A DNA stretch of 64,000 nt, taken from the IMG/VR virus record IMGVR_UViG_3300032268_000658. The stretch is one strand, 5' to 3'. Positions within the stretch are counted from its first letter, which is position 1; every line of letters starts with the position of its first letter. This document shows positions 1-64,000 of this stretch, piece by piece. This stretch comes from a virus. Lineage: Duplodnaviria > Heunggongvirae > Uroviricota > Caudoviricetes. Below the pieces are notes generated by a model, which searched no databases, was not told the origin of the DNA, and saw only the letters and a list, made by a program, of their open reading frames with translations. The position numbers and the translations under genes are program-made.

Positions 1-1716
1 AGTTCCTGTTTGAGTGTTAGTAGGAGTTTGAGTTGGTGTTGCGGTTAAAGTAGTCGTTGTGGTTGGCGTTTGCGTTCCTGTTTGAGTCGGAGTTGTTGTT
101 ACTGCAGCAGTTCCTGTTTGAGTATTAGTAGGAGTTTGAGTTGGTGTTGTTGTCGGCGTTTGAGTATTAGTAGGAGTTGAAGTAGGTGTTCTTGTTGGTG
201 TAGGAGTAGGTGTTGGACAAGTTCCCCAAACTGGTTTTGGTAATGACCACGCAGTTGCAAAAAGTGAGAAGTTAGTTGGAGTAGTAGGTATATTTGTAAC
301 ACACCACCCACTTAAATCTTGGTTGAAGGAGCTTGCATTAACAAACATATTAATCATGTTGGTAACACTTGAAACATTCCAAGTACTTATATTTTGGTTG
401 AATACAGACGCTCCACCAAACATGCCTTGCATGTTGGTAACACTTGAAACATTCCAAGTACCTATGTTTTGATTAAATACATACGCTCCACCAAACATGC
501 CTTGCATGTTGGTAACACTTGAAACATTCCAAGTACCTATGTTTTGATTAAATGCGTTCGCACTCGCAAACATGTTTTGCATGTCGGTAACACTTGAAAC
601 ATCCCAAGTGTTTATGTTTTGATTAAATGCGTCCGCACTCTCAAACATGGATTGCATGTCTGTAACACCACTAACATTCCAAGTACTTATGTTTTGATTA
701 AATTCGGATGCCTGTTTAAACATACTATTCATAATTGTTACATTTGACGTGTTCCAAGATGAAATATCACTATTAAAAGGCGTAATACTAAACATGGCAT
801 TCATATTAGTAACATTTGATACATTCCAACTATTTAAACTATAATTAAAATTAGTGTTAGTAAACATGCTACCCATATTAGTAACATTTGATACATTCCA
901 ACTGCTTACATCTGAATTAAAATTAGTGTTGTTGGCAAACATGCTACCCATATTAGTAACATTTTCAGTATTCCAATTAGATATATTTGTTGCGGTTGTT
1001 CCTAATAATTCACAACTTTCAAACATACCACTAATGTTACCGCTTAATATTGGGTAATCTGTTGCACTAATACCTGTTAAGTTATTACAATCGTAAAATG
1101 ACCCAGAATAACTATTAATACCTATATTTCCCCATTGTTTAATATCAACTAACTGAAGATTACTTCCTTCATATGCTCCAAAGCTAAATTCAGTTGCAAG
1201 ACCAGTTATAGTTACGTCATAATTACCAGATGTTGCGTAAGTGTGTGTTCTATTTGCATAAGAATTAACACTACTACCACCATCCCCCCAATTTATTGTT
1301 CCAGAGTATGTACCATTAATCCAATAAGGTAAGGATAAAGAATCTCCATTACTTGCAATATAGAATGTTAATATCATACTGCTTGGACAAGGTCCTGTTG
1401 ACCCACTATGGAGGAATATGTTGTTTGCATTAGTTGCCCATGTAACATTCTCATCTGTGGTAGTTCCAGTGCCTCCAAATAATTTTAAATAATAATTTAA
1501 TTGTTCTCTGCCAGTAGCAACCATTGCCGCCCATCCATGTTGACCACCAATCTTATAAATGGTATATCCATCACATGTCGGGTCAACTCCTGACCAAAAT
1601 CCAGTGTCAACCGTTGCACCAAGGCCTTTTGTAGTTGCCGAAAAATATGTGAAATCACCTTTAACAGTTCCTCCAGCAATTGAGGTTGTTCCCGATTTTA
1701 TGATTAATATTGACAT
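1..1716 (-). CDS. Surface-repeat protein, N-terminal 572 aa; its C-terminus runs off the window. Globular N-domain, then about 11 tandem 26-residue DUF285/BspA-type repeats, then a Pro/Thr-rich linker
   Basis: My own translation of the minus strand from ATG 1716..1714 (MSILIIKSGTTSIAGG...) stays open down to position 1. The ORF track misses it because there is no stop in the window. Repeat units look like F.ASAFNQNIGTWNVSSVTNMQGMF / FANNTNFNSDVSSWNVSNVTNMGSMF. The tail is PTPTPTRTPTSTPTNTQTPTTTPTQ... Confidence 0.75.
   Translation of the reverse strand, partial: MSILIIKSGTTSIAGGTVKGDFTYFSATTKGLGATVDTGFWSGVDPTCDGYTIYKIGGQHGWAAMVATGREQLNYYLKLFGGTGTTTDENVTWATNANNIFLHSGSTGPCPSSMILTFYIASNGDSLSLPYWINGTYSGTINWGDGGSSVNSYANRTHTYATSGNYDVTITGLATEFSFGAYEGSNLQLVDIKQWGNIGINSYSGSFYDCNNLTGISATDYPILSGNISGMFESCELLGTTATNISNWNTENVTNMGSMFANNTNFNSDVSSWNVSNVTNMGSMFTNTNFNYSLNSWNVSNVTNMNAMFSITPFNSDISSWNTSNVTIMNSMFKQASEFNQNISTWNVSGVTDMQSMFESADAFNQNINTWDVSSVTDMQNMFASANAFNQNIGTWNVSSVTNMQGMFGGAYVFNQNIGTWNVSSVTNMQGMFGGASVFNQNISTWNVSSVTNMINMFVNASSFNQDLSGWCVTNIPTTPTNFSLFATAWSLPKPVWGTCPTPTPTPTRTPTSTPTNTQTPTTTPTQTPTNTQTGTAAVTTTPTQTGTQTPTTTTTLTATPTQTPTNTQTGT
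345..740. repeat. Tandem ~78-bp near-identical DNA repeats (at least 4 copies) that encode the 26-aa protein repeats
   Basis: Unit catgccttgcatgttggtaacacttgaaacattccaagtacctatgttttgattaaatacatacgctccaccaaa repeats head-to-tail with few substitutions. Confidence 0.8.
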
Positions 1717-1770
1717 AGATAATTCATTTCATTTATTAATATAAATATACAGTCCGTATTGTTTAATAGA

Positions 1771-1798
1771 AATAAAAAACCCCACCTGAGGGATGGGG
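1771..1798 (-). terminator. Intrinsic terminator (minus strand)
   Basis: cccca..tgggg hairpin with an A-run on the plus strand (a U-tract on the minus strand), downstream of the 1809..2027 gene. Confidence 0.6.
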
Positions 1799-1808
1799 TT
1801 ACGTACTC

Positions 1809-2027
1809 TTAATCAATAACTAACGTGATTTCATCACCTTCGACAGTAATGGTTCCCCACGTTTCCTCACCACTCGGAATTTTACCCTCAACAATAAGAG
1901 AGTCAACAATACTTTCCATTCTATCATAGGACAAGTCACCTTCGGTACACTCTACCATTTCAATAACATCAACTGGTTGGTCCCAATTCTCCGTATCGAA
2001 CACAACATTAAATACAAATTTTTCCAT
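1809..2027 (-). CDS. Hypothetical small acidic protein
   Basis: ORF followed by a terminator; no recognisable motif. Confidence 0.45.
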   Translation of the reverse strand: MEKFVFNVVFDTENWDQPVDVIEMVECTEGDLSYDRMESIVDSLIVEGKIPSGEETWGTITVEGDEITLVID

Positions 2028-2053
2028 ACCACAAAAATATGAAAATATTTTAA

Positions 2054-2086
2054 AATAAAAAACCCCCTTCGTTTCTGAAGAGGGAT
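2054..2086 (-). terminator. Intrinsic terminator (minus strand)
   Basis: ccccttc-gtttctgaa-gaggg hairpin preceded by aaaaaa, below the stop of the 2109..2771 gene. Confidence 0.6.
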
Positions 2087-2108
2087 TTTATAAATTTTTT
2101 ATAAGTTA

Positions 2109-2771
2109 TTATAGTTTAACACAACTTAACAATGCTTTCACATCTCTTGATGGGTCCGCACCTAATCCACCGTCTTTTTCGGATAATCCTGTTATAAATA
2201 AAACAATTATAGAACCTAAAGCTAATACTCCACCAGCAGCAAAACCAACTTCAGAACCAACACCGCTCATAATTAACATCGCAATTATACCAAGAGCATA
2301 AGCTCCAGCACTTGTTGTTAAAAACATCAAACTTGTCAATTGTTTTTGTGTGATACATTGTTTAATTTGTTTCATTACTGTTGGGTCTGGTGTTTCTCCA
2401 TTAGCAATTCTTTCTTCTGCATCATCAATAGCCATTTGAGCAGCGGCTTCAGTAAGTAATGGTCTTCTTGATTTTTGTTCTTTCACAGAATCTGTTGCTT
2501 TTGGAGCCTGATTAGGTACAGGTTTCTTTGTGTCAACGTAACAATATCCTGGTGTTTTAACTCCCATACTAGCGCATGATTTAATTGGCTTCTTTCCTTG
2601 TGTATCACAATAACCAGGACTTTTAACTCCCATACTAGCACATGTATCAATCATGTTGTAATTTTTTGATGAGGACGCCACTTTATCCTTCATAACTTTT
2701 GATTGTTCTTTGATTACTTTACTAACCAATCTTGTTAAATCGGCTTCAGTAAGTCTTATAATTTTTCCCAT
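2109..2771 (-). CDS. Membrane protein with the conserved N-terminal leader MGKIIRLTEADLTRLVSKVIKEQSK
   Basis: Leader nearly identical to the 33329..33655 and 4214..5050 genes; internal duplicated CASMGVK[ST]PGYC motif; C-terminal hydrophobic helices (GIIAMLIMSGVG.., GGVLALGSIIVLFITGL). Confidence 0.6.
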   Translation of the reverse strand: MGKIIRLTEADLTRLVSKVIKEQSKVMKDKVASSSKNYNMIDTCASMGVKSPGYCDTQGKKPIKSCASMGVKTPGYCYVDTKKPVPNQAPKATDSVKEQKSRRPLLTEAAAQMAIDDAEERIANGETPDPTVMKQIKQCITQKQLTSLMFLTTSAGAYALGIIAMLIMSGVGSEVGFAAGGVLALGSIIVLFITGLSEKDGGLGADPSRDVKALLSCVKL

Positions 2772-2815
2772 ATTAACTTTGTTTTATTATAAATATATCT
2801 ATCTTGGATAATGAT

Positions 2816-3589
2816 TTATTTGAAGTCAGGCAATTTTGTATCTTTAATAAATTTCTTATGTGAATCCTTATATGATTTTTGAGTTTCATCATTCACATCT
2901 TTGGTGTATTGCCAGTTCCAATATAAATCATCATTTGGCTTGAATCCATAAAATTCGTGTACTTTCTTTTGTACTTCAGTAACATTCTTTCCATTCCAAT
3001 TCTGTCCAACACAAATAAATCCTGTTTCAATATCTTTAACAAGATTTGATTCTCCCAATGTTGCATGTCTATTTTCAATCCAAGTTAGTCTTTCAATTAA
3101 GTTTTGATAAAACATATTGGTTTGCCCCCATCTAACGGAACTAAAGAATATAACAGCATCAGATTCAAACAATTCTTTTGATATCTTCCATAACTCATCT
3201 TCAGGGTTGTTAAAACTTGCCCAACATCTATGGTCACCTGATGGATTCTTCTTCTTGTCCTTAAGCATTGCCTTCAATACTCCACAACTATTACCGTCCT
3301 TCCTTGATACATTACCTTCACACGGTACTATATTTAATTCTGAAACATCAAGTAATGTTGAGTTATTACCCAATTCATCATCAAGGTACATTGCAATGGC
3401 TTTTGATTTTGGAATGTCGACATTATCCTCATCCCAATTGTATCTATTGGAACAACTTAATATCAAAACCTTTTTTTTATCTTTAAGAATGTCCAACGTT
3501 TTCTTAATTGACTTCCAAGCATCGGATTGTACCATCTCCTCGGAAATCATCATCTCTCTTATTCTCTGTATGTTTTCTTGTAAGTTCAT
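2816..3589 (-). CDS. NAD(P)H-dependent FMN reductase-like flavoprotein (flavodoxin fold) with MNLQENIQRIREMM leader
   Basis: KKVLILSCSNR.. / ..LNIVPCEGNVS..C.. / DAVIFFSSVRWGQTNMFYQNLIERLTW parallels the FMN_red family (KILGISGSPR / PCDGCGAC / DGIIFGSPVYFGSMSAQLKALIDR). Confidence 0.55.
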   Translation of the reverse strand: MNLQENIQRIREMMISEEMVQSDAWKSIKKTLDILKDKKKVLILSCSNRYNWDEDNVDIPKSKAIAMYLDDELGNNSTLLDVSELNIVPCEGNVSRKDGNSCGVLKAMLKDKKKNPSGDHRCWASFNNPEDELWKISKELFESDAVIFFSSVRWGQTNMFYQNLIERLTWIENRHATLGESNLVKDIETGFICVGQNWNGKNVTEVQKKVHEFYGFKPNDDLYWNWQYTKDVNDETQKSYKDSHKKFIKDTKLPDFK

Positions 3590-3595
3590 ATTAAA

Positions 3596-4204
3596 TTATT
3601 TTTCAAAAATATCAGAATCTGAAGATGTGTTTACAAAATTTTTAAATTGTTCCATATCTTGTTCAGAGCCCAATATGTGAATTTGATTTGGGTTTCTAAC
3701 CGTCACACTTTTTCCACTACCAACTCTTGCACTTCTTATTGTTCCGTCGTATTCAAATTTTGGTAACTCACCTGTTGTATCAAAATTATTTGCCCAATCT
3801 GGATTTAAAGGGTTCTCATACCTACGAATTTCTTTATCATAGTTGGGGTTTTGTTCATTTAAAGGGTTTTTAATATTTAAAACCACAGAATAAACATTTG
3901 GGCCAAATTGGTAACTTAACGGTTCTTCAGAAAACCAAAGATGACTTAGACCCGAACTTGATGGGTCCTTAAATTGTGAAAATTTGTTTTGACTCGAATG
4001 AAACATTATATCTTTAATTTTGCTGTCGGCAAATATTGAATCCAAATATTGCAGATATTGTTCCTTTGTTCCGATGTTTAATAATTCAGGGTGGTTATTG
4101 AATACATATTCAACTTTACTACTACTGATTCCAGAAACTTCTTCACCTTCCGAAATTAATTCCATCAATTCTTTCAATCTTAATATGTTTTCTTGTAAGT
4201 TCAT
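3596..4204 (-). CDS. Hypothetical protein with MNLQENILRLKELMELI leader; its N-terminus is a paralog of the 2816..3589 gene
   Basis: Shares the first ~15 residues with the adjacent gene; no catalytic motif seen. Confidence 0.5.
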   Translation of the reverse strand: MNLQENILRLKELMELISEGEEVSGISSSKVEYVFNNHPELLNIGTKEQYLQYLDSIFADSKIKDIMFHSSQNKFSQFKDPSSSGLSHLWFSEEPLSYQFGPNVYSVVLNIKNPLNEQNPNYDKEIRRYENPLNPDWANNFDTTGELPKFEYDGTIRSARVGSGKSVTVRNPNQIHILGSEQDMEQFKNFVNTSSDSDIFEK

Positions 4205-4213
4205 ATTAATCTT

Positions 4214-5050
4214 TTACCAAGTTCTACATGCCCAATATCTTGGTTTCCATCTTGGTCCAGGGTTTTCACAATTATGTCTAGCTCTAAAGTTTTTTCTACG
4301 TTCAGGATTATTCTTCTTAATCCTCATTATTTTACCATGAGCAGATTTACCACCAAACCCAAAGTTAACCTTTACAACCTTACCCTTATCGTTTTTAACA
4401 TATACCTTGGACTTCTTCACATCACCTTGCATAATCTTTCCAAGTTGAACCTTGCGTCCTTGGTATTCGGCTTCATTAATAAATTCTTTGTTATAATCAA
4501 TTGATTGAACTGAACCATACTTATCCTTATACAAAGTTTCATTTAAATCCATACCAAGTCTAAATTCAGACACCAATTCATCCACCAAAAAATCGGCATA
4601 TGTTATAAGTTCATCTAACTCATCATCGGATAATTCTTCCCCTTTAATTGCAGATTCAACTTCATATTCTATTTCACTAATCAGTTCGTCCAATTCTTCT
4701 TCAGTTGTATGTCTATTAAAATGATTGGCAATATGGTCCAAAGTATGCATGTGTTCTTCAAACTCATTTGATTCTTCTTCCTCATACAAAGTTTCATTTT
4801 TGGGTTTAATACCCTTCTTCTTCATATTGATGGCAATTGCAGCTTGTTGAGCGGGGCTTGAAGCTTCATTTGTTTCCTCATCTTCAGATTCGTTCTTAAC
4901 GCAATTTGGATATTTTTTACCAAACATTGTCTTCATTCCCTTTTTAGTATAACCTTTCCAACAAGCTTCGGTCATTTCTGATTCTTCTTTAAGAACACGA
5001 TTAACCAATTTAATCAAATCGGATTCTGTTAATCTTACTATTTTGGTCAT
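4214..5050 (-). CDS. Hypothetical protein with leader MTKIVRLTESDLIKLVNRVLKEESE, an acidic middle and a basic C-terminus
   Basis: Leader family; the C-terminal KGKVVKVNFGFGGKSAHGKIMRIKKNNPERRKNFRARHNCENPGP looks like a basic nucleic-acid-binding tail. Confidence 0.5.
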   Translation of the reverse strand: MTKIVRLTESDLIKLVNRVLKEESEMTEACWKGYTKKGMKTMFGKKYPNCVKNESEDEETNEASSPAQQAAIAINMKKKGIKPKNETLYEEEESNEFEEHMHTLDHIANHFNRHTTEEELDELISEIEYEVESAIKGEELSDDELDELITYADFLVDELVSEFRLGMDLNETLYKDKYGSVQSIDYNKEFINEAEYQGRKVQLGKIMQGDVKKSKVYVKNDKGKVVKVNFGFGGKSAHGKIMRIKKNNPERRKNFRARHNCENPGPRWKPRYWACRTW

Positions 5051-5110
5051 AATAATTTATTTATTATAAATACTCCAATCCATTTGTTTAATGGGGATAA
5101 AATATCTTTT

Positions 5111-5386
5111 TTAGAGTTTATCCACGGCATTAACAAATTTATGGCATTTTTCAGATACACCTCCCTTATCATGGTCAGTAATAGATAATTTGACATTATC
5201 ATAATGAACGGTCATATCAGGATGATGATTTTGTTTATCAGCAATTTTCATTACAGAATTAACAAATGGCATAACTTCTTTATAATCTTTAAAATAAAAT
5301 GTTTTGGTAAGTTTATTACCACCTTCTTTCCAATCACTTTTATTCATAATTGTTCTTTTTTGTTGTTCTGTTATTATATATTTCAT
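5111..5386 (-). CDS. Pterin-4a-carbinolamine dehydratase (PCD/DCoH-like)
   Basis: Motif ..KQNHHPDMTVHYDNVKLSITDHDKGGVSEK.. fits the PCD signature [EDKH]-x3-H-[HN]-P-x5-Y-x9-H-D. The likely start is the internal Met (MKYIITEQQ..) at 5386 rather than the track's 5443, which would overlap the upstream gene. Confidence 0.6.
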   Translation of the reverse strand: MKYIITEQQKRTIMNKSDWKEGGNKLTKTFYFKDYKEVMPFVNSVMKIADKQNHHPDMTVHYDNVKLSITDHDKGGVSEKCHKFVNAVDKL

Positions 5387-5742
5387 TAGTAATATCCGTA
5401 TTGAACACGGTCTATGGGAAGACCCGAATGTTGATTGAACCATTTAAGAAATACTGGTTTCCACAAGTCCTCAAACATACCTTCATACTTGTAATACAAT
5501 TGGTCTTCAAGTTCAACAATATTATCTTTCTTTAAATAATTCATAAACTTGGGGGAATCATTATCCGCCAAGTCAGTATAAAAATCTTTATCATAATAAA
5601 TGGGGAAAGAATCCTCAAACCCTCTCAACTCTCTTTTGATTTTTGAATGAGACCACCATCCACCTACAGGAGTAAGGTCCTTATCAAATACGGAAGTTAT
5701 AAAACTCTCCAACCTATTTTCTGTAATAAGATATTTCATCAA
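5386..5742 (-). CDS. Hypothetical protein (MMKYLITENRLESF leader)
   Basis: ORF; N-terminal IITE-type motif. Confidence 0.5.
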   Translation of the reverse strand: MMKYLITENRLESFITSVFDKDLTPVGGWWSHSKIKRELRGFEDSFPIYYDKDFYTDLADNDSPKFMNYLKKDNIVELEDQLYYKYEGMFEDLWKPVFLKWFNQHSGLPIDRVQYGYY

Positions 5743-5900
5743 TAATAAATATACCGACCCATATGTTTAAGATGATGATAATGAGGTGACCATTATACAA
5801 GGAGAATCCGAACCGACGAAGTCGGTCGGGGACCGTCGGCCAAAAAGGGGCGGGGGATTCCTACGACCGAAGGGAGTTTCCGTCGGGCGATATACGAATA

Positions 5901-6266
5901 TCAATTATGTCCAAACACACCATCAGTTTCAAGGACATCTTCATTAAACGTATAATCAACCCATCTCTTCATATACCAATTAACTTCATCCAAAGTTAAA
6001 TTAAACATATCCATAATAGAACCCTGAATATGTTGCATATAATTAAATTGTTTGCGTTCATAAATTAACGCACCGACAACATACCCATCATAATGAAGGA
6101 TAAGGTGGTTATTCTCAACCATGATTTTATAATTACCAAACCTATCCGTTATGAATTGTAGTATTAGTCGTACCATGTATTTCTTTATTTGTATATCCAC
6201 GTAATTCACGAGCAGCATAATCCCACTCCATACGCATTTGTTTTTCGTTAATCCTATCCACCACAC
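5901..6266 (-). CDS. Hypothetical protein
   Basis: ORF only. Confidence 0.45.
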   Translation of the reverse strand: MWWIGLTKNKCVWSGIMLLVNYVDIQIKKYMVRLILQFITDRFGNYKIMVENNHLILHYDGYVVGALIYERKQFNYMQHIQGSIMDMFNLTLDEVNWYMKRWVDYTFNEDVLETDGVFGHN

Positions 6267-6277
6267 TTTTCTTCTTC

Positions 6278-6478
6278 TTATTTTTCTTTTTCATTTATTC
6301 CATGTACTGTTTTATTTGTCATACCGTTTACCGCACGGTCCAATTTAACATTAAACTTTCTTTCCGCTAACTCTATTTCTTTGTCAAGGTCAACCCCAAA
6401 ACTCTTCTGAAGTTCTCTCAAAAGGTCCATATCCAATTCGTGGGTAATTCTTTCCATGAGTATTTTTTCTGGGTCCAT
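6278..6478 (-). CDS. Hypothetical small protein
   Basis: ORF abutting the downstream gene. Confidence 0.4.
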   Translation of the reverse strand: MDPEKILMERITHELDMDLLRELQKSFGVDLDKEIELAERKFNVKLDRAVNGMTNKTVHGINEKEK

Positions 6479-6852
6479 TATTCTACAAGGTAATTTACAG
6501 GTAAAAAATCCCTATATCTAATTCTCTCATCCATCGTTTGATTACTAACACCACTTAAAATTACACAATTAGGATAAATCTTCTGATTTGTTTCATTTTT
6601 CCACAAATCAAAACAGAATTCCATGAACTCACTATGTAAGTCGGTATATGTGAGCAACTTAGCCAAATGTTCGTCACAAAAAAGTTCACCATTATCATAC
6701 ACACGAACATAACCATATTCTTCCATAAATGGATTTGTATCGGACGGATAAAACTCAATAGACCCAATAGCATTCCTACCGATATGAATAATAATCGGAC
6801 CTTCGTTTTTCACACGAAAAGAATCAAAAAAATTATGAAACAATTTATTCAT
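6478..6852 (-). CDS. Hypothetical protein
   Basis: ORF, tightly packed with neighbours. Confidence 0.45.
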   Translation of the reverse strand: MNKLFHNFFDSFRVKNEGPIIIHIGRNAIGSIEFYPSDTNPFMEEYGYVRVYDNGELFCDEHLAKLLTYTDLHSEFMEFCFDLWKNETNQKIYPNCVILSGVSNQTMDERIRYRDFLPVNYLVE

Positions 6853-6855
6853 ACA

Positions 6856-7458
6856 CTATAATTTAACTCCCCCTTCAATAACCTTATCAGCTTCAAACTC
6901 ATTAGACCAATTATATCCTTCGTCACCCGACATTTGGTCAGGATAGATATTCTTTATACCTTGTTCAACAATCTTACTAATCTCCGTATTATTCCCATTA
7001 CATGTTACAAATGACATGCTACTGTTATTAATGCCGTGAAATACAACATTAGGTTTAGCATCCTTAACAATTCTCCCCATCAAATTCTCGGCTCTTATCT
7101 GTCTATGTTTTGAACTTGAATCATTTGCCACCTTAATTCCATTCTCAAGAACCTTCTCTGTCTCACATCTATCTTTCTCAGGATTATTAGCAATTGAACG
7201 GAGAGCAGAAACCTTGAAGAAATGCTCATTAGCCCATTGAATAACATACCCCTCCATTTCTTTCCCAACCGTCATTGAAACATATTTGAATACATCGTTG
7301 AAGAATTTATAGTTATACCATAAGGTCCCCTCATCGGTCAACTCAACAACCCACCTTGTTTCATCTGTAAAGATTAACCATGTGGCATTCTTGTACCGAT
7401 AAACATCCACCCCACTTATAGATGAATTTATAAGTTCTTCAATTATCTTTTTCATCAT
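6856..7458 (-). CDS. Hypothetical protein
   Basis: ORF. Confidence 0.5.
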   Translation of the reverse strand: MMKKIIEELINSSISGVDVYRYKNATWLIFTDETRWVVELTDEGTLWYNYKFFNDVFKYVSMTVGKEMEGYVIQWANEHFFKVSALRSIANNPEKDRCETEKVLENGIKVANDSSSKHRQIRAENLMGRIVKDAKPNVVFHGINNSSMSFVTCNGNNTEISKIVEQGIKNIYPDQMSGDEGYNWSNEFEADKVIEGGVKL

Positions 7459-7537
7459 TGTCTTTTAAGTTCCATATGTAATAACTGAGCACCCCCATCA
7501 CAAGTGCAATCAAAAAGTTCTCTAATATTTCCATACA

Positions 7538-7852
7538 CTATTTTTTTAATATCAATTTTAATAAATCCGATAACACCTTTATCTGTTGTCTATCCCCAAA
7601 CCAATCCCTAATATATTTCCATGATTCGTTGGGGTCAATTCCAAAATACCCTTCAATCTTTCTACATAAAGATTCTGACCTATAAACCTTTACTTGGTCA
7701 GTCCTTACAATAAACCATAAAATTAATGTTCCATTATCTGAGGTCACATCATACTTCTCGGTCCAAGTTCTAATAAACTCACTAACAATTGGAGAACAAC
7801 TAACCCCCTCCCCAACATACTCGTCCAAGAATTTATATATTGTTTCTTTCAT
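7538..7852 (-). CDS. Hypothetical protein
   Basis: ORF. Confidence 0.5.
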   Translation of the reverse strand: MKETIYKFLDEYVGEGVSCSPIVSEFIRTWTEKYDVTSDNGTLILWFIVRTDQVKVYRSESLCRKIEGYFGIDPNESWKYIRDWFGDRQQIKVLSDLLKLILKK

Positions 7853-7872
7853 GTACAGTTTTATTTGTCATT

Positions 7873-7962
7873 TAGTCTTTTGAATTTTTACCGATTTTAT
7901 ATCCTACATAAAACCACATTCCGTGTCCTATAATTACTAATGTTAAAATTGTTGGTGTCATA
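7873..7962 (-). CDS. Candidate 29-aa hydrophobic peptide MTPTILTLVIIGHGMWFYVGYKIGKNSKD (not in the ORF track)
   Basis: ATG sits 14 nt downstream of a TATCTTTG -7 element (plus-strand acaaagata at ~7975-7983); the peptide is a single TM-like helix. Confidence 0.3.
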
Positions 7963-8145
7963 CTCTATTTTTTACAAAGATAAGGTATTACTGTGAAAAT
8001 TTCCAAAAATTTTTTTTTGAGTATGGAGGGGTAAAATAAAAGAGGGGGTCATGTTTTGGAAATATATTTCTAACTTTACATAATAGTGAGGTTTTACTTT
8101 ACACATTGTTAAACAATTGGAAATATACTTCCAATATACCCACAT

Positions 8146-8170
8146 AAAAAAACCCCTCTTTAGGGAGGGG
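8146..8170 (-). terminator. Intrinsic terminator (minus strand)
   Basis: cccctc-ttta-gggagggg hairpin with a flanking A-run. Confidence 0.6.
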
Positions 8171-8179
8171 ATTTAATTA

Positions 8180-8443
8180 TTAATAATCATAAAAACTTTC
8201 ACCGTACACGGTAAACCTATATCGTATTTTTATGTCAGGTAAATCATAATATCTTAAAACGTTCTGACATTCAGATACAATATCTTGCTCAATCTCCTCA
8301 TCGGTCCCATCCATCCAAAATAAAACATCCAAAACATTATCATCATGTTGTGATACTTCATAATTCATAATATCCTCAAACTTAGGTAATATAAAATTAC
8401 TCAATATTTTTTCTAAGACGTTATCGATATTTTTCATATACAT
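8180..8443 (-). CDS. Hypothetical acidic protein
   Basis: ORF with terminator. Confidence 0.5.
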   Translation of the reverse strand: MYMKNIDNVLEKILSNFILPKFEDIMNYEVSQHDDNVLDVLFWMDGTDEEIEQDIVSECQNVLRYYDLPDIKIRYRFTVYGESFYDY

Positions 8444-8455
8444 AAATACCCCATG

Positions 8456-8484
8456 AAATAAAAAACCCCACTAATAGGTGGGGT
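8456..8484 (-). terminator. Intrinsic terminator (minus strand)
   Basis: cccca-ctaatag-gtgggg hairpin with an A-run. Confidence 0.6.
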
Positions 8485-8533
8485 CCTTAATATTGTTTGT
8501 TAGTATGGGTTGGGGAATTAATAATATATAGTA

Positions 8534-9049
8534 TTATGATTTGATATAAACCCCATAATCATTTCTATACTCCAAAGGTTTGAACCCCTCATACTTCTGA
8601 AGAAAATCCTCATGAGTTAACTTGGATTGAAGATGAGTTTCATAGATATTACCGAAGTATTCACCTTGAGGAGCATTGAATGGGATTGCCACAACCAACT
8701 CATTACACTTTGAATATAGTTTTTTAATTATTTCAATTCCTTCACTCTCTTCAATGTGTTCCAATATGTCCCCCATCAAAATAATATCATAATGGTCAAA
8801 TTCAAATGTTAAGATATTTTCATTCCAAACATTATTATATTTTAATTTCAATTGATACATCCCAATGTATTGTTCAAATATTTCTATAGCGTCCATATTA
8901 GGAAAAGTCTCCTTGAGTAATTTTGAATAATAACCTGCCCCCGCTCCAACATCTAATATTGTAGATGACGGGTCAAATTTATTTACTAAGTAATCAAATG
9001 TTTCTTGTTTAAATACAGGTGTAGAGAATGGCATATTATGTGTTTCCAA
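8534..9049 (-). CDS. Class I SAM-dependent methyltransferase
   Basis: Motif I ILDVGAGAGYYS and post-I acidic residue (DAIEI); small-molecule/RNA methyltransferase-like size. Confidence 0.6.
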   Translation of the reverse strand: METHNMPFSTPVFKQETFDYLVNKFDPSSTILDVGAGAGYYSKLLKETFPNMDAIEIFEQYIGMYQLKLKYNNVWNENILTFEFDHYDIILMGDILEHIEESEGIEIIKKLYSKCNELVVAIPFNAPQGEYFGNIYETHLQSKLTHEDFLQKYEGFKPLEYRNDYGVYIKS

Positions 9050-9102
9050 TAAGTATAAATTTTTCCAAAAATTTTTAAATGAAAAAACCCCTTACTATGA
9101 GG

Positions 9103-9417
9103 TTAATAATATATTGAACAATAAGAGGCAACAATAAGTTCATTAGGATATTTTTTCTCAAACCATCTTACAAATATGTTTTCAGTTTCGGAAGCATTCA
9201 TATTGAATAAATGACTAATCGTTATAAATAGGTCTTGACTAACCCCCAAGTTGTGGTCAATAAATTCAAAGATAACTTTTCCTTTGTTAATAAGTTCGAA
9301 GTCTTCCTTGGATGCCATTACGTGGGATGAATTAGCCATGGTAAGGTCCCCCACCGTTTGAGTAATATAGTCGTCAAGAAATTTTAGAAGTCTACTTTCT
9401 TTAATGATATAATCCAT
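9103..9417 (-). CDS. Hypothetical protein (MDYIIKESRLLKFL leader)
   Basis: ORF; IIxE-type N-terminus. Confidence 0.5.
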   Translation of the reverse strand: MDYIIKESRLLKFLDDYITQTVGDLTMANSSHVMASKEDFELINKGKVIFEFIDHNLGVSQDLFITISHLFNMNASETENIFVRWFEKKYPNELIVASYCSIYY

Positions 9418-9467
9418 AATTTATAAATACCAAAAAGGGACCTTTTTTTCCCAAAAATTATTTTACT

Positions 9468-9600
9468 TGATTCAGACTATTATCCCCCCCAAACTGACAT
9501 TATGACACTATGTAAGGGGGGATACGGGGGGAGGGGGGCCCCATAGGGGGGTATGCCCCCATGCCAGAGGGGGGTTCCTGTCACAAAAGTTATCCCCACC
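9468..9600. repeat. Block of G6/C7 homopolymer runs (at least 5 G-runs of 6 or more within ~70 nt, plus C-runs)
   Basis: tatcccccccaaa...taaggggggatacggggggaggggggccccataggggggtatgcccccatgccagaggggggttcc; extreme against a ~30% GC background. Confidence 0.8.
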
Positions 9601-9698
9601 CCCTGTTACATTTGTTAACAATTAGGTGAACTTGTCCACACATAGTGTGGGGATAAGTTTATTTGGCGTTGTCACTTTGTCATGTTGCTAAGTGTGGT

Positions 9699-10139
9699 CT
9701 ACCACTGAGGACCATCAGGGTTAAAGATGTAAGCCCCCACTTGTAGTGAACGACTCTTAGGTAGTCTCATGTCCTCAGGTAAGGCGGGGGAGTTGTGTAT
9801 CTGTCTCAAGGTATTATCGATAGGTTTACTTACCTCACTGTTGGCACGTTCGAATGTGACATCATATATAAGGGATGGAAAGTTACCACTGTAGTATTCA
9901 CCTCTATTAAGTCTACCCATAATCCATGGGTTAAACTCATACCCATAATATTCCCCCATCTTTATGGGGTCCACGATAAGGTCCAAGAAGATAAGGTTAT
10001 ACTTCTCCAACTCAGAGGGTTTAAATGTCACGTCCTTAATCCATGGGTACTCTCTCATCAGGGCACGTTTGGCCACCTTATACTCATAGTTGTTCTCCAA
10101 CTGTTCGGGGGTCATGGGTGATTCGATTACTACGGCCAT
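9699..10139 (-). CDS. Hypothetical protein
   Basis: ORF; GC content visibly higher than the flanking genes. Confidence 0.5.
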   Translation of the reverse strand: MAVVIESPMTPEQLENNYEYKVAKRALMREYPWIKDVTFKPSELEKYNLIFLDLIVDPIKMGEYYGYEFNPWIMGRLNRGEYYSGNFPSLIYDVTFERANSEVSKPIDNTLRQIHNSPALPEDMRLPKSRSLQVGAYIFNPDGPQW

Positions 10140-10243
10140 ATGTGGATAAATAAATTAGGTTATATCATAAATACTTCATACCTTTGTATTGTTGTTTCAC
10201 TTGAGGGTGGCAAAGGGCGCGACTCGTTAATGGGTGGGGGAGA

Positions 10244-10714
10244 GTGGACTCCAACCTGCTTTATATTTTATATAAAGATTTATTTGGTGGAGTCAGAATA
10301 TTGTCGTACCTTTGTAAGATGAAGACATACTTAAAGACCCCGACCTCTGAACTAACTGTTCATCAGATTAGGACCATCGTATGCGAAACAATTAGATGGT
10401 GCGAAACAAACTTGGGGACCAAGTCTAATCGTGTTAACTATTGTGTCCGTACACTTGGGGATAAGTCTGTCCCCGCCTATGGAATGTATGATTATAATAA
10501 GAGGACCATCATGGTGTTCAGGAATTATTCCCCCACCGTGAAGTCCGTGGTCCGAGCTGTCCTCCATGAATATACTCACTACCTACAGAACCTTCGTTGG
10601 TATAATAATGTTCTGTCAAAGGTGGGGTATAATAATCATCCTCAGGAGAAGGAAGCACGTATGGTTGAAAATAGGTACAGTAATTGTTGGAACGATATAA
10701 AAAATAAGATATGA
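10244..10714 (+). CDS. SprT-like zinc-metallopeptidase domain protein (putative); likely start at Met 10319
   Basis: HEYTH (HExxH) embedded in ..VRAVLHEYTHYLQ.. with upstream ..LGDKSVPAYGMYDYNKRTIMVF.. resembling SprT-like domain organisation. Confidence 0.4.
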   Translation: MDSNLLYILYKDLFGGVRILSYLCKMKTYLKTPTSELTVHQIRTIVCETIRWCETNLGTKSNRVNYCVRTLGDKSVPAYGMYDYNKRTIMVFRNYSPTVKSVVRAVLHEYTHYLQNLRWYNNVLSKVGYNNHPQEKEARMVENRYSNCWNDIKNKI

Positions 10715-10762
10715 AAAATTTCCTTAAAGCTCTCTTTGTTGGTTACGTTGTAGTTGGGGTGT

Positions 10763-11110
10763 TTAACGCCTTGACCAAGAAGAAATAAGAGACTGACACT
10801 TAGCCACAATGTCCTTGGGGGTAATGTTATCCCCGCCCACTACATATAGACCCTCTATCTTGGCGTCTACACATGCCCATGCATCCATACCTATGGGTTT
10901 ACGTTGAAACATCTTCTTGGCCTTCTCGAAATACAGGGTCCCTAACTCCACCTCCTCGTTTAGCTTAACGACTATCCTTATTCTGCCCTCTTCTATCTCA
11001 TTTAAATCATATGACAATGTGTCTACTGTATACTCCATGTGTATAAGTATAGTTGGGGAACACAAAAAAATAAAGTTATTCACATTTGTAAATTGTGGAT
11101 AAGTGACCAT
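10763..11110 (-). CDS. Hypothetical protein
   Basis: ORF; its start region overlaps DnaA boxes. Confidence 0.35.
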   Translation of the reverse strand: MVTYPQFTNVNNFIFLCSPTILIHMEYTVDTLSYDLNEIEEGRIRIVVKLNEEVELGTLYFEKAKKMFQRKPIGMDAWACVDAKIEGLYVVGGDNITPKDIVAKCQSLISSWSRR

Positions 11111-11779
11111 GACACTATGACAGGGGGAAAAATAAATGTTAATTGTGGATAAGTTTAGGGGTAAAAATTTGGATTTGTCAAAATGTCAGGGGACTCGCGT
11201 TGATGGGGATAATCCCCTCGACACATATTCACCCCTATTTGTACTAACACTGAATCCCACTTTTTACCACCGTTATGGTTATGTGGATAGTGTAATGACC
11301 AATTTATTCCCCCTGACGACCCCTACAGGACCAGTTTTTTACTATGTGTGAATATTAGCAAAAAAAGGAGTAGTAAGTGAAGAACGCGGGGAAACGAACG
11401 TAGTGAGTGTTATAGGGGTATTTTATCCCCCTTCAACGAGGGAACCGATACACTATATAACCCCCAACGAGGTGGACATTATAGTCCCCTTCATAGTGGA
11501 GACCTGTAGTATGTGGGAAAATGTGGTACCAATATGATTACAAATGTATTACGAAGTACTGTCTGTTTAATCATGTAAACAACCACACTATATATCGTGT
11601 AAATAAATGATATCTAACATTATCGTGGATTACCACGATGTTTCTATATCATTACATAAACGATTACTATACACCACCTCATCTGTCTCCTCGTTAGGTG
11701 GGGACAACATATATAGCGGGGGAATATTTTGTGAATAATACTTATTCGTTATGAATTATAGTTATTATAGGTTAATTTT

Positions 11780-12088
11780 GTGAAATATAGTTATATGGGA
11801 ATTATGAAAAGAATGGTATGGGAATTTCTTAATACAAAGTATAGTGGTGTAATGATATATCATCAGTTGTTTAACCTATCGGATAAACTCATGGAGAAGT
11901 TCATCACTGATAGAGGTAATGGTATTATAGAGTTCTCACGTTTTCATCATGGTAAGGATGTTAGGACTCGTGTGAATAGTTTTCTTAGAGTAGACATTAA
12001 GAAGTACTTCGATATTCACGACATTGATATTGAGATGTATGTTCTTGAATGGTGCCGTAATAAGAGTACTAAGGTTGTTGAGATGTAG
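11780..12088 (+). CDS. Hypothetical protein
   Basis: ORF. Confidence 0.4.
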   Translation: MKYSYMGIMKRMVWEFLNTKYSGVMIYHQLFNLSDKLMEKFITDRGNGIIEFSRFHHGKDVRTRVNSFLRVDIKKYFDIHDIDIEMYVLEWCRNKSTKVVEM

Positions 12089-12190
12089 ATTTCCCCCGTC
12101 ATGATGAATTTAGAGGATGTTCCCGACATGAATGTCGGAGACATGGTGAATGAGTAGACATGTTAAGGATTATTCTATATTTATACTATT

Positions 12191-12457
12191 ATGGACAACA
12201 CATACATTGCACTTAAAAAGATTCTTAGTATGATGGTACCTGAGAAGTATCCTATGGTTTCGGATATTAAGGTAATTGATGATTCATACGAATATCATAA
12301 TAGTACGAAGTATAACATATATTTGGGAGTTACTCCTGATGAGTTAGAAACATTGAGAAATTCAGATGTTCGTGATTATGTTGAAGACGTGTCACGTTAT
12401 GTTTTAAATGGTAATGAAACTTTACGGATTATTTTCTATAACCCCGAACATTGGTAA
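12191..12457 (+). CDS. Hypothetical protein
   Basis: ORF. Confidence 0.4.
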   Translation: MDNTYIALKKILSMMVPEKYPMVSDIKVIDDSYEYHNSTKYNIYLGVTPDELETLRNSDVRDYVEDVSRYVLNGNETLRIIFYNPEHW

Positions 12458-12608
12458 TAATGTGTCTTATGCAACACATGTTACCGATGCGGTTATCCCG
12501 TATAAGACACGTTATGAATATCCGTATTTATCCGCATATATACGATTGTGTATTCGTAAAGGTATATCTTTACCAAACTCGAGTTTAGTAAAGGTATTAC
12601 TTTACACA

Positions 12609-13046
12609 TTACTTATCTTTGTTATGTAGTTTTGTAATAAAGTCTTGAAACTGTGGTTGTGATATAAAATCTTTAATATCTTTCTTTACTGTATCTCTCT
12701 TACAGAATCTATTAAAAAAGTAATCGGGTATGTTCTCACTTTCTTCTTGGTATGAATTAAAGGAATAGTCTTCAGGTGTTAGTGTTTCTTCTATATCTAA
12801 CCATTGTTGTTCTCTTTTATTAACATCATCTATGGTATGGAAACCTTCTGAATCTAAATAATAATCCCCTATCTTTATGTATGCGTGAATTAAAACATCA
12901 TCTATTATCTCCTCCTCGTCATCGAGTCTCTCTGCAAGGATTAAGTAATAGTTAATAAGGAAATCGTTTGGGACCAATTTTCTTATTTCATCTATAATGA
13001 TGTTCGCAAAATAGTGACAATACCCCTGTTGATAATCGTAGTTCAT
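12609..13046 (-). CDS. Hypothetical protein
   Basis: ORF. Confidence 0.45.
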   Translation of the reverse strand: MNYDYQQGYCHYFANIIIDEIRKLVPNDFLINYYLILAERLDDEEEIIDDVLIHAYIKIGDYYLDSEGFHTIDDVNKREQQWLDIEETLTPEDYSFNSYQEESENIPDYFFNRFCKRDTVKKDIKDFISQPQFQDFITKLHNKDK

Positions 13047-13154
13047 ATGTATAAATAGTTAGTAGGTAAGATTATACGATTAATGAATGAAGTGAGGGAC
13101 ATCCACGGAACGATAGTGTAGTGGATTGTATTTGTCCCGAACTGAGTGAATTAA

Positions 13155-13466
13155 TTGGATAATCTGATTATATACATTATCTTTGTTATTGTGAAAAAAC
13201 TTGTGTACATATTCCTTAATACAAAATACCCTAACGCTTTTGTTAAGAGGACTGTCTTTGGGGACGCATGTTACCATAATGATTACTTTGTAGGTTCTAA
13301 AGAATTATATCAGGAAATTAGTGATTGGTTTGATATAAGTAAGGATGATGCTAAAAGATATGTGAACGCGTGGTATTCTACATTACCTATGGTTGTTAGT
13401 CTACGTAGTTCTACTAACCCCGCCGTTCTTGTTTCCGAGACTACTGTTGTTAATTCTACTCTGTAG
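13155..13466 (+). CDS. Hypothetical protein
   Basis: ORF. Confidence 0.4.
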   Translation: MDNLIIYIIFVIVKKLVYIFLNTKYPNAFVKRTVFGDACYHNDYFVGSKELYQEISDWFDISKDDAKRYVNAWYSTLPMVVSLRSSTNPAVLVSETTVVNSTL

Positions 13467-13478
13467 TATTTATATCAT

Positions 13479-13928
13479 ATGGAAGTAATCATCACAGAAT
13501 CTAAGCTCACTAAAGTTATTTATACATACCTTACAATGTCTTTCGAAGGATTTGATAAATGTAGTTATGATTGGGCCAACTTTAATTGTGGTATGGGCGT
13601 TTGTTGTGACCCCTACGCTATAGGATTTGTTCTACCTGAAAGTGAATATGATGATTATCTATTTAAGTTAGTTAATGGTAAACTGTATGATGACGATAGT
13701 GATTATGGCGAAGACCTTAAAGGTGATTTACCTGAGCCTTGTAATTATTCACCTGATATAACTGATAGGGAGTTTGATACCATTATAATGGGTGAAGACA
13801 TATACGAAAGACTTCATGATTTATTTGGTGATATTGATATTTGGAGACAGCCTTTGGCATCCGTCATAAATAAAGTGTTTAATACGAACGCTCATACTCT
13901 GTTATACCGATACGAGACTTATAATTAA
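13479..13928 (+). CDS. Hypothetical Cys-rich protein (MEVIITESKLTKVI leader)
   Basis: ORF; IITE N-terminus. Confidence 0.5.
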   Translation: MEVIITESKLTKVIYTYLTMSFEGFDKCSYDWANFNCGMGVCCDPYAIGFVLPESEYDDYLFKLVNGKLYDDDSDYGEDLKGDLPEPCNYSPDITDREFDTIIMGEDIYERLHDLFGDIDIWRQPLASVINKVFNTNAHTLLYRYETYN

Positions 13929-13941
13929 CGTATTTATCATT

Positions 13942-14262
13942 ATGAAGTATATTATCACAGAAGACCAATATGAAAGAGTCATTAATCAGAAATCTCTTTC
14001 TTGGATTAAGAGAAGAATTAATTTGGTTAAAGAAGAATTGAAGGAGACCTTTGAACTTATGGAGTTTGATATTTGTCGAATAGATGATTATGAAAAGTTT
14101 GAACAGAAATTCTTCACTGTGTTAATGGATGGCCTTCATCCTTATTTCTATGATGACGAGAATATTGGTAATATCGAATACGATGGAATGTATGACTTAT
14201 TGAAGGATTACTTTTATGTTGATTGCACCGAGTTTTATTTTGCTGGTCGTGAGAAGTGCTAA
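13942..14262 (+). CDS. Hypothetical protein (MKYIITEDQYERVI leader)
   Basis: ORF; IITE N-terminus. Confidence 0.5.
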   Translation: MKYIITEDQYERVINQKSLSWIKRRINLVKEELKETFELMEFDICRIDDYEKFEQKFFTVLMDGLHPYFYDDENIGNIEYDGMYDLLKDYFYVDCTEFYFAGREKC

Positions 14263-14354
14263 TCTGTCGTTGTGTGGCTGGTGTTAATCCCCAACCCCTT
14301 TTTTCATAATAATATCTTAATATTGCCAAGTATAGGTGTTTTCTATTTATCTGT

Positions 14355-15053
14355 ATGGTTAAAGATTTTCTTACTGTGGTAATACCCACCAAAAATGAGA
14401 GTGAACTTATTGATGTTACTCTTGGTTATTTAAACAAACAACACTATATAAACGGAACCAAAGTTATTATCTGTGATTCTTCTGACGATGATACTATTGA
14501 GATTGCTTTATCAGGTAAATACAAGAACTTAGACATCACCGTTATTGATGGTGGTCTTCCAAGTATTGCAAGGAATAATGGTGCTGCCTTATGTAATACC
14601 CCATATGTTTTATTCTTGGATGCTGATATGTTTCTTGTTGACATGAATACTCTCGATGATGTGATTAACTATATGAACGAGAGCAGAAAACATTTATTAA
14701 CTTGTAGGTTCAGATGTAGAGGTAAGTATTCATTTATCTTTCCCATCTTTGAATTCTTTAGAGATATTACCATTTGGAGTGCTCCGTGTGCCATTGGTGG
14801 ATTCATGCTCTTTGACATATTGGAATTTAATAAACTTGGTGGATTTGTTAATGAAGACAAATTTGCTGAAGACTTTCATTTGAGTATGAAAATATCTCCT
14901 GATAAGTTTCATGTATCAAAACATAAGATATATACAACAGATAGACGATTTAAAAAGAAAGGATTACTCTACATGATGAAGATGTCTTTCCTATCTTATA
15001 TCAATAAAAACAACCCCGAATTTTTTAAGAATGACCACAACTACTGGGTATAG
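14355..15053 (+). CDS. Family 2 glycosyltransferase (GT-A fold)
   Basis: VVIPTKNE..., DSSDD, ARNNGA and FLDADM match the GT2 N-terminal signature. Confidence 0.7.
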   Translation: MVKDFLTVVIPTKNESELIDVTLGYLNKQHYINGTKVIICDSSDDDTIEIALSGKYKNLDITVIDGGLPSIARNNGAALCNTPYVLFLDADMFLVDMNTLDDVINYMNESRKHLLTCRFRCRGKYSFIFPIFEFFRDITIWSAPCAIGGFMLFDILEFNKLGGFVNEDKFAEDFHLSMKISPDKFHVSKHKIYTTDRRFKKKGLLYMMKMSFLSYINKNNPEFFKNDHNYWV

Positions 15054-15786
15054 AACGGTTATAATGTCGGACCTTCATTTGGGAATGAAGGACTGCAAAC
15101 CAATCAAGATATTGGAATTTCTTGATTCTATGAGGACAGACCTTCTAATATTAAATGGTGACATCATTGACTTTGATGCCCTTAGACGCGGAAGCAAGTG
15201 GAAAAATAAACATACAAAAGTTATTACCAAGATATTGGATATATCTCGTCATGTTCCCGTGATTTATATTCGTGGGAATCATGACGATGATATTCGTGAA
15301 TTCTTTGGAATGGAAATTGGAAACATACAATTCGTAGATGAATATGTTATTGAAACTGACGAATGGATTGAAAACGATGTCTTCAAACATAGACGATTTC
15401 TTATATTTCATGGCGACCAAATTGATGCTATTACATCCAAGTTTAAGTTACTTGCTCAGATTGGTTCAATGGGTTATGACCTGGCTTTAAGACTGAATAC
15501 AATCTATAACAAATACAGAGAGTGGAGAAAACTCCCATACTATAGTATATCAAAAAAAATTAAGGAAAACTTTAAGAAGGCGTGGACCTTTATCAATAAC
15601 TTTGAGGAGAACGCTATTAAGTACGGTAAACTAAAATCATGTGATGGTGTTATATGTGGACATATCCATATCCCTGTGATGAAAGATATTCATGGATTGA
15701 AATATTATAACTCAGGTGATTGGGTTGAGAACTTTACCGCAATTGTTATTACAAAAGATTATAAGTTTGAACTTATACAAATGTAA
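15031..15786 (+). CDS. Calcineurin-like metallophosphoesterase, LpxH-like
   Basis: SDLHLG, LNGDIIDF, GNHDDD, FHGDQID, CGHIHIP and GDW follow the order of LpxH-family motifs (DLHL / GD / GNRD / HGD / GHTH). Confidence 0.55.
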   Translation: MTTTTGYRTVIMSDLHLGMKDCKPIKILEFLDSMRTDLLILNGDIIDFDALRRGSKWKNKHTKVITKILDISRHVPVIYIRGNHDDDIREFFGMEIGNIQFVDEYVIETDEWIENDVFKHRRFLIFHGDQIDAITSKFKLLAQIGSMGYDLALRLNTIYNKYREWRKLPYYSISKKIKENFKKAWTFINNFEENAIKYGKLKSCDGVICGHIHIPVMKDIHGLKYYNSGDWVENFTAIVITKDYKFELIQM

Positions 15787-15787
15787 A

Positions 15788-15814
15788 ACCCCCACCGTTG
15801 GGTGAGGTTTTAAA
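15788..15814 (+). terminator. Intrinsic terminator (plus strand)
   Basis: aacccccacc-gttg-ggtgaggtttt after the stop of the 15031..15786 gene. Confidence 0.45.
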
Positions 15815-15831
15815 TAAATAAGACTTATATA

Positions 15832-16173
15832 TTACAATAAGTTTCTAAGAATGTGTCCTAAGATTGCAGCAACTGCAATAATTGCAGGGAATTCTTTTTT
15901 GTCACCACCCATTAAAGATATGTGAAGAACCACAGCCGCACTCATGAAACAAGAAATTAAAAATACGCCATAAAGAGATGTTGCAGGGATTACAAGTAAT
16001 GCCGCGCCAAATAATTCACCTATGCCAGTTAGAACTCTATATTTTTCTAATTTCATGTAAGCAAAGTTACCTACCATTTCTTGTGTACCACGAATCTTGT
16101 CAAATGCACCTTTCGCTAAAAATAATGCCGTTAGTACAGATAGTACCCATCCAATAATTGTTAAAATACTCAT
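15832..16173 (-). CDS. DoxX-like small integral membrane protein
   Basis: 113 aa with four hydrophobic helices and the size and topology typical of DoxX. Confidence 0.5.
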   Translation of the reverse strand: MSILTIIGWVLSVLTALFLAKGAFDKIRGTQEMVGNFAYMKLEKYRVLTGIGELFGAALLVIPATSLYGVFLISCFMSAAVVLHISLMGGDKKEFPAIIAVAAILGHILRNLL

Positions 16174-16230
16174 GTTGTTGTTTTTTTTTTAATTATAACC
16201 AAAGTTTATGTGAAAGTAAAATTGAATGTG

Positions 16231-16839
16231 TTATTTCTTACTCTTAACATCACTCATTAATCTCACAGGAATAATTGTTCCCACAGGATATGTTGCTCCT
16301 ACAGGTGCTTGTGTTACAGATGTTTGACCTGGATGTGCTCTTAATGCCTTTCTCATTGGGAATGCCAATTCATTAAGTGGACCATAACATTCTGCAATGG
16401 TTACACCGTTAACTTTATTTGGTAATACCTTACAAGGCATACACCACATATTACTCATTCCACCTTCAGGTCCTCTTGAGATAACAAATGTTCTATTTAC
16501 CGTTGGTAAATTATCCCATGTTGGAGCTTGAGGAACACTATCATAATACCAAAAATAAGACCATACAGTCTTGTCGGTACCATCAGGTGTAATTGAAGGA
16601 TTAGGAACCAAGATTGTATTTGCAACTGAAGGACCATCCATTACAGGACAAGCAGCAACTCCTTCTAAAAACTTTCTACCTTCTACGGTAATTATTTTTC
16701 CTGTTGGTTTAGCCGATGATGCTCCGCAGAAAGCAAACTTTCCTACAACAATTGTTAATGCTCTTTCTTTGTTGATTTTTTGAGTGAACGCTGTTGTTGT
16801 TAAACTCAACACCGCCAACACTAATAATAATTTTTTCAT
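16231..16839 (-). CDS. Secreted protein with a Bacteroidetes-type signal peptide
   Basis: MKKLLLVLAVLSLTTTAFTQ, then a Cys-containing soluble domain. Confidence 0.55.
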   Translation of the reverse strand: MKKLLLVLAVLSLTTTAFTQKINKERALTIVVGKFAFCGASSAKPTGKIITVEGRKFLEGVAACPVMDGPSVANTILVPNPSITPDGTDKTVWSYFWYYDSVPQAPTWDNLPTVNRTFVISRGPEGGMSNMWCMPCKVLPNKVNGVTIAECYGPLNELAFPMRKALRAHPGQTSVTQAPVGATYPVGTIIPVRLMSDVKSKK

Positions 16840-16863
16840 AGTTTTGTTTTGTTATAAATAGGG

Positions 16864-17661
16864 TTATAGATTAAATTTGTTTCCTATGGATATGTTATTC
16901 ATCAACCCAAACTTTGGATTGGTATTAATGTTTCCTCTGTATGCCAATTGTATAATAAATCTCTTTGATATTTTATATCCTAATGATGTCCCAACTAATG
17001 CATTAAACGTTGGGTCAAATTCAAAACCAATCCATCTCTCAGCACCTAAAAATGTAACTGAGTTTTTACCCATATCAAAGTATGGATTTGAATAACTAAG
17101 TAATAAGTCTGGTGTTATTGTAAATTTCCCCACGTTGTATGCTCTATTGATAAAGAACATTACTGAAGGTGCCACAACATGCATTTGTGGTAATGAATCT
17201 GACTTTACAACTTTATTAAAAGATGAAGATAAATTAATACCAAATCCTTTACTCCATTTTCCTTTGTATAATTTTACATAAGTTAATGTTGTTGTCTTAC
17301 TTTTAGCCAATTCAACATAAGAGAGAAATAAATTATTGTTACCTTTAGATACAAATCCTGATAATCCCACCTGAGAACCGTCTGTTGTAAAGAAACCATT
17401 TCCACCATAAGAATAAACACCATTAAGTGATGTTCTACCTCCACCTAAAGAAATAGCTTGTAACCATCCACCAACATATGTTGGCTTCTGTAAGAACACA
17501 AAATCAGATGATGTTAAGAATGCATTTGTTTTAACCACAGAACCTTTCTGGCTTGGTGGTGGTTGTAAATTGTTTACTTGCATTTGCATTTCCCTGTTCT
17601 TTGAATCCTGAGAGAATACAATCATTGGTGAGAGTAATAAGATTAGTAATAATTTTTTCAT
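16864..17661 (-). CDS. Putative outer-membrane beta-barrel protein
   Basis: Signal peptide MKKLLLILLLSPMIVFSQ; alternating hydrophobic beta-strand pattern; C-terminal ..GNKFNL. Confidence 0.45.
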   Translation of the reverse strand: MKKLLLILLLSPMIVFSQDSKNREMQMQVNNLQPPPSQKGSVVKTNAFLTSSDFVFLQKPTYVGGWLQAISLGGGRTSLNGVYSYGGNGFFTTDGSQVGLSGFVSKGNNNLFLSYVELAKSKTTTLTYVKLYKGKWSKGFGINLSSSFNKVVKSDSLPQMHVVAPSVMFFINRAYNVGKFTITPDLLLSYSNPYFDMGKNSVTFLGAERWIGFEFDPTFNALVGTSLGYKISKRFIIQLAYRGNINTNPKFGLMNNISIGNKFNL

Positions 17662-17665
17662 AACT

Positions 17666-18007
17666 TTGTTTTATAATAAGTATTTATTAATTATGAAGTA
17701 TGTTCTTAGTCCTACACAGATTGATAAAATATTGAAAACTTTTTGGGACCAACACTTTGATGGTGCTATAGTTGGCAAGATTAATTTGTCGGGCGAGAAG
17801 TGGTCAGGTGTAATTAAAGATGGTGATGAGGGACCTCTGTTATTAATCGGACGACCTGTGGGTAGAGAAGATATGATGTGGTACTCGAACGGCCAATATT
17901 TTAAAGGTAAATGGGACTTATTTAGTATGTCCACTTATGATTTTAATAAGTCATTGGCTAGGTATGTTAATACTAACTATGGTCTTAATGTAACGGATAT
18001 TATTTAA
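17666..18007 (+). CDS. Hypothetical protein
   Basis: ORF. Confidence 0.45.
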   Translation: MFYNKYLLIMKYVLSPTQIDKILKTFWDQHFDGAIVGKINLSGEKWSGVIKDGDEGPLLLIGRPVGREDMMWYSNGQYFKGKWDLFSMSTYDFNKSLARYVNTNYGLNVTDII

Positions 18008-19536
18008 TCAATCTCATTAACATCCAAACGTGAAGCCCATTCAAATGTAACCTTATAGTTTTTTACTTTATCGTGTTGTATTGGTGATATAATCTCAAAT
18101 CCCATTCCTCTTGCATTTGTATTAAAGTCTTCTCTAAATTTTAAAACTCTATCATTATAATCTTGTTCATTATTCGGATTATAATTTGTAAATAAAGGCT
18201 TAAGGACTACTTTGAAATCCCATCTTGAACCAACACTATTTGGGTCTGTGTAAGTTGTTCCCCACATACTTTTATCAATATGACCAACAAGAACTCCAAC
18301 CATTCCTTCTATTGGATTATCTTTGACAGTTATTTTGTATACCATATCAACCATCTTTTGAAACTCTTTCCTTCCCTTTTCTTTCTTATAATTGTCAAGA
18401 ACCTCTCCTGATAAAAATTGTTTTAAATAATCCAACATTTTGGATTCATTCATTGGCTCCCCTTTTTTGTTGAGATGTTTAAATACTTTTCCAATATTCT
18501 TTGGTAATGAATTAATAGGGATTAACTTTGCTTTGATTGTTTTTAATTTGTGTCTAACCGCTTTCTGTGCTCTGTGATGTCCATCAATTATTGAAATGAA
18601 ATTTCCGTCATCATCAACAAATATTAATATTGGATATTGTAAGTCTGATTTTTCTATTTTGGCAACTTCTTCGTCATCATCGTTCCATGTTAATAACTTG
18701 GACTTTATTTTATTTACAGAAATATTCCTAACAGGTATTTTTTCTGTTGCATCTAATAAATCAATTAAAGTAATTTTATCACCTTCATCATTTTGCCAAG
18801 ATGTATCATGAAGTCCTTCGCTTATTAAATCTATGTCAACTTCCTTATCCTCAAACCATTTTAAGATTATTTTTTTTATATTCCTTTTTTTTCCGAACAT
18901 TGCGTCAATTGAACTAAAAAATTCAGGATTTATATTATATTCTGGCTTTCCAAAAACATCAAATTTAAAAATTAAATTGTCTCTTTCATCTTCAGGGTCA
19001 GGTAAAGTAAATGTTGTAATTGACCCATTTACGCCAGGAGGTGCAAGTTTAATTTTTTGAGCTGTTGGATAACTCATTGATATGTAATCACCTATTAATT
19101 TTTCCAACCTTTCGTTGGATGACTCAGACATTACCTCATCACATGACTTAACATTTCTTAAAAATACATCTGTACTAATACCTAAGAAGTTATAAATTGT
19201 ATGCCATACATCATTTACAATTGCGTCTCTTTCTCTGACCTTATCTTGTGTGTTTGGCCAACGATTTGAACCTACACCACCAATAACACTAACCATAACT
19301 TGGTAGTCTCTATTAAATGGGTCCTTATACATTTTCCACGGAGCAACTGCGTCAAATTTACAAATTATTCCTTTGTATTTGGGACCAATACTACTGTTCA
19401 ACAATTCTTTGATTGCTGAACTCAAGTCTTGTTCTGTTTGTTCTTTAAGTATTCTTTTGATAAGTTGTCTCACGTTTATAAATATCTTATATTTGATTAG
19501 TATGACACAGATAGAAAAAGTAATAGTTAAGTTCAT
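18004..19536 (-). CDS. ParB/sulfiredoxin-like nuclease domain protein; the real start may be GTG at ~19473
   Basis: ..ISIIDGHHRAQKAV.. ParB-like core. The first 21 track residues are hydrophobic junk. A GTG start would put the leader-like RQLIKRILKEQTEQ at the N-terminus and remove the overlap with the divergent 19502 gene. Confidence 0.55.
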   Translation of the reverse strand: MNLTITFSICVILIKYKIFINVRQLIKRILKEQTEQDLSSAIKELLNSSIGPKYKGIICKFDAVAPWKMYKDPFNRDYQVMVSVIGGVGSNRWPNTQDKVRERDAIVNDVWHTIYNFLGISTDVFLRNVKSCDEVMSESSNERLEKLIGDYISMSYPTAQKIKLAPPGVNGSITTFTLPDPEDERDNLIFKFDVFGKPEYNINPEFFSSIDAMFGKKRNIKKIILKWFEDKEVDIDLISEGLHDTSWQNDEGDKITLIDLLDATEKIPVRNISVNKIKSKLLTWNDDDEEVAKIEKSDLQYPILIFVDDDGNFISIIDGHHRAQKAVRHKLKTIKAKLIPINSLPKNIGKVFKHLNKKGEPMNESKMLDYLKQFLSGEVLDNYKKEKGRKEFQKMVDMVYKITVKDNPIEGMVGVLVGHIDKSMWGTTYTDPNSVGSRWDFKVVLKPLFTNYNPNNEQDYNDRVLKFREDFNTNARGMGFEIISPIQHDKVKNYKVTFEWASRLDVNEID

Positions 19537-19765
19537 TGATGATAAGTTTAGTTTTCCATACCTTTACTACGATAAAGTGGAACAGACATGGGCGAATGAA
19601 TTTTTCCTGTTTGATATTAAAACAGGTGTGATGTACGTTAGTGATGAGGTGAAACAAACCTTGAATAAGAAGTATGGTAAGGGCTATATGGACCAAGTAT
19701 TCGTAACTGTTATTAACTACTGGTTCATGAAAGGATATAAGTTGAAAGTTATTTCCATTGAGTAG
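19502..19765 (+). CDS. Hypothetical protein (start moved to the internal Met MTQIEKVIVKF)
   Basis: The track ORF 19373..19765 overlaps the divergent gene by 160 nt; the internal ATG at 19502 avoids this. Confidence 0.4.
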   Translation: MTQIEKVIVKFIDDKFSFPYLYYDKVEQTWANEFFLFDIKTGVMYVSDEVKQTLNKKYGKGYMDQVFVTVINYWFMKGYKLKVISIE

Positions 19766-19777
19766 TATTTATTATAC

Positions 19778-20761
19778 ATGGAGAGCCGCGAAAAAACAGT
19801 TAAGTTACTTGAATCTTTTTTATCTGATAAAGAGGTTGATGGTGTTTGTGGTTATATAGTTGACCCTGATGGTGAAGGTCAAATTCAAGTTATTGTTGTC
19901 CTTGATATTGATTACATACAAGAGGCCAATACAAAACCAGGGTTTATCGCTAGAATGATTAGAGAAGGCGTAAAACAAGAAATTAAAAAATGGATTGGTA
20001 TTGATGTATATGTTGGTTCAACCGCTAAGAAGTGTGATGAAATTGAACCTTTATCAGAATCAATGTCAACACATGTTAAAAGAAGATTGATTAATGGTGA
20101 ATTATTCGACCAGTTAAACACAATTATGGATTATGAATTTAACGCCTCATCATTTAACAGTCCTTTAGAATATCTCGAAGAAATTTGTAACGCTTTAACA
20201 GAACATACTCTTGATTATATTTGGGAAAATACAAAATTAAAGGTTAGTCTTAAAGAGAAGGATGAATTGTATTTTTATTTTATTAGAAAATATGAGAAGT
20301 ATATCACTAAAAAATATCAAGACGAACGTAGTGTAGATGAATCAAAAAAGAAATATGTTGTTACAGAATCACAATATAATATTATATTAGAGTCACAAAA
20401 ACACATTAAAGTATTTCAAGAACTTATTGATAATGAGATGGTATATATTCGTAGAGTTTGCGAAAAAGGTGCTGATGATTATGAAGGAGATGTTGGTGAT
20501 GAATCATGTAATCAAATTGAAAATGTTGAAAAAGTCATAGTTACTGATGCTGATTGGGTTACAGTGATGCATAGTAATCAACCATTAGAACAAAAATACA
20601 TGAGTATAAAACTTATGGTATATTTTAGTTCAATAAGACGTGGTGATTTTGATGCGGATGACTTAACATATGATTTAGAAAGAATAATACGAAAGAAGAC
20701 ATCAATGCCAATAATAATTAATTACGAATCAACAAATACAAACACATCTTTTGAGTGGTAA
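19778..20761 (+). CDS. Hypothetical acidic protein
   Basis: ORF. Confidence 0.5.
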   Translation: MESREKTVKLLESFLSDKEVDGVCGYIVDPDGEGQIQVIVVLDIDYIQEANTKPGFIARMIREGVKQEIKKWIGIDVYVGSTAKKCDEIEPLSESMSTHVKRRLINGELFDQLNTIMDYEFNASSFNSPLEYLEEICNALTEHTLDYIWENTKLKVSLKEKDELYFYFIRKYEKYITKKYQDERSVDESKKKYVVTESQYNIILESQKHIKVFQELIDNEMVYIRRVCEKGADDYEGDVGDESCNQIENVEKVIVTDADWVTVMHSNQPLEQKYMSIKLMVYFSSIRRGDFDADDLTYDLERIIRKKTSMPIIINYESTNTNTSFEW

Positions 20762-20944
20762 TTATTTTTCTTTTGAAATAATTCTAAATGTCGCCACTCG
20801 TTTACCATTGATAGTTGGCATACCGTATTCATCTTTACCAATTGTCTTTACAGTTGTTTTTTTATTTTTAAATCTTCCTGTATAGATAGTATCTCCAATC
20901 TTTAACGGAATATATATTCCGTCTATTCTATTTTCTTTACTCAT
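20762..20944 (-). CDS. Hypothetical small basic protein
   Basis: 60-aa ORF. Confidence 0.35.
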   Translation of the reverse strand: MSKENRIDGIYIPLKIGDTIYTGRFKNKKTTVKTIGKDEYGMPTINGKRVATFRIISKEK

Positions 20945-20976
20945 ATATTATAAATATTTATAGAAAACAATATATT

Positions 20977-21255
20977 ATGTTAGTAGACGATTCTTTAATT
21001 GGTAAAACTTTTAGAATAAAAGATGTTCCTGAAAGTGAACCGTGTCAAAATTGTAACTCTTGTTTACGATTAAGAATTATGGAACTAGGAATGTATTCAG
21101 GTGAAATGATTGAAATATCCGCACACCGTCTTGGTCTTTGGATTGTTAACATATTAAGTGATAACCAAAGTATTTTATCTACAATCATTATGAGAGACGA
21201 AGAAATTAAAAGAATTGTCTTAGAAGATGAGGAGTGTAGGGTTAAGTTATTTTAA
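20977..21255 (+). CDS. Hypothetical protein
   Basis: ORF. Confidence 0.4.
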   Translation: MLVDDSLIGKTFRIKDVPESEPCQNCNSCLRLRIMELGMYSGEMIEISAHRLGLWIVNILSDNQSILSTIIMRDEEIKRIVLEDEECRVKLF

Positions 21256-22244
21256 ACTTCCGCAATTATAACTCTTGGTTTCATACCTAATGCCGCTGCA
21301 GTACATAATCTTGTATTACCCGCAACTAAATGATACCTATCCCCAAACTTTAATATTAGTGGAGGATTATATTCTCCTGAAATTAATGCCTTTTTAAGCT
21401 CTAATGGTGATGTCTTATTGTATTTTTTTGCAATCGCAACAACTTTTTTCATCTCCCCTTTCTTAACTTGATTTGATTCTGTATTTTCAAGTTTAATCCA
21501 AACATCTTTTGGTATTACAATCTCTTTGGCTTTGGTAAAAGCTCTTACAACATCTTGAACTGTTATTTCTAATGACCCATCTCTGCTTAAATCCTGTACA
21601 GTCCTTTCAATCTCATCCATCTCATCACTAATGTACTCATCTTTTTGTTTTAAAATAGTTTCTAATTCATCCAGTAATTCAACAAATTCATCATAACTTG
21701 CACTCGCAATATAATCTTTAAGCCATGTATAAGTTTTAAAACCAATTTGAATCATGTATTCAGGGTTACTTTTCATAAACTCTAAAAAGTCATTTACACC
21801 ATTAGATTTTGGAGATATTTCATACAAAATCTCTTCATTAACAGATTCTCCATAAGTAACTTTATTAAATTCAGGGTATTTATTTTCAAATTTTTTAATG
21901 AACACCCCTGATAATATATTACACATATTTTCTTCAGGACCTCCAATGTCTTGAATCTTAACATTATCTTTGACTCCCATCTTTTGATTTTGAAATTCGT
22001 GAACCCACTCATGTGATACAGTTCTTAAGATATCAATTAATAATCTTCCTTTGGCTAATACAAATATTTCATTACCAGGCATTCTAACTCCTGTGGTCAT
22101 AGGGACCTCTCTCGCATCAGTGAATGTGATTTGAATTTTTTTATTTAATGGTAGTTGGGATTGTAAAAATTGGAGAAATTTCTTAATAACTGAAACCTCT
22201 TCCTTCTTTGGGAACTCCCCCGATTTTTTTAAACATACTTTCAT
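21252..22244 (-). CDS. ParB-like nuclease domain protein with an N-terminal HExxH-containing region
   Basis: C-terminal ..RYHLVAGNTRLCTAAALG.. (ParB-type); N-terminal ..TVSHEWVHEFQN.. Confidence 0.45.
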   Translation of the reverse strand: MKVCLKKSGEFPKKEEVSVIKKFLQFLQSQLPLNKKIQITFTDAREVPMTTGVRMPGNEIFVLAKGRLLIDILRTVSHEWVHEFQNQKMGVKDNVKIQDIGGPEENMCNILSGVFIKKFENKYPEFNKVTYGESVNEEILYEISPKSNGVNDFLEFMKSNPEYMIQIGFKTYTWLKDYIASASYDEFVELLDELETILKQKDEYISDEMDEIERTVQDLSRDGSLEITVQDVVRAFTKAKEIVIPKDVWIKLENTESNQVKKGEMKKVVAIAKKYNKTSPLELKKALISGEYNPPLILKFGDRYHLVAGNTRLCTAAALGMKPRVIIAEV

Positions 22245-22288
22245 TATGAATAAATATCAGTTTAAAAATGTTTCTTAACTTATTTTAT

Positions 22289-22633
22289 TTAATAATCTCC
22301 ATCGGAGTCCCATTCAGTTAGGACAAACTCTAATCTTATCCCCGACACATGACCGTAACGGTTTTTCCATGCAGTACCTTTAAGTCCTCCACTTGAAGAA
22401 AAATAAGTCTCATCTGAGGAAAGTTTATTCTCTTTGTCTTTAACTCCTTTCATTGCCGACCTAAGTCTTTCAATTGACGATTCTTTTAACATATCAACAG
22501 TCGGCACTCCTTCTCTCATGGCCCATTGCCAATCAAGAGCCTTCATTGCATTGTGACATTTTTTGAAATCAAAATTCTTTAAGATATTATCAATCATTTT
22601 TTCTTCCATCATATGTTGTGACAATCTTTCCAT
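22289..22633 (-). CDS. Hypothetical protein
   Basis: ORF preceded by a TTTG-N19-TATCTTTG promoter. Confidence 0.5.
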   Translation of the reverse strand: MERLSQHMMEEKMIDNILKNFDFKKCHNAMKALDWQWAMREGVPTVDMLKESSIERLRSAMKGVKDKENKLSSDETYFSSSGGLKGTAWKNRYGHVSGIRLEFVLTEWDSDGDY

Positions 22634-22654
22634 AATAATATTTTTAAATCTTAA

Positions 22655-22700
22655 GTTTATTTTCTACAAAGATAAGAAATAAAAAACCCCCAATCAAATT
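22655..22700 (-). promoter_or_regulatory. Bacteroidetes-type sigma-A promoter (-33 TTTG, 19-nt spacer, -7 TATCTTTG) for the 22289..22633 gene
   Basis: Plus-strand caaagata at 22667-22674 and caaa at 22694-22697. Confidence 0.5.
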
Positions 22701-22707
22701 GAGGGTT
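22679..22707 (-). terminator. Intrinsic terminator (minus strand)
   Basis: aaccccc-aatcaaatt-gagggtt hairpin with an A-run, below the 22711..23706 gene. Confidence 0.55.
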
Positions 22708-22710
22708 CTA

Positions 22711-23706
22711 CTATTTTTTTAAGTGATTAAATTTAAAGAATATGTTTTGTATCGGTGGGTCTTCTCCGTTGTGTCTAAATCTTGTCGCCATGTAGTCTCT
22801 AAGAAGTTCCATGATTTTAACTTTGGCTCTCTCTTCTGCTTTTTCTTTGGTCATACCTTGCATTTCCCCTTTCAAATAATTTTGTGAAGTAGGTTCTTCT
22901 CCATTATCGCCTCTACGAATCACATCAAGAATATCAACTGTAACAATCGCCTTATCACCTTCTTCTTCAATTGATTTAATTTTGAATTTAATATTTGCGT
23001 TGGCTGTCTCCGCGTCTCCCATCCAACTAAAAGCTTTTGCAGTTTTCTTTCTTTTGGTTAATTCAGGCTCAAACTCTTTAAGTTTCTTTAACTTATGTTT
23101 CATTACTTCCTCATGAGTTGCTCCTTGTTTTAACATCTTCATTTCTTCTTGTGATAATAAATAAACTACCTCTTGTAACTCATCCTCCCATTTAACAGGA
23201 TTTGCATTACTCATTTGTTTTGATGTTGAAGATGAATATCTACCAGTAACTTCATACCATTTCTCGTCTTTGAATATGTAAACAGGGTACCAATTATAAG
23301 AAACTACTTCATAGAATGGTTTACCGTTGTAATCTTTACTCCATCGTCCAATTAAATTAGAACCTTTAAATGGTAGTTGCGCAATCGTATATAATTTTGC
23401 TTTTGGGTTTGAAGTTGTTTTACCTTGTTGTTTTCTTGGGTCAATAAAATTACCTTTTGTTAACCCTGAATAGTCCCCATCTTTTCTGTAATTCAATACG
23501 TATAATTCTAATAGATATAATGCATATTCAGATGGAATATTCATATATGGAGCATAATTCTCAATGACTTGAATAAGAGAAGCTCTGGTTTTATTCTTCT
23601 TTTTCTCTTCATTCAACATTTTAAACAACTTAACAATAACGGGCATCGATGGTTCCCTTTGTTCCAATAAAACCTTAAGTACAATTTGAGATATTAATTT
23701 CTCCAT
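22711..23706 (-). CDS. Hypothetical protein
   Basis: ORF. Confidence 0.5.
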   Translation of the reverse strand: MEKLISQIVLKVLLEQREPSMPVIVKLFKMLNEEKKKNKTRASLIQVIENYAPYMNIPSEYALYLLELYVLNYRKDGDYSGLTKGNFIDPRKQQGKTTSNPKAKLYTIAQLPFKGSNLIGRWSKDYNGKPFYEVVSYNWYPVYIFKDEKWYEVTGRYSSSTSKQMSNANPVKWEDELQEVVYLLSQEEMKMLKQGATHEEVMKHKLKKLKEFEPELTKRKKTAKAFSWMGDAETANANIKFKIKSIEEEGDKAIVTVDILDVIRRGDNGEEPTSQNYLKGEMQGMTKEKAEERAKVKIMELLRDYMATRFRHNGEDPPIQNIFFKFNHLKK

Positions 23707-23722
23707 ACCTAATAAATATACT

Positions 23723-24115
23723 TTAGTTCCAGATTCCTTCAGATGTTATTGTTGGTTTGTCATTCCTGTCAATCATAACCCATTCTCCTTTAATAAAACC
23801 CCATGGTTCAAAACATTTCATTACTTGTTCAAGAGTAAACTCTTTGCAACTGTAGATATCAAACTGAACCATAGCTGGTTCCATGTTATCCCAAATGTGT
23901 ATTGACGCGTGTGACGTTGCCAATGTTACTGTTCCTGTCAACCCTTCATTACCAGGGTCTGAAACATAAACACTTGTGGGTCCTGCTACCACTTTCATTC
24001 CTACCGTCTCGACTAAATACTTAAACCATTTATTCAATAATTCCTCTTTCTTAGGAGGATTTGTTACCCAACACTTAACTAGCAAGTGTTGATGGTAAGG
24101 TGTGAATTTTTCCAT
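23723..24115 (-). CDS. Pyruvoyl-dependent decarboxylase of the AdoMetDC (SpeH/SpeD) fold
   Basis: ..GLTGTVTLATSHASIHIWDN..FDIYSC.. parallels B. subtilis SpeH ..[27 protein letters not shown]..; the proenzyme cleavage dipeptide reads T-S instead of E-S. Confidence 0.55.
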   Translation of the reverse strand: MEKFTPYHQHLLVKCWVTNPPKKEELLNKWFKYLVETVGMKVVAGPTSVYVSDPGNEGLTGTVTLATSHASIHIWDNMEPAMVQFDIYSCKEFTLEQVMKCFEPWGFIKGEWVMIDRNDKPTITSEGIWN

Positions 24116-24158
24116 TAAAAATATGTACTTTTTTTAATAGATATATATCACTATATTA

Positions 24159-24190
24159 AGAAAAACCCACACTTTTTAGGGTGTAGGTTA
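24159..24190 (-). terminator. Intrinsic terminator (minus strand)
   Basis: cccacac-ttttta-gggtgtagg hairpin with an A-run. Confidence 0.5.
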
Positions 24191-24198
24191 GATTATTT

Positions 24199-24936
24199 TT
24201 ACATGGTTCTCAAGATGCTCTCAGTCATCCCTGTCCACTTCTTAATTTGTTTTCTTGGAATCCAAAATTCCATCTCACCAATCTCCTCAACTCTCTTCAA
24301 ATAGTCCTCACGGAAACGAGTCGCTTCAGAAGCATCTTTGATATAAGGAACCTTCATGTGAGCTGCACATATCTTACCCATCCCTGTTAACATTGAAAAC
24401 TCATCTGTCAAATCTCTCATACAAGAAGTACAGATTTTACCTCTTTTAATGGTCATCTTACCTGCGAACTTAACCGCTTTTGGACTAACAGCTAACAAAC
24501 GAGTGATATCAATCAACATTGGGTTGAACTCCAACTCGTATGTCTCTTTCAATAGTTGACCAACTTTACGACCTATGATGATAGTCTCACCTGTAGTAGG
24601 CCAATTCATACGGATGGTCTTCTCTTTATCTTCCTCTTTTTGAATCTGAGCTAAAGCAACAGATTTTTGTTTCTCAGTCAAAGTACCATACTTTTGGAAC
24701 TTAGATGCAATGTCCTTAACGAACGTGTTCTCACCTGTGTAGTCAACGATGCGTTTCAAGTCTTCAGTCATTTCTTCGGTTTTAACGATTGCAACCGCGT
24801 TAAGACATTTCTCAACTGCGGCTAATTGGTTTGGAGTCAAACTGCCGTATTTTGATACCGCGTCTTTCATCTTGATGACGAAAGAATTTTGACCTTGGTA
24901 GTTACGAACTTTTTCGATGGTAGAGGTAGATGTCAT
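24199..24936 (-). CDS. Hypothetical protein with an internal duplicated ~45-aa module
   Basis: VIKMKDAVSKYGSLTPNQLAAVEKCL versus FVKDIASKFQKYGTLTEKQKSVALAQI; strong promoter upstream. Confidence 0.55.
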   Translation of the reverse strand: MTSTSTIEKVRNYQGQNSFVIKMKDAVSKYGSLTPNQLAAVEKCLNAVAIVKTEEMTEDLKRIVDYTGENTFVKDIASKFQKYGTLTEKQKSVALAQIQKEEDKEKTIRMNWPTTGETIIIGRKVGQLLKETYELEFNPMLIDITRLLAVSPKAVKFAGKMTIKRGKICTSCMRDLTDEFSMLTGMGKICAAHMKVPYIKDASEATRFREDYLKRVEEIGEMEFWIPRKQIKKWTGMTESILRTM

Positions 24937-24954
24937 AGTTTTATCGTTTTTGTG

Positions 24955-24992
24955 AATACAAAGATAAAGAATCCATTCGATATTACAAAATA
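24955..24992 (-). promoter_or_regulatory. Bacteroidetes-type promoter (TTTG-N19-TATCTTTG) plus conserved 5' UTR
   Basis: caaagata at 24959-24966 and caaa at 24986-24989; UTR ttcacaaaaacgataaa shared with the next gene. Confidence 0.55.
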
Positions 24993-25020
24993 AAAATCCC
25001 CTTTCGGGGATTTATTTTTT
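24989..25020. terminator. Bidirectional intrinsic terminator
   Basis: aaatcccc-tttc-ggggattt perfect hairpin flanked by an A-run and a T-run. Confidence 0.65.
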
Positions 25021-25021
25021 A

Positions 25022-25480
25022 TTAGTTTTGAGAGAATGCTTTGTCCGCCCAAGTCTTAGCTCCGAATCGACCCCAAATGTTCATGTCACACATGTCAGGG
25101 AATGATTGTCTCATATCTCCCACAGTCATCACTTCCAAGAACCCTTTGTCGATTGAGTACCATTTACCACCTTTAGTCGTGTATACGTTCATCCATTGAC
25201 CGAACTCGTTCTTTACTTGGATATTAACAAGACAGTTTTTAGTCCAACCTCTCATCATATCAGATGCGGTACCTTTACTGTCGTGGATGTTAACGAACCC
25301 CGCTTGACATTTGTTTGCGATACGGAATTCGTACTCTTTATTCACGTCTTTGATGTGGTTTGAAACCATTACAGAGACTCTCTTGTTCTTTACTGTGGTG
25401 TCAAAAGAACCGTAGAATACGTCTCCTGCTAATGTTCCTGTTGTTACTTTGATTACTGAAGGGGTAGTGGTGTTGGTCAT
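25022..25480 (-). CDS. Hypothetical protein
   Basis: ORF with a near-identical promoter and 5' UTR to the 24199..24936 gene. Confidence 0.55.
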   Translation of the reverse strand: MTNTTTPSVIKVTTGTLAGDVFYGSFDTTVKNKRVSVMVSNHIKDVNKEYEFRIANKCQAGFVNIHDSKGTASDMMRGWTKNCLVNIQVKNEFGQWMNVYTTKGGKWYSIDKGFLEVMTVGDMRQSFPDMCDMNIWGRFGAKTWADKAFSQN

Positions 25481-25499
25481 ATCTTTATCGTTTTTGTGA

Positions 25500-25536
25500 A
25501 TACAAATATAGTGATTCTAAATTTACCAGCCAAAAT
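25500..25536 (-). promoter_or_regulatory. Bacteroidetes-type promoter (TTTG-N20-TATATTTG) plus the same conserved 5' UTR
   Basis: caaatata at 25503-25510 and caaa at 25531-25534. Confidence 0.5.
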
Positions 25537-25958
25537 TATTTTTCACAAATATTCGGTTGATAACATCCTTGTCCTCCACCCTCAACATATCCTTCTCTTA
25601 AATCGATATGAGTAGAACGTAAATAAGGAGTTTCTTTACCACATATTACACATTTATCAAATGCGTCAGGTCTCACTTCTTCTTCTTTAAGTAGACATCC
25701 CAAATGGTCATAACCGACCAAATAGTCGTAATCTATCTCTGAGGTATCTCCTCCACAGATAGAACAGGTAAACGGACGATTTATAGACTTAACAAGACCG
25801 TCTTCACCTATGGTGAGTCCGAAGTGTTCATCATCGTATTGAGGTCCTTCTTGGTCCCTCCTGGCTTGCCAGAATTTATTTCTAACCAATCTACCCAATA
25901 TGGCATCGTTTGGTGTATCGAGGACTTCTTTTTCAGTTAAAATTACATTAATTGACAT
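25536..25958 (-). CDS. Zinc-ribbon protein
   Basis: CSICGG...C...CVICGKE...C Cys pairs. Confidence 0.5.
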   Translation of the reverse strand: MSINVILTEKEVLDTPNDAILGRLVRNKFWQARRDQEGPQYDDEHFGLTIGEDGLVKSINRPFTCSICGGDTSEIDYDYLVGYDHLGCLLKEEEVRPDAFDKCVICGKETPYLRSTHIDLREGYVEGGGQGCYQPNICEK

Positions 25959-26017
25959 AGTATTTGTTTTTTATAAACATATCCACACACTAATACAAAA
26001 TAAAGGTATTTATTAAT

Positions 26018-26410
26018 ATGATTAACGAAGAACTTTTATCGGAAAAATTAAAGTATTTGATTACCATGAATGCAAAGTCCACACAATTTGACATCATGAG
26101 TATACACATTGAATTTGATTACATTGACCAAAATCATACTAAATTAGCAAATTACGATATAGACGTTAAATTTGATTACCAAGGCGGGATAGATATTGAT
26201 ATGTATAGTTTTGCACACGATATTCAAAGAATGTCCGAAAAACTAAGAGATGTCTTAAACGAATATGTTATAACTGAAGAAGGTAAAATAGTTGAAGGAC
26301 AAAACTCAAATTGTTTTGCCACAGAACCTATGATTTTTAACATAGAATACGAAGCCGATACAAAACATATTTTTGACTTAGGTTATAAGTTTAATTACAC
26401 AAGAGAATAA
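26018..26410 (+). CDS. Hypothetical protein
   Basis: ORF. Confidence 0.5.
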   Translation: MINEELLSEKLKYLITMNAKSTQFDIMSIHIEFDYIDQNHTKLANYDIDVKFDYQGGIDIDMYSFAHDIQRMSEKLRDVLNEYVITEEGKIVEGQNSNCFATEPMIFNIEYEADTKHIFDLGYKFNYTRE

Positions 26411-26411
26411 T

Positions 26412-27272
26412 ATGAGCGATAAAATAAAAAGATTAGCCAAGAATGTTACCGAGTTACTTGCAAATACAGAAACTCCACAGGAAACCTATTATAGCTTGAT
26501 TCAGGTTATGAGAAAACAAAAGGACTATTTTCAACATATGTCCCCTGAGAATATAGTTAAATTATCATTTTATTGTTATTCCTACGCACAAACAAATTCA
26601 TTTGAGGAGTCAGATAAAATGTTGAATAATATTGGATTTGCAGTTCTTTTTAACAACTCTGGTGATAATCACAGAGAGGAATGTGATAATTGTAGTGGTA
26701 ATGGTGAAACAGACTGTCACAATTGTGATGGTACTGAGAACGTTGAATGTGATGAGTGTTCTGGTGAAGGTAGAATAACCTGTGACTATTGTGATGGTGA
26801 TGGTACTGTCAAAGAAGATGGTGAAATCGTTACATGTCCAGAATGTGATGGTAACGAAGAAGTTACGTGTACACAATGTTATGGAAATGGTGAAGTAAGT
26901 TGTGACAGTTGTAGGAGTGGCAAAGAAATTTGTGAATATTGTGACGGTAATGGTGAAATAGAAACCAGCGATTATGTATACGAAAGATATTTTATCGTAA
27001 CTTGGAACAGACAAATCAAAGAAAGATGTGAATACACAGAAGGAGATACCGACATAGCATTTAGTGAATATGATTTTGACAGATTGAGAGATGAATACAT
27101 AAAACTAAAAATTGATGAAAAATGGGTTAAATTTGTCAATTGGGTCAATATTAATGAAATATATTGTAGTTACTATAATGACAACCCAAAAATGTATCTG
27201 ACTAACGATATGGAATTGGACACATTCAAGTCAGATGATATGACAGCCTACACAAACTACACAAAAAAATGA
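26412..27272 (+). CDS. Protein with 8 tandem CxxCxGxG zinc-finger repeats (DnaJ central-domain type)
   Basis: CDNCSGNGETDCHNCDGTENVECDECSGEGRITCDYCDGDGT...CPECDGNEEVTCTQCYGNGEVSCDSCRSGKEICEYCDGNGE. Confidence 0.6.
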   Translation: MSDKIKRLAKNVTELLANTETPQETYYSLIQVMRKQKDYFQHMSPENIVKLSFYCYSYAQTNSFEESDKMLNNIGFAVLFNNSGDNHREECDNCSGNGETDCHNCDGTENVECDECSGEGRITCDYCDGDGTVKEDGEIVTCPECDGNEEVTCTQCYGNGEVSCDSCRSGKEICEYCDGNGEIETSDYVYERYFIVTWNRQIKERCEYTEGDTDIAFSEYDFDRLRDEYIKLKIDEKWVKFVNWVNINEIYCSYYNDNPKMYLTNDMELDTFKSDDMTAYTNYTKK

Positions 27273-27766
27273 GTGAGTTAAATAGATTTTTAAAAGTGTT
27301 GAATAAAGTTGGATATCCAAACCCATCCATACATTCTATCGCCAAAATGATTGACTACAACTTGGAAGAATTTCTTCCTGATTTAGTTGCAGAAATCGGA
27401 GAAGAAAAAGCCGATGAGTTCACAGAGAAAGCTCTCAATAAAATGTCAACACCAAAAGGTATAAAAATTCAAGGTAAGGATAACTCACAAGAATACGCTT
27501 ACATTATAATACATAACCCACGTCTTGACTTAGACAACGATGAAACAACTGTATTATGTGATTGGGAGTGGGGCGATACCAATATTTTATCTCAAGATGA
27601 TGATGGAACTGAAACTTACAAAACAATTGAAGAAGTAGGAGAAGACCTTGGTATGGGAGATTGGTCAGATTATGACGACTTAGTTGATGGAATCAGAAAT
27701 GATTGTAATGATATAGTTTCTAGCAACTGTGGATTTGGTATCTGGTGGGATGACCAAAAAAAATAA
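27269..27766 (+). CDS. Hypothetical acidic protein
   Basis: ORF coupled to the upstream gene. Confidence 0.5.
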   Translation: MSELNRFLKVLNKVGYPNPSIHSIAKMIDYNLEEFLPDLVAEIGEEKADEFTEKALNKMSTPKGIKIQGKDNSQEYAYIIIHNPRLDLDNDETTVLCDWEWGDTNILSQDDDGTETYKTIEEVGEDLGMGDWSDYDDLVDGIRNDCNDIVSSNCGFGIWWDDQKK

Positions 27767-27789
27767 AAAGGAGAGACCGAAGTCTCCCC
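27755..27789. terminator. Bidirectional intrinsic terminator
   Basis: ggagagac-cgaa-gtctcccc hairpin flanked by A- and T-runs. Confidence 0.6.
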
Positions 27790-27831
27790 TTTAGGGCCGT
27801 ACGGTTTTAGTACAGATTCCACCACCAAGTT

Positions 27832-28128
27832 TTATCTAACTTGGAAATCATCTTTTCTAAAAACTTTGTTAACTAGTTCTTCTAAATCGTTTCCTTTCAT
27901 ATATCCAATAACTTCGTCATTCGCTTCAGGATAAAAAAACTTTGTAATAAACTCTCCATTTTTATTATCTAAAATTGCAACCTCAAAGTCATTAATAAAA
28001 TCGCCATACAACCCACTTCTTCCTCCAACAATAGAGAATTCAATTTCTTTATTACAAAGACGTGTTATCTTACCTCCCTCTAATGGATGTGGTTTGGACC
28101 ATTCAATAATATCTTTTACCGTTATCAT
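27832..28128 (-). CDS. Hypothetical protein
   Basis: ORF. Confidence 0.45.
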   Translation of the reverse strand: MITVKDIIEWSKPHPLEGGKITRLCNKEIEFSIVGGRSGLYGDFINDFEVAILDNKNGEFITKFFYPEANDEVIGYMKGNDLEELVNKVFRKDDFQVR

Positions 28129-28400
28129 TTTTTATTTCTTATTTGATTTAATTTAACCTCAAGCAATTCGATATTGAATTTATCAGTCTTTGTTTTATTT
28201 GGTTTATCTTTCAATTCTTGAATTAGTCCAAGGACTTTTTCTTCTTCACTCTCAACTTTAGTCTCATCATTTATCACAGGTATTACATTATCCTGTAATT
28301 GTTGATTTGCATGATACTCTCCAAGTTTATAAGCTCCGTATAAAAGAGCTCCAGCTCCTGCTATTTTTAAAAGATTCCCTAATAGTCCTTCGTTTCTCAT
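28125..28400 (-). CDS. Hypothetical protein with a hydrophobic N-terminus
   Basis: ORF; GLLGNLLKIAGAGALLYGAY helix. Confidence 0.45.
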   Translation of the reverse strand: MRNEGLLGNLLKIAGAGALLYGAYKLGEYHANQQLQDNVIPVINDETKVESEEEKVLGLIQELKDKPNKTKTDKFNIELLEVKLNQIRNKK

Positions 28401-28678
28401 TTTGTTTCTAACGCCTCCATTTTAGATTTATTAATTAAATGCTCAGCTAAGGTATAACTATCAACACTTGTTGTGATGATTGAATTAACCAAATGTTTGT
28501 GTGGTACGTGAACTAAAAAATCTGTACCATTAAAAAAAGTCAAGTCATTCTTAAGTTCAATACATCCCTGTACCATTTTCAAGAATAGTTTGAATTGAGT
28601 GCCATTAACGAATGTTTCGTTTAAAAGTACTCCGAAAGTCTCATGTTGAATCTTAATGTTGTGTTGAGGTAGGTTCAT
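28397..28678 (-). CDS. Hypothetical protein
   Basis: ORF with a TTTG-N19-TATCTTTG promoter. Confidence 0.5.
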   Translation of the reverse strand: MNLPQHNIKIQHETFGVLLNETFVNGTQFKLFLKMVQGCIELKNDLTFFNGTDFLVHVPHKHLVNSIITTSVDSYTLAEHLINKSKMEALETK

Positions 28679-28693
28679 ATTGTCTTGATTTAG

Positions 28694-28730
28694 AATACAA
28701 AGATAGTAAATTTATTTGAAACGACAAATA
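28694..28730 (-). promoter_or_regulatory. Bacteroidetes-type promoter
   Basis: caaagata at 28698-28705 and caaa at 28725-28728. Confidence 0.5.
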
Positions 28731-28753
28731 ATAAAGGGATATTACCCCCTTTA

Positions 28754-29293
28754 TTATTCTAATATTAATTGTCCTGGATTTTTATTTCCAGAGTCTGTAA
28801 TTAAACGATATGTTTTTATTTCACCTAAATCAGGGAACTTAACAGCTTCAACTAAAATCCCCCATTTAGCAACTTCATCATTCACCGCAGGAGTAACAAT
28901 GTTTGTTAGGTCAACTAAATCATCCCAATTAGTAGTCTCAACAATATCACGAATAATACCTTGAGTCATATCTACTAATACGTCATTAGCATGCATTACA
29001 TTCAATAAGAAACTATGAACATTAACAACATGGTACCTAACTATTGAAGTTAGAACCACTGAACGTTCGTCTAATGTAGTAAGAGTTTGAGGACTCAAAT
29101 TAACGGTTTGCGTTATGACAGGTGTAACCCAAATCTTATCAAAAAATGGAACCTTCCAATTTAATCCAGGAGAAACGACACGATGAAATCTACCCGTCTT
29201 AAGATGAACCCCCATTTCCCATTGGTCCACAATTTTAAATGGAAGAATGTCATGAATAAAGGTTACTACGAGGTCAATTAGTTTGTCAAACAT
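28754..29293 (-). CDS. Hypothetical protein
   Basis: ORF. Confidence 0.5.
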   Translation of the reverse strand: MFDKLIDLVVTFIHDILPFKIVDQWEMGVHLKTGRFHRVVSPGLNWKVPFFDKIWVTPVITQTVNLSPQTLTTLDERSVVLTSIVRYHVVNVHSFLLNVMHANDVLVDMTQGIIRDIVETTNWDDLVDLTNIVTPAVNDEVAKWGILVEAVKFPDLGEIKTYRLITDSGNKNPGQLILE

Positions 29294-29345
29294 ATATTTT
29301 GGTTTTGTTGAATATCAAAGATAGGACTATTTGGGGAATTTACCA

Positions 29346-29376
29346 AATAAAAAACCCCGACGTAGAAACGTCAGGG
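29346..29376 (-). terminator. Intrinsic terminator (minus strand) closing the ORF-free region
   Basis: ccccgacg-tagaaa-cgtcaggg hairpin preceded on the plus strand by aaataaaaaa. Confidence 0.6.
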
Positions 29377-30590
29377 TTAGTTTGGCATTCAGGTTGAGAA
29401 TACACCTTTCAATGAGAGACTTTACAGGAGATTATTTTGATTCCTCCGATTTCCACTTCCTTTTGAGAAGTACCTCTCAGTCACGGTCAATTAGATTAAC
29501 CAATCCTTAAGTCGTAATATACTCTATTCTTACTCATCACTCTTCTAGGTTGCCACCCAAACTCATCCTTGCGGGATTAGAGAACTTTCAAAACAATCGT
29601 ATCGGGTTTGGGACCCTTTACGGCCATGAACAACTCATGACTAAGTAGTGACCTGTCTACCACGACTGACGAACACTTTTCCTTTTAGTTTTTAGTTTTC
29701 ACCATTGAAAGTAAAAGTTTGATTTGTGGATGATAGATGTAGCGGTCCGTCAAACCAGCTGTCCCATCTTTTGAACGAGACAATACTGAACTACACCTTG
29801 AAGTCTCCCGACCTCCATATTTCAAGTCTACTTCATAACTCCTACCTTGGTAGGTGAAGAGTAAGGAGAACAACAGCACCACCTGTACGAACTCTTACCT
29901 TTCGGTTTTAAGTCTACTCTAATATTGAACCCCGCAATTATATAGTCGGATAACCATACTTCTCACAACAGTTCTACGAGTTATTCTTATCGGAGTTCCC
30001 TCCTCAACCAAACGACCCACATCGCTTGATTATTCGACCACTTTCCCTAAAGTGTTACCCTCAATACTCAAGGTCAAATAATATCTCGTTTGTCTACTCG
30101 AGCTCCGTTACCAAAGCCGCAACCGTTCCAATCAAGAACAAGTCACTTTATACCACTTTCATGGTTTATTTTATGGACTATAGACCGCCCAATTTCTTTA
30201 TTTCTATCTCAGAATCAACCCGAAGGTCTCATCATCAACATGTTTCAAGAAAATATTTTATATTCAAAGAACGTATTCAAAATTAATGAAGGAGAAAGGA
30301 ATCTTTACGACCCACCGAAGTAGGAACATTTACAACCCCTCTCCTTCATTTGTTTTACAAAGATAAGAATGTTTTGGGAAACAATCAAATTTTTATAAAA
30401 CTTTTTTTTGACTGATGATTTTAACGAATTCATTCTTCCTTGATAGTATCATCTAACTATCTTGTTGACCCCCTACTCTCAATAGGACGGGCTAATTCGT
30501 CTGTTTGTCAAAGAAACAATCAGTTTTACCTGAAAGTTTGTTTTGGGTAGGGAACCTCGATTTTACGAACCTACGGTCAACCTCTCCCAA
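29377..30590 (-). ncRNA. Candidate large structured non-coding RNA(s), ~1.0-1.2 kb (GOLLD/ROOL-like class hypothesised)
   Basis: No ORF of 90 aa or more on either strand; local GC ~45-50% against ~30% in the flanks; many UUCG/GAAA-capped hairpins on the minus-strand reading; two canonical promoters (TSS ~30590 and ~30350) and a terminator at 29346-29376 on the same strand; adjacent to a tRNA. Confidence 0.4.
30358..30389 (-). promoter_or_regulatory. Bacteroidetes-type promoter (TTTG-N20-TATCTTTG) inside the ORF-free region
   Basis: caaagata at 30358-30365 and caaa at 30386-30389; part of a 3-copy ~45-bp direct repeat. Confidence 0.5.
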
Positions 30591-30598
30591 TTGTTTTA

Positions 30599-30630
30599 CA
30601 AAGATATGAATAACTTTTCAATTAATCAAA
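30599..30630 (-). promoter_or_regulatory. Bacteroidetes-type promoter (TTTG-N20-TATCTTTG), repeat copy 2
   Basis: caaagata at 30599-30606 and caaa at 30627-30630. Confidence 0.5.
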
Positions 30631-30662
30631 TTCTTTATGAAAAATAGTTAAACTATTTTTTG

Positions 30663-30734
30663 TTGCGAAGGATGGATTCGAACCACCGACCTAAAGGTTA
30701 TGAGCCTTCCGAGCTACCACTGCTCTACCTCGCG
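30663..30734 (-). tRNA. tRNA-Met (anticodon CAT) with a C1xA72 mismatch (initiator-like); tRNA-Ile(LAU) cannot be excluded
   Basis: Folded by hand: acceptor CGCGAGG/CTTCGCA, D-arm GAGC-AGTGGTA-GCTC, anticodon arm GAAGG-CTCATAA-CCTTT, T-arm GGTGG-TTCGAAT-CCATC, discriminator A. Confidence 0.8.
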
Positions 30735-30902
30735 ATATAATTTCAAAAGATTACTTCCCACTTCCCCACGGTCACCTATCCACGTCATGCGCTGGTTGTA
30801 CCAGCGGGTGTAATCAATATTTTAATGTTAAAGAACTTAGTTAAAAAATCCCACGATTCAAAAGTTTTCTCAAACAATATTCTCGTGGGATGTGTTGTCT
30901 CA

Positions 30903-30934
30903 CAAAGATAAGAATAAATTCTCATTCAATCAAA
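30903..30934 (-). promoter_or_regulatory. Bacteroidetes-type promoter (repeat copy 3), likely driving the tRNA
   Basis: caaagata at 30903-30910 and caaa at 30931-30934, ~160 nt upstream of the tRNA 5' end. Confidence 0.5.
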
Positions 30935-31126
30935 TCTTTTTAACGTGAAACGTTTTGGGGTGTTCGTCCTTTCGGACATGGATATATAAATATCTCCAAT
31001 GTTTACAAAGTATAATAAACTTTACGATTTAGTCAAGTTTATCAACAATTTTTTTGATTTGACGGTTCATACTGATAGTACCAACTATCCCGACAAACAC
31101 TAATAAAGCAAATCCAATTAATACTA

Positions 31127-31549
31127 TCATGTTAATATAATTTCTGCGAGTCTGTGGAAGTAATCTCCCGAAGTCTCAGGTTTAATTTCATCTAAAGTAA
31201 AGTATCCAGAGTCAGTGTGTTCTTCACCGTCAATAGCATTAACCAAATCAGGAATGATTGGTTCCTCTACTTCTAATAAATACACGTACATCAACCCTTT
31301 AACTTTTTTACCGTCACGAGTGTGTCTTGGAATAAGTCCGATGAACTGAAGTTCTTTATCATCAATGTTCACGTCAGTCTCTTCTAAAAACTCTCTCTTT
31401 GCCCCTTCTTGAGGTGTTTCCCCATTATCTTCCATCTTTCCTCCAGGGATTGACCACATACCAGGACTTGAGCCTTGGCTATTTCTCTTACATAAAAGAA
31501 TTTTGTCCCCACATTTAACCATTACACCGACGTGTCTTTTGTTTTCCAT
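31127..31549 (-). CDS. Nudix hydrolase
   Basis: Nudix box GGKMEDNGETPQEGAKREFLEETDV (GX5-6EX7REUXEEXGU). Confidence 0.75.
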   Translation of the reverse strand: MENKRHVGVMVKCGDKILLCKRNSQGSSPGMWSIPGGKMEDNGETPQEGAKREFLEETDVNIDDKELQFIGLIPRHTRDGKKVKGLMYVYLLEVEEPIIPDLVNAIDGEEHTDSGYFTLDEIKPETSGDYFHRLAEIILT

Positions 31550-31563
31550 AGTATTTATTAAGT

Positions 31564-31917
31564 ATGAAGGTCAAAATTAATGAAAATATTTTTAATGTCA
31601 AAACTTTAGTAGATAAAAAATCACAATCTATTGGAATGATGGGAAAAACTTTCGACGAATCATTTAACGGATTGTTGTTTCTTATGGATGGAAAGAAACA
31701 ATGTTTTTGGATGAAAAACTGTATCATTCCCTTGGATATTATAATCATTAAGAATAACGTAATCGTTAATATACATAGTAATTGTCCTCCATGTCACGAT
31801 GAATTCGATTGTCCATCCTATTGTGGAAACGGTAATATAGTTTTGGAAATTGATGGTGGTTCTTGTAAAGAACTTAATATTTTACCTGGCGATTCTGTAG
31901 AGTACGACCTGTACTAA
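31564..31917 (+). CDS. Hypothetical Cys-rich protein
   Basis: ORF; CPPCHDEFDCPSYCGNG. Confidence 0.45.
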   Translation: MKVKINENIFNVKTLVDKKSQSIGMMGKTFDESFNGLLFLMDGKKQCFWMKNCIIPLDIIIIKNNVIVNIHSNCPPCHDEFDCPSYCGNGNIVLEIDGGSCKELNILPGDSVEYDLY

Positions 31918-33341
31918 TCCTCTGAAGATACTTTAGACTCCGTAATTTTTTGTTTAAGTACGTTTTGAAATTCAGTTGCAATCATCTTAGTGAACTTAAC
32001 TGAAGGTGAATCATCTTTTTCAGAATCATATTTATATTTGCCTTGTGGTGGTCTTTTACCCCTACCTAAGTAATTTAAACCAGAGATGTTTGTAATACAT
32101 TTGTGCCCACCCGAGTTGGATTGAATAAGGTCCCAAGCATTGATTCCGATTTTGTCCATTAATGAGATTTCTTCTTCAGATAATTCACTGAATGGCTTCT
32201 CCATCATTTCCTCAATTCTACCTAACATTTTTTCTCCTCCATCCATAAACATAAATTTACCACCGTAAAGAGCATCAAAGTCTTTGAATGTAAATCCAAC
32301 GCTTTCAGGCCCTGCACTTGTTTCACTAACCCATTTCATTGTAGATAATGGAATACTTTTTTGTTTTAACTGACCCTCCCATTTGCTTATTACTTCTTGA
32401 GCAATTTCACCAAGGTTAACTCCTTTAAGTTCTCTTTCTTTTTTAAATGGATTACAAGAAGCTTGAACAAGCCCCATCGGCCACGCCATGATGAGAAAGT
32501 CTGCCTCAGGATTATTTCTGAATGGTGTATATCTGTCGTAAGACCCAGGTTTAAACATACTACCCCCACCATATTGGAAGATAATGTTATCAGATACCTT
32601 GGGATATCCCTTCATTTTTTCAGCATAATCTTGTGCATTTTGTTGTAATTCTTCAGGGTTTGCAGAATTGGTTCTTTTCATCCAATCCTTAATTTTATTT
32701 AAAATTGAAAGTAATGATGGCTCACAGTCCATAACTAATCTTTCTAAAAATCCTGGCTTATTTTTAAATGCTAAAAGTAGTTTATTAATAACTAAACCTA
32801 ATAACATTTTGTTCTTTTGAAGTGAACTATCTTTATCTACTTTATAGATATAGTTGACAACTTCTGTTGGTGTAATATTATATTTTGCATAATCTGCTGA
32901 ATCCACAGTATTAATTAATAATATATCGGCTGAGGGAAATAAGTCTTTTGGTGATACCACTTGAGATATCGTCTCAACATTAGAACGAGCACCTCTAAAT
33001 TGTTTGGAGGTACCTTTTTCAACGCCTACTTGTCTATCATGGTGGTCCGTATGAATAACAAACATAGGCTTACCATGAGCAAAATCCACCAACACTGGCA
33101 TTATATCACCTTGAGCGTCGTTCTTTTTAACAGCAAACTCTTTGTCACCATATTGAATGATATGAGCTCCTACAACGTCAATACCATTATCTTCAAGGTA
33201 TTTTTTCATTGCAATTGCTGTTGTTACTCCATCAAGGTCTTGATGGAAATATATCTCAGCTTTTTGATATCTATCTTTTAAAGCATTGATATTTCTTAAT
33301 CCTGTTTCTTTAATTAATTTTTTCATTACTAAGAAAACCAA
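31914..33341 (-). CDS. DHH/DHHA1-family phosphoesterase (NrnA/RecJ-like)
   Basis: FHQDLDGVTTAIA (motifs I-II), VIHTDHHD (DHH motif), C-terminal NSGGHKCI (DHHA1 GGH). Confidence 0.6.
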   Translation of the reverse strand: MVFLVMKKLIKETGLRNINALKDRYQKAEIYFHQDLDGVTTAIAMKKYLEDNGIDVVGAHIIQYGDKEFAVKKNDAQGDIMPVLVDFAHGKPMFVIHTDHHDRQVGVEKGTSKQFRGARSNVETISQVVSPKDLFPSADILLINTVDSADYAKYNITPTEVVNYIYKVDKDSSLQKNKMLLGLVINKLLLAFKNKPGFLERLVMDCEPSLLSILNKIKDWMKRTNSANPEELQQNAQDYAEKMKGYPKVSDNIIFQYGGGSMFKPGSYDRYTPFRNNPEADFLIMAWPMGLVQASCNPFKKERELKGVNLGEIAQEVISKWEGQLKQKSIPLSTMKWVSETSAGPESVGFTFKDFDALYGGKFMFMDGGEKMLGRIEEMMEKPFSELSEEEISLMDKIGINAWDLIQSNSGGHKCITNISGLNYLGRGKRPPQGKYKYDSEKDDSPSVKFTKMIATEFQNVLKQKITESKVSSED

Positions 33342-33655
33342 CCTGGTTTATACGAATCCCATATTTTATACCATTCAGGTTTTTTTGTTTCCAAAGCTTT
33401 TTCTGTATCAGGTCCCCACACACCATCTGTTGGATATACTCCTAACATTCCTTGAAGTTTCTGTATCGCTTTCTCAGTTTCAGAGTTTGGTCCTGTTTTT
33501 CCGTCAGGTACCAATTTAGTATTCATAACTCTTTTATCGTTCAAGAATTTCTGAACTGCAATTGTGTACTTTCTTTCCTCACTTTGTTCTGAAATAACTT
33601 TTTTAACCAATCTTGTTAAATCAGCTTCAGTTAGTCTTATAATTTTCTTTGCCAT
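33329..33655 (-). CDS. Peptidoglycan-binding-domain protein with leader MAKKIIRLTEADLTRLVKKVISEQSEE
   Basis: ..VPDGKTGPNSETEKAIQKLQGMLGVYPTDGVWGPDTEKAL.. resembles PG_binding_1 (DGxxGPxTxxAl) repeats. Confidence 0.5.
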   Translation of the reverse strand: MAKKIIRLTEADLTRLVKKVISEQSEERKYTIAVQKFLNDKRVMNTKLVPDGKTGPNSETEKAIQKLQGMLGVYPTDGVWGPDTEKALETKKPEWYKIWDSYKPGWFS

Positions 33656-33670
33656 TTTATATTATTTAAT

Positions 33671-34738
33671 TTAAATTCCAGGGATTGGATTCGCTTGTCC
33701 CATAAACATATTTCTTAAGAATTTAGCTAATGGGTCAAGATTTGGTTCCGAATTTGTGGATGAAGACGTACTTTGTTGATTATCTGTTTGACCTTCCGTT
33801 CTTTCTGAACCAAATTGGTCTTCAAAGTTTTGTTTGGCCTCAGGTGTTTGATTATATTCATCAACTTTTTTCGTGAAATTTTCATCTCCCATTTTTTTAG
33901 CCAATTCTTCAGCACCTACCCAATTACCTAAACCAACATAATCAAGAAATCCTAACCACCATTTTGTAGATTGCATTAAAATTCTTAATCTTCTTTGAGC
34001 TGGACTTCTAAATAGTCTTGGAATTCCACCAAAAAATACATTTGTAAAGAACCCTGGTTTGGTGAGGGTGGCGGGATTAAATACTTTTTGAGTTTTAAGA
34101 TAATTTTTTAAAAGCTCAACATCTTTGACAGCTGCAGTTCCTTTTTGGAAGTTCTTTGCAAGAACTCCAGCTCTTTTTTGGAACATAGCACTTTTCTTAC
34201 CAGCGTTACTTAATAATTCGAAATAACTTTTGATAGTATTTTTCATTCCTTTGAATGGTCCTGCAGGAATTTCGTCTATTGTTTTAATAACTTTATCTCC
34301 AAAAGAACCGCCCATTTTCTTTAGAAAACCTCCTATAACACCTGGTTCTTTTGCTAATTTTTCTATGGTTGCTGCTGCGGCTTTATATTCTTTACTACCT
34401 ACAGCGGCTCCTTTAGAAAGTTTTATTGCAGACTCCAAAGCTTTGACAGATGGTCCTCCAATTTTTAGTGCCCCCAAAACAGGTTTTGCGACAATATCTC
34501 CAGCATATGGTATTGCTGAAACAATTGTTAAAACTCCAAAAAGAGTGTCCCCTTGAATAAAGTATGATGTTGCATTAATGATGTCGATTATTGGTGTTGG
34601 GTCAATAATACCTAACACGTCCATTACGGTATTATACCACGCCTCATTAATCAAATCTTTTTTCTCATATTTTTTTTCAGCAATGATACTTTTTTTGATT
34701 ACTATTAGTTGGTCTTCTGTAAATACGAATTGAGCCAT
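33671..34738 (-). CDS. Hypothetical protein (Gly/Lys/Ala-rich, hydrophobic segment)
   Basis: ORF. Confidence 0.5.
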   Translation of the reverse strand: MAQFVFTEDQLIVIKKSIIAEKKYEKKDLINEAWYNTVMDVLGIIDPTPIIDIINATSYFIQGDTLFGVLTIVSAIPYAGDIVAKPVLGALKIGGPSVKALESAIKLSKGAAVGSKEYKAAAATIEKLAKEPGVIGGFLKKMGGSFGDKVIKTIDEIPAGPFKGMKNTIKSYFELLSNAGKKSAMFQKRAGVLAKNFQKGTAAVKDVELLKNYLKTQKVFNPATLTKPGFFTNVFFGGIPRLFRSPAQRRLRILMQSTKWWLGFLDYVGLGNWVGAEELAKKMGDENFTKKVDEYNQTPEAKQNFEDQFGSERTEGQTDNQQSTSSSTNSEPNLDPLAKFLRNMFMGQANPIPGI

Positions 34739-34770
34739 GTATACTTTTATTTATAAATATCCATATAACT

Positions 34771-34790
34771 AAAAAAAGGGTCGTATGACC
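34771..34790 (-). terminator. Intrinsic terminator
   Basis: gggtc-gtat-gaccc hairpin with a flanking A-run and T-run. Confidence 0.55.
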
Positions 34791-34796
34791 CTTTTA

Positions 34797-35645
34797 TTAT
34801 AAACCTAATTCCATTTGTCGATTCTTATCTATAAAGTGTTGAACTCTTTCTTTAGCCACTTTAGTATAATTCTCACTTAGTTCTATTCCTATCCATCGTC
34901 TTCCGCTAACTTCAGCTGCGACTAAACTAGTCCCACTACCTGTAAATGGGTCAAGAACAATATCATTTTTATATGTAAGAATTTTAATAGCATTCATTGG
35001 AATATCCATTGAAAAAGTGGCTTTAGTTTGTTGTTTAGTGTCCGCAAAGTATTCCCATTGACCATATACCAAACTCATAAACTCTTTCTTATCTTCTTCT
35101 TGGTATACCATCTTCTGTTTGATTGTACCATCTTCTTGTTCTAAATCAACCAACTCTCCTTTCCATTGTGGTTCACCCTTAACTTTTTTAATACGGTCTT
35201 TCTTATAAGCCAAGATTACACATTCTTTTGGATTATAGATATAAGGACTTGATGGGCTCATCCATGAACCCCAAGCAGTAGTCTTACTTCTATGTGGTGA
35301 GTTCTCGTCAAGGTCTACAAGTCCATAGAATTTAAACCCAAGATTTTTCATGATTTGATAAAACTCAGACATGAATAATATTCTTCCACCTCTATCCTGT
35401 ACGTTTACTTCATATGGAATGTTTACCGCAATTCTTCCGTCATCTTTAAGAATTCTATAAGATTCAGACAACCAATCTTTAGTAAACTGCCAATAATCCT
35501 CCATTGATTGTCTATCATTATAAGAATCATAATCAATCCCCACGTTGTATGGAGGTGATGTTACTATCAAGTCAACACATGACTCAGGAAGATTCGCCAT
35601 CACTTTAACACAATTTCCTTGGATTATTTTATTTGTTTCTAACAT
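34797..35645 (-). CDS. DNA methyltransferase, beta class, SPPY motif (N4-cytosine type likely)
   Basis: Motif IV DLIVTSPPY precedes motif I LDPFTGSGTS; SPPY is typical of N4C methyltransferases. Confidence 0.75.
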   Translation of the reverse strand: MLETNKIIQGNCVKVMANLPESCVDLIVTSPPYNVGIDYDSYNDRQSMEDYWQFTKDWLSESYRILKDDGRIAVNIPYEVNVQDRGGRILFMSEFYQIMKNLGFKFYGLVDLDENSPHRSKTTAWGSWMSPSSPYIYNPKECVILAYKKDRIKKVKGEPQWKGELVDLEQEDGTIKQKMVYQEEDKKEFMSLVYGQWEYFADTKQQTKATFSMDIPMNAIKILTYKNDIVLDPFTGSGTSLVAAEVSGRRWIGIELSENYTKVAKERVQHFIDKNRQMELGL

Positions 35646-36046
35646 TATAATTTACCTTCTTGTTTTAATTGTTCCCTAATTTTAGTTGCAGATATTTCAC
35701 TAACTTCTTGTGGTGGTAAATGTTCTATGATGTCATACCCAACTCCTCTTCCGAAGTTTACTGACTCAACATCAGGTATTATCATAACCTTAACTCTTCC
35801 TTCAAGAATTAAAACATACAACTTGATAAGGATATTTTCATAAACTTCTTGAGCTGTGAATGGGTTCTGTTCGTTAGGTTCTATGTCTCTAATACAAATT
35901 AACACATTCTTACCTTGTTCAAGTCTTTGGTCTATCAACCATCTGTGACCATCGTGCCATGGTTGCCATCTTCCAATAAACATTGAGAATTGTTTACCAG
36001 GGTTATTCTTTAATTTAGGGTCTCCCTCTATGTGTATCTTTTCCAT
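35645..36046 (-). CDS. Nicotinamide/nicotinate mononucleotide adenylyltransferase (NadM-like)
   Basis: FIGRWQPWHDGH (HxGH nucleotidyltransferase motif) and C-terminal ISATKIR (ISSTxxR); start and stop overlap the neighbours. Confidence 0.7.
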   Translation of the reverse strand: MEKIHIEGDPKLKNNPGKQFSMFIGRWQPWHDGHRWLIDQRLEQGKNVLICIRDIEPNEQNPFTAQEVYENILIKLYVLILEGRVKVMIIPDVESVNFGRGVGYDIIEHLPPQEVSEISATKIREQLKQEGKL

Positions 36047-36483
36047 TATATTTTTAATTTGACTCTGATTTCTTGAAGAGAATCATAAACTTTTTTATTG
36101 GTTGTATCAACATCAATAAAGTTTTCTAACGGTTTTTCGTATCCCTCAACGTGAAATGATTCTCTCCCTCTAATTTCACTGGTGTGAATATAAAGCTCAA
36201 CAATATCTTTTCCCATTTTTTGTTTAAAGTTTTCTCTTTGGTCTCTGTATGGTGACACTAAACAAACAACAGAGTTCATTTTTTTATTATTTAGAAAGTG
36301 TGCAATATTTTGAGCTAACTCAATATTCTTTCTACGTCCTTGTTCGCTGTAATCTTTATTCTCAAAGATTTCTCTAATGTCATCACCGTCAACCAATACT
36401 GCTTCTCCTTGTAATGCTGCGATGAGCCAATTTCCCAAAGTTGTTTTACCCGCACCAGGTTGTCCTGTTAACCAATAAATCAT
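36046..36483 (-). CDS. P-loop kinase (APS-kinase / NadR-RNK-like fold); substrate unknown
   Basis: Walker A GQPGAGKTT, ..LVDGDDIRE.., ..VCLVSPYRDQRE.. parallels APS-kinase blocks GLSGSGKST / LDGDNVR / ISPHRAER. Confidence 0.6.
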   Translation of the reverse strand: MIYWLTGQPGAGKTTLGNWLIAALQGEAVLVDGDDIREIFENKDYSEQGRRKNIELAQNIAHFLNNKKMNSVVCLVSPYRDQRENFKQKMGKDIVELYIHTSEIRGRESFHVEGYEKPLENFIDVDTTNKKVYDSLQEIRVKLKI

Positions 36484-36710
36484 TTCTCTAAGTTTTTAAT
36501 TTTACGATTTAAATAGAAAGATGCCTTCTTAAGGTCTTCTAATTCTTTTGCTTGGTCTTTCTTACCTGCTCTTGCAACATACTTAACTACGTTGAATAAG
36601 TAAGCGTCTTTATCTAATTCCCAAGCCTCACATACTTTTATTACTTCGTATGTGTTATCCTCACCTCCATAGTGATTTGGATGGTTTACCATCTCATTTG
36701 ATTGTGTCAT
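36480..36710 (-). CDS. DUF3310-family phage protein
   Basis: NHPNHYGG...IEVIKVCEAW...KYVARAGKK...KASFYL matches the remembered DUF3310 signature (NHPxHY...AW...RAG.K...YL). Confidence 0.5.
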   Translation of the reverse strand: MTQSNEMVNHPNHYGGEDNTYEVIKVCEAWELDKDAYLFNVVKYVARAGKKDQAKELEDLKKASFYLNRKIKNLEK

Positions 36711-36909
36711 CTGTCGGTATTTTACTGTGGTCGTATGGGTACGACTTTAATTGTTTTTTATAGTACTCTGTCTCAAGACTATCTTTAATAAATTCTAATT
36801 TATCATGAGTCATTTGTTTATTATATGAATCAATTCTTGATGTGATTATAATTGAAATTAATATCATAAATAACACACCTGCCAACATAAAAAATGAATT
36901 AATTCGCAT
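36694..36909 (-). CDS. Small membrane protein
   Basis: N-terminal TM helix FFMLAGVLFMILISIIIT. Confidence 0.4.
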   Translation of the reverse strand: MRINSFFMLAGVLFMILISIIITSRIDSYNKQMTHDKLEFIKDSLETEYYKKQLKSYPYDHSKIPTDDTIK

Positions 36910-37138
36910 TAGCTCTCTTCCCCCTTCTTGCCCTTACTTGGCCACCTTCTTGGTCAGTTACTTGTTCGGTTACTTGTTCGGTCTTTTTAACTTTACCGTT
37001 ATAGTCTTTCCACTCTGATTTTGGTACGTAACCCCAGTTACCGCCTTTTACTCTTAATTCTGCGTCTGAATCGCTAGTACGCATGATTTCTCCTAACTCT
37101 CTACCTTTAGATTGTCTAATTAATTTAATGCACTTCAT
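36899..37138 (-). CDS. Hypothetical basic protein
   Basis: ORF. Confidence 0.4.
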   Translation of the reverse strand: MKCIKLIRQSKGRELGEIMRTSDSDAELRVKGGNWGYVPKSEWKDYNGKVKKTEQVTEQVTDQEGGQVRARRGKRANAN

Positions 37139-37343
37139 TGGTTGTTTCCTCCGTGTTTAATTGGTTAATGATTATAAGGATTTCTTCATCCGATTTACCT
37201 TGACAATACAAATCATGAATGAGCACACTTGTGTCATCTTCAAAATGAAGCATGTCACTCTTGCCGTAGTATTGTTTTAGTTTTCCCTCTTTAAGGGCGT
37301 CGATACAGCTATTGAGTACGACCCATCGTTTGTTAAAACCCAT
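37125..37343 (-). CDS. Hypothetical protein
   Basis: ORF. Confidence 0.4.
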   Translation of the reverse strand: MGFNKRWVVLNSCIDALKEGKLKQYYGKSDMLHFEDDTSVLIHDLYCQGKSDEEILIIINQLNTEETTNEVH

Positions 37344-37361
37344 GAGTCAAATATAATAAAC

Positions 37362-38144
37362 TTAGTCTTCAGAGTCAAAGTTATTATTAATTTTTTCAAA
37401 ATTAACTATTTGAAATACATAAGCCATAATCTTTCTTTTCATTATGGGTACTATAGTTTCATTCATTGGTAATTTCTGAGAACATTTCATTTCAAAGACT
37501 GGAAGTTCTTTATAGAAATCAGTTTGATTCCATGTTGAAAAAGTATCAAGAATATTTGTTAATGTAAGTTCGTCAACGGGACCGTTATATATTAAATTGA
37601 TGTAAGTTTTATTATTACTTCTATCTGTTTTACCTTTTTTAATTTGATATTCCCATACATATAATGTTTCGGTTTCTCTTTCATAATAAAAAACATAACC
37701 TGAACCAGAAACTAAACCTCTTTTATTTTTCTTAAGAGTAATCTCTGTGTTATCATAAGCTATATTCCAAATAGCTTTCGCCATATTAAAAGCGTCAAAT
37801 AATTTATTACCAGAAAACTTAATTGTTTTATCTAATTCATCTTCTTCTTCTTTAGATAACAACCTTGGTTTTTTAGGTATAAGTTCTTTAACCAATATTT
37901 CATCGTCACACGATTCAAATTTTTTATTGGTAAGTAATAATGTATTCTCTTTAACTATTGATTGTAGATTTGCCAAATGAAGTGATATCTCAACAAAATC
38001 AGGATATACCTCCATCTTGTCAAAACCTTTCTCACATTTTTGTAAGTAATCCAACAATGTATATTTGTTATATTCAAAATCCAATGGTTCTTTAAACATC
38101 CATTCAGGATTAAGCTTAAACTCTATTTTTTTCTTTCTAGCCAT
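37362..38144 (-). CDS. Hypothetical protein
   Basis: ORF. Confidence 0.5.
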   Translation of the reverse strand: MARKKKIEFKLNPEWMFKEPLDFEYNKYTLLDYLQKCEKGFDKMEVYPDFVEISLHLANLQSIVKENTLLLTNKKFESCDDEILVKELIPKKPRLLSKEEEDELDKTIKFSGNKLFDAFNMAKAIWNIAYDNTEITLKKNKRGLVSGSGYVFYYERETETLYVWEYQIKKGKTDRSNNKTYINLIYNGPVDELTLTNILDTFSTWNQTDFYKELPVFEMKCSQKLPMNETIVPIMKRKIMAYVFQIVNFEKINNNFDSED

Positions 38145-38170
38145 AAATCAATTATAAAGTTAATGAATTA

Positions 38171-39931
38171 TTAATCAATTCTCATTACATAAAATAAAGT
38201 ATCATTAATATATATTTCGTCAGCGTTCCCATCGTAACTATTGATGGTATGTCCATATCCATCAGCGTCTATAACTCCTTTAATAAACTCATCTTTATCT
38301 ACGTAGTCAGACCAGTTTAATCCAAATTCTGACATGAATGACTCTGGGTCATTTTTAACATCTCTTACTAAATCTTGAACTTTATCATCTATCATATCTT
38401 CAGGAAAATCTCCTTCGGGGTCTCCCTCAATATCTTCAATATCACTACTATACTCTTCAGAAAGTTCGTTTAATTCATCAACCTTTTCTTGAATTAAATC
38501 ATCGTTCTCTCCATCCATTTGTTCTTCTAAATTTTTAATAGTTTCTGTATTATATTCAATTCTTCTATTTAAAATTTCTATTTTTTCTTCTTGTTCATTG
38601 GATAACATTCTATCACTTTCATCAAAATAAGATTCAGGATTATCTCTTACGTCAGTATCATAAACATCTTCAGCGTAATCTGCAATCGCCTCCTCATCTA
38701 AATAATCTCTTGCAAAACCAGCATTAAAACCTTCATACCCAATATCATCAATTAAACTTTCAATTGCCTCTTCACAACTTTCTTTCATTTCATCATCATC
38801 ACCAACAGCATATCTATTACCTTCAACATCGGGATTATCAATAACCTCAAATTCAGTTGTACGATAAAAACTACCACTTGGTACAATATTATAAACATCA
38901 ATATAACTTGTTGAATAATCATCCAATTCATCCTCAAGTTCTTCAATTCTGTCAAGAATATCTACTCTTGGGTCTTCACTCTCATCATATTCTGTATTTA
39001 ATCTTTCAATCTCATCCTTAATTCTTTGAATGTTAATCTTATCTTCATTGGTTATTACAGATACTTCTCGATTGCTTACTAAATAATTTAATAACGCATG
39101 AGCCTTTAATCCTTCGTCAGGGCAATCACCATTTAATGTCCATTCACCCTCTTCCCTTCTTTCTTGAGCTTCATTTCTCATCGCTTGAACTCGTTGTTGT
39201 TCTCTTAGTCTTTCAAGTCTATCTTTTTCTTTTTTGGCTGTCTCTTTGTCTGTGTAAATTTTAAGTTGTTCAGTAAATTCAGTGCTAAGATACGAATCTA
39301 TTTTAGATAATATTTCATTTAGTTTTTCTGTATTATGAATCCATCCCACTTTAACATATTCATCTTTAGCATCATAATATATTTTATCCCCATCAAATTT
39401 TCTAAGTAAAGCAATTTTATATTGAGGGTCAGTGGTTGGTTTACTCCTATCTATTATATAAAATAACTTACCATCCTCATTATATTTTTTAAAATGTGTA
39501 TCGGTCTCTGCCGCAGTACACCACTTGGTACCTTTACCATAATAACAGGATGCCTTATGGTCTAATGGATTAACAACAAAAAATCTTCCGTCATCAAAAA
39601 CAACATTCCCGCCTTCAACTTGTTTAACATCTCTTCTATTTCTATTTTCGTATATGTTAATAACATCTAAAAGTTCACTTAAATTTTGATATTGATTTAT
39701 ATCTGTTTTTGGTAAATTATTAGAAATTTTATCAAATTTATTAATGGCATCAACTAACTTTGGAAAATTCTCTTCAAAATTAATAGTATCAAAAACTTTA
39801 CCTACCCACAAAAGATATTTTGGTTTTATCTTTGAGGTGATGTCATTTAATATATTAGGTACATACTTCTGCCCGTACTTTGATTTGAAGTCATCAATCC
39901 TTCCTTCTCGTATTAATTTTAAAAAATCCAT
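38171..39931 (-). CDS. Large protein: conserved N-terminal ~250-aa domain (paralog of the 47558..48880 gene) plus a long acidic coiled-coil tail
   Basis: Shared block ..ASCYYGKGTKWCTAAETDTHFKKYNEDGKLFYIIDRS.. versus ..EAACFYGGNNQETRWCTSAPGASWFDRYIKDGPLYVIFNP..; the C-terminal half is D/E-rich. Confidence 0.55.
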   Translation of the reverse strand: MDFLKLIREGRIDDFKSKYGQKYVPNILNDITSKIKPKYLLWVGKVFDTINFEENFPKLVDAINKFDKISNNLPKTDINQYQNLSELLDVINIYENRNRRDVKQVEGGNVVFDDGRFFVVNPLDHKASCYYGKGTKWCTAAETDTHFKKYNEDGKLFYIIDRSKPTTDPQYKIALLRKFDGDKIYYDAKDEYVKVGWIHNTEKLNEILSKIDSYLSTEFTEQLKIYTDKETAKKEKDRLERLREQQRVQAMRNEAQERREEGEWTLNGDCPDEGLKAHALLNYLVSNREVSVITNEDKINIQRIKDEIERLNTEYDESEDPRVDILDRIEELEDELDDYSTSYIDVYNIVPSGSFYRTTEFEVIDNPDVEGNRYAVGDDDEMKESCEEAIESLIDDIGYEGFNAGFARDYLDEEAIADYAEDVYDTDVRDNPESYFDESDRMLSNEQEEKIEILNRRIEYNTETIKNLEEQMDGENDDLIQEKVDELNELSEEYSSDIEDIEGDPEGDFPEDMIDDKVQDLVRDVKNDPESFMSEFGLNWSDYVDKDEFIKGVIDADGYGHTINSYDGNADEIYINDTLFYVMRID

Positions 39932-40020
39932 TAATCTTTTATTTAATAAATATCTTTCGTATACTATTATTGTTCCAAGGAACTATTTATAATAATAAAC
40001 AATTAAAAAAACATAATCAT

Positions 40021-40179
40021 ATGGGATGCGGATGTAAAAATCAATCACAAGCACAGCCACAGACTGCACAACAAGTTCAATCTGCTCAAGTAGTTAAACA
40101 ACAACAGGCTGAAAGCATTAAGCAAGCTATCAAAAAGACAGTTGAGAAGTATTACAACGTTAATAAAACGACTAAGTAA
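40021..40179 (+). CDS. Small Gln-rich protein starting MGCGCKNQSQ (track start at 39970 is probably too early)
   Basis: ORF followed by a plus-strand terminator. Confidence 0.35.
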   Translation: MGCGCKNQSQAQPQTAQQVQSAQVVKQQQAESIKQAIKKTVEKYYNVNKTTK

Positions 40180-40180
40180 T

Positions 40181-40212
40181 CCATTATTAATGAATTTACT
40201 AAAGGGACAATG
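40181..40212 (+). terminator. Intrinsic terminator (plus strand)
   Basis: gggacaat-gaaa-attgcccc followed by ttttttt. Confidence 0.55.
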
Positions 40213-40216
40213 AAAA

Positions 40217-41251
40217 TTGCCCCTTTTTTTGTATTTATATGTTATGGAATATTCTTGGGATGACATTGTAGAAAAATTCAATAATAATGACTTAGACGTT
40301 CAAAAGTATTTTAACGACTATGAAACATTTTTTAATGTATTGAAGAAAAGAGGTCTTATGGGTGAAGTTGACCCTAAGAACGCCAGTGATGGTTCAATTT
40401 GGCAAAACGAATATCTTCTTTGGTTATATGAAAACGACAGAGAAAACTACTACAAATGGGTTCCAAGTTTATTAACTGATGTTATTATTGAAAATGGTAA
40501 AGCCTATTTAGAAATTTCTGATAGAGGTGATTTATCAAACTTATTCTGTGATGGAAACAGATATGACTTATCAAGAGATACTATTGAAAATATTTTATCA
40601 GGTGATGGTGATTTTTACGAACCTTACCATAACACGACTGATGATGTTTATAGAGATGTTATTGAAGAATTAACACCTGAGAACGACAAAAAACTTGGTG
40701 AATATATTGTTGATATGTTAAAAGGTCAACAAATATCTGCGGATACTGATGAACTTCAACTTATTGCATCGGAGCAAGGTCATCCAGAATATGTTGAAGT
40801 GGATATTGAAAATGTTAAAAGAATTATTGAAGATGAGGAAACTATGAAAGAATTACTTAGTGACCAACTGAGTGATTTGAAAGGTGAATTATATTCAATC
40901 CATAGTTCTGCATATAATTCTGCATATGAAAGTTCTGTTTACAATACAATATGGAGTGAATTGGGGACTTATTTTGAAGGTAATGGTGAATGGGTTAGTA
41001 AACCCCACCCATACAAGAAGAACACTGAAATTCAGTACTTTAAAATACCAATAAAAGACTTTGACGCACAAGTTAACGACTATCTATTTAATAATAAAGG
41101 GTATGGTAATTCAGGAACTTTGGAGTACCATGGAAGTTTTATTGGAATTATGAAAGAAGATAGAGATTGTTTAAACGCTCAAGCTCCTGATTATCCAGAC
41201 CATCGTGAAGTAGATAAAAACATAAATACATATTTCCAAGAGTATCTTTAA
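40217..41251 (+). CDS. Hypothetical acidic protein
   Basis: ORF. Confidence 0.5.
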   Translation: MPLFLYLYVMEYSWDDIVEKFNNNDLDVQKYFNDYETFFNVLKKRGLMGEVDPKNASDGSIWQNEYLLWLYENDRENYYKWVPSLLTDVIIENGKAYLEISDRGDLSNLFCDGNRYDLSRDTIENILSGDGDFYEPYHNTTDDVYRDVIEELTPENDKKLGEYIVDMLKGQQISADTDELQLIASEQGHPEYVEVDIENVKRIIEDEETMKELLSDQLSDLKGELYSIHSSAYNSAYESSVYNTIWSELGTYFEGNGEWVSKPHPYKKNTEIQYFKIPIKDFDAQVNDYLFNNKGYGNSGTLEYHGSFIGIMKEDRDCLNAQAPDYPDHREVDKNINTYFQEYL

Positions 41252-42042
41252 TGAACATAGTTAACAACATATTAAAAGTTCTTCAAGAGCAAAGAGGGTT
41301 TACTCCACGTAAGACTCCGCCAAAGAACATTAAAAGTATCTTAGGCCAGATTGAATTATTTGAGATGTATCCAAAGATATTTGCCCTTGTTATTAAAGAT
41401 GATAAGTTAAGAGCCAGAGTATTCATGAGATACCAAGAATTCTACGAATCAGATTCTGATTCATTTAGAGGTAAAGGTTTCAAGTGGCAAGACTACACCA
41501 AATTCTATAAAGAAAAGACCAAGAAGGATTACTTCTCATATCATGAAGATTGGGCAGGTTATAACATGCCTTGTACATCAATTGAATCTTGTATCGCCAA
41601 AATTCCTGACCTTAACTTTTATGACTTAATAATGTTTAGTGTTGTGGATACAATCAAAAACATTATAGGTGGTGATGACTATTACCTAATTGGTATTGAC
41701 CAAAGTGACGGTGAAGACCCATCACTTATTTTCCATGAGGTTGCCCACGGATTATGGTTTTCATCTTCAATATACAAAAGAAAACAATTCAACAACATTG
41801 AAAGAATGAATCCATCTTTAAGAAATACAGTTGCAAAGAAAATAACTGGAATGGGTTATGGTGAAAATGTTGTCGATGATGAGATTCAGGCCTATTTATC
41901 TACAGGTGTTGGCGACAACATGACAAGAATAAAAGATATTAAACAAGCCCAACTTCCTTTCAAAGCAGTTTTTGACTCTTATGCTGGGAAGATTAAACCA
42001 AAAAAGATTAACATCGATTGGAGTACCGATTTAGATAACTAA
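41251..42042 (+). CDS. Putative zinc metallopeptidase (HEVAH) with leader MNIVNNILKVLQEQRGF
   Basis: HExxH in ..LIFHEVAHGLWF..; leader family. Confidence 0.45.
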   Translation: MNIVNNILKVLQEQRGFTPRKTPPKNIKSILGQIELFEMYPKIFALVIKDDKLRARVFMRYQEFYESDSDSFRGKGFKWQDYTKFYKEKTKKDYFSYHEDWAGYNMPCTSIESCIAKIPDLNFYDLIMFSVVDTIKNIIGGDDYYLIGIDQSDGEDPSLIFHEVAHGLWFSSSIYKRKQFNNIERMNPSLRNTVAKKITGMGYGENVVDDEIQAYLSTGVGDNMTRIKDIKQAQLPFKAVFDSYAGKIKPKKINIDWSTDLDN

Positions 42043-42893
42043 TGAAATTTATTAATATATTATCTTCAGTTATTTCTGAACAGAAACGATTCAAGTTTGA
42101 CCCAGAAACTTATACTAAGTTATTGGTGTTAACTGATAAGTTATGGGCGAATAGAAATAAAGAATATGATAAGAAAACTCAAGTAGACTATTTTCAATTT
42201 AAAACTTCTGATGGAACCGATGCTTTAGTTAAAATATTTATCAACCCAAGATATCGTCATTTTGGTGAATTGGATTCAAGACCAAAAGGTTCAAGAGACC
42301 CAATGGATTTAGTAATGCAATTGAATCCAAAAATGTATGGCTCAAAGAAAAATTTATTTTTAACCATATACCACGAAATGTTACACGCCACTGACCCTGC
42401 TCAGTCCACAAAATTTAACAACAAATACCAATCAACATATAATGAAAAATCTGATAAAGATTATTGGGGTCACAAAATTGAGTTCAGAGCAATTACAAAT
42501 GAATTCTTAGAAGGATTGGTTAATGAATTCACAAAAAGGTCGAATAGATTAAGAAATCTTGATAATAAAAAACACTTATTAAAATCTTTAAGTAACATAT
42601 TAAATTATTTTGGCAAAGGTGAAAAACTATCTAATTTATCTTTAGATATTCTAAGTAGATTAAATGATGAAAATGTTAATGATAATAGGATTTCCAACTT
42701 ACTTGGAAATATTACTTTAGATTATCCTGGTGCAACTGATTTAATGAAAACTAATAAAGAAGAACCATATTACATCCATTACATTGAGCAAATCAAAAAA
42801 TATAACCCTGAAATTTGGCCAAGATTCCTAACAATGTTATACAATACAAAAGAAGAAATTGAAAATGTTATAAATAAAAAAGGGGTTAACTAA
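42042..42893 (+). CDS. Putative zinc metallopeptidase (HEMLH) with leader MKFINILSSVISEQKRF
   Basis: HExxH in ..TIYHEMLHATDP..; leader family; adjacent to a similar gene. Confidence 0.45.
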   Translation: MKFINILSSVISEQKRFKFDPETYTKLLVLTDKLWANRNKEYDKKTQVDYFQFKTSDGTDALVKIFINPRYRHFGELDSRPKGSRDPMDLVMQLNPKMYGSKKNLFLTIYHEMLHATDPAQSTKFNNKYQSTYNEKSDKDYWGHKIEFRAITNEFLEGLVNEFTKRSNRLRNLDNKKHLLKSLSNILNYFGKGEKLSNLSLDILSRLNDENVNDNRISNLLGNITLDYPGATDLMKTNKEEPYYIHYIEQIKKYNPEIWPRFLTMLYNTKEEIENVINKKGVN

Positions 42894-42985
42894 AATTAAC
42901 TCTTTTTTTATTTTGATAAAATATTCTTTTTATTTCTAAAAATAACTATTATTTATCCAACAATAAATAATTATCACGCTTATTA

Positions 42986-43741
42986 ATGAACTTAAAGAAA
43001 CCAGGCAGTAGAATCTTCACAACAAATTTATTTGCAGATTTTATATTATCTAAAATACCTCAAACCGAACAATCAATAATAAAAGTTATAGACTGTAATA
43101 ATTTTTACGTAATTAAAGGAAAAACAACTTCTAACGAAATATTAGATTTAGTCACTTTAACCTCAGAATTTGAAAAAAAATATTCAAATATTATTAGTGA
43201 CGTTAAAATAAGTCACACAATTGATATCATTGAATATGGTTCTAAAATGGGAGTTCAACTTGAATTGGAACACACATATCATTTTAGCGACAACTGTTCT
43301 TACACTCAATCACAAATTGATTTATTTAATTCGAATGAATCTTCTTATGGTTTTAATCACACCCCTAATGAAATTACTGATGAAGAATTAGTATTTGTTT
43401 CTGAATTCCCTCATGGATATTCATTGGCTCAAGGTAGACTTTTATATTATTACGGTAAGCACTTGTTCTATAGTGTCCCATCATCATATCTATACCATTC
43501 ATTAACATTTAAATTAAGTGCATTGAAAGATGAGGATGGTGATAATATTTTTACAGTTTTTAATTATTCATCAAACAGTTATGACGACAGACTTAGGTCA
43601 GCGATTTTAGATGTATTTGATTTTGATATGACTTGGCTAAGTACTGAAATAAAAAAAGTGGATTGGAGTATTGAACTCACAAATCCACTTGAAGAGTATT
43701 CTTTTATTAAAAAGAAAAATAAAGATTTAATACTATTTTAA
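42986..43741 (+). CDS. Hypothetical protein
   Basis: ORF. Confidence 0.5.
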   Translation: MNLKKPGSRIFTTNLFADFILSKIPQTEQSIIKVIDCNNFYVIKGKTTSNEILDLVTLTSEFEKKYSNIISDVKISHTIDIIEYGSKMGVQLELEHTYHFSDNCSYTQSQIDLFNSNESSYGFNHTPNEITDEELVFVSEFPHGYSLAQGRLLYYYGKHLFYSVPSSYLYHSLTFKLSALKDEDGDNIFTVFNYSSNSYDDRLRSAILDVFDFDMTWLSTEIKKVDWSIELTNPLEEYSFIKKKNKDLILF

Positions 43742-44037
43742 AGTAGTCCTACGTTTTTTCTGTGTTTTTTTATAATATCAACCGCCTCAGTAAGTTCATT
43801 ATAGTTTCTGTCAGGTGCGTATAAAAATGACTTATGTTTTTTGCCATCACCTTCAATAACTAATAACGCAGGTATCATATCATTATTAGTTATTTCACTG
43901 AACATATCATATTCTTTTTTATATTCGTCGATATCTCTGTCAAAAAATTCAATACCTTCTTTGGTCAACATATCTTTAAAATCCGTACAAAACGGACATC
44001 CTTTCATTGTATAAACTATAACATTTAACTCGTTCAT
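43738..44037 (-). CDS. Glutaredoxin-like protein
   Basis: CPFC active site near the N-terminus, ~99 aa. Confidence 0.7.
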   Translation of the reverse strand: MNELNVIVYTMKGCPFCTDFKDMLTKEGIEFFDRDIDEYKKEYDMFSEITNNDMIPALLVIEGDGKKHKSFLYAPDRNYNELTEAVDIIKKHRKNVGLL

Positions 44038-44042
44038 TTTAT

Positions 44043-44363
44043 TTAATTTAATAAAGAAAGAACCTGAGCTGGTTGCATTACTCCCGTTTGAGAGAAAACT
44101 TCATTTCCTTCCTTGAATATTTTTATTGTTGGTACACTTCTGATACCCAACTCTCTTGAGAATTCCATGTCAGACTCAACATCATATTTGTATACACCAT
44201 ATTTTGGTGAACCTGTAGATTCCTTAATTAAAGATTCATTTACTCTTTCAAGATTAGTTAACATAACCTTACACGGGCCACACCATACCGCAAATAAATC
44301 CAGTATGAAGTTTTCCCCTTCATTAATTTTTTGTTTGATTTCCTCTGATGTCAGTTGTTGCAT
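44043..44363 (-). CDS. Thioredoxin
   Basis: WCGPC active site, 106 aa. Confidence 0.75.
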   Translation of the reverse strand: MQQLTSEEIKQKINEGENFILDLFAVWCGPCKVMLTNLERVNESLIKESTGSPKYGVYKYDVESDMEFSRELGIRSVPTIKIFKEGNEVFSQTGVMQPAQVLSLLN

Positions 44364-44703
44364 TTTTATATTGTTTTAATAATTGTGATATGAACAAATA
44401 CAATTCGTTGTATTGTTCCGTTTTATAATAAATAGTTAAATTTGAAATTGTGTCTGTTTGTGGAATTACTCGTATCTCAACAAACAAATAAAAGTTTTGT
44501 TGGCTTTTGAAAATCACTTCCTCAAAAACTATACCCCCATTGTTTTTCATGGATGACTTTTCATAAACTCTCGATAGTTTTTTTTCACTCAAATATTTTA
44601 AGAATTCTCCTTTCAATTCATGGCAAACCATAACTGAAAAGATACCATCTTTTAATTCTAAATTTTGTATGTAATTTGGTTTGTCCATTAATAAAGAACC
44701 CAA
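44323..44703 (-). CDS. Hypothetical protein
   Basis: ORF. Confidence 0.45.
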   Translation of the reverse strand: MGSLLMDKPNYIQNLELKDGIFSVMVCHELKGEFLKYLSEKKLSRVYEKSSMKNNGGIVFEEVIFKSQQNFYLFVEIRVIPQTDTISNLTIYYKTEQYNELYLFISQLLKQYKNATTDIRGNQTKN

Positions 44704-46328
44704 TTATGTTGTGTTTCAATGTTTTTATAAGTCCATTTTAAATTATCATTCTCCCAATAAGTGTCTGATTTAAGTGTTACCCCATTCTTACACTCTTTGA
44801 TAATCTTAACGGTCTCAAATCTTTTATCTTTAATAGAAGATAATATAACCTTGTCTAATTTAAATAGAACGTCATTCCATTCTTCTCCTAACTTACCATT
44901 AAATTTACCAAGAGACTGCACTCTTATCGGGATAATATATTCTCCATTGTTAACCAACTTATATTCAACGGTCGCCCTATCCCCAAATAACCCTTTCCTC
45001 AATGACACAATGAATGAACCAGGCTTACCAATATAAGTCTTAACACAATTTGATTGTGTCATACTTTCCTCATTGTATGAGTTGCTATCCATCAACAACA
45101 CTGGTGTATACCCATCAATTTCTTTTTCAATAACTTCTTTGAAATATTCAGGGTATGTTCTGGTATAGTTTCCTTGTTTATAGAATTGAATCTTTTCCGT
45201 CCAGTCCAAATGTTCTTCTCTAAACTCTTCTTTACTATTTTCTGAATACCATCTTAAATCAGCTTCGCCATATAACCTTAATTCCGTATACATTCTGATG
45301 TGGTCATAAAACGTATATGAGTCCAAGTCATCATAAATAAAAACTCTATTGAATATTGAATATACTCTTTTAAGTTCTTCAGGGCTAATAACAGTTTTGA
45401 ACTCAGGTGGAACTATCATACATTGTAACTTACTATTAAGGAGTTTAGATATAACATCCCCATCTTGGTTCAACCAATCATCACCAAATAGGATTCTCGC
45501 ATGTTTATATAGTTCAATATTTAATGTATCACAATTATGTAGTGCCTTCTTTAATTTCTTACCTGATAGTCCTTCCTTAATCATATAAGACTCCACCAAC
45601 TTATTATTGTTCTTCTTTAATATTTTTCTTATCTCAGGTCCTACTAAAATTTGAGCATACACATAAAAATTATTTGGATATTTTACCTGTCTTTTATTCA
45701 AATAAAATCTAAATAATCTTTTGTTGAAATCTAAATTTTCAAATCCGTCTCTTTCATCAACTTCGAGCATGAATGTAGAAACCGCACGGATTGCAATTTC
45801 ATACGTGTTTACCCCATAATCAGATAAAGCGTTCTGAATAATATTTTTGATAGTGTTTATCGGTTCAGCAAAAAAGAAATTACGTCTAATCTTTTTAGCA
45901 CATTTTCTTTTCTTCTGATAATCGTGTAGATAACCATGATAAACATCTCCAGTCTTTTTATTTACGGTGATGTAATCAACATTTCGAGAGACTTTAAACC
46001 ATACATTACCCGCTCGTCTATTCCTACTACCTCTGAATACTTTGATGGATACTTTATCTTCTGTCTTCTCAATAATAACCATTACGTAAGACTTAGTTAC
46101 GTCACACATAAGATTATTATAATTTTCCCTATAAGACTCCTCATCCGTAGTGACTTTTTCTACAACGAATAATGGGTGTTTCTTTGTTGGTTGATTGAGG
46201 TTAACTAAATCACCAAATACATCCTCAGTATTAACATAAATAAAGTCCTTGTTTTGAATTGGCGTAGATGTCTTATTAAAGACACACTTATACTTCTCGA
46301 AACTTTGTTTGAATAACTCCACCTTCAT
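44688..46328 (-). CDS. PcfJ-like protein (putative)
   Basis: C-terminal ..EESMTQSNCVKTYIGKPGSFIVSLRKG.. resembles the PcfJ-family conserved block (E.sM.HCV..Y...G...I.SLR). Confidence 0.4.
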   Translation of the reverse strand: MKVELFKQSFEKYKCVFNKTSTPIQNKDFIYVNTEDVFGDLVNLNQPTKKHPLFVVEKVTTDEESYRENYNNLMCDVTKSYVMVIIEKTEDKVSIKVFRGSRNRRAGNVWFKVSRNVDYITVNKKTGDVYHGYLHDYQKKRKCAKKIRRNFFFAEPINTIKNIIQNALSDYGVNTYEIAIRAVSTFMLEVDERDGFENLDFNKRLFRFYLNKRQVKYPNNFYVYAQILVGPEIRKILKKNNNKLVESYMIKEGLSGKKLKKALHNCDTLNIELYKHARILFGDDWLNQDGDVISKLLNSKLQCMIVPPEFKTVISPEELKRVYSIFNRVFIYDDLDSYTFYDHIRMYTELRLYGEADLRWYSENSKEEFREEHLDWTEKIQFYKQGNYTRTYPEYFKEVIEKEIDGYTPVLLMDSNSYNEESMTQSNCVKTYIGKPGSFIVSLRKGLFGDRATVEYKLVNNGEYIIPIRVQSLGKFNGKLGEEWNDVLFKLDKVILSSIKDKRFETVKIIKECKNGVTLKSDTYWENDNLKWTYKNIETQHNWVLY

Positions 46329-46342
46329 GATACAAATATAGG

Positions 46343-46371
46343 AAAAATAAAATGGGGAACAAAGTCCCCCA
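46343..46371 (-). terminator. Intrinsic terminator
   Basis: tgggga-acaaag-tcccca hairpin with an A-run. Confidence 0.55.
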
Positions 46372-46377
46372 TCTTGA

Positions 46378-47127
46378 TTAACAATACGTTTCTGCCAACT
46401 CCCAAAGTGTAGTATTAACTTTGTTGATGTTGTAGAAATTTTTCAACTCTTTCATTGAAGTCGTTCTACCTTTTTTAGATTGATACTTCAATCCACCTCG
46501 AACAAACTTTTCTTGAATTACATTGAATACCTTCCAAACACTGTTGCCAATATCCCCGTCTCTTTCAGGACGTAAGAAGTCCTCCATTTTAATAACAGGG
46601 ATTGAACCTTTGTCCCAACGAATCATTGCTGACTTGTTGACGAAATCAACCAACTGAGCATCGCTCATAAAACTTGATTCCATTTTACCCACGGCTCTCT
46701 GTACAATCGGTAATCTCTCTGCGAATTGGTCTGTGATTTGTCTTACAGCTCCCATATCAATTTTCATGTGTTTCACGGCAATTGAATCGGAAACTGAGGT
46801 AGGTACAGTAAGTCCGTTAGAACATACCAAACGGTGAAGACCTGAGCTCACAGAGAATGAACTTAATCCATTGTGCGAGTTTCTAATTACCGCCTCGATT
46901 AATGAATCACCAACTTGTGGTAAGTCACCATTACGAAGACGCAACTCGTGCTGAGCAAATTGACCTTTACCAACTTGCGAGGCTGAATAAACTTTCCAAC
47001 CTTCTCTATCAAAGTTTTCAACAACTTCGATGGTAGGAACGAATGTGTACTTGTCCGACATTTTCGGAGATGGACTAGTTGCGAATACTGATGGAGCAAC
47101 TTCATGTAGGGTTTCGATTGACAACAT
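46378..47127 (-). CDS. DUF932 'phage/plasmid-like' protein
   Basis: ..EVAPSVFATSPSPKMSDKYTFVPTIEVVE..GW..SASQ....HELRLRNGD..VGD...E.VIRNSHNGLSSFSVSSGLHRLVCSNGL.. matches the DUF932 core. Confidence 0.55.
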   Translation of the reverse strand: MLSIETLHEVAPSVFATSPSPKMSDKYTFVPTIEVVENFDREGWKVYSASQVGKGQFAQHELRLRNGDLPQVGDSLIEAVIRNSHNGLSSFSVSSGLHRLVCSNGLTVPTSVSDSIAVKHMKIDMGAVRQITDQFAERLPIVQRAVGKMESSFMSDAQLVDFVNKSAMIRWDKGSIPVIKMEDFLRPERDGDIGNSVWKVFNVIQEKFVRGGLKYQSKKGRTTSMKELKNFYNINKVNTTLWELAETYC

Positions 47128-47180
47128 ATATCTGATTTGTTTAGATTACAAATATACGCCCAATAAAATTACCAGCCTAA

Positions 47181-47531
47181 TTAATTTAAAGAATATTTTC
47201 CAAATTGGGTTGAAATTATCAAGTGGTCTAATGAAAGTTCTTGATATTTGGGATGTTTTAAAATTTCATCAATCGTTAAAGATTTTGTAGGTTCTTTCTT
47301 TTCTTCTCTGACCTTCTTGGTCTTACCATGAATATTAGCACAAATCTCAATAATTTGTTCTCGAGTTAAATTAACTTCTTCTCCATTTTCGTAGTTTTGA
47401 AAAGCAACTTCACGTAGCTTAGAATAAAACTCTTCCTCCTTGGTCTTTGGAACCAAGTTAAGAAGGTCGTTCGGATTTTCTCTAAAGAATTTAACGATGT
47501 TATTCATGTATATCTCAACATCAACACTCAT
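47181..47531 (-). CDS. Hypothetical protein
   Basis: ORF. Confidence 0.45.
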   Translation of the reverse strand: MSVDVEIYMNNIVKFFRENPNDLLNLVPKTKEEEFYSKLREVAFQNYENGEEVNLTREQIIEICANIHGKTKKVREEKKEPTKSLTIDEILKHPKYQELSLDHLIISTQFGKYSLN

Positions 47532-47557
47532 AGTATAGTCAGTTAGTTGTTAAACAA

Positions 47558-48880
47558 TTAGTCTTGAAGGTCCCACATACCTCCGCCCATATCAGTTCCT
47601 TTAGCCTTAATCGCTTCAGGTACCTCAACATTGGTAGAACCTTTCAAGTTCAAGAAATATAAATTAGGTAAATCTGCAATACAATCAGGAATTGTTCTTA
47701 ATTCAGGGTTATTAATTAACGCTAAGAATCTCAATTTAGGTAATGTACAGATTGATTCAGGGATAGATGTAATACAGTTATCCAATAGAATCATATTCAA
47801 ATCTTTAAATCTTCCAATCTCTTCAGGGATAGTAATAATAACGTTTTTGTTATCATTACCTCTGTTTTGAATTTGGAATTCTTTTAGTGATTCAGGTAAA
47901 CTTCCAATTAAATCATCTAAACCATAAAGAGCGATGAACTTACCGATTGCTCCATGACTGAAACTATCAATAACCAATTTCTCTCCACCCACAGTAAGAC
48001 CTTTAGCAAACTCAGGTTTAAAGAATGATTTCAATTCTGCCATTGGTCCGTTAAGTAATTGAACCAAATCTTGTTGACGGTCATCCTTATCCATAAATTG
48101 GTTTGATGGGAAATGGAATTGATAACGAGTTTTAGGTAATCCTGTTGATGGAGCAAGGTCTGTATCGTTTGGATTGAATATCACATATAAAGGACCATCC
48201 TTAATATATCTATCAAACCATGAAGCACCAGGTGCAGATGTACACCATCTTGTTTCTTGGTTATTACCACCGTAGAAACAAGCCGCCTCTTTACCAACAA
48301 CTCCCTTATCTTTAATTTCAATTACTCTCCAATTATCACCGTCATACATTAATTTAGCACCAGGGTGAACCTCAGCAGATTTTCTTTCAGCTTTAGTTGT
48401 TGATGCCAATGTTAAATCAAAATCTTTAACCGCGTCATATAGTTGGTCAGGAGTAATCTTATTAATATCTCTTAATTCTTTAGGTAATCTACCTTTGAAT
48501 CTTTCAAACTTTTTAAGGTCATCAGTAACTTTATAAAGGTCTTCCATAAAAGTCGCTTTAACCTGCTTAACCTCTTTTTCATAACCATTATCACCATACT
48601 GTCTTTCAGTCTTCGGGTTTAAATAATTCTTAATTAACCATTGAACATACGCTCCCGCCTTTACCTTAGCTAATTGGTCAGAATTCGCCGTATCAATTTC
48701 AATATTATTCAATTTTGTTGTTGGGTCTGCCTTAACTAATTCAATAAATTCTTTCTTATCTAGCTTGGGTTTTACCTTAACACCATTCTTATCCTCACTT
48801 GGTTTTGTCAAAGCATTAAACAAAACTTCAAACCTTGATTGTTCTGCTATGATGTTTTTTAATAACGACGTAAATTTCAT
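47558..48880 (-). CDS. Leader-bearing protein with the conserved WCT-motif domain (paralog of the 38171..39931 gene) plus C-terminal leucine-rich repeats
   Basis: Leader MKFTSLLKNIIAEQSRF; LRRs IPESICTLPKLRFLALINNPELRTIPDCIADLPNLYFLNLKG. Confidence 0.6.
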   Translation of the reverse strand: MKFTSLLKNIIAEQSRFEVLFNALTKPSEDKNGVKVKPKLDKKEFIELVKADPTTKLNNIEIDTANSDQLAKVKAGAYVQWLIKNYLNPKTERQYGDNGYEKEVKQVKATFMEDLYKVTDDLKKFERFKGRLPKELRDINKITPDQLYDAVKDFDLTLASTTKAERKSAEVHPGAKLMYDGDNWRVIEIKDKGVVGKEAACFYGGNNQETRWCTSAPGASWFDRYIKDGPLYVIFNPNDTDLAPSTGLPKTRYQFHFPSNQFMDKDDRQQDLVQLLNGPMAELKSFFKPEFAKGLTVGGEKLVIDSFSHGAIGKFIALYGLDDLIGSLPESLKEFQIQNRGNDNKNVIITIPEEIGRFKDLNMILLDNCITSIPESICTLPKLRFLALINNPELRTIPDCIADLPNLYFLNLKGSTNVEVPEAIKAKGTDMGGGMWDLQD

Positions 48881-48924
48881 CTGATTTTTATTTATTAATA
48901 AATATGTTGGGAATGCAAAAATAA

Positions 48925-49767
48925 CTAATAATTCAATATAAGTAGCTCTTCACCCATATTTTGTTTTACACCTTTTTTTGCGGCAGCAGCTTTTGCGAAT
49001 TCCTTTTTCTCCCATCTGAACGTAGTTTCAGGGTACCATGTGTGTAATAAGTCAAAATCGTAATACGATAAACTAAATTTACCCTGTACGTTATTTAATA
49101 CGTTTGCAAGTCTTTCGTGGTCTTCTCTATCAAAATCATGATTATTATAATAGTTCTCCGTCTTCCAATATGGAGGGTCCAAATAGATATAAGTCGATGG
49201 TGAATCATACTTATCAATAACCGCTTGGAAGTCTAAATTCTCAACATGACTGATTCTTAAGAAATGTTCAACCCAATCAGGTTTACTTAACTTATCTCTA
49301 AAGGTTAGATATTTTGACTTGTATTTACCTTTTAAATCAATGAATGAACTTGTTTCAGGTTTAGACCCTGAAAATACTTGTGACAATACGTAAGCATATT
49401 TAGCGGCAATAACATAATCATAAGGTTGTACCCTGAAGTCTTGAGCAAAAATTTCAGCTTGGAACCTGATAAATTGTTCTTTATATATTGCAGGTGTTAC
49501 ACTAACCCCTTGTTGTTGACAAGGTATTGCATTGACCTCATCTAACAATTGAGACGGGTTCTGTAAACATTGGAACAAGTTATAGTTTAATGGATTAAAG
49601 TCGTTATAAACGACTCTCTTTAAGTTTGGGAACTGATTTAAGTTCGTATTGAAGAAGCACCAAAACATTCCTGAGAATGGTTCAACGTATGTCTCCATGT
49701 CGTTAGGGTAGAACGGTACAATCCATTTACCAATTTTAGATTTACCTCCGATGTATGATAATGCCAT
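48925..49767 (-). CDS. Dam-family (D12 class) N6-adenine DNA methyltransferase
   Basis: N-terminal SYIGGKSK...VEPFSG and C-terminal YLDPPYW. Confidence 0.75.
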   Translation of the reverse strand: MALSYIGGKSKIGKWIVPFYPNDMETYVEPFSGMFWCFFNTNLNQFPNLKRVVYNDFNPLNYNLFQCLQNPSQLLDEVNAIPCQQQGVSVTPAIYKEQFIRFQAEIFAQDFRVQPYDYVIAAKYAYVLSQVFSGSKPETSSFIDLKGKYKSKYLTFRDKLSKPDWVEHFLRISHVENLDFQAVIDKYDSPSTYIYLDPPYWKTENYYNNHDFDREDHERLANVLNNVQGKFSLSYYDFDLLHTWYPETTFRWEKKEFAKAAAAKKGVKQNMGEELLILNY

Positions 49768-49887
49768 AGATTTCTTTTTTACAATTATAATAAATAAAAT
49801 TCAAAAAAGCAAATGATTCTATTAAGTTTTATAAGATTGACTATACAATACTAATTTTGTATTATTTATTAACTTAACACAACTATT

Positions 49888-50031
49888 ATGTCAGAATGTA
49901 AAAAATGTAATCAAAAGCCAACATCTAAAGGCCAATACGCAACAATATTTTTTGGTGCTTATTTACTATTTGCAGCAATCTACGGCACAATCGCTTTAAT
50001 TCATGATTTGGTTGACACCTTTACTAAATAG
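49888..50031 (+). CDS. Candidate 47-aa membrane peptide MSECKKCNQK...(not in the ORF track)
   Basis: Preceded by TAATTTTG (-7 type) ~30 nt upstream; CxxC followed by one TM helix. Confidence 0.3.
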   Translation: MSECKKCNQKPTSKGQYATIFFGAYLLFAAIYGTIALIHDLVDTFTK

Positions 50032-50947
50032 GTCGTTCAAACTTAACGTTTAACTTAACATACATATCCCCGCCATTATATCCCTTACCTTTAAGTCTTA
50101 AAGGTCTTGAGGTGTCAAATAAACGTGGTGAACCCATACTTAAATCCCCATTTGGGTGTGGTATTAGGAACTTATCTTTTTGGACCTCTTCTAAATTAAG
50201 GTAAAGATTATATATTAAATCGTTATTCAATTTTTCAAACCCGTCTTTACTCACAACTTCAATTTGAATAACTAAATCCCCATAGTCTCCGTGTTTAAAA
50301 TCACCAGCATTTTCAAGTTTTAAATACTGTCCTGAATCAATACCAACAGGTAATTTTATTTTAACACTATTCGCCAAAGATTTGGTACCATTCCCTCCAC
50401 AGTTATAACACTTGTGTACCAAAGTGTATCCTTTACCACCACAGGTACTACAATTAGTTCTAATTTGTTGTACCATGAATCCAGTACCATATGTTTTTAC
50501 TTCAAACCCTTGTCCCTTACATGTCGTACATTGTTGTTGTTCCCCACCTGTTCCACTACAAATGTTACAATGGTTTTCCTTAATATAATGAATATCTTTT
50601 TCCACACCTAAGTATGATTCAATAGGAGTAATAACTACCTTCACTATTTTATCAGGGGCGTTTTTTCTTTTTTGTTGTCTGAACGGAGAACCTCCATTCC
50701 TAAACATCTGTGAGAACATATCTTCATAAGCTGTTCCTTCGAATGGATTTGATTTTGAACTATCGTATTTGGCTTTCTTTTCTGGATTACTTAGTACGTC
50801 ATATGCCTCAGCAATTCCCTTAAATTGTTCTGCTCCATCAGGATTTACATCGGGGTGATATTTCTTTGAAAGTGCTCTGTATGATTTTTTAATCTCATCT
50901 GCGGACGCTTTCTCTTCAACTTCTAAAATTTTATAGTAATCTTTCAT
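50024..50947 (-). CDS. dnaJ: DnaJ-like co-chaperone (J domain plus CxxCxGxG zinc finger)
   Basis: YYKILEV...YHPDVNP (HPD) and four CxxCxGxG repeats. Confidence 0.75.
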   Translation of the reverse strand: MKDYYKILEVEEKASADEIKKSYRALSKKYHPDVNPDGAEQFKGIAEAYDVLSNPEKKAKYDSSKSNPFEGTAYEDMFSQMFRNGGSPFRQQKRKNAPDKIVKVVITPIESYLGVEKDIHYIKENHCNICSGTGGEQQQCTTCKGQGFEVKTYGTGFMVQQIRTNCSTCGGKGYTLVHKCYNCGGNGTKSLANSVKIKLPVGIDSGQYLKLENAGDFKHGDYGDLVIQIEVVSKDGFEKLNNDLIYNLYLNLEEVQKDKFLIPHPNGDLSMGSPRLFDTSRPLRLKGKGYNGGDMYVKLNVKFERPI

Positions 50948-50949
50948 AT

Positions 50950-51594
50950 ATGGAGAACTACATCGTAGTCTTGTTCAAAAATAAGACAAAGAAAAAAATA
51001 ATAAAGAAGTTCATCACGTTCAATAAAGCCAAATTGTTTTATGATAAATTATTAACAGAATCTCAAGATGTAATTTTTGATGTTGAAGTTGAGGCGGCTA
51101 AAGAATGTAAATATGAGATTGGTCTTGTTGAGATGAGTGGTAAACAACTTGTTCCAGTTTATATGACTGATGAGTTCGGTAGGAATGTTAGAGTTAAGTT
51201 AAATGAAGATGGAATGACTTTATTCCAGATTGCTCCGTACAAAAAGGAAGAACTTATTTACGATATTAAAGAAAGTAAGAAAATAACCACTCAAGAACTT
51301 ATGAAAAAATATATGAAGGGTGATGGTATGAAAATGATATCCGTATTAAATAATAAGATTGTTATTCAACAAGAAGAAAAATTCTATCTATTCACACTCA
51401 AATCAGAAAAAGAATCTTCAAGGTTTGTTGATTGTCTTTCTTCACACTTCTTTAAAACAAAAAGAGGAGATTGTCTTTTTGTAAAAGATTACTCCTCAGC
51501 TCAACGAAAATATCTATATGGAATTTTGGAGGCAAATGGCTTTGATAAAAAAGTTTTGTATAGAAAATTTACTTCTCTGCCTCAGTCAAAATAA
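50950..51594 (+). CDS. Hypothetical protein
   Basis: ORF. Confidence 0.5.
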   Translation: MENYIVVLFKNKTKKKIIKKFITFNKAKLFYDKLLTESQDVIFDVEVEAAKECKYEIGLVEMSGKQLVPVYMTDEFGRNVRVKLNEDGMTLFQIAPYKKEELIYDIKESKKITTQELMKKYMKGDGMKMISVLNNKIVIQQEEKFYLFTLKSEKESSRFVDCLSSHFFKTKRGDCLFVKDYSSAQRKYLYGILEANGFDKKVLYRKFTSLPQSK

Positions 51595-51799
51595 AATGGA
51601 AATCGGTTCCTGAAATATCAATTGAAAATTGTTTGTGGTGTCTATCCACTTCTCTGAAGTGATTAATAACACTGGTATATTCACCTTTAGGTAATTCGAA
51701 TACAATGGTTGCCTTACCACTAAAAATTGTTTGAACTGATTCGGCAATCAATGCTAATTTTTCTAACTCCCCAAAAGTAGTATTTTTATTCTCTTCCAT
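51569..51799 (-). CDS. Hypothetical small protein
   Basis: ORF. Confidence 0.35.
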   Translation of the reverse strand: MEENKNTTFGELEKLALIAESVQTIFSGKATIVFELPKGEYTSVINHFREVDRHHKQFSIDISGTDFHFILTEAEK

Positions 51800-51957
51800 A
51801 AACTTATTTTTTTTGGTACAGGAAACATTTCTTCTTTTTTAATCTTTTTAATTTCCTTAATATAAGATTGTTTAATTTTCTCAACTTGCTGAGAGTCTTT
51901 TCTCTCCTCACTCTCCACCATCCTCATGGCTCTCTGTAACGGGTTCGTGTTGCTCAT
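51763..51957 (-). CDS. Hypothetical small protein
   Basis: ORF. Confidence 0.35.
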   Translation of the reverse strand: MSNTNPLQRAMRMVESEERKDSQQVEKIKQSYIKEIKKIKKEEMFPVPKKISLWKRIKILLLGS

Positions 51958-52369
51958 GTAGTTCTAAATTTGGTTCTTCTTCAATATCTAAAGTTGTGTC
52001 TCCCTCATCGAAGTCAAAATATAAATTTTGAAGTTTATCTAAATCAGTTTTTTCAAATGTTTGTTTTAGTTGCTCAACTGTTTGCTTAAATAATTTTTCT
52101 TTAAATTCTTTTTCTTTATTTAATTTAATAATCTTGGCAATTTTAATTAAAGTATTTGAAATCTCTTTATCAGCAATTGGAGCAACAAATGAAATCCCTT
52201 TAAAATTTTGGTCTTCGGCCTCAAATCCGACTATTTGACCCTCCTCAATTAAACTCTTAGGTATTGCCCATTTTGTTGGAAAAACCATATCAAAACTCAA
52301 ATAAGTTTTTAGTTTTCTTATTGAGTGGATGTATTCTACGAACGGTGCTAATTCTTTATAAAAACTCAT
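51908..52369 (-). CDS. Hypothetical acidic protein
   Basis: ORF. Confidence 0.45.
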   Translation of the reverse strand: MSFYKELAPFVEYIHSIRKLKTYLSFDMVFPTKWAIPKSLIEEGQIVGFEAEDQNFKGISFVAPIADKEISNTLIKIAKIIKLNKEKEFKEKLFKQTVEQLKQTFEKTDLDKLQNLYFDFDEGDTTLDIEEEPNLELHEQHEPVTESHEDGGE

Positions 52370-52554
52370 TTTGTATATAGATATGTGATTATGTAACTTA
52401 TTGATAGTCCGAGGAAAATAAGCTCCCTGTTACTATAGACCAAAGGTTTTGGTTCTTTTTGTAACAGGGCACCTATAAACTTTGTGACATTTTTCAATGA
52501 CACTAATATTGTGAAAACAAATATAAAAAAATATATTGTATCAATATTATGCAT
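52366..52554 (-). CDS. Small membrane protein
   Basis: Two hydrophobic helices. Confidence 0.35.
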   Translation of the reverse strand: MHNIDTIYFFIFVFTILVSLKNVTKFIGALLQKEPKPLVYSNRELIFLGLSISYIITYLYTK

Positions 52555-52729
52555 TCTTTTCTGTCTTGTTGTGCTCTAAAACTTCGCCTCTTAATTGTTG
52601 AAGTAATGCTTTCAACTCTTGTGCAGATTTTCTAGCTCTGGTACCAGCACTTTTGTTTCCGTTAAAGAATTTTGTTGTGTCCACTGAAAGTAATTCAGTT
52701 AATACTTTAATTTGTTCTAATGTTTCCAT
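52547..52729 (-). CDS. Histone H1-like (Hc1-family) DNA-binding protein
   Basis: ..KFFNGNKSAGTRARKSAQELKALL.. resembles the Bacteroidetes Hc1/histone H1-like core GNKAAGTRARK. Confidence 0.5.
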   Translation of the reverse strand: METLEQIKVLTELLSVDTTKFFNGNKSAGTRARKSAQELKALLQQLRGEVLEHNKTEKNA

Positions 52730-52810
52730 TGTTAAATTATAATTTAGTTTATTGTTTATTTTAGAATATTAACTTTTATCCCTCTGGTGTAAATAGAATA
52801 AGGGTTTTTT

Positions 52811-53284
52811 TTAAACTATACTCTTTTCTAATAACTTATAAAGTTCGGTTAATATATCTAAATCTGATTTGCTGAATGGTTTATTTAAATCAAAAACTTC
52901 ACCTAAGAATTTTGGAATAGAATCTTTAATATTTTTATCGGGATGGTTATAAAACGTATCCATAAAAAATGATTTAAAATATTCTTTATGGTCTCCATAT
53001 TCCTTAATCTTAATGTTTTCTTTTCGGAAGTCTTCTACAACTTTATTCCAACACCACACAAAATGTAATTCTTTATCTTCTTGAGTTAAAGATATTTTAG
53101 TCTCGGTATTTTCATCAGTATTACCCATATACGTATCAATAATAATATGGTTCAAAGATTTGAATATGTCACCATACAATTCAATTTTTTCATAATTCAT
53201 ATTATGAATATTAAGCCAAATTATTAATTCGTCTTCAGGTATTGGTTTGGATATCCAATTAAAAAAATTCTCCATAGAGTTCAT
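52811..53284 (-). CDS. Hypothetical protein
   Basis: ORF. Confidence 0.5.
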   Translation of the reverse strand: MNSMENFFNWISKPIPEDELIIWLNIHNMNYEKIELYGDIFKSLNHIIIDTYMGNTDENTETKISLTQEDKELHFVWCWNKVVEDFRKENIKIKEYGDHKEYFKSFFMDTFYNHPDKNIKDSIPKFLGEVFDLNKPFSKSDLDILTELYKLLEKSIV

Positions 53285-53323
53285 CTATGGAGAATATAAT
53301 AAAATGATATTAAATGTGAATTT

Positions 53324-54859
53324 TTATTGAGTTTTTCTGTCGTAAGAAATTAAATTTTTCATCTTATTCATCTCTTCAGATACGATTTTTACTTTCTTAT
53401 CTTCCGTAGATTCTAATGTGTTAAGTATTTTAGTTGCCTTATTAATTGAACTTGATTTGTCAGCTCCTTGTTTAGACTTTAAAGAACCTTTCGATTTACC
53501 TTGACCTTCAACCTCAACAGGTTGTGGTTGTCTCTTATAAGACGCTTTCATTTGTTCAGCACCATATAAATTTTCATCGTAATTCTTTTTAAATCTTTCT
53601 CCAACTTCACCACTTCTTTTTGATACATTACCTAAAGCTTTACCATCTTTACCCGTAACTGCATTTCCCGTAGTCGCGTCACCTTTTAATTGTTTCTCAA
53701 TTCTCTTATCGTCAGGTTTGATTTCATCATAAACTAAGTTTGTCATACCAGGGTAAGCAAACGCCTCGATGTATTCTTCAACTGCGTCAGATGGATGATA
53801 TTTCATTTCTTTGTGTTCTTTTTCCATGTCGTAATTACTTTGAGGGAAATCGTCAGGGTTTTCATCGTATCCTTTACCACCCATGAACATATCTTTCATG
53901 TAATCTTTCATTTTTGTAACTACTTCTTTTGCATAATCATCATTCTCTTTCTTGTCTAATTCTAAAACCTTATTAGTCTTTTTAAGACCTTCAGCCTCTT
54001 TCTTTGCAATGTTTGAAGTTTCTGCTTTGTCTTTAACTTTTTGTTCAAGTACAATTTGTTCAATCATATCGATTAATTCGTCTTCTGTTAATCTTAATGA
54101 ATTCTTATTTTCTTTAACTTGATATTTTTTACCATCAACTTCGAAAGAATCTTTACCATCCTTTTTAGCGTCAGCTAAAGCCCCTGAGAAAGCATTTCCT
54201 TCTTCAGTTTCTTGCTCACCCATATCCCTTGGAGTTCTAACTCTGAATGGTTTACCACCAAATTTATCTTGATATTGTTTAAAGAATCTTTCTCCACCTT
54301 TTGGTGCAAACCATGATTGGTTTTTACCATGTTTTGACATCAATGATTCAAAATCAGGAAATTCTTCTTCATCATAATCTGAAATAGCATCAGGATGACT
54401 TTGTCTGTCAATGTCATCATACCATCCGTGTTCATCATCAAATGAACCCATCATTTTTGGTTTACGACTAACGTCCCAACTATTCTTACCTAAACCTTTA
54501 CCAACGTAAGTTGGTTCTTGAGCAGATAATTCTTCGGCCTCTTCTTCCTCTTCCTCGTCACCCTCATAATCACCAGGAGTTGATTCACCTTCTTCGTCAT
54601 CAAAGAAAAACCATTCTTCAACTTCTTCTTTATGTTTTTTAGCATCTCTTAATTTCTTAAAATCTGCTGAAGTGATTTTACCTTTTGGCTCGGCAACGTC
54701 AATCTTCTTTTGACCCCCTTTAAGTTCTTCATCCATTTCAACTTCAGTCCATTCACCTTCATTGATTTTTTTTGATAGTTCTTTAACTTTCCCCTCAATC
54801 TCTTCGTTCAAGATTCTTGAGACAAGTTTATCAATATTTTTGTTAAAATTATTCATCAT
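53324..54859 (-). CDS. Highly acidic protein (scaffold-like?) with an internal copy of the leader motif
   Basis: EEEEEEAEEL run; internal ..LRLTEDELIDMIEQIVLEQK.. nearly matches the N-terminal leader of the 33329..33655, 2109..2771 and 4214..5050 genes. Confidence 0.55.
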   Translation of the reverse strand: MMNNFNKNIDKLVSRILNEEIEGKVKELSKKINEGEWTEVEMDEELKGGQKKIDVAEPKGKITSADFKKLRDAKKHKEEVEEWFFFDDEEGESTPGDYEGDEEEEEEAEELSAQEPTYVGKGLGKNSWDVSRKPKMMGSFDDEHGWYDDIDRQSHPDAISDYDEEEFPDFESLMSKHGKNQSWFAPKGGERFFKQYQDKFGGKPFRVRTPRDMGEQETEEGNAFSGALADAKKDGKDSFEVDGKKYQVKENKNSLRLTEDELIDMIEQIVLEQKVKDKAETSNIAKKEAEGLKKTNKVLELDKKENDDYAKEVVTKMKDYMKDMFMGGKGYDENPDDFPQSNYDMEKEHKEMKYHPSDAVEEYIEAFAYPGMTNLVYDEIKPDDKRIEKQLKGDATTGNAVTGKDGKALGNVSKRSGEVGERFKKNYDENLYGAEQMKASYKRQPQPVEVEGQGKSKGSLKSKQGADKSSSINKATKILNTLESTEDKKVKIVSEEMNKMKNLISYDRKTQ

Positions 54860-54882
54860 TAATTGTTTTCTTATAAATATCT

Positions 54883-55632
54883 TTATTTCTGTCTTTTGTT
54901 TATTTTTTCGTATTCGTGTTCCAAAATAGTCTTAATGACATTTTCGCTAACTCCTGTTTTCCTTGAGACATTCTTAATCGCCTCTTTAACTGATTCGTTT
55001 TTACTAATCTTTATGTTATTAATATCCCCCTGATTACAGTATGGGAACTTAGTACATTTCTTTTTAATTTTAACAAACCCTCCGCCAGGTATTTGAGTCT
55101 TTCTACTTGGTCCCCAATCTTTCTTTTTGGTTGACTTGGCCCACATTGAAGGTGATTCATAACCACCAACTGAACCAGATGTTGTTGCTTCTTTAGTCTC
55201 AACTTTCTCAACTTGTTCTTTTATCTTAGGGTTCTCACTTCTACTTCTTTCCCAAAACGCATCGTCTCCACCAAATACTGGTCCTGAATATGCTCCTGAT
55301 GAACCTGAACCTGTCGCTTCTTTTGTTTCTTTCTTCTTACGTCCTTGGCAATGAGCTTTCTGACTGAACCCTTTTGGGTTAGAACAGTTTATAGATTTTT
55401 TATATTTTTCACTCCATTTTTCAGTAACCTCGTCTTGTTCTTTAGTTTCTTTTTTCTTAGCGTGAAGAAATTTATTAATACTTCTTTTAATCATTGGTGT
55501 GTCCTCAGTTTTATCTTCTTTCATACCTTGTGAATATCCTGCATGGTCTGTCATGGTACTTGGATTAAGTTTAATTCCACTAAATGCTTTATCTAAACTG
55601 TCTTTGAATACTTTTTGTGATGTTTTTGGCAT
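54883..55632 (-). CDS. Hypothetical basic protein
   Basis: K-rich, 249 aa. Confidence 0.5.
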   Translation of the reverse strand: MPKTSQKVFKDSLDKAFSGIKLNPSTMTDHAGYSQGMKEDKTEDTPMIKRSINKFLHAKKKETKEQDEVTEKWSEKYKKSINCSNPKGFSQKAHCQGRKKKETKEATGSGSSGAYSGPVFGGDDAFWERSRSENPKIKEQVEKVETKEATTSGSVGGYESPSMWAKSTKKKDWGPSRKTQIPGGGFVKIKKKCTKFPYCNQGDINNIKISKNESVKEAIKNVSRKTGVSENVIKTILEHEYEKINKRQK

Positions 55633-55634
55633 AA

Positions 55635-55880
55635 TTAAGCGTTTTTAAGTCTTGGTTCCCAATAACTTCTATTCATCCACATGAATTGATAGAATTCTCT
55701 GAACATTCTTAATGTGATATCTTTAATATCGCCTTCTAATTTACCTCTTTTGATTTCTTTACCGATTCTTTCAATAAGTTTGTCTTCAAATTGTTTGATA
55801 GTACTATTCTCCATAAAGTTTTTAATCTCTTTACGCATCATTACTTCTATCTCTTTAATTTCTGAGCTTGTTAGTGCCAT
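55635..55880 (-). CDS. Hypothetical protein
   Basis: ORF. Confidence 0.45.
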   Translation of the reverse strand: MALTSSEIKEIEVMMRKEIKNFMENSTIKQFEDKLIERIGKEIKRGKLEGDIKDITLRMFREFYQFMWMNRSYWEPRLKNA

Positions 55881-56296
55881 TATTTAGTTATTAAGAAAAA
55901 TGTTAATACAGCTATTACCCCTGTTCCTAATATTGATTTGAACTTACTTTTTACTTTCTCTTTCTTTAGGTCCCACTCTATTTTTTTACTATAACCTTCT
56001 AACACGTTATATTTTTCATTTTGAGTTCCTATGATGTTAACATAGTTAACTTCTTTTACCTTCATTGTATTAATAACGCTGTCTTTTAATACAACCTTAC
56101 CTTCAGTTACAACTAATAAAGAATCACTCAATTTAAGTTGAGCTTTGGCCTCATCACCACTTTTTAAGTCTTTAATTATTTTTCTTACAGTGGATATTGG
56201 AAAAGATTTAACTGGTTCCTTACTACTTGTATCTGTCTGCGAAAAAGCTGTCAATGTCGTTGTCAGTATAGCTATCAACGCGATTAATTTCTTCAT
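55880..56296 (-). CDS. Secreted protein with a signal peptide and C-terminal TM anchor
   Basis: MKKLIALIAILTTTLTAFSQ; C-terminal GVIAVLTFFLI. Confidence 0.5.
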   Translation of the reverse strand: MKKLIALIAILTTTLTAFSQTDTSSKEPVKSFPISTVRKIIKDLKSGDEAKAQLKLSDSLLVVTEGKVVLKDSVINTMKVKEVNYVNIIGTQNEKYNVLEGYSKKIEWDLKKEKVKSKFKSILGTGVIAVLTFFLITK

Positions 56297-56624
56297 GATA
56301 AATTTCTTTTATTATTGTCTTTTGACCTTTTATTTTGTCGATATGATTATCAACTTCGTCAATTTTTTTATTGTATCCTGCGATACTACTATCTAGTTTT
56401 TGTTGGTCCTTATAGATTTCTTTAATTATAATGTTAAGAGAATCGATTTTTTGTTTCTCTTGTACCGACATTTGCATTGTTGGTGTTAATACATATATTA
56501 CCCAATATAGGATAAATAAAGCCACAAGTCCTTTAACAATTGTTTTGTAATTTCCTTTAATGAAATTTAAAATAATCTGTGTCATATTATTCAGGTGATT
56601 CTTTAGTTTTTTTTCTATTAGCAA
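56223..56624 (-). CDS. Membrane-anchored coiled-coil protein (spanin-like?)
   Basis: N-terminal TM GLVALFILYWVIYVL, then a coiled-coil. Confidence 0.4.
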   Translation of the reverse strand: MLIEKKLKNHLNNMTQIILNFIKGNYKTIVKGLVALFILYWVIYVLTPTMQMSVQEKQKIDSLNIIIKEIYKDQQKLDSSIAGYNKKIDEVDNHIDKIKGQKTIIKEIYHEEINRVDSYTDNDIDSFFADRYK

Positions 56625-57159
56625 GTACCTTACCCCATTTAGATTTAAACTTCTGGTAGTACTTTTTTAGTTTGTTTATTAAGTCAAGGAACTCATCATC
56701 AACTTTAATCATTTGACCGTTGATATATATTCCACTGTCTTCTCCGATTGTGAATATGAAGTCCAAATCTCCGTCAATAAGTTTTCCTGACCACTCAACA
56801 TTGTTTGCATAGACATTCAGAGTATTGAAGTCAGCTAAGTCTGATACTTCAGTTACAAATTCGTCCATAGTTTCTTGGAAGGCAATTTTATCATCAGTTG
56901 TGATATCTAAATTACTTCTGTCTTTTCCGTGTAAAGCTAAGATACCACCAGATATTCTATATTTCTGTACCTTATCTTGTTGAACTGGTTTTTCACCGTC
57001 TTCAACTTCTGTCTTGGCAGTTTCGTACTCAGCATCTTGAGTAATTCTACTCTCAACATCACTGGCTACGTTTATTTGTGTGCTTTGTTCAAATAAGAAC
57101 TTAGACTTCTTCAATAGAGATTTAATTTCGTCGTATCTCTCGTTATGCAAATTGCTCAT
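56587..57159 (-). CDS. Hypothetical protein
   Basis: ORF. Confidence 0.45.
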   Translation of the reverse strand: MSNLHNERYDEIKSLLKKSKFLFEQSTQINVASDVESRITQDAEYETAKTEVEDGEKPVQQDKVQKYRISGGILALHGKDRSNLDITTDDKIAFQETMDEFVTEVSDLADFNTLNVYANNVEWSGKLIDGDLDFIFTIGEDSGIYINGQMIKVDDEFLDLINKLKKYYQKFKSKWGKVLANRKKTKESPE

Positions 57160-57748
57160 TTTTTAATAGTTTTCTAAAGGTTTCGAAGTTAAACGATGGG
57201 CTTAGGTCAGTGAAGTCTGAATCAAAGTTACTCTTGGTAACTATTCCTTCAAAGTTCTCAACACCAGCTACTTTGGTATTATGTCCTATACATCTATTTT
57301 CTATTCGAAGAGTTTTGTTTAATTGGTTACACAAATCCGCAGTTGATTCAATCTGAGAAGTCGTATAAGGTTCCCAAAAAAAGTAGTCTCTCCATTTTTT
57401 TTCGTACACCTGTTTATTATAAATACTTCCTTTCCAGTTAATATAAGAGTTGGTTAATGGTTTCTTTTCCAACCATCCCAAATTTTCTAAACATATAATA
57501 ATTGAATTACGATTTATGTTTTCGTTGTTGAAATAATTGGTGTGTGATATGTCAGATAGTAGTTGTAGAATCCTACCGTCTTTGGTAATAACATAATTGG
57601 GTATCCTATCAAACTTCCCGTTATACCTAAATTTAAGGGAGGCCAAGTATTCCTCGACCTCCCTTGATGTATGACATAGGATTATTTGTTTCTTTTTTTT
57701 CTGCTTACCCGTTGGTTTAAAATTTCCATATTTTTGGATATTAAGCAT
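57143..57748 (-). CDS. N-acetylmuramoyl-L-alanine amidase (Amidase_2/PGRP-like) endolysin candidate
   Basis: ..KQIILCHTS.. / ..NYVITKDGRILQLL.. / ..SIIICLEN.. / ..YTTSQIESTADLCNQL..IGHNT.. follow the amidase_2 block order (IVIHHTA / YHYLIDRDGTIYQLV / IGIEL / YT.AQ...L..L...I.GH). Confidence 0.5.
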   Translation of the reverse strand: MLNIQKYGNFKPTGKQKKKKQIILCHTSREVEEYLASLKFRYNGKFDRIPNYVITKDGRILQLLSDISHTNYFNNENINRNSIIICLENLGWLEKKPLTNSYINWKGSIYNKQVYEKKWRDYFFWEPYTTSQIESTADLCNQLNKTLRIENRCIGHNTKVAGVENFEGIVTKSNFDSDFTDLSPSFNFETFRKLLKNEQFA

Positions 57749-58451
57749 CTCTTCTTAAATAATTCAAGACCTTTTTTTCAGGTTCATTTATTTGTTCTTC
57801 TGAAGTTGTTGGTTCTTCAAGTGTACCAAATTTCTGTTCATTTAATTTAACCAACTCTTCTTCAAGTCTTTGTAAATCTTCTTCGGTTGGATTGTACTTT
57901 TCATTCTCAATCAAAGCTTCTTGTTTACCAGCTTCAATACTTAATGCGTCAATATCAATTTCTTCTGTCTTAGGTAATTCATATTGTTTCTTTTTGTCTT
58001 CTTCTTCAAACTTAACTAACATGTGTAAGAATGAAAGAGAGATTAATGGTAACATACCACCAGCGAATAACGCTAAGAATCTTTTATGTCCTGATATGTC
58101 TCCAACACCAATGAAACTAACCAAGGGGTCAACTAATTCAACCCAGTCTTTGAATGATTCACTATTAATATCAATATATTGATATGCAAAAAATATGTTA
58201 CCAATAAATTGAATAAGGGTAACAATACCAAATGGGAAATATACTTTTTTACCCATCTGAGCAGATATCGCAGCCAATGCAGATAACGCAGCTATCTCAA
58301 TACCTACAGACAAATAGATTGCCCAACTGAATGGATTGGATAAACCATACCATTTAGTTACGTGCGATATAGATACAAACGCCACGGTCAAGATTGGGAC
58401 CAAGAACGAAATGTAGATTATCGTTTTAAAGTTTTTTTGAAACCAATTCAT
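57741..58451 (-). CDS. Polytopic membrane protein (holin-like candidate) with an acidic tail
   Basis: At least 4 TM helices in the first 150 aa, directly upstream of the amidase. Confidence 0.45.
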   Translation of the reverse strand: MNWFQKNFKTIIYISFLVPILTVAFVSISHVTKWYGLSNPFSWAIYLSVGIEIAALSALAAISAQMGKKVYFPFGIVTLIQFIGNIFFAYQYIDINSESFKDWVELVDPLVSFIGVGDISGHKRFLALFAGGMLPLISLSFLHMLVKFEEEDKKKQYELPKTEEIDIDALSIEAGKQEALIENEKYNPTEEDLQRLEEELVKLNEQKFGTLEEPTTSEEQINEPEKKVLNYLRRDA

Positions 58452-58735
58452 TATTTTTTTGTGTTTAATCTTTTTATCTCATCTTCGATTTCAGTTTGTC
58501 TTCTAACGTCAAGAAGTTTTCTATCAGTTGCTTGAATCATTCTTTTTTCAGCTTCAAGCCCTGAAATCTTTAATTGAGCATCCAACTCTTGTTTTGTGTA
58601 AGTTGAATCTTTAATAGATTTAATCTCTTTTTTAATTGTACTCAAATCTCGTGAGTCTCCGCAACTTTTAAAGAAAGTTAATAAGGCAATCACCAATACG
58701 ATTACCACAAAGTTATTTTCTATAAATTTTTTCAT
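58451..58735 (-). CDS. Single-pass membrane coiled-coil protein
   Basis: N-terminal TM FVVIVLVIALLTFF, then a coiled-coil. Confidence 0.45.
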   Translation of the reverse strand: MKKFIENNFVVIVLVIALLTFFKSCGDSRDLSTIKKEIKSIKDSTYTKQELDAQLKISGLEAEKRMIQATDRKLLDVRRQTEIEDEIKRLNTKK

Positions 58736-58804
58736 AATTTTTGTTTTTAATATACACCTTAAAATATAAAAGGTGTACTAAATAAATACACCCTTTACAT
58801 CAAT

Positions 58805-59602
58805 TTATAGATATTCGAAAAGAATAGCTGTTTCATTTCTTAATTTTCGAAGAGCTTTTTCCTTAATCTGTCGAACCCTTTCTTTGGTTAAATCAAAATC
58901 ATTACCTATGTCTTCCAAGGTTCTTGTTGAACCAGACAACCCGAAATAATCTTGAATAATTATTTTTTCTCTCTCATCCAAAACGTCCAACATTGATAAT
59001 AACTTCTCTTTTAATGTCTGTTCCGTAGATAGATTGGCATCTGCCAAATCAGCATTAGGGTTATTCAACACATCCAATAACGTATCTCCCTCCTCGTTCA
59101 ATGGACTATCCAAGTTCACCGTATAAGGTAAGTTTACGAATTTTTCAGGTAGGTCAACACCTGCCTTCTCCAATTCTTTCTTTGCTTTATGCAATTCTTG
59201 AACCACATTTACTGGTAGACGGATGGTTCTTGCATTTTCATTCAATGATTGCAAGATAGATTGGCGAACCCACCAAACGGCATAAGAGATAAATCTTAAT
59301 TGTTTAGACCAATCGAAGTGCTCGATTGCTTTCATCAATCCAAGGTTACCTTCCGCAATTAAATCAGGTAGGTCCAACCCTTGGTTTTGATATTGTTTAC
59401 TTACGGTAATCACAAAACGTAGATTACCTTCCAAAAGTTCTTTTTGAATTTCTTTTGTTTCTTCTTCTGTTATAAAACCAGATAGCATTCTTTCAGCTAA
59501 CTCTCGTTCTCTTTCAGGAGTCATTACTTTCAGTTTACGAATGTCCTTCAAGTAATTACTAATCTCTTCTTGATTGATAGGAATTGATGATTTTTCTTTC
59601 AT
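58805..59602 (-). CDS. RNA polymerase sigma factor, sigma-70 family (group 3-like)
   Basis: Region 2 DLIAEGNLGLMKAIEHFD...FISYAVWWVRQSI; region 4 TLEDIGNDFDLTKERVRQIKEKALRKLR. Confidence 0.75.
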   Translation of the reverse strand: MKEKSSIPINQEEISNYLKDIRKLKVMTPERERELAERMLSGFITEEETKEIQKELLEGNLRFVITVSKQYQNQGLDLPDLIAEGNLGLMKAIEHFDWSKQLRFISYAVWWVRQSILQSLNENARTIRLPVNVVQELHKAKKELEKAGVDLPEKFVNLPYTVNLDSPLNEEGDTLLDVLNNPNADLADANLSTEQTLKEKLLSMLDVLDEREKIIIQDYFGLSGSTRTLEDIGNDFDLTKERVRQIKEKALRKLRNETAILFEYL

Positions 59603-59605
59603 ATA

Positions 59606-60124
59606 TTATTTACTGTATTTTTCTAATGTGTCTTTTTCGTATTCGCTCAATGAATCCATACCCTTAGATAAAAGTTTATCCAATAGTTGGTCAAGAGATG
59701 GTTTTTTAAATAAGTTTCTTTCTTTAGCTTCGTCCAAAAGTAATGCCACAAAGTCATCATCATCTTCTGACTCCATAAAATCCAAGTTGTTCTTAATCCG
59801 ATTCATGTCAAATTTCATGTCCACGTCATCACCAGGACTATCCAAGTCAAATAAATGACCATAGATATCATTGTTAAGACATACAGACACATTGTCAGTT
59901 ATAGCATTTAAAAAGAAAGAATCTGATATCCCATAAAGAATTCCTTTAACATATTCAAAGATATCTTCTTTGTTTACCTCAGAGGTGAAGTGAAAAATTA
60001 ATACACCAGTGGCATATTGAAATTTAAGGTTAGGCGAATCAACGATTGGCGTTACAGACAAAGCAATTTCTTTACGTAAAGTTTCATCAAACGTTCCGAG
60101 TACTGTTAATAAGTAGTTTTCCAT
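59606..60124 (-). CDS. Hypothetical acidic protein
   Basis: ORF coupled to the sigma factor. Confidence 0.5.
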   Translation of the reverse strand: MENYLLTVLGTFDETLRKEIALSVTPIVDSPNLKFQYATGVLIFHFTSEVNKEDIFEYVKGILYGISDSFFLNAITDNVSVCLNNDIYGHLFDLDSPGDDVDMKFDMNRIKNNLDFMESEDDDDFVALLLDEAKERNLFKKPSLDQLLDKLLSKGMDSLSEYEKDTLEKYSK

Positions 60125-60160
60125 TAATATTTTAATTTTGACAAATGTAATGATTTTATT

Positions 60161-60697
60161 TTAATTAGGCGCTTTTAATCCGACAATTTCTGAAAAACTG
60201 GGATATAATCTATCATATACCTCTATGATAGTATCTCTATGTTGGATATTCATAAATTCACCCTTCCCTGGTAATGTTAACTCAGTTGTAATCGCATAAG
60301 GAACACAGGATGTTTTTAACGCTTTCTCAAAATCAACAGATGCTTTAGCCTGCAAGGTATTCTCCCTTATAATCTCAACAATCTCAATCTCATCACGACC
60401 CGCATACCTTGACTCAGAAAACCTTGCTTGAACTGAATTTTTGGTATACCCTATCTTTATCATATCCACTCCTCCAACCCTCATGTGAACCAAATACACA
60501 ATGTGAGGACCAAAACAAGTGTCCACCCTATTGTATATATAATCTATAATTTTGGGGTATTGTCGAATAATATCAGTCAACACCTCAATTTTTACATCTA
60601 TGTTACCCGTCTTTGATTCTTTGTATCTATTATATAATTCCATATTAAAAATATATTTTTCCTTTTGCACCTGAATGTTGTTCGTACCATTTACCAT
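60161..60697 (-). CDS. Hypothetical protein
   Basis: ORF. Confidence 0.45.
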   Translation of the reverse strand: MVNGTNNIQVQKEKYIFNMELYNRYKESKTGNIDVKIEVLTDIIRQYPKIIDYIYNRVDTCFGPHIVYLVHMRVGGVDMIKIGYTKNSVQARFSESRYAGRDEIEIVEIIRENTLQAKASVDFEKALKTSCVPYAITTELTLPGKGEFMNIQHRDTIIEVYDRLYPSFSEIVGLKAPN

Positions 60698-61118
60698 CTT
60701 TATCTAACCAAACATATGGGTTGGTTGGTTCCGCAGTCCACCTATATTGAGAATAAAAATCAAAGTCTTTCTTCAATAGGTTAGACTTGTGTGAGTCATG
60801 AAACTTTTGATTACCCCACCAATCAGGATAGGTTACAGATTCATCAATCACTTCCTTAGTCATGGTGTTCTTAAACCCACGACGTACCCACTCGTCAATA
60901 CTTGCATTCAAGTACATCTTGAGTAAGGGTACGTGTTGTCTCCACATAACAGAACATGGATGGTTTAACCACCCTTTGTAGGGGGTACCATCCAACTTTG
61001 GTCTGCCAGTAATTGCATTTATAATTTGAAAGGTCTCGACACGTTGTTTACCTAAACGTTTGTTGTCGAGAACCCTTAATGATTCTGTAATATCAGAGTA
61101 TGGTAAGAATGTTTGCAT
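60645..61118 (-). CDS. Possible pyrimidine-dimer DNA glycosylase (DenV/endonuclease V-like)
   Basis: N-terminal ..LPYSDITESLRVLDNKRLGKQRVETFQI..NHP..MW.. loosely parallels the T4 endoV N-terminus and related families. Confidence 0.3.
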   Translation of the reverse strand: MQTFLPYSDITESLRVLDNKRLGKQRVETFQIINAITGRPKLDGTPYKGWLNHPCSVMWRQHVPLLKMYLNASIDEWVRRGFKNTMTKEVIDESVTYPDWWGNQKFHDSHKSNLLKKDFDFYSQYRWTAEPTNPYVWLDKDGKWYEQHSGAKGKIYF

Positions 61119-61153
61119 ACCACAAAGATATGGATAATAATTAAATCTACCAA

Positions 61154-63592
61154 TTATTTTAATAAGAATTCTAACTCGTAAACCATTGGTGTCATCACTT
61201 CATCCAACTCAATTAAAAGATTATTCAACACATTGAAATCATTTGGATAGTTTTTCTTTATTTGAATGTACCCCAAGTCCCATGTATCGTTTGGTAGTTC
61301 ACAAATTCTATTCATATAAATTCTCTTATACTCTTGAAGGATTCTCTTTCCTATCTCGGGTAAATTTTGATAAAAATTATCATCCCACAATAATTTTGCA
61401 ACATACCTTTCAGAACTATTTTGATAATCATTAAACGTCGCCATATTAGGATGTTGTTCTAATTTTTCTTTAATGTGATTTTTTTTAAACGGAAAAAATT
61501 CATTTTTAACTCTATAAGAAACTCCATTATATTCTTTATTCATCCAAGACGTTTGATTAGAACCGTCACTAAATAACGACCTAACTAAACTTAAACTTTT
61601 AAACGTATCATAATTTTTATGAAAATCGTTAGGTTTAAGATATTCGTCTTTATCATTCAACCAATTTAATTTAACTAATTTTCTCGCATTAAACATCATA
61701 ATTGCCTCCCAAAATCCATACGAATTAAACGATACTCCATGTGACGAAGCAAATGGCATTGTATAAAGTCCAACAAATTGTCCATTAAATTGAACTGAGT
61801 TGGCATTGTTATGTAAAAATCCAATAAAATTAGGTTTTACAGTACTTTTAACTCCATTAGTTGTTTCAGGAATATCAAACCCATTAGTTGTCGGGACCAT
61901 AGTCACATTATCTGTCTTTTCAACCCATTTTGATTTTAACCATTCTTTAGAGGATGGTAAAATATCCGTATTATAAAATGTTTTTACTCCTAATTTTACA
62001 ACATCTAACCCTTGTCTTTCTAAAATATCAAATTCAAATTTACTACTATCTTCAGGTATTCCACATTCAAAAATTGCAAATATTAATGGCCAAGATTTAA
62101 CTCCCGCAAATTCTTTAGCATTAAACACAAATCCTTTTTTAAATTTGTATTTTTTACCCATAAACTCTCTAAGTTCTTTTGTTTTTTCCCCCGTGAAATA
62201 AATTGGTTTCATAAAATAACCAATGTGTACTTTTTTACCTGTTGATTCACTTAGTTTATAATTCTGATAAAGAAACTGATTAAATAACTGGTCACAAGCG
62301 TTACCTAATCCTTCACTCAACATCATTTTTTTAACTAAAGTATCTGAAACACCTGCCTTACTAGATTTACCCATGTTTGCAGAAGTAGCGTAAGGCGGAT
62401 TTTCAATTTTATGAACTTCAGTTGAACCCATAATTTTAGACTTAATGTTTATAGGTAAACTATCGTACGTAACTGCTAACGCATCTATTGATTCAATAAT
62501 TGCCCCAACATTATAACCTGATTGTAAAATTGTATCCACATCAGTAGATTCTTTAGTTGTTAATATTAAATTACTGTAATCACGATTTCTTGTAATATTA
62601 CCAGTACCAGCACTTGCATCCCAAACACAACTACCGTTATTTTTATAATTTGGGAATACTTCGTTGAAGTACTCGTCCGCAATTTCTGCCCATGTATCTT
62701 GAGTATAAAACGCCCCTAATCGTCTTCTTTCAGATTCTTTAATTAAAGTGTCTTGAGTTGATGTTATTTTTCTCTTTTCAGTATTTGAAAAATTTGAAAC
62801 ATCAAAACCCTTCATTAAATAATTAAAATATTGAGAATTAACTTTAATTTTATTATTACCGAATGATTCTGTTATTAAAGTACCATCATTTTTTGCATCA
62901 TTAATCCTGTTTGAATATGGGTTAACAAATAGTTGAACAAAAAGGTTAACCGAGTCATTTGGTGATAATTTTGTTTTTAATACGGTTTCTTCCCAATAAT
63001 CAAATGCTTTTTTAATTTTATTTGAAGTTACGGGTCTTTTTTGAATTGAGTTTTTACAAAAATTAATAATTCCGTTATAAATTATTGGTAAAGTAACTTC
63101 AGTAATTTTATGATGTACGGGTACTAATTTTTTATTAAGTAAATCGTCACATATATTATTATAAATTTCAGGTAATGTCTTATAAGCGTCAGTAGCTTTT
63201 TTAGGCCATTGGGCATCATAAGACAAGTATTCCACAAGTTGATTAGTGTGAAAATACACAAATTCATCCTTATCTACAATGGCAACAACTCTAGGTGTTT
63301 TTAAATCTGAAGAGTTATCCATTCTATATAGATAAACTAAAGACTGCATCAATTTTTTTGCAAGATTTTGATTATCCAATAAATTAGTATCGTATTTGAA
63401 TTCAAATAAAATACTAACATAATGAGGATTAGATGAATTTTTATTTGAGTCAAAAAGAACTCCATCATCTCCATCAAATCTATTAAATAATAAACTTCTT
63501 TTTGATTGAAAAAATCCAACGATAGATTGCTGAACAACGGATTCGTTATTAGCAATACTTAAATTTGTTACGGTTAGTCCTGTTAGTGTCAT
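61154..63592 (-). CDS. 812-aa protein with a gamma-class N6-adenine DNA methyltransferase domain (Eco57I/Type IIG-like)
   Basis: Motif X RLGAFYTQDTW, motif I VWDASAGTGNI, motif IV IENPPYA, in that order; ~290-aa N-terminal and ~400-aa C-terminal regions of unknown function. Confidence 0.6.
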   Translation of the reverse strand: MTLTGLTVTNLSIANNESVVQQSIVGFFQSKRSLLFNRFDGDDGVLFDSNKNSSNPHYVSILFEFKYDTNLLDNQNLAKKLMQSLVYLYRMDNSSDLKTPRVVAIVDKDEFVYFHTNQLVEYLSYDAQWPKKATDAYKTLPEIYNNICDDLLNKKLVPVHHKITEVTLPIIYNGIINFCKNSIQKRPVTSNKIKKAFDYWEETVLKTKLSPNDSVNLFVQLFVNPYSNRINDAKNDGTLITESFGNNKIKVNSQYFNYLMKGFDVSNFSNTEKRKITSTQDTLIKESERRRLGAFYTQDTWAEIADEYFNEVFPNYKNNGSCVWDASAGTGNITRNRDYSNLILTTKESTDVDTILQSGYNVGAIIESIDALAVTYDSLPINIKSKIMGSTEVHKIENPPYATSANMGKSSKAGVSDTLVKKMMLSEGLGNACDQLFNQFLYQNYKLSESTGKKVHIGYFMKPIYFTGEKTKELREFMGKKYKFKKGFVFNAKEFAGVKSWPLIFAIFECGIPEDSSKFEFDILERQGLDVVKLGVKTFYNTDILPSSKEWLKSKWVEKTDNVTMVPTTNGFDIPETTNGVKSTVKPNFIGFLHNNANSVQFNGQFVGLYTMPFASSHGVSFNSYGFWEAIMMFNARKLVKLNWLNDKDEYLKPNDFHKNYDTFKSLSLVRSLFSDGSNQTSWMNKEYNGVSYRVKNEFFPFKKNHIKEKLEQHPNMATFNDYQNSSERYVAKLLWDDNFYQNLPEIGKRILQEYKRIYMNRICELPNDTWDLGYIQIKKNYPNDFNVLNNLLIELDEVMTPMVYELEFLLK

Positions 63593-63638
63593 GAGGCAAA
63601 TATAGTAATAAGTAATCGAATAACAAAAAAAAGTCCCA

Positions 63639-64000
63639 CTATTGTGAGACTTTTGAAATATTATCGGTTTTTGTAATCTTAACCACGTTGTTTGACCAAT
63701 TATTGACCAACGGGTTATGAGTAATAACGAATATCTTCTCGAAGTATTCCTTCATCTTGGTAAAGAATTCCCCAACCATTTCAAGGTTATCATTAGATAT
63801 CTTCCCAAATACTTCGTCAAAAACCATTAAATTTGGCTTTGGTAACGAACATACTTTAGATAGAACGGCTCTCAAGGCCATCGCTGCGATGGTTCTTTCG
63901 TAACCTGAACCTGAAACCATTAGTTTCTCAATACCTGTTGAGTTATCAACCATGATGAATTCAACCTCGTTCTTATCATTGATACGAATCTCCAAGTTAA
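63639..64000 (-). CDS. C-terminal part of an SbcC/Rad50-like ATPase (N-terminus beyond position 64000)
   Basis: Signature-like VSGSGYERTIAAMALRAV, Walker B LMVFDEVF, H-loop VITHN; the ORF is open to the window edge. Confidence 0.45.
   Translation of the reverse strand, partial: NLEIRINDKNEVEFIMVDNSTGIEKLMVSGSGYERTIAAMALRAVLSKVCSLPKPNLMVFDEVFGKISNDNLEMVGEFFTKMKEYFEKIFVITHNPLVNNWSNNVVKITKTDNISKVSQ

Follow-up and report, generated by a model that had tools for sequence, protein, structure and literature searches.

The window protein, the product of a 130-codon gene in a 64-kb stretch of viral DNA (the window), is probably a pyruvoyl-dependent decarboxylase of basic amino acids that belongs to a large clade with a Thr-Ser cleavage junction, and residue comparisons favor arginine over ornithine as its substrate. 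It is most probably one of the pyruvoyl amino-acid decarboxylases derived from S-adenosylmethionine decarboxylase (AdoMetDC) that were described in 2023, among which it stands closest to the pelagiphage arginine decarboxylase lineage.

Overall structure of the window protein

The gene encodes a protein of 130 residues with a mass of 14.99 kDa, as computed from the sequence. It matches the Pfam family AdoMet_dc (PF02675) with an E-value of 7.7e-12 and a score of 45.9 bits, compared to a cut-off of 25 bits, and PHROG 3125, annotated as S-adenosylmethionine decarboxylase, with an E-value of 3.3e-13. Moreover, a profile of its clade matches the AdoMetDCs of PDB entries 2iii and 1tlu at E-values of 1e-8 to 1e-6. 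The AlphaFold2 model, built from 30 homologues, has a mean pLDDT of 89.4, and a Foldseek search against the PDB using this model demonstrated that the best matches are all AdoMetDCs, with TM-scores of 0.70-0.79 for the T. maritima structures 1tlu and 1vr7. The leading match, 1tlu, superimposes with TM-scores of 0.72/0.79 and an rmsd of 2.2 Å. The window protein is a class-1b proenzyme of the AdoMetDC fold family; the earlier note had claimed this fold, and the Pfam, PHROG and AlphaFold2/Foldseek results all agree with it.

The predicted cleavage site and the modified loop

The window protein contains the predicted cleavage motif GLTGTVTLATSHASIHIWDNMEPAMVQFDIYSC (Table 1). In HMMER alignments to A. 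aeolicus 2iii and T. maritima 1tlu, the segment TLATSHASIHIWD of the window protein sits on LLAESHISIHTWP, and Thr67-Ser68 aligns with Glu62-Ser63 of T. maritima and with the Glu-Ser pair of A. aeolicus. On the basis of these alignments, Ser68 is the predicted self-cleaving serine, preceded by a threonine that replaces the canonical glutamate. In the AlphaFold2 model, Thr67-Ser68 is located in the turn that joins two strands (residues 58-65 and 69-75). Together with the serine, two further catalytic residues are in place, since Ser68, His73 and Cys90 align with S63, H68 and C83 of T. maritima, of which His68 and Cys83 are essential for processing and also take part in catalysis (PMC10407285).

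Downstream of the cleavage site, the Trp-Pro-Glu of class 1b AdoMetDCs is changed to Trp-Asp-Asn in the alignment, and the loop following W-D-N is two residues longer than in true AdoMetDCs. Asp76 of the window protein thus occupies the position of the proline that follows an aromatic residue, which is fully conserved in bona fide AdoMetDCs and has been lost in the arginine decarboxylases (PMC10407285). The substitution of Thr for Glu before the self-cleaving serine and the altered residues further downstream had both been pointed out from the sequence, and the alignments to 2iii and 1tlu bear them out.

Table 1. Positions of the decarboxylase gene, its key codons and its flanking features in the window
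Feature	Position	Strand	Basis
Putative pyruvoyl decarboxylase ORF	23723..24115	minus	130 codons + stop, exact coordinate match
Thr67-Ser68 codons, predicted serinolysis site	23912..23917	minus	sequence read + alignment
Thr67 codon	23915-23917	minus	sequence read
Ser68 codon, would-be pyruvoyl residue	23912-23914	minus	sequence read + alignment
His73 codon, equivalent to T. maritima His68	23897..23899	minus	alignment
Cys90 codon, equivalent to T. maritima Cys83	23846..23848	minus	alignment
Loop W75-D76-N-M-E79-P-A-M-V-Q84-F-D86	23858..23893	minus	alignment
Terminator-like hairpin separating the decarboxylase gene from its upstream neighbor (24199-24936)	24164..24189	minus	consensus scan, pattern match only
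331-aa ORF, 16 bp downstream of the decarboxylase gene	22711..23706	minus	ORF list
Terminator-like hairpin after the 331-aa ORF	22683-22709		consensus scan, pattern match only

The Thr-Ser clade

An exhaustive phmmer search over 1.84 billion cluster representatives yielded 721 clusters at a threshold of E ≤ 0.001. Motifs were counted in the best 150 of these 721 clusters (clustered at 50% identity), 132 of which have a readable motif in the alignment. The Thr-Ser junction is present in 126 of the 132, and the equivalents of His73 and Cys90 are invariant in all 132. The clade has the consensus I-E-T-S-H-x3-H-x-W-D-E-x2-P-x3-Q-(F/L)-D-(V/L)-Y-(S/T)-C, and differs from true AdoMetDCs in having Asp for Pro after the Trp and a loop extended by two residues. 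The window protein exactly fits the pattern T-S-H-x3-H-x-W-D, nine residues, D-x-Y-[ST]-C, with the two-residue insertion. Among cultured phages, relatives are found in pelagiphages only, at identities of 33-48%. Judged from these alignments, the Thr-Ser junction is the mark of a very large clade and no oddity of the window gene. Thr-Ser does stand in place of the canonical Glu-Ser, as the earlier note had stated, but it is not peculiar to this gene, for the HTVC201P protein carries IETSH and the 126 clusters share the junction.

The phylogeny was analyzed by neighbor-joining only, with 200 bootstraps over about 125 aligned columns. The trees were anchored by T. maritima SpeD, two cyanophage SpeDs, and the SpeD and SpeDC halves of two fusion proteins (JBC supplement), and also took in pelagiphage proteins, cluster representatives and cellular members. 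In two such trees, a Thr-Ser-His clade that includes the window protein was recovered in 141/200 and 168/200 bootstraps, respectively; the members of the clade recovered at 84% are the window protein, six proteins from pelagiphages and 114 of cellular origin. This clade, together with the SpeDC domains and speH_1 of Microcystis phage MaAM05, is split from the bona fide SpeDs in 196/200 and 199/200 bootstraps. The internal nodes are without resolution, as expected at about 125 columns. The window protein and its close relatives form a group at 100%, and other “L(A/S)TSH” sequences join this group more loosely.

Cellular members and their gene neighborhood

A degenerate DNA pattern for T-S-H-x3-H-x-W-D-x9-D-x-Y-[ST]-C, scanned over species-representative bacterial and archaeal (GTDB) genomes, succeeded in detecting at least 120 loci, whereas the window protein used as a single query against the GTDB genomes retrieved no relatives. 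Among the matches listed, the carriers include a complete Pseudothioglobus chromosome, Thioglobus, HIMB59-type Alphaproteobacteria, Hyphomicrobium and megabase-scale contigs of Phycisphaerae, and the neighbors of the cellular Thr-Ser loci include housekeeping genes, such as an argS that passes its equivalog model. The window protein shares 33-45% identity (median 37%) with the cellular members among the matches listed, with two exceptions. These are copies of 80% and 55% identity on contigs of 3.2 and 1.5 kb, respectively, which may be phage DNA binned into MAGs.

ORF clustering showed that a spermidine-synthase gene is directly adjacent in 28 of the 120 loci among the matches listed. At five loci, the Thr-Ser homologue, a canonical SpeD with a Glu-Ser junction (TIGR03330, 133.8 bits) and SpeE (NF002010, 393 bits) follow one another in this order on one strand, with no agmatinase within 3 kb of this operon. 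A paralogue beside a canonical SpeD is the signature of a neofunctionalised SpeD according to Li et al., as seen in SpeDC-SpeD-SpeE clusters. As it lies beside canonical SpeD and SpeE, the Thr-Ser homologue would therefore be an extra decarboxylase for diamine supply, with SpeD supplying the decarboxylated SAM. The arrangement at the five loci links the clade with polyamine synthesis and speaks against an AdoMetDC activity of its members.

Arginine versus ornithine as the probable substrate

The one relative with measured kinetics is the purified protein of HTVC201P (AXH71538), which decarboxylates L-arginine to agmatine with a kcat/Km of 290 M-1 s-1, is inactive on ornithine and lysine, and gave no spermidine rescue in E. 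coli delta-speD (PMC9992855). Within its lineage, arginine decarboxylase activity without AdoMetDC activity is known only for HTVC201P and, qualitatively, for BAR31446 (PMC9992855). The published arginine and ornithine enzymes have kcat/Km values of about 10^2-10^3 M-1 s-1. At the aligned region, HTVC201P has the sequence AIETSHIAFHSWDEDEPAMVQLDVYTC, compared to TLATSHASIHIWDNMEPAMVQFDIYSC in the window protein.

An unlikely alternative, yet the one that survives best, is that the window protein is a SpeDC-like pyruvoyl L-ornithine decarboxylase that makes putrescine directly. Five freshwater phage homologues described as HTVC201P-like are ornithine decarboxylases (PMC9992855), and the operon of Thr-Ser homologue, SpeD and SpeE without a nearby agmatinase resembles the SpeDC-SpeD-SpeE clusters. 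In addition, SpeDC, the ornithine decarboxylase branch beside which Li et al. placed HTVC201P, is recognized by four diagnostic residues (Gln, Thr, Phe and Tyr), and these include a Thr in front of the Ser (PMC10407285). However, this Thr is the only one of the four that the window protein possesses. With the positions deduced from two proven SpeDC domains, namely Gln at -5 and Thr at -1 from the Ser, Phe after the catalytic His, and Tyr at -2 from the conserved Asp, the residues are Val, Thr, Ile and Gln in the window protein, compared to Gln, Thr, Ser and Gln in HTVC201P. Nor does the window protein have a Tyr at an alternative candidate position, three residues after the Cys, and more than two of the four diagnostics are found in none of the 132 nearest clusters (from the best 150 of 721).

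The two types also differ around the cleavage site. The proven SpeDC domains read ETSLxSGHFAN and have no insertion in the loop, whereas the window protein reads TSHxxxHxWD and possesses the insertion, as does the arginine decarboxylase. Moreover, the SpeDC domains fall outside the Thr-Ser-His clade in the trees. No match was obtained among 50,697 phage genomes in a tblastn search that used a proven SpeDC domain as the query. Since the SpeDC diagnostics are mostly absent, and the Trp-Asp and the loop insertion are shared with HTVC201P, the comparison of published diagnostic residues and of two bacterial SpeDC domains favors an enzyme of the arginine type over one of the ornithine type.

Residues peculiar to the window subclade

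Compared to the clade consensus “IETSH...WDE” derived in this analysis, the window protein is divergent at Ala66 and Asn77. It belongs to a subclade of the form “LATSH...WDN”, in which Ala66 replaces Glu, Val63 replaces Gln and Asn77 replaces the Glu of W-D-E, and in which Glu79 is conserved. The E...DE type is found in 111 of the 120 cellular members among the matches listed, whereas the viral relatives are far more variable at these positions. Judging by these residues, the substrate pocket of the window subclade may differ from that of HTVC201P.

These substitutions might signify a further neofunctionalisation of the jumbo-phage “LATSH...WDN...E79” subclade, towards a substrate that is neither SAM, arginine nor ornithine, such as lysine, 2,4-diaminobutyrate or some other amino acid, for instance a diamino or basic one. 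The changed set of acidic residues would then reflect the new substrate, and the variability of the viral relatives at the acidic positions points the same way. Nevertheless, we consider such a shift decidedly unlikely: nothing positive indicates any particular substrate, all characterized homologues tried on lysine were inactive, and the catalytic core and the loop otherwise remain near those of the arginine enzyme.

Distinction from bona fide AdoMetDCs

TIGR03330, the NCBIfam equivalog model of AdoMetDC with a cut-off of 75.65 bits, gives the window protein a score of 32.2 bits. The arginine decarboxylase of HTVC201P scores 38.4 bits and two cellular Thr-Ser proteins score 44.7 and 51.0 bits, compared to 133.1 bits for the experimentally validated SpeD of cyanophage S-PM2 and 133.8 bits for a canonical bacterial SpeD. 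The window protein lacks four defining features of bona fide SpeD/SpeH, namely a TIGR03330 score at or above the cut-off, the conserved Pro, the Glu-Ser junction and the clustering in trees, and on these sequence features it is outside that group. The suggestion of the earlier note that the substrate may not be SAM gains support from the low TIGR03330 score and from the grouping with HTVC201P away from SpeD in the trees; clustering with bona fide SpeH, which the note had set against its own suggestion, did not appear in the phylogeny with characterized homologues.

It is accordingly very improbable that the window protein is a true S-adenosylmethionine decarboxylase of divergent sequence, with the supply of decarboxylated SAM as its role. 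The name given to the family by Pfam and by all public annotations would agree with such an activity, as would 23 marine gammaproteobacterial loci, among the matches listed, at which the Thr-Ser homologue is the sole SpeD-like gene beside a spermidine-synthase-like gene (within 8 kb). Set against these are the score of 32 bits, compared to 133 bits for proven SpeDs, and the absence of the conserved Pro. Furthermore, HTVC201P and its tested relatives gave no spermidine in a speD deletion strain (PMC9992855), a canonical SpeD is present in the same operon at five loci, and the scanned genes of the window include no SpeE.

Conservation and selection

A word search of a public protein collection found 1,868 homologues, the best 120 of which are 79-98% identical to the window protein. 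All of these best 120 of 1,868 homologues keep TGTV(T/P)LATSH, His73, Trp75 and D-(I/L)-Y-S-C-K, including Cys90, and an alignment of 30 sequences showed that Ser68, His69, His73 and Cys90 are invariant. Between the window gene and its copies on two other contigs there are three nucleotide differences, each of them synonymous, and comparison with an 80%-identical orthologue gave a dN of 0.125 with dS saturated. The conserved motif, the synonymous differences and the low dN together establish that the decarboxylase gene is real and under purifying selection. That the protein has no catalytic function left, as a pseudoenzyme or as a protein that does not process, is hardly credible, because Ser68, His73 and Cys90 are strictly kept in the best 120 of 1,868 homologues and the substitutions are overwhelmingly synonymous, and nothing specific speaks for it, although some bacterial fusion proteins do hold a C-terminal SpeD domain without active-site residues.

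Longer homologues (257-382 residues) were examined for fusions. Their extra parts are either GIY-YIG homing-endonuclease domains or have no match, and are therefore uninformative on the function.

Genomic context

The window falls within an ENA scaffold of 116 kb. Contigs of 276 and 337 kb carry orthologues of 80% identity inside a syntenic module, from which the source is assigned to an uncultured jumbo-phage lineage. Neither a megablast search with 4 kb around the gene nor a tblastn search with an 812-aa ORF against 50,697 phage genomes gave a match, so this phage lineage is without a sequenced close relative in that collection.

The decarboxylase gene sits among minus-strand ORFs without an assigned function. 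A consensus scan found eight terminator-like sites in the region 22200-25600, compared to 1.7 expected, and two of them flank the decarboxylase gene and the 331-aa ORF downstream (Table 1), which is probably co-transcribed with it. We considered this ORF as a functional partner and rejected it, because neither Pfam nor PHROG has a matching family and its position next to the decarboxylase gene is not conserved: it is kept in near-identical contigs, but other genes take its place in the 80%-identical relatives.

To survey polyamine genes in the window, 30 further ORFs were searched against Pfam and PHROG, and the called genes of ~13.7-64 kb against Pfam, with ORFs of at least 100 residues covered in 1-14 kb. 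No agmatinase, agmatine deiminase, SpeE, homospermidine synthase or acetyltransferase was found among them. As to SpeE, the genome may measure some 300 kb, of which the window covers 64 kb, and the SpeE of the host could serve. A role in DNA hypermodification through decarboxylation of a base-appended amino acid was considered, but found no support in the window.

A putative mechanism

The residue before the self-cleaving serine contributes only its carbonyl to the cleavage chemistry, and active enzymes with a Thr-Ser junction exist; thus a threonine at this position is compatible with processing. We propose that the hydroxyl of Ser68 would attack the carbonyl of Thr67 and the chain would be split into a β chain of residues 1-67 (7.52 kDa) and an α chain of residues 68-130 (7.48 kDa), the latter with an N-terminal pyruvoyl group. 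In this step Ser68 would be converted to the covalently bound pyruvoyl cofactor, with His73 and Cys90 predicted to assist the processing and afterwards the catalysis. The amino group of the substrate would then condense with the pyruvoyl group to a Schiff base, followed by the loss of CO2, as in AdoMetDC, for which Schiff-base decarboxylation with the help of Cys and His is established enzymology (cited in PMC10407285). Asp76, and possibly Glu79, of the modified loop may hold the positively charged side chain of the substrate, arginine or ornithine. The resulting agmatine or putrescine would be turned into polyamines by host enzymes, and the polyamine supply would thereby rise in the infected cell during the replication and DNA packaging of this large phage.

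Implications

A basic-amino-acid decarboxylase in the window would extend the neofunctionalisation of AdoMetDC to arginine/ornithine decarboxylase to an uncultured marine jumbo-phage lineage. In addition, thousands of sequences of this very abundant family are probably misannotated in public records as “S-adenosylmethionine decarboxylase”. The pelagiphage-type Thr-Ser-His form was treated solely as a phage enzyme in the papers of 2023 (PMC9992855, PMC10407285). Its presence in bacterial and archaeal chromosomes, in at least 120 species and in many cases beside a spermidine synthase, points to a likely cellular source and provides operons that can be tested. As the window gene is small and simple to express, its substrate is open to direct assay.

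Comparison with known decarboxylases

The arginine decarboxylase of HTVC201P shares with the window protein the TSH motif, the spacing of the catalytic His and Cys, W-D in place of W-P, and the N-terminal HxHLL...PPK. Its loop WDEDEPAMVQLD matches that of the window protein, with a common two-residue insertion and the segment EPAMVQ(F/L)D(I/V)Y(S/T)C. Both proteins come from marine phages, are of similar size (122 versus 130 residues) and belong to the same clade in the trees. However, they share only 37% identity, and HTVC201P has Glu at -2 and Gln at -5 from the Ser and Glu after W-D, compared to Ala, Val and Asn in the window protein. The gene contexts also differ: that of HTVC201P lies in the replication module of a 41-kb podovirus, between an exonuclease and a ribonucleotide reductase, whereas the window gene lies among unknown genes of a jumbo phage.

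SpeDC, which occurs in bacteria, archaea and freshwater phages, resembles the window protein in the Thr-Ser junction, the fold, the catalytic Ser, His and Cys, and the absence of Pro after the aromatic residue (PMC10407285). Its domains take a sister position to the window clade in the trees, and differ from the window protein in lacking Trp-Asp as well as the loop insertion. Compared to these, the class 1b AdoMetDCs, including 1TLU, B. subtilis SpeH and S-PM2 SpeD, have the same fold, the same position of the Ser in the turn and the same His and Cys, but possess Glu-Ser, W-P-E and a shorter loop, and share about 15% identity with the window protein in Foldseek structural alignments. By description, the window protein can also be likened to the S. 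solfataricus arginine decarboxylase, the crenarchaeal SpeDA, a pyruvoyl-dependent AdoMetDC paralogue with the same functional shift (PMC9992855, PMC10407285), which emerged independently in the published tree (PMC10407285).

Cellular carriers of the Thr-Ser-His decarboxylase

In a DNA pattern scan of GTDB, at least 120 bacterial and archaeal genomes, each representing a species, proved to encode the pelagiphage-type Thr-Ser-His decarboxylase. This form is not restricted to phages, and its carriers include a complete Pseudothioglobus chromosome, Thioglobus, HIMB59, Hyphomicrobium and Phycisphaerae. Such cellular genomes are likely a reservoir for the phage genes. Two papers of 2023 treated the Thr-Ser-His form solely as a phage enzyme (Li et al., PMC9992855 and PMC10407285).

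Among the matches listed, five loci (L026, L073, L086, L106 and L109) have a one-strand three-gene operon in the order Thr-Ser homologue, canonical Glu-Ser SpeD and SpeE, the SpeD of which scores 133.8 bits against the AdoMetDC model TIGR03330. In addition, 23 marine gammaproteobacterial loci among these matches carry, on the other strand and at a distance of 13-97 bp from the Thr-Ser gene, a SpeE-like gene that is short and divergent and scores 211 bits, under the 260-bit cut-off; no second SpeD was found in the 8 kb examined per locus.

Phage lineage and gene neighbourhood

The window is part of an uncultured jumbo-phage lineage, the two related contigs being 276 and 337 kb in length. Searches with the 4 kb around the decarboxylase gene (megablast) and with an 812-aa ORF (tblastn) found no relative among 50,697 phage genomes, and almost none of the large ORFs of the window could be assigned to a Pfam or PHROG family. 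The 286-aa zinc-finger ORF is kept near the decarboxylase gene in related contigs, and the same genome also encodes a full DnaJ. The 202-aa ORF matches ART-PolyVal, the ADP-ribosyltransferase domain of polyvalent proteins, with an E-value of 3.9e-5 and 24.9 bits, below the 31.2-bit cut-off.

Around the decarboxylase gene (window 22200-25600), a consensus scan gave eight pattern matches to terminator-like hairpins, compared to 1.7 expected; this intergenic enrichment suggests that the region is divided into many short transcription units.

Features of the window and of the compared loci
Feature	Coordinates	Strand	Remark
DnaJ	window 50024-50947
Sigma-70-like	window 58805-59602
T4 endonuclease V-like	window 60645-61118
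Amidase_2	window 57143-57748
Hc1 histone-like	window 52547-52729
Thioredoxin	window 44043-44363
Glutaredoxin	window 43738-44037
DNA methyltransferases (two)	window 48925-49767; 34797-35645
NUDIX	window 31127-31549
Band_7	window 28754-29293
tRNA-Met (CAT)	window 30662-30734	-	single gene
202-aa ORF	window 3596-4204	-	sub-threshold ART-PolyVal match
286-aa ORF	window 26412-27272	+	CxxCxGxG zinc-finger repeats (BSD2_CRD / DnaJ central domain)
Terminator-like hairpins (examples)	window 24164-24189; 22683-22709; 24994-25013		intergenic
Thr-Ser-His homologues (examples)	L036 287-658; L069 4571-4954; L109 2932-3351		GTDB genomes
Thr-Ser homologue/SpeD/SpeE operon (example)	L109 2932-4682
MaAM05 speH_2, speH_1, speE	L009 871-2133		consecutive

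Variants in other phages

Four clusters of homologues have a Phe-Ser junction in place of Thr-Ser. In five proteins of other phages (P0179, P0188, P0198, P0239 and P0250), a Thr-Ser or Phe-Ser homologue and a GIY-YIG (SegE-like) homing endonuclease form a single called ORF, probably because the endonuclease was inserted beside the gene or the gene calls were merged.

The jumbo cyanophage MaAM05 of Microcystis encodes two SpeD paralogues next to speE. Its speH_2 is canonical, sharing 58.6% identity with T. maritima SpeD. Despite a Glu-Ser junction, speH_1 lacks the Pro, and from this sequence difference it is possibly neofunctionalised. If so, the three MaAM05 genes would represent a SpeD-paralogue cluster in phage-borne form.

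Follow-up and report, generated by a model that had tools for sequence, protein, structure and literature searches.

A very probable env-38-type GOLLD RNA gene downstream of tRNA-Met in an uncultured, low-GC phage

The window analysed here, i.e., the whole 64,000-nucleotide stretch of viral DNA under IMG/VR record IMGVR_UViG_3300032268_000658, very probably carries a gene for an env-38-type GOLLD RNA of ca. 800 to 815 nt on its minus strand (29391 to ~30205) and belongs to an uncultured, low-GC phage. That the RNA is a member of the GOLLD family at all appears virtually certain. A preceding interpretation of the same DNA (hereafter the sequence-only reading) had proposed a large structured RNA at this position, with GOLLD and ROOL as possible classes, and both its observation and its interpretation proved to be essentially correct, so that the locus can now stand as a solid annotation. 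The gene is embedded in a non-coding block between two minus-strand protein-coding genes, and the features distinguished there and at its borders are given below from the upstream to the downstream end of the minus strand.

29294-31126: non-coding block of 1.83 kb, from the start of the SPFH/Band-7 gene to the stop of the NUDIX gene
31127-31549, minus strand: NUDIX gene
30903-30934, minus strand: predicted promoter 3, Bacteroidota type, upstream of the tRNA
30735-30902, minus strand: tRNA leader with a stem-loop (TCCCACGA...TCGTGGGA, 30890-30849) followed by T6 (30848-30843)
30662-30734, minus strand: tRNA-Met (CAU), from ARAGORN and the Rfam tRNA model (62.5 bits, pair 1:72 flagged as non-canonical)
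30599-30630, minus strand: predicted promoter 2, Bacteroidota type
30395-30598, minus strand: candidate small RNA between promoters 2 and 1, core hairpin at 30488-30468
30358-30389, minus strand: predicted promoter 1, Bacteroidota type (TTTG-N20-TATCTTTG), dedicated to GOLLD
30206-30357, minus strand: GOLLD leader, comprising a stem-loop at its 5' end (30349-30286), the motif GTTCTTTGA at 30272 and, at 30228-30206, a UUCG hairpin
29799-30205, minus strand: GOLLD RNA 5' domain (407 nt), with its core from ~30190, where the env-38 construct has its 5' end
29391-29798, minus strand: GOLLD RNA 3' domain (the half conserved in all GOLLDs), matched by Rfam RF02032 and including the long-range helix
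29343-29378, minus strand: predicted intrinsic terminator, 12 nt past the GOLLD 3' end
29316-29347, minus strand: predicted promoter 4, a repeat copy driving the SPFH/Band-7 gene
28754-29293, minus strand: SPFH/Band-7 gene (179 aa)

Results

Identity of the RNA and structure of its two domains

A scan of the whole window with Rfam at the gathering threshold returned two matches only, the tRNA and GOLLD. The match to RF02032 reaches 328.9 bits (E = 1.8e-93; gathering threshold 150) and spans model positions 1-416 of 416 in an untruncated alignment in which not a single pair is flagged as non-canonical, including those of the long-range helix. The covariance-model search that the sequence-only reading had called for to settle class membership has thereby been run and gives a full-length GOLLD and no ROOL, while the minus-strand reading, the orientation of the promoters, the terminator and the tRNA context are all as it had described them. 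ROOL, HEARO, OLE and group I or group II introns were found neither in the whole window at the gathering threshold nor at E <= 1 when 29250-31150 was scanned with sensitive settings, and the other matches of this second scan were sub-threshold ones to unrelated small families that all overlap the terminator or GOLLD. Within the 3' domain, an A-rich unpaired linker of ~66 nt (~29733-29668) falls on the unpaired model positions ~66-136, and no tRNA embedded in this linker was detected by ARAGORN.

The proposed large size of the non-coding RNA holds in kind, with an RNA body of ~0.8 kb (29391-30205) in place of the 1.2 kb that had been suggested; the rest of the block is made up of leaders, a tRNA and the separate candidate small RNA. 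Its local GC content had been put at 45-50%, which is too high given that the GOLLD body has 40.6%, the full span marked in the sequence-only reading 38.0% and the best of all 300-nt windows 43%, compared to 32.8% for the window as a whole.

As the Rfam model spans only the 3' half of the RNA, the upstream half was tested separately. Using 29799-30230 of the minus strand as query, nhmmer detected homologues of the 5' domain on 124 viral loci where they directly abut the respective 3' domains, and the alignments of these homologues begin at ~30200 of the window. A set of 60 non-redundant full-length homologues measures 799-853 nt, which includes the size of the window copy (815 nt, i.e., 407 + 408). 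When their aligned 5' domains were analysed with RNAalifold, we obtained 109 base pairs in 21 helices, and 89 of these pairs show compensatory double changes. Standard pairs fill 96.1% of the cells versus 36-41% after the partners had been slid by 1-3 columns, and none of 500 shuffles reached the observed values for any of five measures. Covariation analysis, which had been listed among the possible checks, therefore supports the 5' domain by way of controls that are independent of the Rfam model.

The folding-energy comparison that had also been proposed bore out only one of the two domains, with a strand-specific z-score for the 5' domain (-3.5 on the minus strand versus -0.2 on the plus strand) and an unremarkable one for the 3' domain (-0.5). 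For the tRNA leader z is -2.1, but with leaders the opposite strand gives values that are equally low or even lower. We therefore give little weight to the z-scores, which say nothing on the 3' domain and are equivocal with regard to the leaders. Both strings that had been quoted as examples of tetraloop-capped stems are indeed present on the minus strand. One of them, aaaaccgaaaggtaag at 29909-29894, is a GAAA hairpin (AAAACC-GAAA-GGUAAG) that belongs to the 5' domain and hardly varies, and the other, gagaccttcgggttgattctgagatag at 30228-30202, is part of the leader and lies outside the conserved RNA body.

Relationship to known GOLLD RNAs

For comparison, family features were taken from Kretsch et al. 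2025 (PMC12286853) and a 2026 review (PMC12990946), and the sequence of env-38 from the supplement of the former (816 nt as read versus 833). The window RNA aligns end to end with this env-38 GOLLD (RF02032, PDB 9MEE), at 62% identity in the 5' domain (residues 1-420) and 65% in the 3' domain, and the 5' end of env-38 corresponds to ~30190 of the window. The two RNAs resemble each other in size (815 nt here versus 833), have the A-rich internal linker and a 3'-terminal GGUGUAUUCUCAxCCU in common, and are both of environmental phage origin and located downstream of a tRNA-Met. They differ in that the window copy comes from another uncultured phage lineage with Bacteroidota-type promoters and that its RNA body is preceded by a leader of ~150 nt with a 5' stem-loop. 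In addition, the hairpin at 29909-29894 is without the 17-nt extension of env-38, and this short form of the GAAA-capped hairpin is the commoner one, being found in 43 of the 60 aligned homologues.

Full-length Rfam GOLLD matches are also present in the huge phages LR745206 and LR756502 (634-642 kb; 287 and 275 bits), which share homologous 5' domains and adjacent tRNAs with the window (a tRNA-Met in case of LR745206) but show an identity of only about 66-73% and an unrelated genomic surrounding. By contrast, the GOLLDs of Streptococcus agalactiae (a dodecamer; PDB 9L0R) and of Lactobacillales prophages have the conserved 3' domain in common with the window RNA but are ~700 nt long, lack several elements of the 5' domain and P21b, and form 12-mers (PMC12990946), so that the window RNA matches the longer env-38 type and not this streptococcal type. 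The copy described here is thus a typical GOLLD of the env-38 subtype and a member of an already known family. One IMG/VR contig (L123) is 100% identical to the locus over a query of 1661 bases.

Promoters, leader and terminator

The predicted promoters are part of a 48-nt repeat with four copies (29305-29352, 30347-30394, 30588-30635 and 30892-30939), every one of which reads TTTG-N20-TATCTTTG on the minus strand. The three copies recognised in the sequence-only reading, at 30347-30394, 30588-30635 and 30892-30939, are genuine and 71-77% identical over 48 nt, but the count of three is one short since the copy at 29305-29352 had been missed. Across the window, the pattern TTTG-N19-21-TAnnTTTG occurs 20 times versus 2.33 expected, a number that was reached by none of 100 shuffles, and many of its copies are found directly upstream of minus-strand ORFs. 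The motif is also present 54-212 nt upstream of GOLLD on the same strand in 34 of the 60 non-redundant loci, compared to 0 of 60 for the antisense orientation. At the other end of the gene, the strong terminator claimed before was confirmed as a minus-strand stem of 11 pairs (29378-29353; 6 G-C) with a 4-nt loop and a subsequent T run, TTTTTATTT. Downstream of the homologues, a strict heuristic demanding perfect stems recovered terminators in 9 of 58 cases. As read from these signals, the GOLLD transcription unit is predicted to have a Bacteroidota-type promoter to itself and to end at a strong intrinsic terminator, and we infer a primary transcript of ~1 kb that would extend from ~30352 to ~29345.

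Relatives of the window RNA can be aligned only from ~30200 onward and not over the leader, which varies between 62 and 161 nt in length among them. At 13 loci, the GOLLD promoter is immediately followed by a stem-loop of 12-15 bp that is kept as a structure though its sequences differ between lineages. The first part of the transcript may be a stem-loop that protects its 5' end, followed by a variable leader that may be trimmed off. We note that each of the RNA promoters of the block is followed by a 5' stem-loop.

The adjoining tRNA-Met and a candidate small RNA

The tRNA-Met neighbour that had been reported for this locus was found by both ARAGORN and Rfam and lies ~460 nt upstream of GOLLD on the same strand. 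Bacterial initiator tRNAs are hallmarked by an unpaired position 1:72, an A11:U24 pair and an anticodon stem with three G-C pairs in a row. The tRNA-Met of the window shows a C1xA72 mismatch and A11:U24, and its anticodon stem has two G-C pairs only (G30:C40 and G31:C39) together with A29:U41, a combination suggesting an initiator-type tRNA with two of the usual three G-C pairs. Upstream of GOLLD, tRNA-Met is found at 28 of the 60 loci as the sole recurrent tRNA type, and almost all of these 28 GOLLD-linked genes have the 1:72 mismatch.

The segment between promoters 2 and 1 contains a core, GTCCyAyTnnGAGTrGGrGGT, that is found at 18 syntenic loci and always 160-270 nt upstream of GOLLD. Conservation extends to two hairpins of this segment, for which 12 sequences show 4 compensatory pairs, and the segment has no Rfam match at E <= 1 (29250-31150). 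These findings weakly suggest that 30395-30598 might be a small RNA specific to this phage lineage.

Synteny, phage lineage and host

Ca. 25 syntenic phage contigs share one arrangement, in which tRNA-Met is followed by a promoter, a short segment, a second promoter, GOLLD and finally the SPFH gene with a promoter of its own; extra genes sometimes stand between GOLLD and this last promoter. Four syntenic relatives have the SPFH gene and no GOLLD within 4 kb of upstream flank, suggesting that the RNA is probably dispensable. The genes of the window are phage-type, and almost none of the large proteins could be annotated with Pfam and PHROGs. A DNA search of GenBank phages revealed no close relative and returned only tRNA matches and the two huge phages, which are ~70% identical to the window in the 5' domain, a tblastn search with an 812-aa protein gave no matches, and the SPFH protein had remote matches only, with no cultured relative or host identified among them.

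Bacteroidota are known for translation without the use of Shine-Dalgarno sequences. Shine-Dalgarno motifs precede merely 3 of 74 ORFs of the window, versus ~7 expected at random positions, and the leaders of these ORFs have 79% A+T. A scan of genome contigs with a 17-base pattern produced 120 matches, 119 of them by chance, and the only real GOLLD among these matches (L207) is located on a contig that had been binned with a Flavobacterium MAG, though the assignment of a 7.4-kb contig to a MAG by binning counts as weak evidence for a host. The huge phages sharing this type of GOLLD have predicted hosts among the Bacteroidetes, which we treat as a lead and not as a test. Together, the promoter type, the scarcity of Shine-Dalgarno motifs, the GOLLD of the Flavobacterium MAG and the lead from the huge phages indirectly point to Bacteroidota as the most likely host, possibly Flavobacteriia. 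The literature that we searched does not link GOLLD to Bacteroidota or Flavobacteria, so that the promoter evidence on host range and the pairing with initiator tRNA-Met are small additions rather than discoveries.

Discussion

Alternative explanations of the locus

Assignment of the RNA to another class of large structured RNAs could seem attractive in view of the ROOL-like context beside a tRNA in a phage and a hairpin-dense region with GNRA and UUCG loops. ROOL is indeed a large RNA of phages and prophages near tRNAs that forms an RNA-only cage (PMC12286853), but it is unrelated to the window RNA in sequence and fold. With GOLLD matching over its entire length at more than twice the gathering score and none of the other families matching even at E <= 1 in 29250-31150, the chance that the locus encodes a ROOL, HEARO/omega RNA, OLE or group I or II intron is practically nil, and these candidates are refuted by the two Rfam scans. 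It would also be conceivable that the block encodes one or several small proteins, e.g., from ORFs of 86 aa and 77 aa on the plus strand or 65 aa on the minus strand, and that the RNA structure is incidental. ORFs of 59-86 aa are present in the block, the longest of which (86 aa; 30026-30286, plus strand) is the maximum both for the entire 1.83 kb and, as the sequence-only reading had stated in calling this part ORF-free, for 29377-30590. In as many as 33 of the 60 homologues, some of the 5' domain is further covered by antisense ORFs of at least 50 aa, but such open frames are the expected outcome of a purine-rich sense strand. Sense ORFs of at least 50 aa cover any alignment column in 22 of 60 sequences at most, and the longest ORF of each homologue (43-134 aa) differs in strand and position. 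The variability of alignment columns shows no 3-nt periodicity across the 60 homologues (0.74, 0.72 and 0.76), 252 out of a total of 292 indel runs have lengths not divisible by three and thus break the frame, and the covariation in 89 of 109 base pairs likewise speaks against incidental structure. A conserved small ORF, which had been named beforehand as counter-evidence to an RNA gene, was looked for in the 60 homologues and not found. The GOLLD stretch encodes no protein, and we find the idea of small proteins hardly credible.

The location of GOLLD directly upstream of the SPFH/Band-7 gene in shared orientation, together with the synteny of both in ca. 25 related phages, might suggest that it belongs to this gene as an extended, structured 5' leader or as a regulatory element and is not an independent RNA gene. 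However, the two are separated by a strong terminator and by a further promoter copy, several relatives have 1-2 kb of other sequence inserted there, the four relatives mentioned above have the gene without the RNA, and homologous GOLLDs are found in more than 100 unrelated phage contexts, making a leader function highly improbable. A different question is the state in which a genuine GOLLD homologue operates. By cryo-EM, env-38 GOLLD forms a closed, RNA-only 14-mer cage of D7 symmetry (Kretsch et al. 2025, PMC12286853) in which the 5' domains act as caps, the 3' domains as rings and the disordered linker lies inside (PMC12286853, PMC12990946). The shorter streptococcal GOLLD forms a 12-mer (PMC12990946). 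It would be conceivable that such an RNA functions as a single molecule or together with proteins and that the in-vitro cage is not the functional state, given that the two publications contain no in-vivo imaging of cages and that stoichiometries of 10, 12 and 14 were seen among constructs (PMC12286853, PMC12990946). We regard this scenario as unlikely because env-38 stays a 14-mer at temperatures of up to 55 C and when diluted to nanomolar concentration, because the contacts between its subunits are either conserved or covarying across the family (both PMC12286853), and because the window copy aligns with env-38 over both domains.

Predicted cage assembly and possible role

Full-length homology to env-38 leads us to expect the same kind of cage, and the window RNA would probably fold into two separate domains and assemble into a closed RNA-only cage of ca. 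14 copies, with the 5' domains as caps, the 3' domains as rings and the A-rich linker (~29733-29668) facing the interior. The number of copies could differ from 14 in light of the streptococcal 12-mer. Previous work showed that GOLLD expression goes up at lysis, that some GOLLDs have a tRNA embedded in their linker and that ribosomes are bound by GOLLD in pull-downs (PMC12286853, PMC12990946). Based on the linkage to initiator-type tRNA-Met, the embedded tRNAs and the ribosome pull-downs, we speculate that, for the window copy as for the family, the cage might be produced in the lytic phase and exert its effect on the tRNA pool or on the machinery of translation, where it could sequester, store or shield a tRNA or a component of the ribosome.

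It seems doubtful, and in our estimate quite improbable, that initiator-type tRNA-Met, a lineage-specific small RNA of 120-210 nt and GOLLD constitute a conserved cassette of three RNAs that each have their own promoter. If this were true and the RNAs acted together, the recurrent pairing of env-38-type GOLLDs with initiator tRNA would tie the function of the cage to translation initiation, and the cage could, for instance, serve to keep initiator tRNA or ribosomal subunits in store or to sequester them while Bacteroidota are being infected.

GOLLD RNAs are among the largest and most elaborate non-coding RNAs of bacteria and phages, and their cage structure was solved as recently as 2025. The locus described here leaves the overall picture of GOLLD unchanged but presents a cleanly delimited GOLLD transcription unit composed of promoter, 5' stem-loop leader, RNA body and terminator. 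Beyond this single copy, our analysis indicates that many env-38-type, "lake-derived" GOLLDs are found behind Bacteroidota-type promoters and paired specifically with initiator-type tRNA-Met, and the type of promoter together with this tRNA-Met pairing narrows the choice of hosts and partner molecules.

Leader elements and a candidate small RNA

Each of the three promoters of the RNA cassette, which precede the giant non-coding RNA GOLLD (promoter 1), a candidate small RNA (promoter 2) and the tRNA (promoter 3), has a long stem-loop ~8-10 nt downstream:

30349-30286, minus strand, GOLLD-leader stem-loop behind promoter 1
30590-30545, minus strand, stem-loop behind promoter 2
30890-30849, minus strand, tRNA-leader stem-loop behind promoter 3

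When we compared these leader stem-loops across the window and homologous viral contig loci in the range L124-L147, an internal YGUAAAG motif proved conserved in the GOLLD-leader stem-loop. This same hairpin type follows promoter 2 in the window and promoter 1 in L136, so that promoter and stem-loop seem to travel jointly in a cassette-like manner. The tRNA-leader hairpin, with T6 directly behind it, resembles a terminator or attenuator. All three leaders further carry one GTTCTTT(G/A)A-type motif each on the minus strand (30272, 30517 and 30836, with the variant GTTTCTTTGA at 30517), which in short-leader relatives precedes the first helix of GOLLD by ~12 nt (motif just 5' of GOLLD in L138, L141, L143 and L147). 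This motif could be a putative processing site or a leftover of module duplication.

Between the two tandem promoters 1 and 2 lies the candidate small RNA, for which Rfam gave no match:

30395-30598, minus strand, candidate small RNA (core hairpin 30488-30468)

It ranges from 118 to 209 nt in length and was found only in the 18 loci syntenic with the window phage; in each of them its distance upstream of GOLLD is 160-270 nt. Its conserved hairpin, GTCCyAyTnnGAGTrGGrGGT, shows an exchange between CCTA/TAGG and CCCA/TGGG, and a second, 5' hairpin also covaries, though covariation in this RNA is weak owing to the small sample (n=12 sequences); a run of A residues is found at the RNA's end.

The tRNA-Met gene and its upstream segment

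30662-30734, minus strand, tRNA-Met with C1xA72 mismatch and A11:U24
31036-31009, minus strand, sigma-70-like site TTGACT-N16-TATACT in the stretch separating promoter 3 from the NUDIX stop codon

Based on its C1xA72 mismatch and A11:U24, the tRNA-Met adjoining GOLLD is predicted to be of the initiator type. Its anticodon stem has only two of the three G-C pairs usual for initiator tRNAs, with A29:U41 in place of the third; overall the tRNA closely resembles E. coli tRNA-fMet. Comparing genes from loci within L003-L150, we found a same-strand tRNA-Met(CAU) at most 700 nt upstream of GOLLD in 28 of 60 non-redundant loci, with position 1:72 unpaired in nearly all 28; other tRNA types are almost absent from these 700 nt. 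Downstream of the sigma-70-like site, two small hairpins, GTCCGAAAGGAC and AACGTTTCACGTT, lie within 30940-31036 on the minus strand.

Genomic setting of the RNA cassette

The annotation of the window phage is very poor. Among ten window proteins tested (the largest or neighbouring ones), SPFH/Band-7 alone reached its Pfam curated cut-off, DHH, LRR and RelB-like matches all stayed below theirs, and a NUDIX match was contributed by PHROGs; an 812-aa protein had no tblastn match among 50,697 phage records. At 3/74 ORFs, Shine-Dalgarno motifs are depleted, and the minus strand carries 58 of the 74 ORFs. The SPFH/Band-7 gene downstream of GOLLD is present with its promoter in four related phage contigs (L132, L135, L137 and L151) that have neither GOLLD nor a tRNA within 4 kb upstream of it, which makes the RNA cassette an accessory module within the lineage of the window phage.
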